64,000 nucleotides of DNA, from contig OZ024740.1 of NCBI GenBank assembly GCA_964016885.1, positions 146,568,001 to 146,632,000 of the forward strand, given 5' to 3'. The position numbers and the translations under genes are program-made. Of the stretch, positions 1 to 64,000 are shown one piece after another. The notes under the pieces are model-generated. The model had not been told where the DNA came from and did no database searches. It saw only the letters and a list, made by a program, of their open reading frames with translations. The stretch's first letter is position 1. Each line of letters opens with the position of its first letter. This DNA is from Eledone cirrhosa (lineage: Eukaryota).

Positions 1-1650
1 GACTGTAGGTTTCGCTTTGTACATAGGCAAGGCGGGTCTTCTGTATTACTGCGTGGCGCCAAAGATCTCGGTCCAGTGACATTGTCTTAGAGAGGTGCAA
101 GTGTGTAAGGTCGGAATTTATCAGATTGTCCCAGGTTTTTCTCGGTCTACCTACTCCATAACTACCATCAATTTTGATCGCCCTGCACTTTTTTATACAG
201 CTGTCGTCTTTCATGCGCATCACGTGGCCATACCAACGTAGTCTTCTCTCGAGTAAACAGCATCTAATCCCTCTTATTCCTAATTTCTCACTTAGTTCAT
301 TTATGCTTTGTCGTTCACGTATATTACTATTACACATCCAATGGAGCATGCATGCTTCGTTCCTTTCCAGTCTACGCAGGTCCTCTGCACGCAATGCCCA
401 TGTCTCACTGCCATGTAGCATTGCTGTTCGTATACAAGCATCATACAATCTGCCTTTCATTTTTAGAGAGAAACCTTTTGTGGCTAACAGCGGTATAAGC
501 TCTCTGACTTTGGCTACTGTACTTTCAGAGCACCCTCCACCACTGCTGATTTTGTCACCCACGTAACGGAAAGTGTTCCCTATTTCAATAGTGGGCAATA
601 GAAGGAGCTAGTATGCTATGGGCACTTACTACTTATTGCACCTGAGCATTGGCCACATATAAAATCTACGTTAGATAGCTTACCTGTGATCCCACTACAT
701 CTTTTATGTACCCATAGTTTGCATTTGGGACATAAAATGGAATTTCTACTTACTTCTTTCCTACACACTGAGCATGGCCATTTCCCAGAGGGTACCTGTG
801 CCCTATTTTCCTTTCTACATACTAGAACTTTAGTCTTAGACAAGTTAACTTTAAGGCCTTTTGATTCTACGCCATGCTTCCATGTTTGGAATTTCTTCTC
901 TAGTTCAGCCATTGATTCAGCTATGAACGTTAGATCATCTGCGTATAGGAGTTCCCATGGGCAGTCGGTCTTGAACTCCTCTGTTATAGCCTGAAGGGCA
1001 ATAATAAATAGGAGGGGCTTGGTGAAGACCAACTTTTACACTAAATTCTTCACAATATTCATTGTTAATTCTAACCTTACTGACTGTTTCATTATACATA
1101 GCTTGTATAGCTCTCACAAGCCATTCATCTACACCTAGTTTTCTAAGAGCCCACCAGATAATGGAGCGGGGGACTCTGTCAAAGGCTTTTTCCAGGTCTA
1201 CAAAAGCTAAGTAGAGGAGTTTACTTTTAGCTAGGTACTTCTCTTGTAGTTGTCGTACAAGGAAAAGAGCGTCTGTGGTACTTTTACCTGGCACAAACTC
1301 AAACTGCATTTCATCTAGATCAATTCGCTCTCTGATTAGTTGTGCTATAACTCTTTCTGTGACCTTCATGACCTGGTCAACTAACTTAATGCCTCTATAG
1401 TTTCCTCTATCTAGAGCATTTCCTTTACCCTTGTAGCAGTTAATGATGATGCTGCTATGCCAGTCTTTTGGTATGACCCCATTCTGTATTACTTGGTTAA
1501 CTATACGGGTGACCATAGTATGTCCCACCATTCCAGATGCCTTCAACATCTCAGCAACTATCTCCGAAGGCCCAGCTGCCTTGCCTGTCTTCATATCTTT
1601 GATTGCCTTACTTATTATACTACCTTTAACTTGCACCGCTGGTCTGGAAG
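1..1650 (-). mobile_element. RTE-clade LINE fragment (RT, PHD-like finger, C-terminus), frameshifted
   Basis: ORFs 935-1636 and 616-1032 carry GKAAGP, NYRGIKL, FVDLEKAFD, VGLHQ and LLYADDL. 1-566 encodes the RTE C-terminus (RRLRWYGHVMRM, GRPRKTW). Runs off the left edge. Confidence 0.92.
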
Positions 1651-2005
1651 TATTCTATACATAAATTTAGTGATACAACTCAGGCTTTGACTTATGTTGT
1701 TTTGCAGATTCATTTCTTTTCCATATTATCTGTCAGTGGTGTGTTTTCGCCCCTGTGGATCTTACTTTTCCTTTCATTTTTCATATAGATGTAATATTTC
1801 TGAGAACGGATGAGCTAGAATTCTGGTTGATTTTGTTTTCACTGCCTATTGCTCCTTGTTGATAATAAATTGTCTTTACTCTTACACATACATGTGTTTA
1901 TATATATATATATCCATATGTGGTTGATGGTTGACAGAAAGGAGTACTCAATACTGAAGTAGAGTTGTAATATTCAATATTCGAGTAAATATATATATAT
2001 ATATA

Positions 2006-2168
2006 TGTGGCAAATTGGCAGAGTCGTTAAGACGTCAGATAGAATGCTTTACTGTATTCGCCCCACCTCATTGCGCGCTCAGAGTTCAAATCCCGCCGTG
2101 TTCAACTTTGCCTTTCATCCTTTCGAGGTTGATAAAAAAAGTACCAGTCCAGTACTGGGGTCAATTCT
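2006..2168 (+). mobile_element. tRNA-derived SINE (family A)
   Basis: A-box-like TGGCAGAGTCGTT and B-box GAGTTCAAATCC. Body AACTTTGCCTTTCATCCT..GATAAAA..GTACCAGT is shared with copies at 17891, 26372, 32650 and 33113. Confidence 0.8.
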
Positions 2169-2310
2169 TTCTCTATAGAAAAAATAGAGGAAGAATCGAC
2201 CCCTGTGTTCATATCTGGAGAGGTTTGGACTCTGCCAGGTTTAAAAGTGCCCTAGACATGCCATATGACAGTGCCTCTATGACTCCACAAGGATTTATGG
2301 GATCTTTATC

Positions 2311-2345
<35 letters not shown>

Positions 2346-2384
2346 AATAGGGAACAAAGAATCAGTATTGTATCATATACATAT

Positions 2385-2475
2385 TTAATTACATGTTTCA
2401 CTGCCGATCAGCTCGAGGAATCATTGAATTATGTTCGTTCCTGACTCTGGAATTGGAAGCTCTTCAGATCCGTAT
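2385..2475 (-). ncRNA. Degenerate hammerhead-like motif with long stem II, probable Penelope-like remnant
   Basis: Minus strand reads CTGAAGA, ~60 nt, GAAAC-AT-GTA (palindromic stem III). Shares GAGCTGATC with the motif at 43428. Stem I is weak. Confidence 0.4.
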
Positions 2476-2708
2476 TCTCACATGTAGACTCACTTCCAAA
2501 TATTGCTGAATTGTTAGACACCCGATTTGTTATTTTGGGTTGCCACAGACTTTGTTAGTAGAGATGTGTCATTGTCGATTTTATCATGCTAAATTGTGTT
2601 TGGTCAAATCCCTGAAGGTAGGCAACCTAGAATTCAGCAATGTTTACTGTCACTCGTTGGTCAGGATGGTAAATTGTGCTGGTCTGGTACAGATGCTGTT
2701 CATGCGGG

Positions 2709-2710
<2 letters not shown>

Positions 2711-2768
<58 letters not shown>
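2711..2768. repeat. (CA)n microsatellite
   Basis: Direct reading. Confidence 0.98.
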
Positions 2769-2772
<4 letters not shown>

Positions 2773-3087
2773 TGTGTATAAAAATGACACAAATAGGACA
2801 AGGGTGCCATTGATTAAACAGCATGAGAGTTTAAAACAAAGTTAAGAGAAGGTGAAAAAGAAGACATGTAATGGGCAAAAATATGTACAAAAACATAAAC
2901 AATGTATGTATAGTGAAGATATTTACACTGAATGGAAAGAGAAGAATATGATGTATCAGGTTCAACCCTTTATCATGGTAGAATAAGATAAGGAAGAAAT
3001 AAAAGTGTTAGAAAGATACAAAGCCAACCGTGTTTCAAATGGCTACATTAATAAATTGTGCACCAAATAAAAAAACAGAAGAGAGCC

Positions 3088-3306
3088 GTAACTCTTTAGC
3101 ATTTAAACCAGCTATATCCGGCCAGAATTCTCTCACCTCTTTCTGTTCAAACTGGCCGTAACCGGCTGCTCATACTGATGTTGAGCTGTTCTCAAAATAA
3201 ATAATAACAAAATCTCACAGATTTGATATTATGTGAAATAATTATGTGAGGTAAAGCCTTTACTGTGAAAATGTAATAGTAAATATAGTAAATACTAAAG
3301 AGTTAA
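3088..3306. mobile_element. TTAA-type (piggyBac-like) MITE
   Basis: TIRs TAACTCTTTAGCATTT / AAATACTAAAGAGTTA. Right flank TTAA, left flank GTAA. Confidence 0.6.
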
Positions 3307-3849
3307 ACTACTTTTTATCTCTTTGAAATGTTGGTATTACTTATAGTCACTTTTTTATTCATTTTATTGATACCTTTCAGCATTTCTTTTCTATTTGGCT
3401 GCACCATTCCACATGCCAATATTTTTTCTGCAAAATTTAGTCTGGAGGAAGAGAAAAAATATTGCAGCAAGCCTGTTGGCTTAAATAAAATATAGGTCTT
3501 ATCAAAATTACGTGTTTGCTTTTGAACTGCACTTTAGAAACAGTTATTTTTCTTTTGGCATGTAAATTGTTTATTAACTATTATGTGGATCAACCTGAAC
3601 CTAATTTTCATGTTTTGCTGGTATAATAAATTTTACTTTCTAAACAGCCTTTATAATTAATAATGGCTTCATCAAAGAAAACCTCCATGTATAGGTTGTA
3701 GGCATCTTTTAAATCACTGTATGTACTTGTATAACTTGATCTGACCTACCCACCCATATTTTATGTCTGAAAAATGGGCTAAAATCAAAATTCCCTGTAT
3801 AAGCTGAGGCAGCAAATCAACACAATATGTTTAGATCCTCTCCTCCTCC

Positions 3850-5740
3850 TCCCACTTATTTCTGGGAGGGGCATGGAGGCAAAGTTGCTTGGAGCCTACC
3901 TCTAGGTCTCCTACCAGATGGTTTTTGCCCATAAAATCTGTTCAGCAATTCTTTCCTGAGATATTTTAATCGCATGTCTGTAATATTGGAGCTGCAATCT
4001 CCCAATTTTGAGAAGTAGTGGCCCTGCTTGGAGTGACTCTCCTGAGCGTCTACTCTATCGAGTAATGTTACTCCAAAAATCCTTTTAGAGGAACCCCATT
4101 TCAGCTGCTTGTATTCATGATCATATTCTTTCAGTCATTACCCAAGATTCATGACTATAGGTCATAGGTGAAAACTGAACTGAAGATAATGAGTTTGTAT
4201 TTTATACCTACCTCCTTTCTTCTGAATACCAAATGCTGAAACCGGCACATTACTGCACCAGCTCCTGCAATTCTTGCACTTAATTCAGCTTCCTGCCTTC
4301 TGATTTTCATTTTTGTCATGCAGCACTTGGCAACAAATCTATCAAGTACATGTTGATGATCACCTTCTGATGAGTTTAAGTAAAGCTATGTCATTCACAA
4401 ATTCCAGCCGACTGATCCTACACTCACCAATCTTGATACCACTTCCAACCCAGCTGTGTATGTAAATCCTGTTCATGAACATTATGAACAGCAGAAGTGA
4501 CAGTATGCATCCTTGGTGGAGTCCAACATACACATTAAATGGTTTTGATTTCACACCATTTATCTAAACAAAAATACTAGGGCATTTGTATAGAGACATC
4601 AGAGCAATAAGAAGCTGTCCTGCAATTCCATACTGTGGGGTCTACAAAACAAGAATGCACCTCTTGGCAATACTCCCATGATTTCTCAAAACTTACTGCA
4701 GTGTAAATATTTGGTCAGCTGTGCTGTGTCCAGGGTGAAAATCACACTTCGTCAGCTAGCTTGGACTCTACAATCTCCCTACATTTCTTTTCCAGACACT
4801 TAGCATAGACTTTACCAGGAAGGCCTAACAAGGTGATCCCTCTATAATTGGAGCAATCTCTCGTTTCCTTTTTTGAAAATTGTGATTATCATTTGTGATT
4901 GCTATTGTATAGGTGCTTTTGAGAAATCCAGGCCACCTGGCACAGATGAGTCAGCCAGAGAATACTTTCTCTATTTAAGGCTTTTAACATCTTAGGAGGA
5001 ATTTCATCCTCATCAGCAGCCTTGCCACCTCAGCCACTGAGGGGTTAGTGATCACTTCCAGATGCACCTTGTGTACATCAGATTCTGTTGTAACCGGGTT
5101 TAGGAGAGATCAGCAAAGTATTCTCTCCACCTTGTGAGGATGCACCTCTCTGAAGAGAGGAGAACCCCAGATGCGTTCCTGATAGCAAGCGTAGAGGAGG
5201 ACTTATTATGAAGTCAGTGTATGGTCTGCCGGAACACATTATTTGCTGATCTGAAGGCAGATTCCAGCTTAACCCCAAAGTCCTTCCATGTTTTAACTTT
5301 GGACACCTTTACTGTCTCTGCTGTGACTTTTCATGTCTTCTTGTACCACGAGTGCAAGGAGGAGGACTTCTTTCTAAGCTAAGCTTTATAGGCCTCCTTC
5401 TTTGCTCGGATGGCATCTTTAACAATTTGATTGAACTAAGGGGTCCTCATGTTACCCGGTGCCACACTAAACCACTTTTGCTTGTAGCATTCAACAGCTG
5501 AAACAGAAACCAGCAAGCTGAAGCTGAACAGTCTCCACTCTGTTTCAACATCCTCAATTTGCTCAGGGAGTTCTCTGAATTTGGATGTTATAGTATATTT
5601 ATACCTGTTCCAGTCTTCCTTATTTGCCAGCGTTTCCCATTTTATCCTGTAGGTAGAGATGGACCTGCAAGTTTTGTGGGCTCTCTTGGCTTTCAGTTGC
5701 AGATCACTAAATGGTCATCAGTTGACAGCTTAGCTTCTCT
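3850..5740 (-). mobile_element. Decayed RTE-clade LINE (second family)
   Basis: ORF 4360-4554 has PFNVYVGLHQGCILSLLLFIMFM and a degenerate FADD region. Upstream minus-strand NYRGITLLGLPGKVYAKCLE-like text near 4790-4860. Confidence 0.75.
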
Positions 5741-7384
5741 CTTAACATGTCACAGGTCTATTGCTAGTTCTTGCAGCATTGGGTGGAGACTGCAATATAT
5801 TTTTTAAACAGGCAGCTCTACCTAAGGCCTGAATGCGTCCCTTGTTATCCCGTGTGAAGGATGATGTGGTATGGATATATTGCAGTGTTTTGGTTGTCCC
5901 ATTTATGCCAATCACCAATTTAGTATTTTTCTCGGACCCGTGAAGACTAAATTTTTCTGCAGCAGGCATCCTTGGATACTTTTTTTCCATTGTTCTTCTG
6001 AGAATAGGGATTTTGCTAATGCAGTGTGCTATGAGGAGAGATATGAGTACCAACTTGGTCTGTGACAACCTGTCCAAATTTTGCTAGCAAGGAAAATGGA
6101 TGTTCAATGATGGTATGAGCTAAGGGAAAAGTGTGTAAAAACAAACAAACAAAAAAAAAACACACAAGTGAATGACCTCCCACATTGTTAACACAAACAA
6201 AGGGGAAGTTAAATTAAAGGAATATGAGTGAGTTTATGTGAGCCTTCTTTAAGTAGAACCAATAGAAGAGCCACCTAGATAGATTAGCTCAGGTTTTGTT
6301 GGTAAAGTAATTTAAGGCTATGAAGCCAAGGAATGTTTCATCAGGTATTGTTGTTACAATATTACAACAATATTATTGCTAAGATATGAAAGGCATTGCA
6401 TTATGAGTGGAGGGTAGCTCATTTAATGTAGTGAAAAAAATTCTAATTAATTAAACTTATACCTAGAGAGACAGGGTAAACATCATTAGCTCTAATAATA
6501 AAATCTGGTAAAAAAAAGAAAGGGAGACAACTCCAAAATTTAAAATAATTTAAAATTAAATGGAATGCATAGGGGATTGACTCTGATCTTTGGTAAGTAT
6601 ACTGATAGTTCAAGACATATTTCAATCTTATTTCGCTGGGTGGTAGACTTAATATGTAACTTGGTTTAATACCACCACCTGGCCTTTGAGTGCTTTTTTG
6701 CAAGGATTTGGACAAGGTTTCCAGTTTGATGATACCTTCCTCTCTCCTTACTACCAGTATTGGAGGCCCAGAGAAAGGTCATAGGCACTGTCATCCCATC
6801 CTGGACTAAAGTGTAAAAAAAGGTTAATATTTTCAGTTATCGCATCAGTTAATGTTCAGTCACTCTAAATGTTTTAGCTAAATTTTTATATCAGTGGAAA
6901 TCTAATTGAGGTAGAGAGTTACATAGGACTTGCCAAGCACTGGTAAGGCTATGCTTCATTGATGAGGCTTAATATGACTGGAACACATGCAGGGTTGTCT
7001 CTAAATTTACCAAAGATCAGACTCACTGCCATTGCATGTGGCCATTCAATTATTAATTAATTTGGATTTTGGATTTGTTTCCTCTGTTTTTTTTTTACCA
7101 TTAAAGTTAATGTTTTTTTCTCTTCATTATGGGTGTAATTGTAATTAACAGATAGTTATACCCATTAACAGATAGTTCTATGATATTCATGGTTAATATC
7201 TGGTTTAAGTATTTAATCAGTGGATCAGTGGTTACTTTGATTACCATGCATTTTTTTTGAACAATAGTAACAATAATAATTCTAAATAAAGCAATTATTT
7301 ATACATCAAAATATTGAGTCAAGTGACTCAACATTCAGAATTTGAAAGTGGTGCTACTCTAATGCATGCCCTCGTGCACTGCAA

Positions 7385-7648
7385 GCAGCACGATGAGCCA
7401 GTGTTTATCCTGGTTTCATGGCGTGAAGTGACTGAGAGTAAAAGATTTCCCCCTGGACAGGACGCCAGTCTATCGCAGGATTAAATCTCCAGCTATTGCT
7501 GATGCTCATTTTCAGCTGAGTATACTGGAACAACATGAAATGAATTGTTTTGCTCAAGAACGCAACATGCAAATCAGCCCAGGAATCGAACCCACAACAT
7601 TATGATCATTAGTTCAACACCCTTACCAGTAGGCCACATGCCTTCACA
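7385..7648 (-). mobile_element. tRNA-derived SINE with conserved central domain (family B)
   Basis: Minus strand: TGGCCTACTGG A-box, GGTTCGATTCC B-box, TTCTTGAGCAAAACA (CORE/Meta-like) and TGCGATAGACTGGCGTCCTGTCCAGGGG. Confidence 0.75.
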
Positions 7649-7972
7649 CTACTTTAATAGGTAATGGTATATCAATGGTGTAAGCAACATATGAGAGGGA
7701 TCATTGTCAACATTGTATTGTATCGCATAAAGAAGTGAGCTGTAACAATGTATACTTTTTTCTGTCCCTAAGGATATTTTACCCAATTTTCTAAAGCTAT
7801 TATTATTTATAGCGATTTCTGTTTTCCAACATTTCAAATTTCAAATTCCTTGATAAATCATAAGATTTTTTCACATATAAGTTGTTTAATTTCCTTATTT
7901 TCCAAAACTATGTTTTAACCATTTTGTGGAATAACATTTATTCTCTATGATTATTTTTTCCTATTATTTCAG

Positions 7973-8753
7973 TGGAAATCCAATTGAGGTAGAATTGGAG
8001 AGTAGTTCTTCTCCAACTGTATACGAAATTGAAGAATGTGATCCCCAAGAAAAGATGGTTATTGGACAAATTGGTGCAACTGCCTCAAGTGATAAAGTGG
8101 AGTTCATCTGTACAATCTGCCATACCTCGTTCCTGTTTGCTGAAATGGTTGTATCACACTTGAAAAACATGCATAACATTCTCTTAGATGATGTTCCAGA
8201 ATTTGTTGTAGCTGGCAGCCATTCCACTAGTGGAAGCCCTGCCAGTAGCAACTCCTGTATAGAATGTGGTTTCAGTTCTCAGAATCCTGATTATTTACCT
8301 TACCATCGATATTTTCAACATGCTGTGCCATTGCCAGCTAACTGTAGTCTCTTCAAATGTGAGTTCTGTAATAGAGAATTCATTAGGAAACGTGGCCTTA
8401 CTGATCATATACAGCACTTTCATAAAGACAAAGCGCATTACATGTGTGAACATTGTGGCCGAACATACAGAATCCAGAATTGCCTTCAAAAGCATATTTA
8501 TAATTGTCATAATAGTGAGCGCAAATGGTCATGCCTTTATTGTGGACGGATATTTAAAAAACAAGACCATCTGAAAGTTCACATTCGTTTGCATACTCAT
8601 GAAAAGCCATTTGCATGCCATGTTTGTGATTACAAAAGTACTACGAAAGGTAATCTAAAGGCACATTTGATGAGACGTCATTCCATAGATATTGATACCG
8701 TTGACCATTTTAAAGTTAATAAGAACAAAAGCACAATAGAGATAAGTCTATAA
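7973..8753 (+). CDS. C2H2 zinc-finger protein, probable terminal coding exon (6 fingers)
   Basis: Six CxxC..H..H fingers and an HTHEKPF linker. Polypyrimidine tract plus CAG acceptor ending at 7972. Stop TAA at 8751-8753. The ORF-track Met at 7947 is probably intronic. Confidence 0.88.
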
Positions 8754-9046
8754 AAGTTCTTTCTATCTGTTGGTCAAACTAGTTGTTAGCTTTAATGTCT
8801 AATAGATTTTCTTTGCACCAAACTGTAAACAAGGAATGAGTTTGTAAGTTTTCACTTTTCTATAAAAAGTTGATAATTTTTGTAGCTATAATGCATAAAA
8901 CTGATGATATAACGAGTGTGGGAGGTGGCCCCAATGAAAGTATATTGGCTACAGTAAGAAGGTTCAAATGGTAACAAAGACTTTCTCAACCCATGTAAAT
9001 GTGTGTGCAGGTGTGTCTGTATGTGTGTTTAATTGTATTGTTATTG

Positions 9047-9052
9047 AATAAA
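9047..9052 (+). promoter_or_regulatory. Candidate polyadenylation signal of the zinc-finger gene
   Basis: AATAAA ~295 nt after the stop, followed by a GT-rich tract. The motif is common in AT-rich DNA. Confidence 0.35.
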
Positions 9053-9505
9053 AGTATATATGACATTTGGCCATTACAGTCATGTGTGTGTGTGCATGCA
9101 TGCATGTATGAGTTTATCTCTGCACATCTTCAGGCAGCAGTAAACAATATGCTTCACAGCTTGGCAATTCAATTTGTGAAGACCTGACTACAAAACAATG
9201 GTTGGTGTCAAGAAGGGCATCAAACCATAGAATACTGCCCCAAGAAGTCTTGTCGGATCTATGTCAACATGAAAAACAACAACAAACAAAATGAAAAAAT
9301 TATAAATGTTTGTGTGAATAAGAAAATAAACTGTGTCAAAGGATTTTTTCTATGTATTCCTTGTTATAAATAAAAAAAAGAAATCTTATTAGGTAAATGT
9401 AGAAGTTAAAAGATTTTTCTGTGAGGGATGACTTTCAAATGGCACAAGAAGTTTGAACAAAGAAGCAGAGATTGAAAAACTAATTTGAGGGACAAATGGA
9501 CATTC

Positions 9506-9754
9506 TTAACCCTCAACCTGCCTGAATCTTCTCTCAATTTATGATACAATACTTCTCATTTTAAAATGTTTATATTTATATTAAATCTTTTCATCATAAT
9601 TTTATTTTAAATATTTTTGTTAAGTAATGTTTTAAACAACATTACTAATGAAAAACTTGGTTGTTTATCAAATTCCTCCAAATTTTAGGTTTTTAAAAAA
9701 ATTAATTAAAATACCTAGAATGTTTCATTAGAAATACAGTAATGAATGGGTTAA
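9506..9754. mobile_element. TTAA-flanked piggyBac-like MITE
   Basis: TTAA-CCC ... GGG-TTAA ends. Body resembles 10491-10680. Confidence 0.6.
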
Positions 9755-9927
9755 GGGACTACCATTTGCAAATCTTTAAATAAGTCTGTGGGGAAATCAT
9801 AGCTTCATTTTGGAGCAGGCAACATGGTGGTTATAAGAGATAAGCCAGGGGGTTGGAAAAAGTATATAACATGAAAAGTTCTCAGCAAAAAAAGTTGGCA
9901 AGTTATTTAGCCAATATTACCACAAAA

Positions 9928-10070
9928 GTGGAGATATGTGGCTTAGTGGTTAGGGTTTACAGCTTGCAATCATAAAGTCATAAGTTTGATTCTTGGTGGT
10001 GTGTTGTGTCCTTGAGCAAGACACTTTATTCCATATGACTAGTTTACTCATCAGGAAAAAAAATGAGTTT
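9928..10070 (+). mobile_element. Decayed tRNA-derived SINE (family B-like)
   Basis: TGGCTTAGTGG A-box, degenerate B-box, GTGTCCTTGAGCAAGACACTT. Confidence 0.65.
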
Positions 10071-10490
10071 ATCTGTGATTCACACATTGTGTCATGCTGA
10101 ATCTCACTGGTATATATGTTTGTGGAATGTTCAGCCACTTGCACATTAATTTCACAAGCAGGCTGTTCTGTTCAAGCAGATGCAACACTTGTTAAACCAA
10201 TGGAGCTCCAACAACAACAACTGCAACAAAAACAACAACTAGAACAACAGCATTACAAAATAGTACATTTATACACATCAGACTGCCTGGCAGCGAATGT
10301 GTTTGAAAGGTCCCTGAGAGACATTTCATAATGTATTTTCAGTAATGACAACAGAAAGAAAGACATATGGAAAGGCTATGAGTAGTTGTTGAACAAAGAA
10401 TATAAAAGTGATAGGAGCTTATCACCAGTGGAACTAATAGTAGTTATTGGTTCTACTGGTGGAACCAATGGTATGAGATTAATCAATTTA

Positions 10491-10680
10491 TTAATCCTTT
10501 TGATATCAACAAGTCTGAAACTACCCCCAGTTCACTGATTCAAAACTGCCTATTTTAAACATTCCATCATAATTTTATGTAAAAACTTTTTGTTATGTTT
10601 CAAACATCAACTTTATCATGAAATTAATTGAAACACATGGGCAGTGTCTTTCATTGGAAATATGATAATGAAAGGGTTAA
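10491..10680. mobile_element. TTAA-flanked piggyBac-like MITE
   Basis: TTAATCCTTT ... AAAGGGTTAA termini. Confidence 0.62.
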
Positions 10681-10765
10681 AGCAGGAAAAATGTATTTTC
10701 TCTGGGTTATGTGCAGCCATGCTGAAAGTTATGTGTTGGGTGTATGTTATATTAGTTACCTCCTT

Positions 10766-10992
10766 TATTGATCAGGTTGTGTATGAAACGACACCCTATG
10801 TTGATCAAGTTGTGCAGGAAACCACCACTTTTGTTGATCAGTTTGTGCAGGAAACCACCTTCTTTGTTGATAAGGGTGTGCAGGAGACCACATTCTTTGT
10901 TGATCAGGTTATACAGGAAGCCACACCCTTTGTTGATCAAGTTGTGCAGGAAACCACCTTCTTTGTTGATCAGGTTGTACAGGAAACAACCA
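10766..10992. repeat. 33-bp minisatellite, ~7 copies
   Basis: Unit ~TTGATCAGGTTGTGCAGGAAACCACCTTCTTTG; translates as a DQVVQETTFFV repeat. Confidence 0.92.
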
Positions 10993-12777
10993 TTATTTTC
11001 AGTGACTGTTACAAGAAGGAAAGGAGATATACTATAGATGAGAAATTACAGAAGTTTCAAATTAATGGATCAAGTTATGAAAATGGTAGGGAGAGAGTCA
11101 GTGCTAAGATAGTGCACGATAGAATTAGGGATGTAATCTAGGTTTGCATTGGTGTAAAACCATGTAAGGTATATAATATATTCTGGTGAAATAACTCTAA
11201 TGGAACACATAACTCTTTTTTGGATATGTTGATCTAAAGAAGAATTTTTTATGTGATTCCATGCTCTGTAGACTGGTGAGCACTGAGAAATGTCGGTGTA
11301 GATAAATAATTTGTGAAAGGGATCCATATCATGTATGAGGGGGCTATATGGAATTTTGGGATGGGCATTGAATACAGCAAAGAATTTAGCACACAGAAGG
11401 TATCTATCATAGCTTTGTTTTCAGTTTTCTTCTCTTCATTATAGTTCATAGAATTTCAAAACTAAATGCTCTTGGAAATCTTTTATATGCAACAGAGATG
11501 TTGAAGAACAGTAATTTGAAAGAATAGCAAAGAACTACTCAGTAGCAGAGAGTTCGAATAAAGAGTTAGTAGTATCTTAGAAATAATCTTTGTATAAGAA
11601 GAAATGGAGAAGATAGAAACTGAATATTGTATACTAAAAAGAATCAGTAATTTCACAAAAAATGCATGAATAGCTAGTAGTATAGTAAGCTATGAAATGA
11701 AGGCTATGGACTGTTCAAATGATTTTCTTGATGATGTAGGTAAGTTCTGATACAGGTAAGTTCAATGAAAATATATAACTATACTGAATGATATGGAATC
11801 TACTAGAAATACTGGTGTTAACAAGCTTCACAGTCAGTAGGATTCAAACAATCAGAGATGTACCATGTTGCATAAAACTATTTGTTTTCCAGACTACAGG
11901 GTTCCATAACTTCAGTGCTCATCCCTGAGAGATTTTGTAATTTTAAAATGAATGCTCCTCTAGAATAATGTATTGACTACCACAAATAGCTTTTCTGAAC
12001 TAATTGGACTTGACTACTATTTAGATTTATGTGCCTTAATATATGAAACAACATAGAACTAGTGACAGGATACAAACTTCCAACAGTTTGAATCATCATC
12101 ATCATTACCATTTAACATGAGTTATATGAATTGTTCCATTGTGAGTCGAGTCAGGTCAGATAACCATGTCTTGCTCATACAGAACTGTTTCTGGCTTGGT
12201 TTCTATGGTTGGATGTCCTTCCTAACACCAACCACATTTACAGCATGGATTGGGTGCCTTTTATTGTGGTACCAAAATAACCACTTTCAATAATTATGTA
12301 AATCTTACTATTTATCACCACTAAAAATATTGTATAGAATACATATAAACATACAACCAGTACTGGATTTAGGACAAATGAGGCCCTGTGCTAGTTAAGT
12401 TATGAAGCCCCTTACTTAGGTACTGAAGGAGGTAATTCATCGCAAAAAATCTTTTTGGCAGAAATATGAGCCTCCCGCCCAGCTAACCAGACCATGTGCT
12501 TAAGCACACCTAAGCACAATGGTAAATCTGGCACTGCATACAAAGCAAAGAATATATATAGGTTTCTGGATTGTTTTAGCTCCATGTATGAGTGTATCCA
12601 GTTTAGAAGAGGTACACAACACTCTTGCATGTTGTAAGAGGTATCTGAAAGGATTGGTGCCAGGAAGGTCATTCAGCTGTAAAACATTATCTCAAAAAGG
12701 ACCCACAAGGAATATGAAGTCTATTATGGGGCCTGCTTTAGCAGGGAAAATGACTAAAATATTTGTTGTTGTGTGTA

Positions 12778-13500
12778 GAGAAACGAAGCTTGCATGCTCC
12801 GCTGGATGTGCAATAGTAATATACGTGAACGGCAAAGCATAAACGAACTAAGGAAAAAATTAGAAATAAGAGGGATCAGATGTTGTTTACTCGAGAGAAG
12901 GCTACGTTGGTATGGTCACGTGATGCGCATGAAGGATAATAGCTGTATAACAAAGTGCAGGGCAATAAAGATAGACGGTAGCCACAGAATAGGCAGACCC
13001 AGAAAAACCTGGGACGAGCTGATAAATTCCGACCTCACACACTTACACCTCACCAAGACAATGTCACTGGACCGAGACCTTTGGCGGTACTCAGTAATAG
13101 AGAAGACCCGCCTTACCTAAATACAAAGTAAAACCTACTACAGTCAGTAGGCATCTCTAACAAAATACACCCCCCCACCCCACCCACACCGCCCCTTTCA
13201 ATGTAAAGTTATGTTGGTGCCACAACATCCAGGCCGAAACAAATGAGATCGTGTAGGTGTCACGTCAAAAAAACACACAGTTCACGCTGTAATGTGGCCG
13301 TGTAGGCAACACGGTAAAAACCTCCCAGCCCCACACTGTAAATGTGGTTGGTGTTAGGAAGGGCATCCAGCTGTAGAAAACCCGCCAGATAGTCCTATGC
13401 GAGCAAGATAACCACTCTTGCCTCAAGTGGGAAAACCCTCCGTCCAAACCCATGCAAGCATGGAACACGGACGTTAAACGATGATGATGATGATGATGAT
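12778..13500 (+). mobile_element. 5'-truncated RTE LINE with 3' UTR and (GAT)n tail
   Basis: ORF 12794-13120 closely matches the reverse complement of ~1-360. The 3' UTR ends GGACGTTAAAC(GAT)n. Confidence 0.9.
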
Positions 13501-14002
13501 GTATTGTATGTTTTAGATTAGTAAATGTATTTAGATGTGTAGAAATGTTATTTCTATAGTTATTTACTAATATTAGTAGATACTGTTTATATTTAAACAA
13601 TAACACGGGCATGATCTTGTGCAACTGGAGGTTTATGGGTTTGATGCTAGTGTGTGGCATCTTGAGCTGTCTTCTGCCATTTCCACAGGTAAACCAAAGC
13701 TTTGTGCATGAAATTTGGTACTCAGAAATTGTCTATCTGACACACACACACATACGTATAATCATCGTTTTAAAGTTGCTTTCCCTGCTAGCACGTGTTA
13801 TATAGACACATGCACACACACACACATATATATTAAGAAATGCACTAGCAGCCGAAGTATATGATACAGTTATATCTGTATAAATACAGAGTGCGTAACT
13901 GTGAATGCACCAATGTGTATAAATATATACACGTCTAATATGTAGGCATGTAAACATGCCAGAAAATACGAATGTCCCTGTAAATTAAAAATAAATGATA
14001 AA

Positions 14003-14048
14003 CATCTTTAATCGATTTTCGGATCTAATTGAACCTTCATCAGAATAC
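14003..14048 (-). ncRNA. Minimal type I hammerhead-like motif (Penelope/retrozyme style)
   Basis: Minus strand: GTATT-CTGATGA-A-GGTTC(AATTA)GATCC-GAA-AATCGATT(palindrome)-A-AAGAT. Stems I and II are imperfect. Confidence 0.5.
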
Positions 14049-14483
14049 GTGTATATCATCCAATCTACCACAATGAAACGTGTATATACCCATTAGCTCT
14101 TAGTATTATTCTGAAATAGATTTACTAATTTGCATATAATTAGCAACCGTGTTGATAATTAAAATATATAGCAAGAGGTGCGCTAGCATCCGACGTGTAT
14201 GATAAAGTTATACCTGGATAAATACAGAGTAAATCTTGTTGGCAAATGTCTCTCCAGTAATGTACTGGGTAATTGCTGGCCTTGTGCCTAAAAATAGAAA
14301 CAATTATTTACTTAAACACCAAATGTCACAGATGTTGATAGATAGGGAAATTATGTAACACAAACTAGAATTTATGGAAGTTAAATACAAGAGAAAAAGA
14401 TAATCACGTGTGCATGGTGGAACACAAAGAGAAGTTCAAATATAAAATCAAAATTAGAAAAATATAAATAAAGGAAACATCAG

Positions 14484-14539
14484 TAGATTATACATATTGA
14501 TTTCTCATTGCTAAATGAGAAATCAATATGTATAATCTA
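14484..14539. repeat. Perfect 26-bp hairpin with 4-nt loop
   Basis: TAGATTATACATATTGATTTCTCATT-GCTA-AATGAGAAATCAATATGTATAATCTA. Confidence 0.95.
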
Positions 14540-15531
14540 TATGTAAATGAAATATTTCCATTAAAACTAGAAACTCGAATATAACTATTGTTAATCTAGA
14601 AAATTGTTTGTGTGGTAACTGGCAGAAAAAAGACAGGAACAATTGTATTTAGGAGAATATTTCTCAATAATCAGAATAATTACTAGTTAAGGTTGCAATC
14701 AAATCATAAAATGTGTATCTTCGATTAGGCCCGAAATATGTATAATGCATACATATAACAATATATTAAAAAAAACCCAACAAACAAACAAAAAAATTCC
14801 ATGTTATATAAGGTTAAAAATGTCCTTGTACATGATTAATATATAATATTATTACTGTGCATTAATTTCTCCACAGATGTTATAAACGTAATATGGTCTA
14901 ATATATAAATGTAATATGGTCTAATATATAAACGTAATATGGTCTAATCAAAATGACATCCATTTAAATGAAAGCTATAATAGTAAACAAATAAATAAAA
15001 ACTGCTCGAATCATCGTAACTGTACGTTTCAATTTAGAGCAACATACTGATTCAATTTATGTTTAACTTAGAATATTACCAATTTCCTGCAAGTAAATGA
15101 GGGAGCCTCAATGCAGTCACTAGACTTGTCAAATAGTTGCCAAAACCACACCCCACTGTCTTAAAAAAGGAAGCACATTAAATAATATAATCACAGAAAG
15201 GGCTGGATTATCCAATAAGCAAAATAGGCACTTGCTTAGGGCATCAAGGAAAGAGAGGTATCATGGAGACTTATTTAAAAAAAAAATATATTTTTCATTT
15301 CCCCCTTTCTAAAAAAATTGCAGATTTCATATATAGTGGTTCGATAATGTGGTAAGTGTTTAGGGCCTCAAAAGGCCATAATCTGGTCCTGGTCCCAGAT
15401 ACCTCTAAAACAGCATGGTCATGGTTGGGATACTTTTGATCATATTTCTGCCCAATCAGGGCTGAATTGGGGCTGAACGATAATAACAATTACCAATTTC
15501 CTTCGTAAACTTTATATGTATAAGTCAATGA

Positions 15532-15760
15532 ATAACCCTTTCATCATCATATTTCTTATGAAAGACATCCCGTATAGTTTGGAGGTATTGAGTAATATAA
15601 TTTTCTCATTATTAAGTTATCATTTGGAATGTAGTTTAACAAAGGTTCTTGCCTAAAATTATGTTGGCGGCTTTTTAGATAAATATAAACACTTTAAAAC
15701 AAACAGTTTTGTATCGTAGAATCAACTGGTTTTAAGGCGGTTTGATGTCAAAAGGATTAA
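15532..15760. mobile_element. TTAA-type MITE, inverted relative of 10491-10680
   Basis: ATAACCCTTTCATCATC ... GTCAAAAGGATTAA termini. Confidence 0.55.
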
Positions 15761-16234
15761 ATTTAAAAGAGAGAAATTTACTGTTAAGAATTATTTCTCC
15801 TTTACCATGAAATTTATCTAGACTCTAGTTACCAGTTTCGAAAAATTACATTAACATATACAAACAATATGTACAGAAATCGTTTACGGTTACTCTCAAT
15901 AAAACCCTATCTTTAAGTGCTCTTGTTTTAATTATTCATTATACAAAATACGAAGTGATATTCTTCTCTAACGAACTGAAGTCATATATAGCATGAATTA
16001 TAGCACAAATATAAGATTTAATCGGTATTACTTGCAGGGCAGCTACTTTGCAGACATTCGACGGTTGAATTCTGAAATACAATGGAAACGCGGGTTTTGG
16101 AAGCTTGGTATACATTAAGAATATATCAAGGACTTGAAGCTGCCATGAGATTTTGATTAATATAAATGCTTTTGATTGATATGAATTAATCAGTTCTACA
16201 CCGAAGCCCAATTTACCATAAATGCTTCTTACGA

Positions 16235-17185
16235 TGGCAGGCGGACCCGGCTGTCAGTGGAGAATCCACCTCGTCATTCTATAGAGGGCTGGTGGTTAGC
16301 AGGTGCGACGACGCCCTCGGAGAAGCCCTAGGCATGGAGGAAGACGAACTGGACAACCTGTTCGGTAGGACATTCAGCCGGGACCCATGGATAACTTCCA
16401 GAGGTCCCTGGCCTGGTAGTGCTACCGAGGGGCTCTGCCCGTTAGAGAAAGGCTCTACAGACACGGGCCCGGGTAGGGACCCCTCGAAAAAGATCTGTCC
16501 CAGATGCGTGTGCGACGAGGAAACCGTTGCACACGCTTTGGTACACTGCTCGGGCATTGCCGATCTGTGGGGCTATGTCGAACAACTGCTGTCAAGGGTG
16601 GGACCGATCCGGTTGACCACCGAGTCTATTGTAACGATCAAGCCGCCTCCCCTCTTCAAAAACGAAGGAGAGGCGGTGTTTCTGTGCGTAATGGCCATGG
16701 CGAAAGAGGTTGTATGGTGGACGCGTCTGAAAGGACTGAGGTCAGACACCTTTCTCTCTGGCCAACAACTGGTCCGTTTCTTCCGATATCATTTCGGAAG
16801 AAGGATCAGGATGGAGAGAGAGGTGCTGCACCCCAGCCGTTTTTATGAAAGATGGGTGAAAGTGGCGAGAATGGCTCGTGTGAATGGACCTTCACTCTAC
16901 ATCAGACTATAGGTGAGGAAGATGAAAGACCAAGGGAGCATCCCTCTCTGTGCTCCTGAGGAGAAGGGTTGCACACTTTTTTTCGGGGGTGTGTGCGAAC
17001 CCCCAAGGCGCCTCCTCCCTAATGAGGATTTTGTTACAAAATTTATTTTGTTATATTTTATTTTATTTTTATACTTTTATATCTTGTTATTGCCTCCTCC
17101 ATATTGAGGACGCCTTTACATGTAAACTCCCCCCTTTGTACTTGTCCCACTTTTGATGCCCTGGTGGCAAATAAAAAGAAAGTTA
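16235..17185 (+). mobile_element. 5'-truncated Tx1-clade LINE (ORF2 C-terminus plus 3' UTR)
   Basis: ORF 16292-16912 is highly similar to 38334-39026 (CPRC..ETVAHALVHC zinc finger). Shared 3' UTR ending AATAAAAAGAAAG. Confidence 0.93.
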
Positions 17186-17354
17186 TCTCCTTATAATATA
17201 TAACCAGCAATTTCTCTGTCTGTCTGTCCGACAGTGGAAACACGTACGCGCGTGCGAATGTTTTTTGCGCACGCGTAGAGAGAGAGTGAGAGTGAAAGAA
17301 AGAGTACAAGAGGGGGATAGCGGGAGGGAGAGAGGGGGGGAATTGAGGAGTGCT

Positions 17355-17515
17355 ACAGAAACATATATACATTTCTGTGTGTGTGTAATATATATATATA
17401 TATACACACACAGAAATATATATATATACACACAGAAATATATATACATTTATGTGTGTGTAATATATATATATATATACACACACAGAAATATATATAC
17501 ATTTATGTGTGTGTA

Positions 17516-17546
<31 letters not shown>

Positions 17547-17640
17547 GAAATATATATATATTTCCGTGTGTGTATATATATATATATATATTACACACAC
17601 AGAAATGTATATATATATACACTCAGAAATATATATACAT
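17355..17640. repeat. TA/CA compound minisatellite
   Basis: Units CAGAAATATATATACATTTCTGTGTGTGTAA(TA)nCACA. Confidence 0.9.
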
Positions 17641-17890
17641 CCCTTAGCTACTGTACTGTATCTGTTGCTATCTCTCTCTCTCTCCAGCTATCCCTCTCTT
17701 TTAGTCTGTCTGTTTCTCTCACTCTCACTCTTTCTCTTTGTAACACACTAACATTCCTCCCCTCTATCGCTGTGACGAATGGGGAGATGGAGGAGGAGGA
17801 GGAGGAGGAGGAGGAGGAGAGAGTCACTTCGTCACTTCACCTCTGCCTTTCTTTCTCTCCCCTCTCACTCCCTCATTACGTACAGACATT

Positions 17891-18082
17891 AGGGCGGTGG
17901 ATTGGCAGAATCTGTAGAGAGTCGGACACCATGCTTCATAGCATGGAGTTACGTCCCTTTACGGTCTGAGTTCAAATACCGCCGAGGTTAACTTTGCCTT
18001 TCATCCTCACGGGGTCGATAAAATAAAGTACCAGTAATGTACTGAGTAATTGCTGGCCTTGTGCAAAAGTAGAAACAATTAT
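17891..18082 (+). mobile_element. tRNA-derived SINE (family A)
   Basis: GGATTGGCAGAATC..GAGTTCAAATACC..tail GGCCTTGTGC..AGTAGAAACAATTATT. Confidence 0.85.
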
Positions 18083-18199
18083 TAGAAACATTGCTTCATT
18101 TTTACATATCTAAGCATTAGTAAAATAACTAATAATTTCAAAAGTAATTTTTCAATTCCAATTGTTATGAACAGCAAAACATTAATAATAATTTTGTTC

Positions 18200-18448
18200 T
18201 AAGAAATATATATACATTTCTGTGTGTGTAATATATATATATATACACACACAGAAATATATATACATTTCTGTGTGTGTAATATATATATATACACACA
18301 GAAATATATATACATGTCTGTGTGTGTAATATATATATATATATACACACAGAGAAATATATATATATATACTCACAGAAATATATATACATTTCTGTGT
18401 GTGTAATATATATATACACACAGAAATATATATACATTTCTGTGTGTG

Positions 18449-18487
<39 letters not shown>

Positions 18488-18515
18488 GAAATATATATAC
18501 ATTTCTGTGTGTGTA

Positions 18516-18546
<31 letters not shown>

Positions 18547-18555
18547 GAAATATAT
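18200..18555. repeat. TA/CA compound minisatellite (same unit as 17355-17640)
   Basis: Direct reading. Confidence 0.9.
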
Positions 18556-18810
18556 GGGCATTTCTCTGTTTGTCTGTCTGTCTGTCTGTCCTTCCCTAAA
18601 ACTCAAATGTAGGTGCTACAGAAATATTAGCTTCCCCTTCCTTTCTCCACTTTGGTACTACCAAGAGAAACACTGTCGCTATAGAAACATTACCTTCCCC
18701 TCTCCACTGACTTTGGTCACTGAGGCCGAGGGAATCGCTGGTTGCTATAGAGACACCTTGCACAAGCCAGAAGTAACCAGTTCGAGGCGGTTCTGACTTG
18801 ACACCATGCC

Positions 18811-19006
18811 AAGGACCATTTGAAGAAGGTTGCCATTGAATTTGTGGTTTGAAGAAGGTTGCCATTGAATTTGTGGTTGTTGCTGCTGATAATAAGGACC
18901 ATTTGAAGAAGGTTGCCATTGAATTTGTGGTTTGAAGAAGGTTGCCATTGAATTTGTGGTTGTTGCTGCTGATAATAAGGACCATTTGAAGAAGGTTGCT
19001 GCTGAT
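18811..19006. repeat. 83-bp tandem repeat (~2.3 copies) with internal 29-bp duplication
   Basis: AAGGACCATTTG recurs at 18811, 18894 and 18977. Confidence 0.92.
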
Positions 19007-19371
19007 GAGGTAATTTATTAATCAGATTGCGCAGTTCCATAACCTACGTTTGATTTGTTCAATTTTTTCTTCAAATTTTTTTTAAAAAATTTCTTATTGA
19101 AAAAATATAAATAATAAAATAAGGTTAGAAATTTAAATACAATTAAATACGATTTAATTTCCATTTCCAGCAACCAATGTCCAGTGTTCAATTTCATGAA
19201 AAAATTGGAAATAATTCAAAAAATTGAAGTTTAACTTTTGAACATTTGTTTTGACAATAAAAAAATATTTCCTTATTCACACCTAATGGTATGATTAAAA
19301 TTTCATAGGAATATTTTTTTCTAACCGCCAATTATTTAAATATTATTAAAAATAAATAAAAAAAAAAAAAA

Positions 19372-20144
19372 ATGGAAGATTTTGTGGATTTTTTTACCAC
19401 CTTCCAAGCCTTAAACACTAATTCTCGCGAATTTGTGTTTTGTAACGACCCTCAGGACGCTGCTATTGTTGATTCCAATAGTGCCTGGTATTCGAATATG
19501 TTAGTATACAATTTTTTGAATAAAATTAAGGCGCAATTAGAGCTGCCAAACAAAATTTTTTTCGGCTTCGGCCCATATTATTTTGGGCTAATGAGTCTGC
19601 CTCTGTTGGCGTTATTTGCGACAGTCACCATTTCTTGACTTTCAAGTTTGGTTATGCAGACTCATTACCTGTGCTTGAGCTGGCAGATTCGGGTCTTCAC
19701 TTAAAAATTTTTGACTTTTTTGATCGGATTAAATATTACCTTGATGATGGACACAGGGCTACAGTGAAAAAAATTGGAATTATGAATGGATTCAAAACTT
19801 TTTCCTTGACCCAAAATTTCGTTTTTAGGTTCAGGGTTCTAAATGTGCAGCAGCAGACTAATGGAACTGATTGTGGTCTTTTTGCAATTTTATATTCTTT
19901 GATATGGGTTCTAAATCCTAATCCCACAAATTTTGAGTTTTCCACTCAGAATCAAATTAATCTGCTCAGAAAATTTTGGAGTCTAATTTTTTAAATCGCA
20001 GGGAAGTTGTGAATCCCATTTTATATGAGAATGTTTTTGTTTTCGACCCTATTAGAAAAACTCTTTCTAATTTAAATCAACTAGGTCTGGCTGCACACCT
20101 ATCTGACCCCTTGATGATAAATCATTATGGAAAATCATTATGGA
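19372..20144 (+). pseudogene. Ulp1/C48-like cysteine protease domain upstream of RepHel, frameshifted
   Basis: WYSNMLVYNFL, then VGVICDSHHFLT..YADSL..VQQQTNGTDCGLFAI, giving the His-Asp-(Gln)-Cys order of CE-clan proteases. Confidence 0.72.
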
Positions 20145-23100
20145 AAAACCTCAACCTTTCTGTCCAACCCGGTTTTAGCTCAAATCCCAACTATAAAAGG
20201 CAATAAAAAGCCAATTATAATTGAGGAAGATCAAAAAAGTCCAAAAATAACCCAAACTGGAAACGAATTGCCTGGAATCACTGCAGACGTATTGCCAGCT
20301 GCGGTAGTTTCGCCTCCAGCAGATAAAACTTTGCCGCCTGCAAAACCGACAGAAGATTCCAAACGCAAGCCCAAATATTTTTTGGATCCAGTTTTGGTTG
20401 CTGAGTATATGGCTCAGCATAAGTGCACCGAAGCCTCTGTGAAAACAGCTTTACGCAGAAAAGCTCAAAAGGCCTCTGAAACCGAGTCGCAAAGAAATAA
20501 GCGACTTGAAAAGCAGCGAAAAGATATGCAGCGTTCTAGGGGTCAGGAGTCTAAGGACTCAAAAGGCATAAGGAAGGAAAAAGACCGTGAGCATAAAGAT
20601 GCTACTCGGCAATCTGAGACTACCGAAGAACGGGAAATCAGATTGAACAAGGACAAAGTTGGGCACTCTGAGGCCTATTACAATAGGACCTTCAAAAAGG
20701 ACCCAAAATACTTCCGTATTGCTTTTAAGCCCATAGATGAGGTGGATTTCGACTCGGAGATAATCCACCTCAAATATAAGGACAATCCGTGTGAGCATTG
20801 CGGGGCGTACAAATTGCCCTTAGAGCCACCTGGATTGTGTTGCATGAATGGCAAGGTTAAGCTCCCTGAATTTGAACGCCCAGGGGAGGAAATCGCCAGT
20901 TTATATGAGGGTAATGACGAATATGCAAAAATGTTCGCTAAATTCTCAAGGTGTCTTAACACAGGATTTGCCTTCAGTAATATGCACTGTACTGAGCTTC
21001 CAATCGGTGAAGTGAAGCCGAGTATGAAAATTCATGGGTTTTCGTATCAAACGATGGTCCCACTTGAGCCGCAAGCAGGCCAAAGACCTAGATATGCGCA
21101 GGTGCACATCTTTGATAAGGAGACCCAAAAACTCGAGAGGGAAAAATTTGAGTTCGAGCCTCGGTACCGTGCAATTCTGAACTATATCCAGGCTAAGTTC
21201 AATGATTTCATCCCGGATGAGAATATTCTATCAAGAACTTTCAAAACGGGATACGAAATGCTCGAACAGATGCCCGAATATAGGCTGGTGTTAGGGGATT
21301 GTCTGCCTGCCAATAAAACTCATCTCCTCCCTACGGTGTCTGAAATAGCGGGGCTCTACCAAGAGAAGGATATTAAGGAACTTGGGAGGGTCATTTTAGT
21401 GAGAAAACGGGCAGGCAAAGAAGGATACGTCCGTGTTGACTTCCTAAGCCCGTTTTATGAACCCCTGGGCTATCCCCTTATTTTCAATTATGGCCAGAAT
21501 GGGGGGAGCCGTTGGAACCCGAAAACAGAAACTGGTCATAAAGAAACTTTGTTGCAGTATATCAAGTACTAGTTAATGGTCCGGGACAATTTTTTCAACC
21601 CTCTTATATTGAGCGGTAATCTGTTGCACCAGTATGCGATAGACATGAAAATGCGTCTGGATTACATTAATTTCCAGTTTCAGGTTAAGCATCAGCAAAG
21701 GATTAAGGGGTCATATAGGTTTGAATCGGTCGACACTCTAAAGGATTGTGAACATCCTGCAGAGGTTGGAGTCGGCGTCGTCCTGTTCGAATCGACTCCT
21801 GGGACTCCAAAGTGGTACAAAAAATTGTACCGAGATTCAATGGTCAGAGAATTTGGATGTCCAGACCTTTTTGTGACCATGACCTCCAATCCTAAACTGC
21901 CTGAAATAGAAGAATTATCTCGCAATAATAAAGATGAAACTGCAAAATTTAGGCCTGATCTAATTTGCAGGAGTTTCATGGAACGTGTGAGGCTTCTTTT
22001 TGATGTGAAAATCAAAAAGAGAGGTATTTTTGGTAAATGTGTTGCATACACTTACAAAATAGAATTTCAGAAAAGAGGCCTCCCACATGTCCACGCTTTA
22101 ATTTGGTTGGCCGAGGCCGATAAGATTTCATCCACGGAGGATGTTGATAGTCTCATTAGCGCTGAAATCCCGACAGGGGATACCAAAAATCAGAAGCTGG
22201 CCTATAATTTTGTGATTACAAAAATGATCCACGGTCCTTGCGGTGTTTTTAATCCCCGGTGTCCTTGTATGAAGCAGTGTAAAAAGTCCCCAAACGGAAC
22301 TTCTTGCTCTAAGATGTTTCCGAAGGACTATAACAATGCGACCAATTTTAACGAGGCTAACTACTCTAAATACAGGCGTAGAACGCCTGATAATAATGGT
22401 GGACAGGGGGAAATTCATCAGAAAGGTAAAAAAAAGTAAAAAAAAAGGTAAAAAAAAAGCAGGGATGTTGTTCCACACAATCTTTTTCTTGGGATCATAT
22501 TTCAGTGCCACATTAACGTAGAGGTGGTGGCCGGGGTCACTATATTTCAATATATTTTTAAATATATACTAAAAGGTGCCGACCACATCATCTATGAGGT
22601 GGAAAAGGTCTGTGATGACCAGGGGAACCCTGTAGATGACCAGGAAAAGGACGAGGTTAGAATATACCTTAACGGTAGGTATATGTCCAGCGTTGAGGCG
22701 ATGTGGTGGTTACTCTGCCTGGCCCAATACGGAATGTACCCCTCGATCCTAAAGCTGGATATCCACCTCGAAGGGAAACAAAAAGTTTTTTATGACCCCA
22801 AGTTAGCTAAACCCGATTCAAAAACCCTGGAAAAACTATCCAAGACGAAATTGACCGAATTTTTCACTCTCAATCGAGAAGATGAAAAGGCCAACAATTT
22901 TTTGTATTTGGATATTCCGAAATTTTACGTCTGGATGGTCCAAGAAAGGTTTTGGAAGCGTCGAGTACAGGGCGAGAATGATCCTGAGTTCGGCATGCTC
23001 AGGGGTGATCAGATATCCTGCATGCCGAACATTTTACCAAACTCAGGTGGTAATCAGGAAACCTTCGCCCTCTACCTTTTGCTTTTAAAAACAAAAGGTC

Positions 23101-24949
23101 CCAAGTGCTACACCGATTTCAGAACAGTAGGCGATCAAGTTTTTCCAACCTTCAACGAGGCAGCAGTATTCCGCAAGCTCATGGAGGCGGACAACGAAAT
23201 CAGTTTAGTATTGCATGATGCTCAGATTTCGATGAGCCCTCGCATGATGCGGAGGATGTTCGCAATGCTTATCCACCTTTGGAAGCCGACTGACGCCCTG
23301 TCACTGTGGAATGACCACAAAGACTGGATGTCACATGATTTAGCCCGAGCAGACCCCACTGCTGATGTGGATATCATACACAATAGGGCATTGCACCAGG
23401 TTTACGCTTAACTGCTAAATTACGGCACCAAAATGGATACTTGCAACCTTCTAAGGCCAATCGAGGAGGTTAGAGTGCCCGAGAATCAGAACATTGGGAT
23501 TTCTTATGAGAGCACAGCAAGCTCGGAGTCCATTTTGGAGGTTGAAAACTCCCTGAATGCTGATCAGCGGGCGCTCTATGACTCCCTATTGGAATCGGTG
23601 AGGCAGAATTCGGGAAAAAACCTTTTCGTGGACGCACCCGGGGGAACTGGCAAGACTTATCTTATCAATGCGATAGTAGAAAAGGTTGCCAATGAGGGTT
23701 ACAAGGTGACTGCTTGCGCCTCATCTGGCATTGCGGCACTATTGCTTAAAGGCGGCACAACCTTGCACTCAAGGATGAAGTTGTCTTTGAATCCGCAAGA
23801 TAAAACAGCGATTAGTATCCAGACGGGATCAAAACTCGCAAAGGAACTTGCGAAACTTGACCTGATTATTTGGGATGAGGCCTCCATGTTCAGTAGGGAC
23901 CTGATGGAGTTTTTGGATAAAACTCTAAGATTCGTCCGCGGAGGGGTGGAACCATCCAAGAAAACCTTCGGAGGTGTCACCATGCTACTCTCCGGCGATT
24001 GGCGACAAGTTCTCCCAGTTGTTCCTAATGGAGAGCGACCACAAATTGTCGCTTCTACTTTAAAAAATCACCCATCGTGGGATACTTTCAACATTTTCAA
24101 GTTGAATACAAACATGAGGGTCAACGGGGTCGATCAGGCTTCCATTGATTTTAAAGCCCTCCTTTTGAGGATTGGGGATGGTGTCGCCAATCGCAGACAG
24201 GACAATCGGAGGACCCACGACTTTGAAGTTCCCCCTCAGTTTCTCATGACAGGTGACCCATTGATAGATAGGATATACCCTAATGTGTCAACTAGGTTGA
24301 GCGAGAATGATTATGCGAATTGGGTGACCGATCGCGCAATCATTACTCCCACGCATAAGGATGTAGACGAGATCAATCAAAAAGTCCTTGACAGATTGCT
24401 CGGTAGGGAAATAGTAATCCCTTCGTTTGATCGTAACCACGAGCAAACAGACCGAAAGCATCATGTTTCAGTGGACACTTTGAACTCGATAGTTTTTCCT
24501 GGAATGCCGGATCACCTTTTGAAACTGAAGATAGGTGCTCCGGTTATTCTGCTCAGAAACATATGTCCCGCCGAGGGACATTGCAACGGTACTCAATACG
24601 TTGTAAAAAATATCCACCCACGAATACTCGAACTCGAAGTAGCGGTGGGCCCTCGGAAGGGACAATTGTTTCATTTGCCTAGAATTGAGCTTCATAGCGA
24701 AGAAGGGAAGGTTCCATTCGATTTTTACCGGAAACAGTTTCCTGTTAAAATATCGTTTGCGATGACCTCCAACAAGGGCAGACCATTACCCATGTTGGTA
24801 TAAGCTGCCTGAATGAGTTCTTTTCGCATGGCCAGTTCTATGTTGCAATAAGCAGGGTAACAAATCTGGCAAATGTTACGATTTTAGTTCCCGAAAACCA
24901 GAATGGTGTAGTAAAAAATGTTGTCTTTCCTGAGGTTTTTAGGAACTAA
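20127..24949 (+). pseudogene. Helitron RepHel (HUH Rep plus Pif1-family helicase)
   Basis: Zn finger CEHC..CC; PDLFVTMT; EFQKRGLPHVH (HUH); YIFKYILKG; DAPGGTGKT; IIWDEASM; GDWRQVLPV; FSHGQFYVAISRV. One frame with stops at 21570, 22437, 22449 and 23409, a frameshift at ~24777, and a terminal TAA at 24947-24949. Confidence 0.96.
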
Positions 24950-24969
24950 AGTGTAACAATGTATTCATC

Positions 24970-25091
24970 GTTTATGCCAAACTGATGAGTCCTAAAAAGG
25001 ACGAAATACCTTATTTTTTAAAAAACGAAATCGAGGAGAAACAACCTTTCTAATTCTGATTTTGTTAAAAATTGAGGTATCTTTGGCTAAC
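24970..25091 (+). ncRNA. Type I hammerhead ribozyme in the Helitron 3' UTR
   Basis: Stem I GCCAAA/TTTGGC; core CTGATGA (24982-24988); stem II GTCCT-AAAA-AGGAC; GAAA; stem III TACCTTA/TGAGGTA; cleavage triplet ATC ending at 25081. Confidence 0.88.
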
Positions 25092-26016
25092 AAAATTAAA
25101 TTCTAATTAAAATATTAATAGGAAAAAAATTCAAACAAAGTGCTGATTGACTCGCTTGGTAATTGACTCTGTTGATAATTGGCTCTCTTGATAACTCTCT
25201 TGATGCTTCTCATCTCTTGGTAATTTAAAAATATTAATTAAAAATAATAATTATTCAACAAATTATTATATAAGCTTTATAAAAAAATAGATATACAAAA
25301 CTGAGATACAAAAATAGATATACATATCTGTCTGTCTGTGTCTGTGATGCAGCAACTTTTGATCCGCAAAGCCGATTTTCAATTTTTTTTTTGTAATCAA
25401 CCATAAATTTATCAGGGCAGGTCGGCACAATATTGCGAATAATTGACAACCGCTTTTTTTAGGTAAAAAATCGATAAAACTGACAATGGGTCAAACTTTG
25501 TACAGGTTTCTTCCAATCTCTCACTACAGGCTGTGTGTGTCGACATCTGTTTTTAATGATGGTTCATATATCCTATTTCTTTGAAATGATGGTTCATATA
25601 TCCTATTTCTTTAACATTTTTTTACAGAGCTTCTTCTAGCATAAGACCTGTAATTGAGCGGCACAGGTTTTCAAAAATCGATATTGCGGCCTTTGGAGAT
25701 ATATCAAAATTTGGATTATTTTTGCCAATGTTCGTGATTAAGTATGACAAGAGTTATCTTTCTCCGCGACCAGCGTCTCCGTTTTCGAACGCTGGTTTAC
25801 ACACACATACATTAAAAGTTATTTAAGTTTAAGCCATCACGCGCTTTTAATGTTGTAAAAAAAATGTTTACCGGATAACGGATAACACCGAGCTCACATA
25901 TTAATTATTTCGCTGGAATAGTGCCTAAAGTTTTCATGTTTACATAAAGTACGTATTTCTTCTATGTATTCAAATTTACTTTGTTTACTTTAATGAGCTA
26001 CATGGAAAGCTACTTC

Positions 26017-26044
26017 ACCCGTCCAAAGGACGGGTACTAGATAG
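26017..26044 (+). terminator. Helitron 3' terminal hairpin and end motif
   Basis: 8-bp GC-rich stem, then CTAG (26037-26040) / ATAG (26041-26044). Confidence 0.8.
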
Positions 26045-26867
26045 TCTACTTATAATATATAATGGGCATTTCTCTGTTTGTTCGTCTGTCTGTCTGTCTG
26101 TCTGTCCGTCTGAAATTGACACACCTATAGACGCGGTTTCAAATCTCTATGCTTTTCAAATTCATCTACTTATAATATATAATGGGCATTTCTCTGTTTG
26201 TTTGTCTGTCTGTCCGTCTGTAAAAAATGCCAAGGAAACAAATAGACGCGGTTTCAAATCTCTATGCTTTTCAAATTCATTACATTAATCTTTATTTATA
26301 CGTTTCGCTTTACGAGTGTTTCGACTTACGAGTGTTTCGGCTTACGAGTGTTTCGGCTTATCATTATATATCGGTGGATTGGCAGTATCGGTAGAGTCGG
26401 ACGCCATGCTTTCCAGCATGGTTACGTCCCTTTACGGTCTGAGTTCAAATCCCGTCGAGGTTAACTTTGCCTTTCATCCTTACGGGGTCGATAAAATAAA
26501 GCACCAGTAATACACTGGGTATTTGCTGGCCTTGTGCCAAAAGTAGAAACAATTATATATAAACGTTTCTATTTCCATCGTTTTATCGTAAACGTTTATA
26601 TATTTCCATCGTTATATCATAACCTTTATGTCTCATAACGTTTATATTTCCGTCACTAATCGCTTTTTCTCCTTTTTCGTTTTAACATATATTTATTTCA
26701 AAGATTTCACCGTATAGATAACATATATATTTATACATGCATAAAAGACACACCGAGAGACGGTGAACATGTGGTGCCGAAAACATTTCTCATCCAAATC
26801 TCAACAATATCAGTATATATACTAGATTTGCTAGCAGAAAACCGCCCACCGGGTGGTTTTCTGCTAG
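26045..26867 (+). mobile_element. Non-autonomous Helitron with duplicated 5' end
   Basis: TCTACTTATAATATATAATGGGC..(CTGT)n at both 26045 and 26165. 3' hairpin plus CTAG at 26867. Confidence 0.7.
26372..26554 (+). mobile_element. tRNA-derived SINE (family A)
   Basis: Same head, body and tail as 17891-18082. Confidence 0.85.
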
Positions 26868-27167
26868 TCTATATATATAAAACTGAGGATGTCTGTGTGT
26901 GTGTGTGTGAGTTCGAATCCCTAAAACTCGAGAAACACTCAACCGACTCTTTTCAAACTTTACACATGTAATACTCATGTTTCAGGGAGTGTTCTGAGCA
27001 AAAGAAATTTCAAATTTTCTATGCCCCAGAGACCACATTAGGCGATTTAGCGATCTCGCTCTAATTCTTAGTCTTTCTCTTTTTAGATAGATACATACTT
27101 ATAACGTCGCGCCCTTATAATATCTGTCCGTATGTCTGACTGTCTGCATTACGTTACTTCCTTGAGG

Positions 27168-27228
<61 letters not shown>

Positions 27229-27818
27229 TTTGAATCCCTAAAACTCGAGAAGTACCCAACCGATTTTATTCAAACTTTACATGTGTATTACTTATGTTTC
27301 AGGGAGTGTTATGCACATAAACAAATTCAACTTTTTTGTATCTCCTAGGGCCCGCATTAGGTGAAAAACTGCGTTGTTTAACATTTTTAGGGGTTTTTTG
27401 AGGCGCTACGTCAGACCGATTTCCTTGAAATTGTAACTATGTATTAGTCAGTCTCTTCTTCATACCGTAAGTAAAGAAAATCCAACTTTCTTATGGCCTA
27501 GGGCCCGCATTAGGTGAAAAACTTCATTTTTTCAGCTTCTTAGGGTTTTTTGGAGGCGTTACATCTAGCCGATTTTCCCGAAATTTCAAGGCATATTATG
27601 CACATAAAAAAAATTCATTTTCTTGATCCCCTAAGGCCCGCATTAGGTGAAAACCTGCATTTTTCCTGCTTCATCAAGGAAAATCTTAAAGATTATCCAG
27701 CCATCAGAGTATTCGGTTCATTTTCTTTACATATTGCCCAGGCATGCAGTTTTTAGGTCTATTGGCGGCGCGCGTTCCAAAATACCTTATCCCGTGCAAC
27801 GCCAGGTACCACTGCTAG
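26868..27818 (+). mobile_element. Non-autonomous Helitron
   Basis: 5' TCTATATATATAAAACTGAGGATGTC(TG)n; 3' CCCGTGCAACGCCAGG..CTAG|T. Same family as 40879-41661. Internal GGCCCGCATTAGG repeats. Confidence 0.85.
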
Positions 27819-27829
27819 TTCATGATAAA

Positions 27830-28500
27830 TCTACGTAAATTACATGGGTCTGTATAGCTCTGGTTACGCGATCGAGAACAAACGACAACCTTTTTGCGAG
27901 CAAACTGGCCAACATATTTAACTCATTCTTGTTATCACATTTCTTTCGAAATGTCACCACTTCCGAGCTGACATAACTGGGTAAGCCTTAACTCGGCTGT
28001 TAGTTGCATTAGACGTCTGCTAAGACAGTAGCAAACACATCAAGTATGTACAATAGAGCGTATAGAACAGATCTTTCACTCATTAATTTTTTGCTCGTAA
28101 AACTGCATTGTACCTTCTGTATCTGAAATGTTATTATCGACAGAACTTCATGTTTCCTACCAAGAGTTGGGAAACTGTCGAGGCGGATACTGAAATCCAC
28201 ATCTTTTCTCAACAGTCAGGCAAAATGTTGAAAAACCACCAAAAACTGCTCGATGTCGGACAGTACACATTTTTCGTGGTCCATCATAATAGAATTGTAG
28301 ATATATTGCTACGTCGCACGTCTACCCTCTCGTATCGAGTAGCGTCCGCTGTAGCTTGGACGACGGAGATCCTTCTCTTTGCAAGTACGCCAGATGCATT
28401 AGCTTTTCATATAGAGTCTTCTAAATCCCCCAGTAGTTAGCCTTCAAATCTACTGTTCTCTATCACTACATCCTTACTAAAATTAATGACTCACAGCATC
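27830..28500 (-). pseudogene. Old decayed Tx1/L1-type ORF2 fragment
   Basis: Minus-strand HFA*LL..VDFSIRLDSFPTL..VLADV*CN*Q..VVTFRKK..ELNMLASLLAKRL aligns by eye with ORF2 at 35602 (HFARLF..VDFGPYLDGLPRL..LEAVYCNWQ..ELKILAKVLAKRL). Confidence 0.65.
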
Positions 28501-29299
28501 TGTTGTTAATAAGTATCTAAACTATAATAAAGTAAGGACTGCGGGATTGCGTACAGTTTATTTCTTTTAATCCAGTTAGTAAAATAAGTTGGATTACTTT
28601 GAATAAATAATTTATGTACTAAATTTCGTAAACATAAATAATTTAAAATTTACTTGTTTTCAAAGTTTCAAATGTCTACACTTCCGGTATATCGTCGCCA
28701 CCATCACCACTTCAACTACCATATATATAGAAAGAGAGAGTGTGTGATGAGAGAGATAGAGAGATTATGATTTTCTACTCACTGACGCGTATGAGTGTGC
28801 ACATACATACATCTATATGTATGAGTATATAACTATTATGAGTATATAACTATAATCGCGCAAACACAAACTTATAAAAATACACGCTCACGGACATACA
28901 TTAACACAAATACACATACTTTCACACAAACATACATTCATACATATACATTTATACAAACACACACATACAGTCATGATAGCAGCGTTCAGTGAATTGG
29001 AAATGGGAGGGTAAAACAAGTATAACGTTTTATTTATTTATTAACTCTTTATTTATTTATTAAATCTTTTTTTTACAAACTCATTTAATATAATGGTTAC
29101 AGACCGAAAACACTAACAAATATAATATATACAAAGAAGAGGGAAAGGAAAAAAAGAAAGAGAAAAAATACACAAATACGTAATACACACATCTTAGGCC
29201 ACATAGAACAAAATGCAGGCGAAAGAGTGGCAAACGAGCCGCTACCAGAGCAAAAGATAGCAATATAGCGAGGAGCACTGGGAAACCTCTCTAATAATT

Positions 29300-29715
29300 T
29301 TTTAGGCAGGCCAGCATGCTCGCAGCGTTACCTGGGGTGATGGTGACGCTGAGGTGCTGGAACAACCAAGTGCCCTCACCAGTTACCTCTGTTTGGCGAG
29401 CCGCCAGTGAAGAATCTCGCTGTCAGTAGCCCGACTCCCCCAAACATCTCGAACGCCACAGGCTGGATAATGTAGTTAGCTCACAGAACACGGTATTTTA
29501 GGATTTTGTTCTCTTCAGCTGCGGATGCTGTACCTCTCGCCCTTACCGCTGCATCCAGAATGTGGGAAGAAGTAAAAGAGTCACTAACTGTGACGTCCCA
29601 GGTAAGGCACTTGCCTCTTGACCAGGAGTAAGACCGTCAAGTCTTTCCCCATCAATTCTGGACAACCCAGACGGTTCCAAAATTGAGGGGATGTTTGCTC
29701 AGGCCAAAGTTCTTG
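29300..29715 (-). pseudogene. Restriction-like endonuclease domain of a CRE-like non-LTR retrotransposon (relic)
   Basis: Minus strand: LEPSGLSRIDG..DG..WSRGKCLTWDVTVSD..AAEENK..KY..QPVAFEMFG..LFQHLSV..GNAAS, the CRE-type RLE signature. Confidence 0.72.
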
Positions 29716-29778
29716 AGTGGTAATAGGCCAGTGTGTGTATGTGCGCGCGCGTGAGTTTGTCGGCGTTCTTAAATTAGA

Positions 29779-29826
<48 letters not shown>

Positions 29827-30666
29827 GCTGTTTTTAAGTTTTATCTAAGATAATATTTTTATAGTCAACTATAGTAAACCACCACCATGATGACGACGTC
29901 ACATTTTGTATGTGTCTGTGAGTGTGTGTGTTTGTGCGTTCGTTATGTACATTAGGCCTCAGAGAATAAAACGCACACACATTTACACATACATACACAT
30001 AATGTGTGTGAGTGTATGTGAGAGTGTATGCGTGTGTGAGTGTATGTGTATTGACTGGCATAACGATATTTTCTTTAGTCAACTATAGTAAATGTGTGAG
30101 AGTGTGTGTGAGTGTATGTGAGAGTGTAGTGTGTGTGAGTGTATATGAGAGTGTACGTGTGTGTGAATGTATGTGTGATAATTTTTATTTTCATTTGGAT
30201 TAAATCAATAGAAAACAACACAATGACGTCACATTTTGTATATGAACATGTATGTGTCTGTGAGTGTGTGTGTGTTTGCGCGTTCATTAGGTACGTTATT
30301 AAATACACACTCACATCTACACATACATGGACATATGTGACCACTGACAAAAAAATGAGTTGAGAAGCTATGTGTGTGTCTGCGTGAATGTATGTCTGTA
30401 TGTCTGTCTTAGTATATGTAAGTGAGAATGTATGTGCGTGAGTGTGTAGCAACAATTTATTCATTTGGACACCAAAAAAACATTACACAATAAATATTGT
30501 TTACCCTAAGGTTCTACAAGTTTGAGAGATTTTCATTTCTAAATTCTATTATCATTACAATTTTGATATTTTAAAAATAAAATATTGATATTTTAAAATA
30601 ATTATGAGAGAAAAAAAAACATATCTTCATATTTATTGTTTACTGAACTGAATAAGAACAGCAGTA

Positions 30667-30695
30667 ACCCGGGCAACGCCGGGTAATTCAGGTAG
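30667..30695 (+). mobile_element. Orphan Helitron 3' terminus
   Basis: ACCCGG-GCAACG-CCGGGT hairpin followed by GTAG|T. The 5' end was not identified. Confidence 0.6.
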
Positions 30696-30966
30696 TGTAA
30701 AATAAAATAATTATTAGATTCTCCAGTTGCTGTATCAATATGAATCACTTACAATAAAATTTCGTCGGAGATAGATTAGCAAAATTTAATAAGCAGGTTT
30801 GGGTGTGGGGTGGAATAAAACACCTGGGGTGGGGACGATTATTCAAAACCTGAGAGTACGTGAATTATTGACGGACGTAAGAATGGAAACTCAATACCAA
30901 AGTAGAGTTTAGATATTTTCTACTGTCTTTTCTTTTTACTATTATATATATATATATATATATATA

Positions 30967-31398
30967 TCTGTCCAAGCCTTGAACCTTGGGTGACACCTAA
31001 AGGTCAAACTCGAGGTCACCACCCTTTTGATGTGAACAGGTTCATGCGTGGGCTATCCCCTCGAGGTGGGAGACAGAAAGCGACAGTTATATAGAGCCTT
31101 TATATTCCCACGTTTTACACGGAGAGATCGTATCAGTACGCTAATGCAAGCTATGTAAAGATTCACTGCTACCTTCAGGCCGCCGAGGTCTACAGACCAT
31201 TACTCTCTCTCCTGGTCTCAGACTACACCAGCCTCATAAACCAACAACAAAATAACATTGTCAACCTTTGCGACTCGTGGTAACTTGTTTATTGTTCTTT
31301 TTGATTGAAGTGAAGTAAACCTTTTTATATATAAAGTAAATCAGCTATTCGTGTTATTTCATCTACTAACCATTTATAATACTACAAAATACCATTCG

Positions 31399-31400
<2 letters not shown>
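30967..31400. mobile_element. Unclassified interspersed repeat in (TA)n, copy 1
   Basis: Shares its 5' end (GCCTTGAACCTTGGGTGACACCTAAAGGTC) and 3' end (ATACTACAAAATACC.TTCGTT) with 45997-46709. Confidence 0.8.

Positions 31401-31473
<73 letters not shown>
31401..31473. repeat. (TA)n microsatellite
   Basis: Direct reading. Confidence 0.97.
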
Positions 31474-31476
<3 letters not shown>

Positions 31477-31586
31477 GAAAAGTAATATATATATATATAA
31501 ACAAAGCGAGATTTCACAAGGTCTTTATTGCTTATACACAGTTACGCAGTTACAACCGTTTCACAGATGGGTGGTTCGGGATCTAT

Positions 31587-31620
<34 letters not shown>

Positions 31621-32065
31621 GTATATATATATATGCTCATTGTCCAAATGTTGCTGAGGTTAAATTTACCTTTTATCTTTTTGGGGTCTAGAAATATAGT
31701 ACTAATCCAGTACTGGGGTCGGGTTTTCTTTCTTGCTATCTTTCTCTCTTTCTCTTTGGAAGAAGTTAGCTGTGGCCAAACCTGGAGTGAGGTTCCAATG
31801 ACGCAGTATGTCATGACTGCCCATACGATTCTATCAGGAGTTAAAGGATCATTAATAGACACACACATACACTCATACACGCACACACACACACATACAC
31901 ACATATATATTCTTTATGTTGTATGGTTTCACTAATAGGTAGCTGAGCTTGTGATCCAGTCATTCCAATCAGCAGACTGTTGAATAATAAATAAAAAGTA
32001 CTCAACGTCATGTGTATCTTCTATCATAGATGTGATATCTCTTGGTACAGGGACGGAGTTAAATG

Positions 32066-32472
32066 CCTCAATGAAAACCATGTGAAGGCCAGATTCCAAT
32101 AACTTCTTTTATTTCTGTATAATACGTATTTCTGTGGCTAATTGATTATGTCATCAGACAATGATGCAATTCAATCGGCGACGTCATCTGATTACATGAA
32201 TATAATAGATCTAGTTAAGTCATCCCCACTGTGGCACAGCAAAAAAAACAACAACAAAAAACAAATAATTAATCATATGGATGCAGCCGAATTAGCGATG
32301 TCCTGCCAAGCTGGGTTACTTAAATATATCTATTATGTTCATGCCATATGATGACGTCACTGATTGAATTGTATCCTGGTCTGCTGATGTAATCAATTAG
32401 CCACAGGAATAGGTCTTACGTAACAATAAAGGAAGTTATTGGAATCCAGCCTTCACCTGTTTTTCATTGAGG
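32066..32472. mobile_element. MITE with ~120-bp imperfect TIRs
   Basis: CCTCAATGAAAA..GATTCCAATAACTTC..TGTGGCTAATTGATTA is mirrored by TAATCAATTAGCCACA..GAAGTTATTGGAATC..TTTTCATTGAGG. Right flank TA. Confidence 0.8.
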
Positions 32473-32649
32473 TATATATATATAAAGGGTTCAGGATGGG
32501 GTTATTTAGGACTAAAGACGATTGTTAGACGGGATAGTGCTCTAGCTTTTAAACAATTTTATCTGTAAGTCATGGCAATGGGTCTAGTTGGTGCTGATTA
32601 TTACGCAATGGGGTCACTGCAGCAGATAATAATAGATATTATTTAATGT

Positions 32650-32830
32650 AGATTGGCAGAATCGGTAGAGCGTTGGACACCATGCTTTGTAGAATAGAGT
32701 TATGGCCCTTTACGGTCCGAGTTCAAATCACGTCGAAGTTAGCCTTTCATCCTTACGGGGTAGATAAAATAAAATACCAGTAATGTACTGAAGTAATTGC
32801 TGGCCTTGTGCCAAAAGTAGAAACAATTAT
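32650..32830 (+). mobile_element. tRNA-derived SINE (family A)
   Basis: Matches the other family A copies. A 5'-truncated copy follows at 33113-33227. Confidence 0.82.
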
Positions 32831-33364
32831 TTAATGTTTATTCTTATACAGAAACTGTGTAATATGATGGCTGCAGCTTGAAAAAGTGCGCTTTCCATAC
32901 TCAAATCTAGAGCAGGTTAGGGGTTGGGAAATATGGATGATGTCTGAGGTAGGGATTATGGAGGTTGTAATATTTCTAGTATAGATATTTAGGTCATGAT
33001 TGGCTTTGTTTTTATAAGTGTATTAGTTACGAGTTTGGAATTCGATGGTCTTATCCACTAAATGTCTTCTTTATTATTGAATGTGTTTTCGGAGGGTATT
33101 ATTTACATATAGGTTCAAATCCCGCCGAGGTTAACTTTGCCTTTCATCCTTACGGGGTCGATAAAATAAAGTAACAGTAATGAACTGGGTAATTGCTGGC
33201 CTTGTGCCTAAAGTAGAAACAATTATTTACATATAGGGACATTCAATAATTTTGCATTTGTTCTGGGTATATGGTATATTTTTTGCATTTAATGTTCTAT
33301 TTGCTCCCTAAAAGCGCTATTTTTTACACTTTCTATAATACTTCAAGAAAACTACAACGCCCTC

Positions 33365-33365
<1 letters not shown>

Positions 33366-33443
<78 letters not shown>
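33366..33443. repeat. (TATC)n microsatellite, 5' flank of the Tx1 element
   Basis: ~19 units. Confidence 0.97.
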
Positions 33444-33842
33444 GCTGTCGTCTGTTCTACAGTGTGGATGTAATTCACTTCGCGCAGAAGTTATGTTCAA
33501 ATTTATTGCGGAAATTTTGTGAGTTCAAATTTAATTTTGATACAATTGTGTAGCTTGACCCCCCGTCTGAACTGTCAGGCGGTGGGTCAGCTCATCTTTA
33601 CCCCTCCTAGAGGTGAAAAACCTGTTTTAAAAAATTTTGTGGCAAAAAAATTTCAATCGTCTAACAGAAATGTTAAACGCAGCGAACGAAAATAGTGGTG
33701 GGGGGACAGCGGTAAGAGTTGTAAGCTCGCACGCTTTAGTCCCCCTTCCTTCCCAACTAACGTCATAGAGAAGGAAGGAAAAATTAAAATAAAAACAGAC
33801 GAATCTGCGGAGAAAAAAAATGACGAAAACACAAATCTGGAC

Positions 33843-35477
33843 ATGGATTCCAACAACGGAAAAAAAAAATTTGAAAAATTGCATGACAATACTAATAACA
33901 CAAACAAAGACACAACAAACACAAAAATAACATTTGAAAATAACACCATAACAGAAAGCAAAGCAGACGACAAGATTTCATTTGCACAGACAACAAAGAA
34001 ATCTTTGACTTATATACCGGAAAATATTTCAGATGTGGCACGAAGAATCACAGACGCCAAACAATACATAAGTGAAGGAGAGAATGGTATTTTATCGGTA
34101 AAAATGCCTCAAGAATTCACCAAAGACATTGAAAGCCGAACGGTCAAGTTTCGCACCATCAACAACAGTACAAAAAAACCTGAACAGCCCTCTCAAGCAG
34201 ATATCAAAACAGTACTCACAGAAGTACTTAATGAAACCACTTTCATAAGAAAAGACAGACTGTATGGAAGCCTAGCAATTATCATGAAGAACGAATCGGC
34301 GGCAAAAAAATGTGCTTTGTCACCGATTCGTTCGAAAAATTTTACCTTTTATCCATCTTATATGGGTAAAAGAACTCAACGCATATGGCTGGATGCAATG
34401 ATGCCAGATGTGGACTACTGCTGGCTCATAGCTGGCTTCATCGATCCAGTGAATGACAACGTGATTTCCATTGGGAAAACCACAGGCAATGCGTTCAGTG
34501 GAACAGGTATAGAGCTGGTAGTGCAAATGAAGCCTGAACGCATCGCCCAAATACCCGACAGAATCCTATTAGAGGGCCACGGGTATATAAACATTAGCGT
34601 GGAGGGGAGAAGGCCGTCCTGCCATATCTGTGCAGGCAGAGGGAACCTGAAGGCCGCTTGTCCCCAACTCAACAAAAAGAAAACCCTGCTACCAACACCA
34701 GCTCCACCACCACCACCACAACAGATAAACAAACAACAAAACTCAGTCCCACCCAACCCGTCCCTCAGTAAAACTACACCACCACCACAACACAAACAGT
34801 CACAACACATTACCCCAAAACAAAATACAGGCCCACCCAACCCCTCACTCAATAAAACAACACAACCACCGCAGACACAACACACAACACAGTCTAACAT
34901 AGTGACATCCATCTCCCCCACAAAGAAAACCAACACGGAAACATTACCAGCAAACATACCTCTTCCCTCCAACACTGAAGATAACCCAACGAATTCGGAG
35001 GAAGAAACGGAGTTCTTCAGACAGATTAAAAGGAAAAAAAGAAAACATGTGCAAAACACACAAGGCCAAACAACCCCCACCCAAATCTCAACACAATCCA
35101 ACAAAACAGAAAACACCCCTCCAGTAACAAACAAAACCAAACCTGCCCCTCACCTCTTCGAAACACTCACACCATTCGAAAAAAAGACATTACACTATAC
35201 TTACATCAACAGAAACAATAATAAATTAAATGAACTCATATACAATAATCCTTCGGTACAAACCGAAGGTGTAAACTTTGTTTCTTCAGAAAACTACCCA
35301 CATTTAAAATTAATAAAGATCCCAATGAACCTCTACCAAAAACTAAAAAAGGATTTTAAGGAGGACGTAGGACCACCCTCTGTCAAACCCATAAACCGCG
35401 TCCTACTAAAAAGCTTTCCTCCTCCCCTTCCCCCCCCCCAACACAACTCCAAACACCCCAACCCCACCACACACTGA
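33843..35477 (+). CDS. Tx1 ORF1 nucleic-acid-binding protein
   Basis: 544-aa open frame upstream of ORF2. Zinc-knuckle-like CHICAGRGNLKAAC (His replaced by Asn), Pro/Thr/Gln-rich linker, basic KRKKRK. Confidence 0.82.
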   Translation: MDSNNGKKKFEKLHDNTNNTNKDTTNTKITFENNTITESKADDKISFAQTTKKSLTYIPENISDVARRITDAKQYISEGENGILSVKMPQEFTKDIESRTVKFRTINNSTKKPEQPSQADIKTVLTEVLNETTFIRKDRLYGSLAIIMKNESAAKKCALSPIRSKNFTFYPSYMGKRTQRIWLDAMMPDVDYCWLIAGFIDPVNDNVISIGKTTGNAFSGTGIELVVQMKPERIAQIPDRILLEGHGYINISVEGRRPSCHICAGRGNLKAACPQLNKKKTLLPTPAPPPPPQQINKQQNSVPPNPSLSKTTPPPQHKQSQHITPKQNTGPPNPSLNKTTQPPQTQHTTQSNIVTSISPTKKTNTETLPANIPLPSNTEDNPTNSEEETEFFRQIKRKKRKHVQNTQGQTTPTQISTQSNKTENTPPVTNKTKPAPHLFETLTPFEKKTLHYTYINRNNNKLNELIYNNPSVQTEGVNFVSSENYPHLKLIKIPMNLYQKLKKDFKEDVGPPSVKPINRVLLKSFPPPLPPPQHNSKHPNPTTH

Positions 35478-35601
35478 CGGCCCCACACCACCACAAGACA
35501 CCCTTTCACCCAACACCCCCGACCCCATGGAAGTCGTGCAACCCGAACCCCGGGAAGCGGAAAGGTAGGTCTCTACACTCTCCTTTGGCTCTGCCGCCCA
35601 C

Positions 35602-38600
35602 ATGGATGTGTTAAGAGTAGGATGTTTGAATGCACGTGGCCTGGGCTCAACTTGGAAGCAAGCAAAGCTTCTAAATGACCTCAGGTCATGTAGTATAAAT
35701 GTAATGGTTATCTGTGAGACTCGAATCAGCGTCGTGCGGCAGCTGGCCCCCACCTTCGATGACTTTGAGGTGCATGCATCTCTCTGTCAACCTGGAGGTG
35801 GGGGTGGGGTTGTCGTACTGCTGCAAAAACACCTGGGTCTTGCCGTACAGGTTGTGCACTCGGACCCGGAGGGTCGTTTGTTGGTGCTAGACGTTGGCAG
35901 TAGTGAAAGTGCGGCCTTGAGACTGGTCGCCGTCTACTCCCCTTTCGGAGCTGAACGGCCCGACTTCTTCCAGCGTTTGGAGACTTTTCTGGGAACGTCG
36001 CGTTCCCTGCTTCTAGCGGGGGATTGGAATGACATCCTAGATGCACGTTGGGACTATGCAGGAGCATGTCCTAATAGAGGGGGGTGTAGCATCCTCAAGG
36101 GTTTACTCGACCGTTTTAACTTGGTCGATAGATATCGACTAGATTTTCCAACTGTGCCTACCTGGACTTGGAGAAACCACAGTGGTCAATCTAGATCGTA
36201 CTTAGATAGATTCTTAGTTAGAAGTAAGGATAGGGACATATTAAGCTGTCCAGAAATGCGCACGGTTGGCTACACGGATCACAAATTAGTGACCTGCGTA
36301 GTCAATCTCGAGAAAACACATAAACAGGGTCCCGGTTACTGGAAACTTAATTTGTCTTTACCGGCAAAAGAGACTTACAGAAACCGGATTAGCAGATTAG
36401 TTAAGGAGAGGTTGACGGGTGCAATCGTCAACAACCGATGGTGGGCATCTCTCAAAAGAGAGATTAGAACAGAATCAATAAGTTATAGCAAGATGTTAGC
36501 TGCCGATAGGAATAGAAACGAGAAAGAATTAACAGGTAAATTAGAAGAGGCAATCAAGAGCGAAGATGTGGCCAGAGTGCTGGCATCGAGGACGGCCTTG
36601 AACCAGTTTTTCGATGCAAAGCACGAAGGCTGCGTCATTCGAAGTAAAATACGTGCTCTAGGTAATGAGGGGGCCAAAGCCGTTGGCTGGGCCCGCGTGA
36701 CAGAAGCTAAGAGTGGAAATCGATCCACCATCCGGTCGTTGCAAGACGAAGATGGACGGGTGATCCGGGAGCCTAAGCAGATGTGCGAGGCCTTTCAAAG
36801 GCACTTTGCCCGATTGTTCGGGGGAGGCGAGAGTCCGGGCGGGGGCGTGGATTTCGGTCCATACCTCGACGGCCTGCCGCGTCTCTCGAGCGAAGAGGCA
36901 GAGTCCTGCGAGGGACCAATCTCGGCTGATGAGATCGGAGATGCGCTGAGCCAATGCAGCAGACGCAAATCTCCAGGTCTCGATGGTATACCTTACGAAC
37001 TTTATTTAGCAATGCCGGTCTTCTTCTCCGAACTCCTCGAAGCGGTCTACTGCAATTGGCAGCAGAACGGGAGAATTCCTTGTTCTGTAGCCAAGGGCGT
37101 AGTCACGCTGGTGAGGAAGGACGAGAACAAGGGAGATAGTATAAATAATTTTCGGCCCATAACCCTGCTAAACACAGAGTTAAAGATTTTGGCCAAGGTG
37201 TTAGCAAAGAGGTTGGCGCTTGTCGTGGGTGGCCTGGTGGGAGATGCGCAGACATGTGCTATCCCATCCAGGTCCATTCACGATAACCTCCACCTCATGC
37301 GATACATCATAGAGAGGGTTGGCAACAAACCCGGCTTCGGTGGGGCCCTGATCAACTTGGATCAGTCTAAGGCCTTCGATAGGGTCGACCATGGTTACCT
37401 GGATGCGGTGCTAGCGGCGGCTGGGTTCGGTCCTGTTTTCAGAGGCTGGATCACTGCCTTACATAGCAACCACATCTGTTCTAGGATCAAGGTGAACGGC
37501 TACCTTTCGAAGCCGTTCGAAATCACACGATCCATTCGACAGGGGTGCCCTCTCTCCTCCCTTCTGTACGTATTGACTCTCGAGCCTTTACTGAGGAAGT
37601 TGGAGTTGTTGCAGGGTATCCCCCTAGAACCAGGATTGAGCAAAGCGGTGTCGGCCTACGCCGATGACGTAACAGTAATGGTATCGACCGACTCGGAGAT
37701 CGAGGCGATCGGTACCTTACTGGAGGAGTACGAAAGGTTGTCAGCAGCGAAACTGAACCGGGAAAAATCCATCGGGCTGCAACTCGGAACGTGGAGAGGC
37801 AGACCGATGCCTCCTGACGGTGTCGTCGGACACTGGACGGAGGGCCCAGTGAAGTTGCTTGGGGTCTGGTTTGGACCGGACCTCCAGGTGGAAAAGAACT
37901 GGAACGAGGTTACGAACAAGGTGTTTGCACTAACCCAGAAATGGGCCAAGTGTAAGCTGTCCCTAAAAGGCCGGGCGGAGGTGGCGAACATTTACATAGC
38001 GTCCGTCACTTACTACCGCCTGACTGTCGTGCCTTGCCCTAAGGAAACACTCACCACCATGGAACGCATGCTCTTCCAATTTCTTTGGAAGGAGCGCCCT
38101 CCTATGGTGAGAAGATCCATCTGCTGCCAACAACCTTCGAAAGGAGGGCTGGGGATGCCGTGGTTGATGATGCGTAGGCACGCATTAAGGCTACAGCACC
38201 TACAGGTATTCCTCACTGGTCAACCGGTGTGGGCTCCGTTCGTGAAACGAGCCTTTCCGAGACTCGTCTCGCTCACCGAGCTACAGTCCTGGGTCAAGCA
38301 AAGATCCGGAAAACTGGGAGACTGGCACACTGAGTGTGCTCAGGCGCTCAGGGCTCTCTGGCAAGCAGGCCAGGCCATCGGTGGAGAATCTATAGAGGGC
38401 TGGTGGCTAGCAGGGGCGATGACACCCTTGGAGAGTCGCTGGACATGGAAGAAGACGAACTGACCAGCCTGTTCGGTAGGACTTTCGGCTCAGGACCAAT
38501 GGACAACTTCCAGAAGTCACTGGCCTGGCAGTGCTACCGGGGGGCTCTACCCGTTCGAGAGAGGCTCTACAGACACGGGCGCCCGGGCAGGGATCCCTCA

Positions 38601-48837: not shown

Positions 48838-51618
48838 TTTGTTATACTATTTATGGTTATGTAAATACAAAACCTTAAGCAGTTGTAAGTATTTTACACA
48901 CACCCTAAATAGTGGTAGGCAGTATTGTATTACTACCTTATTACCAGTAAGTTAAGTAGCTCAATGTAAAAACATCAGATGATTTACAGAGCAGTTATAT
49001 GAAATATAAGAATCAAAGAACAGTTCAAAACATTATTGTGCTTACAGCTGTTTCCTCCAAACCGAGGTTTGGATTCTTCGGAACAATTTATTAATGCATG
49101 GACAGTTATATGACCTCCTTTTCAGCCGAGAGACATACCAATACATATTCAAACATTGATACATATTCAAACCTTATGGGTCAACATTCATTACAGAATT
49201 TAGAGTGGCAGTACACACTTCGAGATTACATTTATATTAATAGGTACAATCAAAAATCAAAAATATAGGTTAAAATACAACATGAAGATAAGCGGTTATA
49301 TAGTGCAAATGTTATATGTGTGGCACGCATGTGCGTCTTGTTTATATAGTGTGGCAGAGAGATATGTGTGGTAGAGGCACTTAGGTAGGTAAATAAGAGT
49401 GTTAGGTTGGTAGATCTGGTGGCAAATTCTTTATATGATTGATATAGTCTGTGTGTGGAGAAATATTATAAGCATTAAAGATAGTGCAAACATTAAAAGT
49501 GTTATAAGTAATGGAGATGCACAGCGCAGGGATGTCAAGTATTTCATGTACTTCGGCATTTTCATGGTCAGGGGAGTGTATTTTTCGATTATATGCCCTT
49601 CACATAATCCACGACAATCCAGTTAGAGATCGTAGTCTGGTGTTCTTTAGTTCGATACAGGAGGTTGTTACGTTTCTAGAAACGCCATTGAATACCGCCC
49701 GGAAGTGTGTGTGTGGCTAAGGGAAGTTAATGCATGCGGGGAGGTAACTCTGGGGTTTCTATATCTAGCCATTAAAATGTGTCCCAATATAGACCCTAAA
49801 TTCTATGGTGATGCGCATCTTCCAAGAGAGAATTTTAAAGTGTATTAACTATAGAGTAGTTTAATTAAGTTATGCTGAAGGTGATCAAAATATTATGGTG
49901 GATTAACCCATCTTAAGGTGCCACAAATGGAAATCTGTATATAGAAGATAATATTGTGTGTCTCTCGTATACCTCTGTATACTAGAGACACACAATATTA
50001 TCTTCTCCAACCGTAACCTTCTTAACAAAAAATCTGAGGTGTTTGCAACTTGCCAGCACCGCCTCAGACATTCCTTCCAAAACTTTAAGCCCAATATATA
50101 GCAATGTCGGACTGGAACCTAACACCACATCTAGCATCAAATACCAGAGACACACCTTATACTACATACCCAACACTAACTGATCCATTATAACACAAAC
50201 AACGACATCCCTCTGGAACCCTTCGCAGGGAGAATACCCATTTATACCTCTACGGCAGGTGTGACAACATCCACCCACTTGAACGGCTCTAGGGGTAATT
50301 TGAGCATGAATTGATCGGTTGGATAGTGTTGTGCAGAGGAAACACCTTCCTTAGACGGATGTAAAATGATTTATTCGAGTAGCGCTGTTGACCAGTAGGA
50401 CCGGACTGCTGAGCGCAGTGAGTGAATGCATTGCAACTGCCGTGCGGGTTGTACGTATATGGATGATCTGACGGTCAGAGAGGGGTCGCGAGGACTGCGG
50501 ATTGACCTTTGGCCGGCCTGGGGATGATTATCTTTCGACATCAAATGTAGCAAGCGATAACCCAGATCCTACCAGAGATCATTGGGTCCTGAAGCAAGCC
50601 TGCAATCACCGCGCCTGGTCATATGAGCAGACTACAACCACAGAGATCATTAATTTAGAATCCTCGCTCATCATCTATAATTTCCATTTGTGGCACCTTA
50701 AGATGGGTTAATCCACCATAATATTTTGATCACCTTCAGCATAACTTAATTAAACTACTCTATAGTTAATACACTTTAAAATTCTCTCTTGGAAGATGCG
50801 CATCACCATAGAATTTAGGGTCTATATTGGGACACATTTTAATGGCTAGATATAGAAACCCCAGAGTTACCTCCCCGCATGCATTAACTCCCCTTAGCCA
50901 CACACACACTTCCGGGTGGTATTCAATGGCGTTTCTAGAAACGTAACAACCTCCTGTATCGAACTAAAGAACACCAGACTACGATCTCTAACTGGATTGT
51001 CGTGGATTATGTGAAGGGCATATAATCGAAAAATACACTCCCCTGACCATGAAAATGCCGAAGTACATGAAATACTTGACATCCCTGCGCTGTGCATCTC
51101 CATTACTTATAACACTTTTAATGCTTGCACTATCTTTAATGCTTATAATATTTCTCCACACACAGACTATATCAATCATATAAAAAATTTGCCACCAGAT
51201 CTACCAACCTAACACTCTTATTTACCTACCTAAGTGCCTCTACCACACATATCTCTCTGCCACACTATATAAACAAGACGCACATGCGTGCCACACATAT
51301 AACATTTGCACTATATAACCGCTTATCTTCATGTTGTATTTTAACCTATATTTTTGATTTTTGATTGTACCTATTAATATAAATGTAATCTCGAAGTGTG
51401 TACTGCCACTCTAAATTCTGTAATGAATGTTGACCCATAAGGTTTGAATATGTATCAATGTTTGAATATGTATTGGTATGTCTCTCGGCTGAAAAGGAGG
51501 TCATATAACTGTCCATGCATTAATAAATTGTTCCGAAGAATCCAAACCTCGGTTTGGAGGAAACAGCTGTAAGCACAATAATGTTTTGAACTGTTCTTTG
51601 ATTCTTATATTTCATATA
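48835..51618 (+). mobile_element. 5'-truncated Penelope-like element with ~940-bp inverted repeat
   Basis: Arms 48996-49934 and 50680-51618. The spacer encodes LCILETHNIIFSNRNLLNKKSEVFATCQH..FKP*, homologous to the end of the 42244 GIY-YIG ORF. Hammerhead-like CCGAAGA..GAAAC-AGCT-GTA at ~51529-51575. Confidence 0.82.
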
Positions 51619-51619
51619 T

Positions 51620-55555
<3,936 letters not shown>

Positions 55556-55587
55556 AAAAGGTATGACCCCGACGGCAGAGTTCAAGC

Positions 55588-56123
55588 CGTTTCGACGGCT
55601 ATTTCTGGACTGAAATAGCCGTCGAAACGTATACATGCTTATATTTAAGTAACAGCCGTACTAAGAGTGAGAAATGAAATTTCGTTTCATTTTTTCCGTT
55701 TATTGTTTTTGGTACCCCGGCCGATTAACTCACTCGATATGCAAATTAGGCTGCTCAGCCGTTAATATGCATAAGGAAAATATATACTTTCAGACGTTCA
55801 ACCATCTGGCAGGAAGGTATACGTTGCTGACGATAGCTAATAAGCTTAAAACTAGTACAGCGTTCCTTTGTCAGTGTTGAATAAATGAGCAACGATGGTT
55901 GCTAGACACTGTACGGCTTAATTCGGGATGTTTGTTTACAAACACACCGAGCATTATAATAAATGTTCGGTTAATCCATACAGACATATATATATGTGTG
56001 CATGTATGTATATATATACATACTACTGTACGTCTGTATACATATATGTATGTACGTATACATGCTTATATTTAAGTAACAGCCGTACTAAGAGTGAGAA
56101 ATGAAATTTCATTCATTCTTTCC

Positions 56124-56128
<5 letters not shown>
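55588..56128 (+). mobile_element. Non-coding repeat with ~70-bp direct terminal repeats and an 18-bp 5' hairpin
   Basis: Direct repeats 55628-55700 and 56055-56128; hairpin 55588-55629; body matches 40518-40865. Confidence 0.75.
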
Positions 56129-56162
<34 letters not shown>

Positions 56163-56189
56163 AATACACACACATACACTAACACATGC

Positions 56190-57245
56190 ACAATATTAAG
56201 AAAGGGATGTTGAAGACTAATGAGCATGGAGAATGGAAAGTTAAAGAGCAATTAGGTTAGTAAACGGAAAGGGAGGTGATACATATGTGGCCAGTGAAAG
56301 AAAGAAGAGTGGGGAGTGATTTTGCTGGCCGAAGCGTCTAGAATAGATAAGTTAAAGAGTAATACATTTTCTTACAGAGCTGACCCATATGAAAAAGTTA
56401 AATTGGTGAATCTGATAGTATATAGTCTGGCGGCAATAAGATCTTGGCAGTTGGAGGTTGGGTAGGAGCTATAGGTTGAGTTGAAAGAGAGAAGTAGCAT
56501 CGAACCTAATGCTAGTCATAGAGGAAACTAGTATTTCAATTAAGCATTTAAAGTGGTTTAAAGGAAAAATGTTATAGGGTGAGGTTATCTAGATAAGGGA
56601 AGAGGTCTTATGCTAATCAGAGAGATACCTAGCGAAGGTATGTAAAGCCTTGTGTTGGCAATTAAAAATTCTATCATCGTGAGAGTTTAACAGATCTCAG
56701 TCAATCATAATCTCCATTAGCGCCATCACACAAAGGTCGCAAGAGCACCATTCACTTTGGTATGGGCGGGCAAACCTTAACACTGATCAGGAGAGTATAT
56801 ATTCCGTATTGTTTCGTTTCAAGTCCCAGATGTTTTTTGCGAGGGCGATTGATTTACTCAGCCCGGAACTTTTGAATGAAAGTGAGTGCACATAGCATCT
56901 CTTCTTAAAAAAAGTTGCACCCACAAACTTATACGTCTCCAAATTAGTTCTGACCACACACTGGTAAATCATGTTCCCATACATGCACTTTCCATTTAAG
57001 GGACAGTTGATGGGTTGTCTGCAGTTACAGCGTGTCCGTGCATAATGCATGGGGTCGTTGTTTGTACCTGTATTTGGGGTGGTATCCGAAGTGTGGGGAG
57101 GTTGTGTTAGGTTCGCATGTACATTATATGGTTTATCCGAGAGGGTGGACAAATCCTTGTTCAGTGTGGAGGGTTGGGAAACCGTTCATGTGGTTGTTCC
57201 GGTAGTAGAATTAGAGATTAGGTTTTGGTTAGGTTGTACGTTTCT
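56190..57245 (-). mobile_element. Penelope-like fragment (Cys linker, decayed GIY-YIG, 3' UTR)
   Basis: ORF 56787-57152: CNC..CPLNGKC..MIYQC..KFVGAT..IWDLK, homologous to the 42244 ORF. Confidence 0.8.
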
Positions 57246-57252
57246 CCCTATA

Positions 57253-57362
<110 letters not shown>

Positions 57363-57482
57363 AATATATATAGTGATAATAATAAATGTGAATACTAAAA
57401 TCCAAAGAGGGCTCGATAAGGATAAATACATATCAAATATATAAAAACCATAGAGCAAATATTTATTAAAATAACATTAAAA

Positions 57483-57950
57483 TTTAAGCAAAGATCGCTG
57501 CTTTCACTCTTAACAGATCTTCTGAAACTTTAAAAAAATCAATCTGTGAACGCAGAAGTAAATATTTCGAAAAACGTTGCAGCCGAAGGAAAACAGGAAG
57601 ACGATACTTTGGTTTGTGAAGACGTTTCCTGGCAATGAACGGAAAAAAGCGAAGATAATACGTCGTTATGTGGAGCGTTGGGAACAATTACACGCAGAGA
57701 CAAAACGATTTATACCATAAACGTGGTTTTGTCTTTGCGTGTAATTGTTCCCATCGCTCCACATAACGACGTATTATTTTCGCTTTTTTCCGTTCATTGC
57801 CAGGAAACGTCTTCACAAACCAAAGTATCGTCTTCCTGTTTTCCTTCGGATGCAACGTTTTTCGAAATATTTACTTCTGCGTTCACAGATTGATTTTTTT
57901 TTAAGTTTCAGAAGATCTGTTAAGAGTGAAAGCAGCGATCTTTGCTTAAA
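57483..57950. repeat. Foldback of Helitron-derived sequence, ~230-bp arms
   Basis: Mirror ORFs 57484- / 57745+. The arm is homologous to 41185-41293 inside the non-autonomous Helitron. Confidence 0.9.
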
Positions 57951-58314
57951 CCACATGAACGGTTTCCCAACCCTCCACACTGAACAAGGATTTGTCCACC
58001 CTCTCGGATAAACCATGTAATGTACATGCGAACCTAACACAACATCCCCACACTTCGGATACCACCCCAAATACAGGTACAAACAACGACACCATGCATT
58101 ATGCACGGACACGCTGTAACTGCAGAAACCCCAACAACTGTCCCTTAAATGGAAAGTGCATGTATGGGAACATGATTTACCAGTGTGTGGTCAGAACTAA
58201 TTTGGAGACGTATAAGTTTGTGGGTGCAACTTTTTTTAAGAAGAGATGCTATGTGCACTCACTTTCATTCAAAACTTCCGGGCTGAGTAAATCAATCGCC
58301 CTCGCAAAAAACAT
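57949..58314 (+). mobile_element. Inverted duplicate of the Penelope-like fragment 56829-57194
   Basis: ORF 57992 is nearly identical to ORF 56787-57152 on the opposite strand. Confidence 0.9.
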
Positions 58315-61300
58315 TTTAGCCAAATTAATTCCACCTCATTCAAACAACAATACATTTTACCCAAATTAATTCCACCTCATTCAAACAACAATACATTTTA
58401 CCGAAATTAATTCCACCTCATTCAAACAACAGTACATTTTACGGAAATTAATTCCACCTCATTCAAACAACAATACATTTTACCCAAATTAATTCCACCT
58501 CATTCAAACAACAATACATTTTACCCAAATTAATTCCACTTAATTCAAACAACAATACATTTTATCCAAATTAATTCCACCTCATTCAAACAACAATACA
58601 TTTTACCCAAATTAATTCCACCTCATTCAAACAACAATACGTTTTACCCAAATTAATTCCACCTCATTCAAACAACGATACATTTTACCCAAATTAATTC
58701 CACCTCATTCAAACAACAGTACATTTTACCCAAATTAATTCCACCTCATTCAAACAACAATACATTTTGCCCAAATTAATTCCACCTCATTCAAACAACA
58801 ATACATTTTACCCAAATTAATTCCACCTCATTCAAACAACAGTACATTTTACCCAAATTAAGTCCACCTCATTCAAACAACAATACATTTTACCCAAATT
58901 AATTCCACGTCATTCAAACAACAATACATTTTACCCAAATTAATTCCACCTCATTCAAACAACAATACATTTTACCCAAATTAATTCCACCTCATTCAAA
59001 CAACAATACATAATACCCAAATTAATTCCACCTCATTCAAACAACAATACATTTTACCCAAATTAATTCCACCTCATTAAAACAACAGTACATTTTACCC
59101 AAATTAATTCCACCTCATTAAAACAACAGTACATTTTACCCAAATTAATTCCACCTCATTCAAACAACAATACATAATATCCAAATTAATTCCACCTCAT
59201 TCAAACAACAATACATAATACCCAAATTAATTCCACCTCATTCAAACAACATTACATTTTAGCCAAATTAATTCCACCTTATTCAAACAACAATACATAA
59301 TACCCAAATTAATTCCACCTCATTCAAACAACAATACATTTTACCCGAATCAATTCCACCTCATTCAAACAGCAGTACATTTTACCTAAATTAATTCCAC
59401 CTCATTCAAACAACGGTACATTTTACGCAAATTAATTCCACCTCATTCAAACAAAAATACATTTTACCCAAATTAATTCCACCTCATTCAAACAACAGTA
59501 CATGTTACCCAAATTAATTCCACTTCATTCAAACAACAATACATTTTACCCAAATAAATTCCACCTCATTCAAACAACAATACATTTTACCCAAATTAAT
59601 TCCATCTCATTCAAACAACAATACATTTTACCCAAATTAATTCCCCCTCATTCAAACAACAATACATAATACCCAAATTAATTCCACCTCATTCAAACAA
59701 CAATACATTTTACCCAAATTAATTCCACCTCATTCAAACAACAATACATTTTACCCAAATTAATTCCACCTCATTCAAACAACAGTACATTTTACCCAAA
59801 TTAATTCCACCTCATTCAAACAACAGTACATTTTACCCAAATTAATTCAATCTCATTCAAACAAACATACATTTTACCCAAATTAATTCCACCTCATTCA
59901 AACAACAATACATTTTACCCAAATTAATTCCACCTCATTCAAACAACAATACATTTTACCCAAATAAATTCCACCTCATTCAAACAACAATACATTTTTA
60001 CCGAAATTAATTCCACCTCATTCAAACAACAATACATTTTACCCAAATTAATTCCACCTCATTCAAACAACAGTACATTTTACCGAAATTAATTCCACCT
60101 CATTCAAACAACAATACATTTTACCCAAATTAATTCCACCTCATTCAAACAACAATACATTTTACCCAAATTAATTCCACCTCATTCAAACAACAATACA
60201 TAATACCCAAATTAATTCCACCTCATTCAAACAACAATACATTTTACCCAAAATTAATTCCACCTCATTCAAACAACAATACATTTTACCCAAATTAATT
60301 CCATCTCATTCAAACAACAATACATTTTACCCAAATTAACTCCACCTCATTCAAACAACAATACATTTTACCCAAATTAATTCCACCTCATTTAAACAAC
60401 AATACATAATACCCAAATTAATTCCACCTCATTCAAACAACAATACATTTAACCCAAATTAATTCCACTTAATCAAACAACAATACATTTTACCCAAATT
60501 AATCCCACCTCATTCAAACAACAGTACATTTTATCCAAATTAATTCCACCTCATTCAAACAACAGTACATTTTACCCAAATTAATTCCATCTCATTCAAA
60601 CAACAATACATTTTACCCAAATTAATTCCACCTCATTCAAACAACAATACATTTTACCCAAATAAATTCCACCTCATTTAAACAGCAATACATTTATACC
60701 GAAATTAATTCCACCTCATTCAAACAACAATATATTTTACCGAAATTAATTCCACCTCATTCAAACAACAATACATTTTACCCAAATTATTTCCACTTCA
60801 TTCAAACAACAATACATTTTACCCAAATTAATTCCACCTCATTCAAACAACAATACATTTTACCCAAATTAATTCCACCTCATTTAAACAACAATACATA
60901 ATACCCAAATTAATTCCACCTCATTCAAACAACAATACATTTAACCCAAATTAATTCCACTTCATTCAAACAACAATACATTTTACCCAAATTAATCCCA
61001 CCTCATTCAAACAACAGTACATTTCATCCAAATTAATTCCACCTCATTCAAACAACAGTACATTTTACCCAAATTAATTCTATCTCATTCAAACAACAAT
61101 CCATTTTACCCAAATTAATTCCACCTCATTCAAACAACAATACATTTTACCAAAATTAATTCCACCTCATTCAAACAACAATACATTCTACCCAAATTAA
61201 TTCCACCTCATTCAAACAACAATACATTTTACCCAAATTAATTCCACCTCATTCAAACAACAATACATTTTACCCAAATTAATTCCACATCATTCAAACA

Positions 61301-64000
61301 ACAATACATTTTACCCAAATTAATTCCACCTCATTCAAACAACAATACATTTTACCCAAATTAATTCCACCTCATTCAAACAACAATACATTCTACCCAA
61401 ATTAATTCCACCTCATTCAAACAACAATACATTTTACCCAAATTAATTCCACCTCATTCAAACAACAATACATTTTACCCAAATTAATTCCACATCATTC
61501 AAACAACAATACATTTTACCCAAATTAATTCCACCTCATTCAAACAACAGTACTTTTACCCAAATTAATTCCACCTCATTCAAACAACAGTACATTTTAC
61601 CCAAATTAATTCCACCTCATTTAAACAACAATACATTCTACCCAAATTAATTCCACCTCATTCAAACAACAATATATTTTACCCAAATTAATTCCACCTC
61701 ATTCAAACAACAATATATTTTACCCAAATTAATTCCACCTCATTCAAACAACAATACATTTTACCCAAATTAATTCCACCTCATTCAAACAACAGTACTT
61801 TTACCCAAATTAATTCCACCTCATTCAAACAACAGTACATTTTACCCAAATTAATTCCACCTCATTCAAACAACAATACATTTTACCCAAATTAATTCCA
61901 CCTCATTCAAACAACAATAAATTTTACCCAAATTAATTTCACCTCATTCAAACAACAATACATTTTACCCCATTTAATTCCACCTCATTAAAACAACAAT
62001 ACATTTTACCCAAATTAATTCCACCTCATTCAAACAACAATACATTTTACCCAAATTAATTCCACCTCATTCAAACAACAATACATTCTACCCAAATTAA
62101 TTCCACCTCATTCAAACAACAATACATTTTACCCAAATTAATTCCACCTCATTCAAACAACAATACATTTTACCCAAATTAATTCCACATCATTCAAACA
62201 ACAATACATTTTACCCAAATTAATTCCACCTCATTCAAACAACAGTACTTTTACCCAAATTAATTCCACCTCATTCAAACAACAGTACATTTTACCCAAA
62301 TTAATTCCACCTCATTCAAACAACAATACATTCTACCCAAATTAATTCCACCTCATTCAAACAACAATATATTTTACCCAAATTAATTCCACCTCATTCA
62401 AACAACAATATATTTTACCCAAATTAATTCCACCTCATTCAAACAACAATACATTTTACCCAAATTAATTCCACCTCATTCAAACAACAGTACTTTTACC
62501 CAAATTAATTCCACCTCATTCAAACAACAGTACATTTTACCCAAATTAATTCCACCTCATTCAAACAACAATACATTTTACCCAAATTAATTCCACCTCA
62601 TTCAAACAACAATAAATTTTACCCAAATTAATTTCACCTCATTCAAACAACAATACATTTTACCCCATTTAATTCCACCTCATTAAAACAACAATACATT
62701 TTACCCAAATTAATTCCACCTCATTCAAACAACAATACATTTTACCCAAATTAATTCCACCTCATTCAAACAACAGTAAATTTTACCCAAATTAATTCCA
62801 CCTCATTCAAACAACAATACATTTTACCCAAATTAATTCCACCTCATTCAAACAACAATACATTTTAACCAAATTAATTCCACCTCATTCAAACAACAAT
62901 ACATTTTACCCAAATTTATTCCACCTCATTCAAACAACAGTGCATTTTACCCAAATTAATTCCACCTCATTCAAACAACAATACATTTTACCCAAATAAA
63001 TTCCACCTCATTCAAACAACAATACATTTTCCCCAAATTAATTCGACCTCATTCAAACAACAATACATTTTACCCAAATTAATTCCACCTCATTCAAACA
63101 ACAATACATTTTACCGAAATTAATTCCACCTCATTCAAACAACAATACATTTTACCCAAATTAATTCCACCTCATTCAAACAACAATATATTTTACCCAA
63201 ATTAATTCCACCTCATTCAAACAACAATACATTTTACCCAAATTAATTCCACCTCATTCAAACAACAGTACTTTTACCCAAATTAATTCCACCTCATTCA
63301 AACAACAGTACATTTTACCCAAATTAATTCCACCTCATTCAAACAACAATACATTTTACCCAAATTAATTCCACCTCATTCAAACAACAATACATTTTAC
63401 CCAAATTAATTTCACCTCATTCAAACAACAATACATTTTACCCCATTTAATTCCACCTCATTAAAACAACATACATTTTACCCAAATTAATTCCACCTCA
63501 TTCAAACAACAATACATTTTACCCAAATTAATTCCACCTCATTCAAACAACAGTAAATTTTACCCAAATTAATTCCACCTCATTCAAACAACAATACATT
63601 TTACCCAAATTAATTCCACCTCATTCAAACAACAATACATTTTACCCAAATTAATTCCACCTCATTCAAACAGCAGTACATTTTACCTAAATTAATTCCA
63701 CCTCATTCAAACAACGGTACATTTTACGCAAATTAATTCCACCTCATTCAAACAACAATACATTTTACCCAAATTAATTCCACCTCATTCAAACAACAAT
63801 ACATTTTACCCAAATTAATTCCACCTCATTCAAACAACAATACATTTTACCCAAATTAATTCCACCTCATTCAAACAACAATACATTTTACCCAAATTAA
63901 TTCCACCTCATTCAAACAACAATACATTTTACCCAAATTTATTCCACCTCATTCAAACAACAGTACATTTTACCCAAATTAATTCCACCTCATTCAAACA
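58311..64000. repeat. 41-bp satellite array (~139 copies, continues beyond the window)
   Basis: Consensus CATTTTACCCAAATTAATTCCACCTCATTCAAACAACAATA; period 41 (e.g. 58321 to 58362). Confidence 0.99.

Follow-up and report, generated by a model that had tools for sequence, protein, structure and literature searches.

An HLE1 Helitron in a decayed state, no longer able to encode its protein, is located at about positions 18547 to 26044 of the 64,000-nucleotide stretch of Eledone cirrhosa DNA analyzed here (referred to as the window; the parts of the element described below lie on the forward strand). The domain encoded upstream of its RepHel transposase resembles the C48/Ulp1-like proteases of clan CE, an identification that is marginal but concordant across the sequence comparisons. 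As judged from copies in other organisms, the protease is part of the family and is most likely encoded in one reading frame with RepHel. The family protein, of about 1,875 to 1,900 amino acids, would consist of the C48/CE-clan protease, a linker, basic STPR-like repeats, a zinc finger, an HUH Rep domain and a PIF1 helicase. We tentatively propose, at somewhat less than an even chance for the reading as a whole, that this single HLE1 reading frame with an N-terminal C48 domain produces a tethered isopeptidase for ubiquitin-like modifiers that favors SUMO, of which we infer the activity, the substrate and the benefit.

Structure of the element

The element is set in repeat-rich animal DNA. It contains a RepHel gene of the HLE1 type, with an HUH/Y2 Rep part (Pfam Helitron_like_N, E 3e-37) and a PIF1 helicase (Pfam PIF1, E 8e-64). 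The Rep part (21573 to 23408) contains motif 1 at 21864, the HVH motif at 22086 and the two-Tyr motif at 22551, and the helicase (23412 to 24949) contains the Walker A motif at 23640, a 7-nt loss near 24771 and the stop codon at 24947 to 24949. An assignment to Helentron/HLE2 was rejected, since AP endonuclease and DUF6570 were without a Pfam match in any piece and the best relatives were RepHels of the HLE1 type.

The 3' end (26017 to 26044) shows the hairpin followed by CTRR that is expected of Helitrons, here an 8-bp hairpin at 26017 to 26035 (DNA fold -8.7 kcal/mol) and CTAG at 26037 to 26040. The left terminus is eroded into a microsatellite, and TC-starting versions of it were found only at 26045 and 26165, to which the sequence at 18537 to 18593 is 72% similar. 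The latter two represent additional left ends of the same Helitron family, arranged head to tail after the right end (within 26045 to 26280). The 5' region (18547 to 19371) comprises the eroded end beside the microsatellite, an 83-nt tandem repeat at 18811 to 18976 and an AT-rich leader. The repeat is exact and includes an inner 29-nt repeat (18811 to 18999), and it is followed by a possible GT-AG intron, noted by eye, at about 19011 to 19170. The coding part occurs only once in the 64-kb window. The window also contains a SINE that flanks the Helitron and that we take to resemble octopus SINEs, a LINE fragment at 16190 to 16912 (zf-RVT, E 0.0095), and a long satellite at about 58300 to 64000 with units of about 42 nt and an extreme C-over-G skew (-0.95).

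Three frame changes are located between the ATG codon at 19372 and RepHel, and the sequence is here described as pieces A to D. Piece A (19372 to 19584), the N-terminal part of the protease, is an open frame that starts with this ATG codon and includes Trp 19486 of a W..N..V..FL motif. Piece B (19590 to 19977) holds the putative catalytic core, and piece C (19973 to 20122) is an open frame with the end of the protease and the start of the linker. Piece D (20124 to 21569) extends from the Pro-rich linker to the N-terminal part of RepHel, ends at the stop codon at 21570, and contains, in this order, a SIM-like stretch at 20211, STPR-like repeats at about 20472 to 20680 and a zinc finger at 20790. 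The STPR-like basic repeats have 23-residue units and matched Pfam STPRs weakly (E 0.37). Their number varies, with one extra 69-nt (23-codon) unit in the copy from run X5 and matching loose ends in run X4.

Identification of the protease domain

The comparison to Peptidase_C48 suggested in the initial annotation gave a match above the cut-off: piece B (query 19530 to 19991) scored 21.0 bits against Pfam PF02902 (cut-off 20.7, E 3.3e-4), over a segment limited to 57 residues (95 to 151) around the Cys, corresponding to positions 152 to 206 of the 217 in the profile. Piece B was also assigned by Atlas to C48 clusters (0.92, recognition 3112), with concordance among 10 of the 10 best family matches, and all 9 sequence matches in PDB at E ≤ 10 were to SENP1, SENP2 or Ulp1-like proteases (best E 0.04). 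A search among 1.84 billion representatives yielded a single true distant relative, P0005, which contains tandem C48 domains (Pfam E 1.7e-8) and aligned with piece B in a pairwise BLAST comparison with an E of 2e-8. Two of the 4 matches in that search, P0002 and P0004, were discarded as artefacts of summed scores over Ig-like and 98-aa repeats.

Piece A on its own matched no profile, and its Atlas result was uninformative (recognition 1265, best 0.82). Piece B was found in none of 127 candidates among longer proteins, which is weak evidence, and no relative was recovered when metagenomes were scanned for piece B or for the RepHel alignment, or when viral sequences were scanned for piece B. The single-sequence structural model of piece B, made from a query without the N-terminal lobe, was poor (pLDDT 50). 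With this model, Foldseek returned no rows at E ≤ 0.001 and CE-clan enzymes crowded the weak rows. The best VIA-align match to the same low-confidence model was an unrelated protein (Z 4.4), a result that is uninformative.

The four motifs listed in the initial annotation, W..N..V..FL, SHHFLT, YADSL and a DCG motif, are all present in the order of clan CE, with the Trp at 19486 in the frame of piece A and the others in the frame of piece B. His 19629 (HHFL), Gln 19854 and Cys 19872 (QTNGTDCG) are all intact in the latter frame, and the pattern H..DS..Q....DCG occurs only once in the six frames of the 64-kb window, which is at the protease locus. The residues follow the order His-Asp-Cys, with the oxyanion Gln six residues before the Cys and an Asp that we infer from two Asp-Ser candidates, located 10 residues (YADSL, 19659) and 19 residues (LADSG, 19686) after the His. 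The corresponding spacing is 15 residues in P0005 and 17 in SENP5, and in the strands predicted by the piece B model YADS falls in the turn of a hairpin and LADS closes the strand that follows. Because of the spacing in these relatives and the predicted strand positions, the catalytic Asp is probably Asp 19686 of LADS, and YADSL was rejected as being too close to the His.

The domain shares with the cellular SENP/Ulp1 deSUMOylases the order His-Asp-Gln-Cys, the Q-x5-C spacing and the QQ.NG.DCG motif. It differs from them in that the likeness is limited to about 45 residues around the Cys, in a shorter N-terminal lobe, and in that the catalytic His is followed by Phe, whereas SENP5 and P0005 have Trp (HW); the Trp of the Gly-Gly tunnel, which in a strict sense defines the SENP/Ulp1 proteases, is thus missing from its place directly after the His. 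The Trp-to-His spacing, with the Trp motif of piece A assigned by eye, is 53 residues, as compared to 52 and 57 in P0005 and 66 to 68 in cellular SENPs. The residues that contact SUMO, at the positions that we presume for them, are not recognizably kept.

Candidate substrates

SUMO is considered the first choice of substrate because of the SENP-like sequence matches, the SIM-like stretch in the linker and the need for SUMO in transposon silencing in flies. A SIM pattern was also present in 123 of 2000 shuffled sequences (6%), which makes this a weak indication. For flies, SUMO is reported to be a requirement for piRNA-guided transposon silencing (10.1101/533091, PMC10363806).

The main alternative is that the same fusion carries a deubiquitinase or deNEDDylase that guards RepHel from K48-linked degradation as a stand-in for OTU or VTD domains. 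We regard this as doubtful, with ubiquitin and NEDD8 ranked as a close second after SUMO. The Phe after the catalytic His and the compact Trp-to-His spacing, both unlike cellular SENPs, would be consistent with such an activity, and so would the position of the domain, which is equivalent to that of the OTU domains in other Helitrons. In the weak Foldseek list, CE-clan deubiquitinases appear alongside the SENPs, with CidB and OtDUB at ranks 2 and 3. Furthermore, the VTD domains of Helitrons, which are the only Helitron protease domains assayed in the literature found, are reported to cut ubiquitin and NEDD8 and not SUMO (PMC9741609). The sequence matches in PDB, however, are SENP/Ulp1-like, and all of the Foldseek rows have E above 0.001 and derive from the model with a pLDDT of 50. 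A preference for SUMO is the reading that we tentatively retain.

Breaks and reading frame

The initial annotation placed three small lesions between the protease and RepHel. The first was described as a shift in a T-run at about 19556 to 19562. The frame does change between pieces A and B, but the main lesion (break 1, 19584 to 19589) is a net loss of 16 nt, for which record 9 of X4 and record 8 of X1 each contain 16 additional letters. Of these, 14 are placed at about 19584 to 19589 by X4 and 15 by X1; the remaining 2 and 1, respectively, lie outside the listing, and the single letter in X1 could fall at the T-run, which was rejected as the main first lesion. The shift described at about 19965 to 19992 corresponds to a genuine break (break 2, 19970 to 19977) and consists of a 31-nt deletion at 19972 to 19977, where X4 has 31 and X5 has 32 additional letters. 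The 13-bp tandem duplication (20119 to 20131 and 20132 to 20144) is exact, as was said, and none of 300 shuffled sequences yielded one. It is however not the lesion itself, because X4 keeps the repeat as 12 and 13 letters; instead, the frame change at break 3 comes from a single additional letter at 20123, which X4 lacks.

Repair of the three lesions was expected to yield a whole protein of about 1850 amino acids. This did not hold, as RepHel has five further breaks, consisting of stop codons at 21570, 22437, 22449 and 23409 and the loss of 7 nt near 24771, where X4 and X5 each have 7 additional letters. With the indels of X4, the reading frame corresponds to 1,875 amino acids, to which the additional basic repeat found in X5 would add about 23.

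To place the breaks in the context of the family, we compared 4 of the 13 listed runs over positions 19020 to 25200; coverage in X1 and X6 is confined to a minor share of the element, and their gaps are uninformative. A 1,405-nt contig in X4 from organism B (record 9) covers 19384 to 20644, from the protease to the RepHel reading frame. It differs from the window by +16 near 19585, +31 near 19975 and -1 at 20123, and the net difference of +46 brings pieces A, B, C and D into one frame. The continuity is read from the indel lengths in this one contig, for which the absence of stop codons is presumed (40 of 815 substitution rows are listed, and a further 29 indel rows and 177 pieces lie outside the listing). 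Records 10 (+6) and 11 (-9) of X4 are in frame through Rep into the helicase, with compensating indels across the stop codon at 21570, and the depth is even (77 to 79) from record 9 into these two records. The record 9 contig ends in the basic repeats, and none of the listed contigs connects the protease with the HUH site; beyond the repeats, continuity is read from piece D of the window, which is itself open.

Additional copies cover shorter parts of the junction. Record 8 of X1 joins piece A to piece B in frame with its 16 letters, and P0003, a 76-aa database peptide encoded on a different contig, begins in the Cys region, continues through break 2 and ends in piece C. The other of the 2 listed contigs that extend from the protease to RepHel, record 15 of X5, has a net difference of +31 and is off frame by one letter. 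The surplus letter is located in a T/A run at break 2, which suggests that the X5 copy is itself broken, and there is no deletion at 20123.

In total, copies of the protease were identified under three or more organism labels (A, B and C), for which reason we consider it a feature of the family; a capture private to this copy, which the initial annotation named as a refuting case, is thus not what was observed. The proposal that a C48 protease is fused to the N-terminus of RepHel is probable; it is supported by the CE-clan domain, by its presence across the family and by the in-frame X4 contig, and is weakened by the off-frame X5 contig. As a separate observation, contigs of X1 that cover the leader and the beginning of the protease (19020 to 19647) have depths in the hundreds to thousands, where depth is not copy number. 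A loose end at 19647 in X1 resembles another Helitron left end, and may mark a high-copy non-autonomous derivative with a protease fragment.

It is improbable, in our judgement, that the protease is a family feature encoded by a separate reading frame, ending at the stop codon at 20204 to 20206, with RepHel starting at an ATG codon at 20127 and with X4 as a sub-lineage or a misread. This ATG codon is present in the frame of piece D, and the X5 contig lacks an in-frame connection. The GC content of the protease pieces is 33% to 36%, as compared to 41% to 46% in RepHel, which would also fit, weakly, with a later acquisition of the protease. The nearest RepHels, P0007, P0008 and P0001, begin only 34 to 84 residues before the zinc finger, but they are encoded on contigs of 4.7, 3.6 and 5.0 kb and therefore do not test the N-terminus. 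HELIANO places C48 outside the RepHel reading frame (PMC11417382), but says the same of OTU and STPRs, and these share a reading frame with RepHel in P0033, P0026 and P0031. Set against the even depth and the in-frame indels of X4, and given that the X5 copy is itself broken, a single reading frame is the arrangement that we prefer.

Relatives of the RepHel protein

To examine how common the protease is, we selected 121 RepHel proteins, consisting of the best 120 of 750 matches and P0001. None of the 121 had PF02902 on record, a phmmer match to the protease or P0005, or a C48 motif. At least 250 residues precede the zinc finger in 30 of the 121, and an OTU motif was identified there in 5. Two relatives, P0009 and P0025, have N-termini of 480 to 650 residues with an OTU-like look but without a Pfam OTU call. 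In a quick tree, built from 43 of the rows without an outgroup, the window protein clustered with P0007 and P0008 (SH-aLRT 96) and then with P0001 (99), apart from the rows with an OTU motif. Long branches lead to two of these groupings' members.

Since none of these relatives carry C48, the domain is dispensable for Helitrons at large, and it could be a spent or neutral passenger, captured in frame as a C48 fragment with no role in transposition. The long branch that separates it from all known C48 proteases, with one true distant relative, would agree with this. However, the His, Asp, Gln and Cys residues are present, the listed X4 changes (21 of 48) spare all four, and the domain occurs in copies under at least three organism labels. 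We consider a passenger even less probable than a separate reading frame, and retain a probably functional protease in the active copies.

A hammerhead fold in the 3' part

The minimum free energy fold of the sequence at 24976 to 25087, in the 3' untranslated part, is that of a type I hammerhead ribozyme. Stem I is formed by 24976 to 24981 and 25082 to 25087, the core begins at 24982 and extends to 25006, and the long stem-loop III closes a structured loop of 65 nt; the fold predicts cleavage after position 25081. The Rfam model HH9 matched with an E of 5e-5 and 27.3 bits, which is below its gathering score of 52 bits, and at the gathering score there were no Rfam matches in the 64-kb window. 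Record 14 of X4 and record 21 of X5 both extend from the end of the helicase into the hammerhead core; the similarity to X4 is lost within loop III, at 25013. No paper on a hammerhead in a Helitron was found in our literature search, and the hammerhead may be a more unusual part of the element than the protease.

Comparison with other transposons

Zisupton elements carry Ulp1-like domains. Ginger1 transposases contain either OTU or Ulp1 domains (PMC2836005), and C48 domains are found in DNA transposons also in Mutator, the Kaonashi/Vandal MULEs and oomycete Cryptons (PMC2836005, PMC13317346, PMC3212892). Unlike the Helitron in the window, they are reported to be DDE or tyrosine-recombinase elements in which C48 is C-terminal or encoded by its own gene.

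Among Helitrons, the closest arrangement is that of the OTU-RepHel and VTD-RepHel fusions, in which a cysteine protease precedes basic repeats, a zinc finger, Rep and the helicase in one reading frame, as in the family studied here (PMC9741609, PMC6431247; P0033, P0052, P0097, P0104 and P0025). The protease described here would belong to a different clan, CE, with the order His-Asp-Cys, and it is not accompanied by the AP endonuclease of the Helentrons in which the VTDs, with activity on ubiquitin and NEDD8, are found (PMC9741609).

The domain itself is not new to Helitrons. HELIANO (2024) counts Peptidase_C48, the same Pfam domain, as one of 20 domains that Helitron-like elements stably carry, and assigns it to those 'encoded in different ORFs' (PMC11417382). 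The preprint has the same wording, and the supplement tables give the domain name only, without hosts or position. In the window Helitron the domain is instead N-terminal and apparently in frame. A literature search with limited coverage of subscription journals and Repbase Reports, and confined to the text and tables of HELIANO, found no in-frame N-terminal C48-RepHel fusion. The novelty of the 'unusual Helitron architecture' of the initial annotation was overstated and lies in the fusion, which may be a new arrangement of parts known in other transposons, with an earlier description being possible.

Proposed function and implications

In the active copies of the family, the protease would occupy the slot held by OTU or VTD deubiquitinases in other Helitrons and would act as an isopeptidase that removes ubiquitin-like tags, with SUMO as the first choice. 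The fused DNA-binding parts would tether it to the DNA of the element, and the substrates could be RepHel itself or host chromatin or repair proteins at that DNA, so that silencing or turnover would be eased during transposition. Self-cleavage of the protease from RepHel, in the way that the CE-clan proteases of viruses process precursors (the adenovirus/Polinton style), had also been suggested and would suit an N-terminal position ahead of a long flexible linker, but is the least probable of the readings, because Gly-Gly is absent from the 272 residues of the linker in the window and the OTU domains at the equivalent position point to deconjugation in trans. The preferred reading as a tethered isopeptidase can be extended to an active deSUMOylase that the transposase brings to the element's own DNA, where it locally undoes SUMO-dependent heterochromatin silencing, in a family with a self-cleaving hammerhead in the 3' UTR throughout. 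We consider this full version unlikely, although less so than a separate reading frame.

The surprise is limited, because the copy in the window is dead and C48 has already been catalogued in Helitron-like elements. Unrelated transposons have nevertheless repeatedly gained proteases of the ubiquitin family (OTU, VTD, UCH and Ulp1), with a role that is left open in the literature found. A C48 domain in the OTU slot of an HLE1 transposase with one reading frame would be a clean test case for distinguishing proteasomal turnover from SUMO-based silencing. If the reading is true, the fused deSUMOylase would represent a transposon-encoded counter-defence against SUMO in animals.
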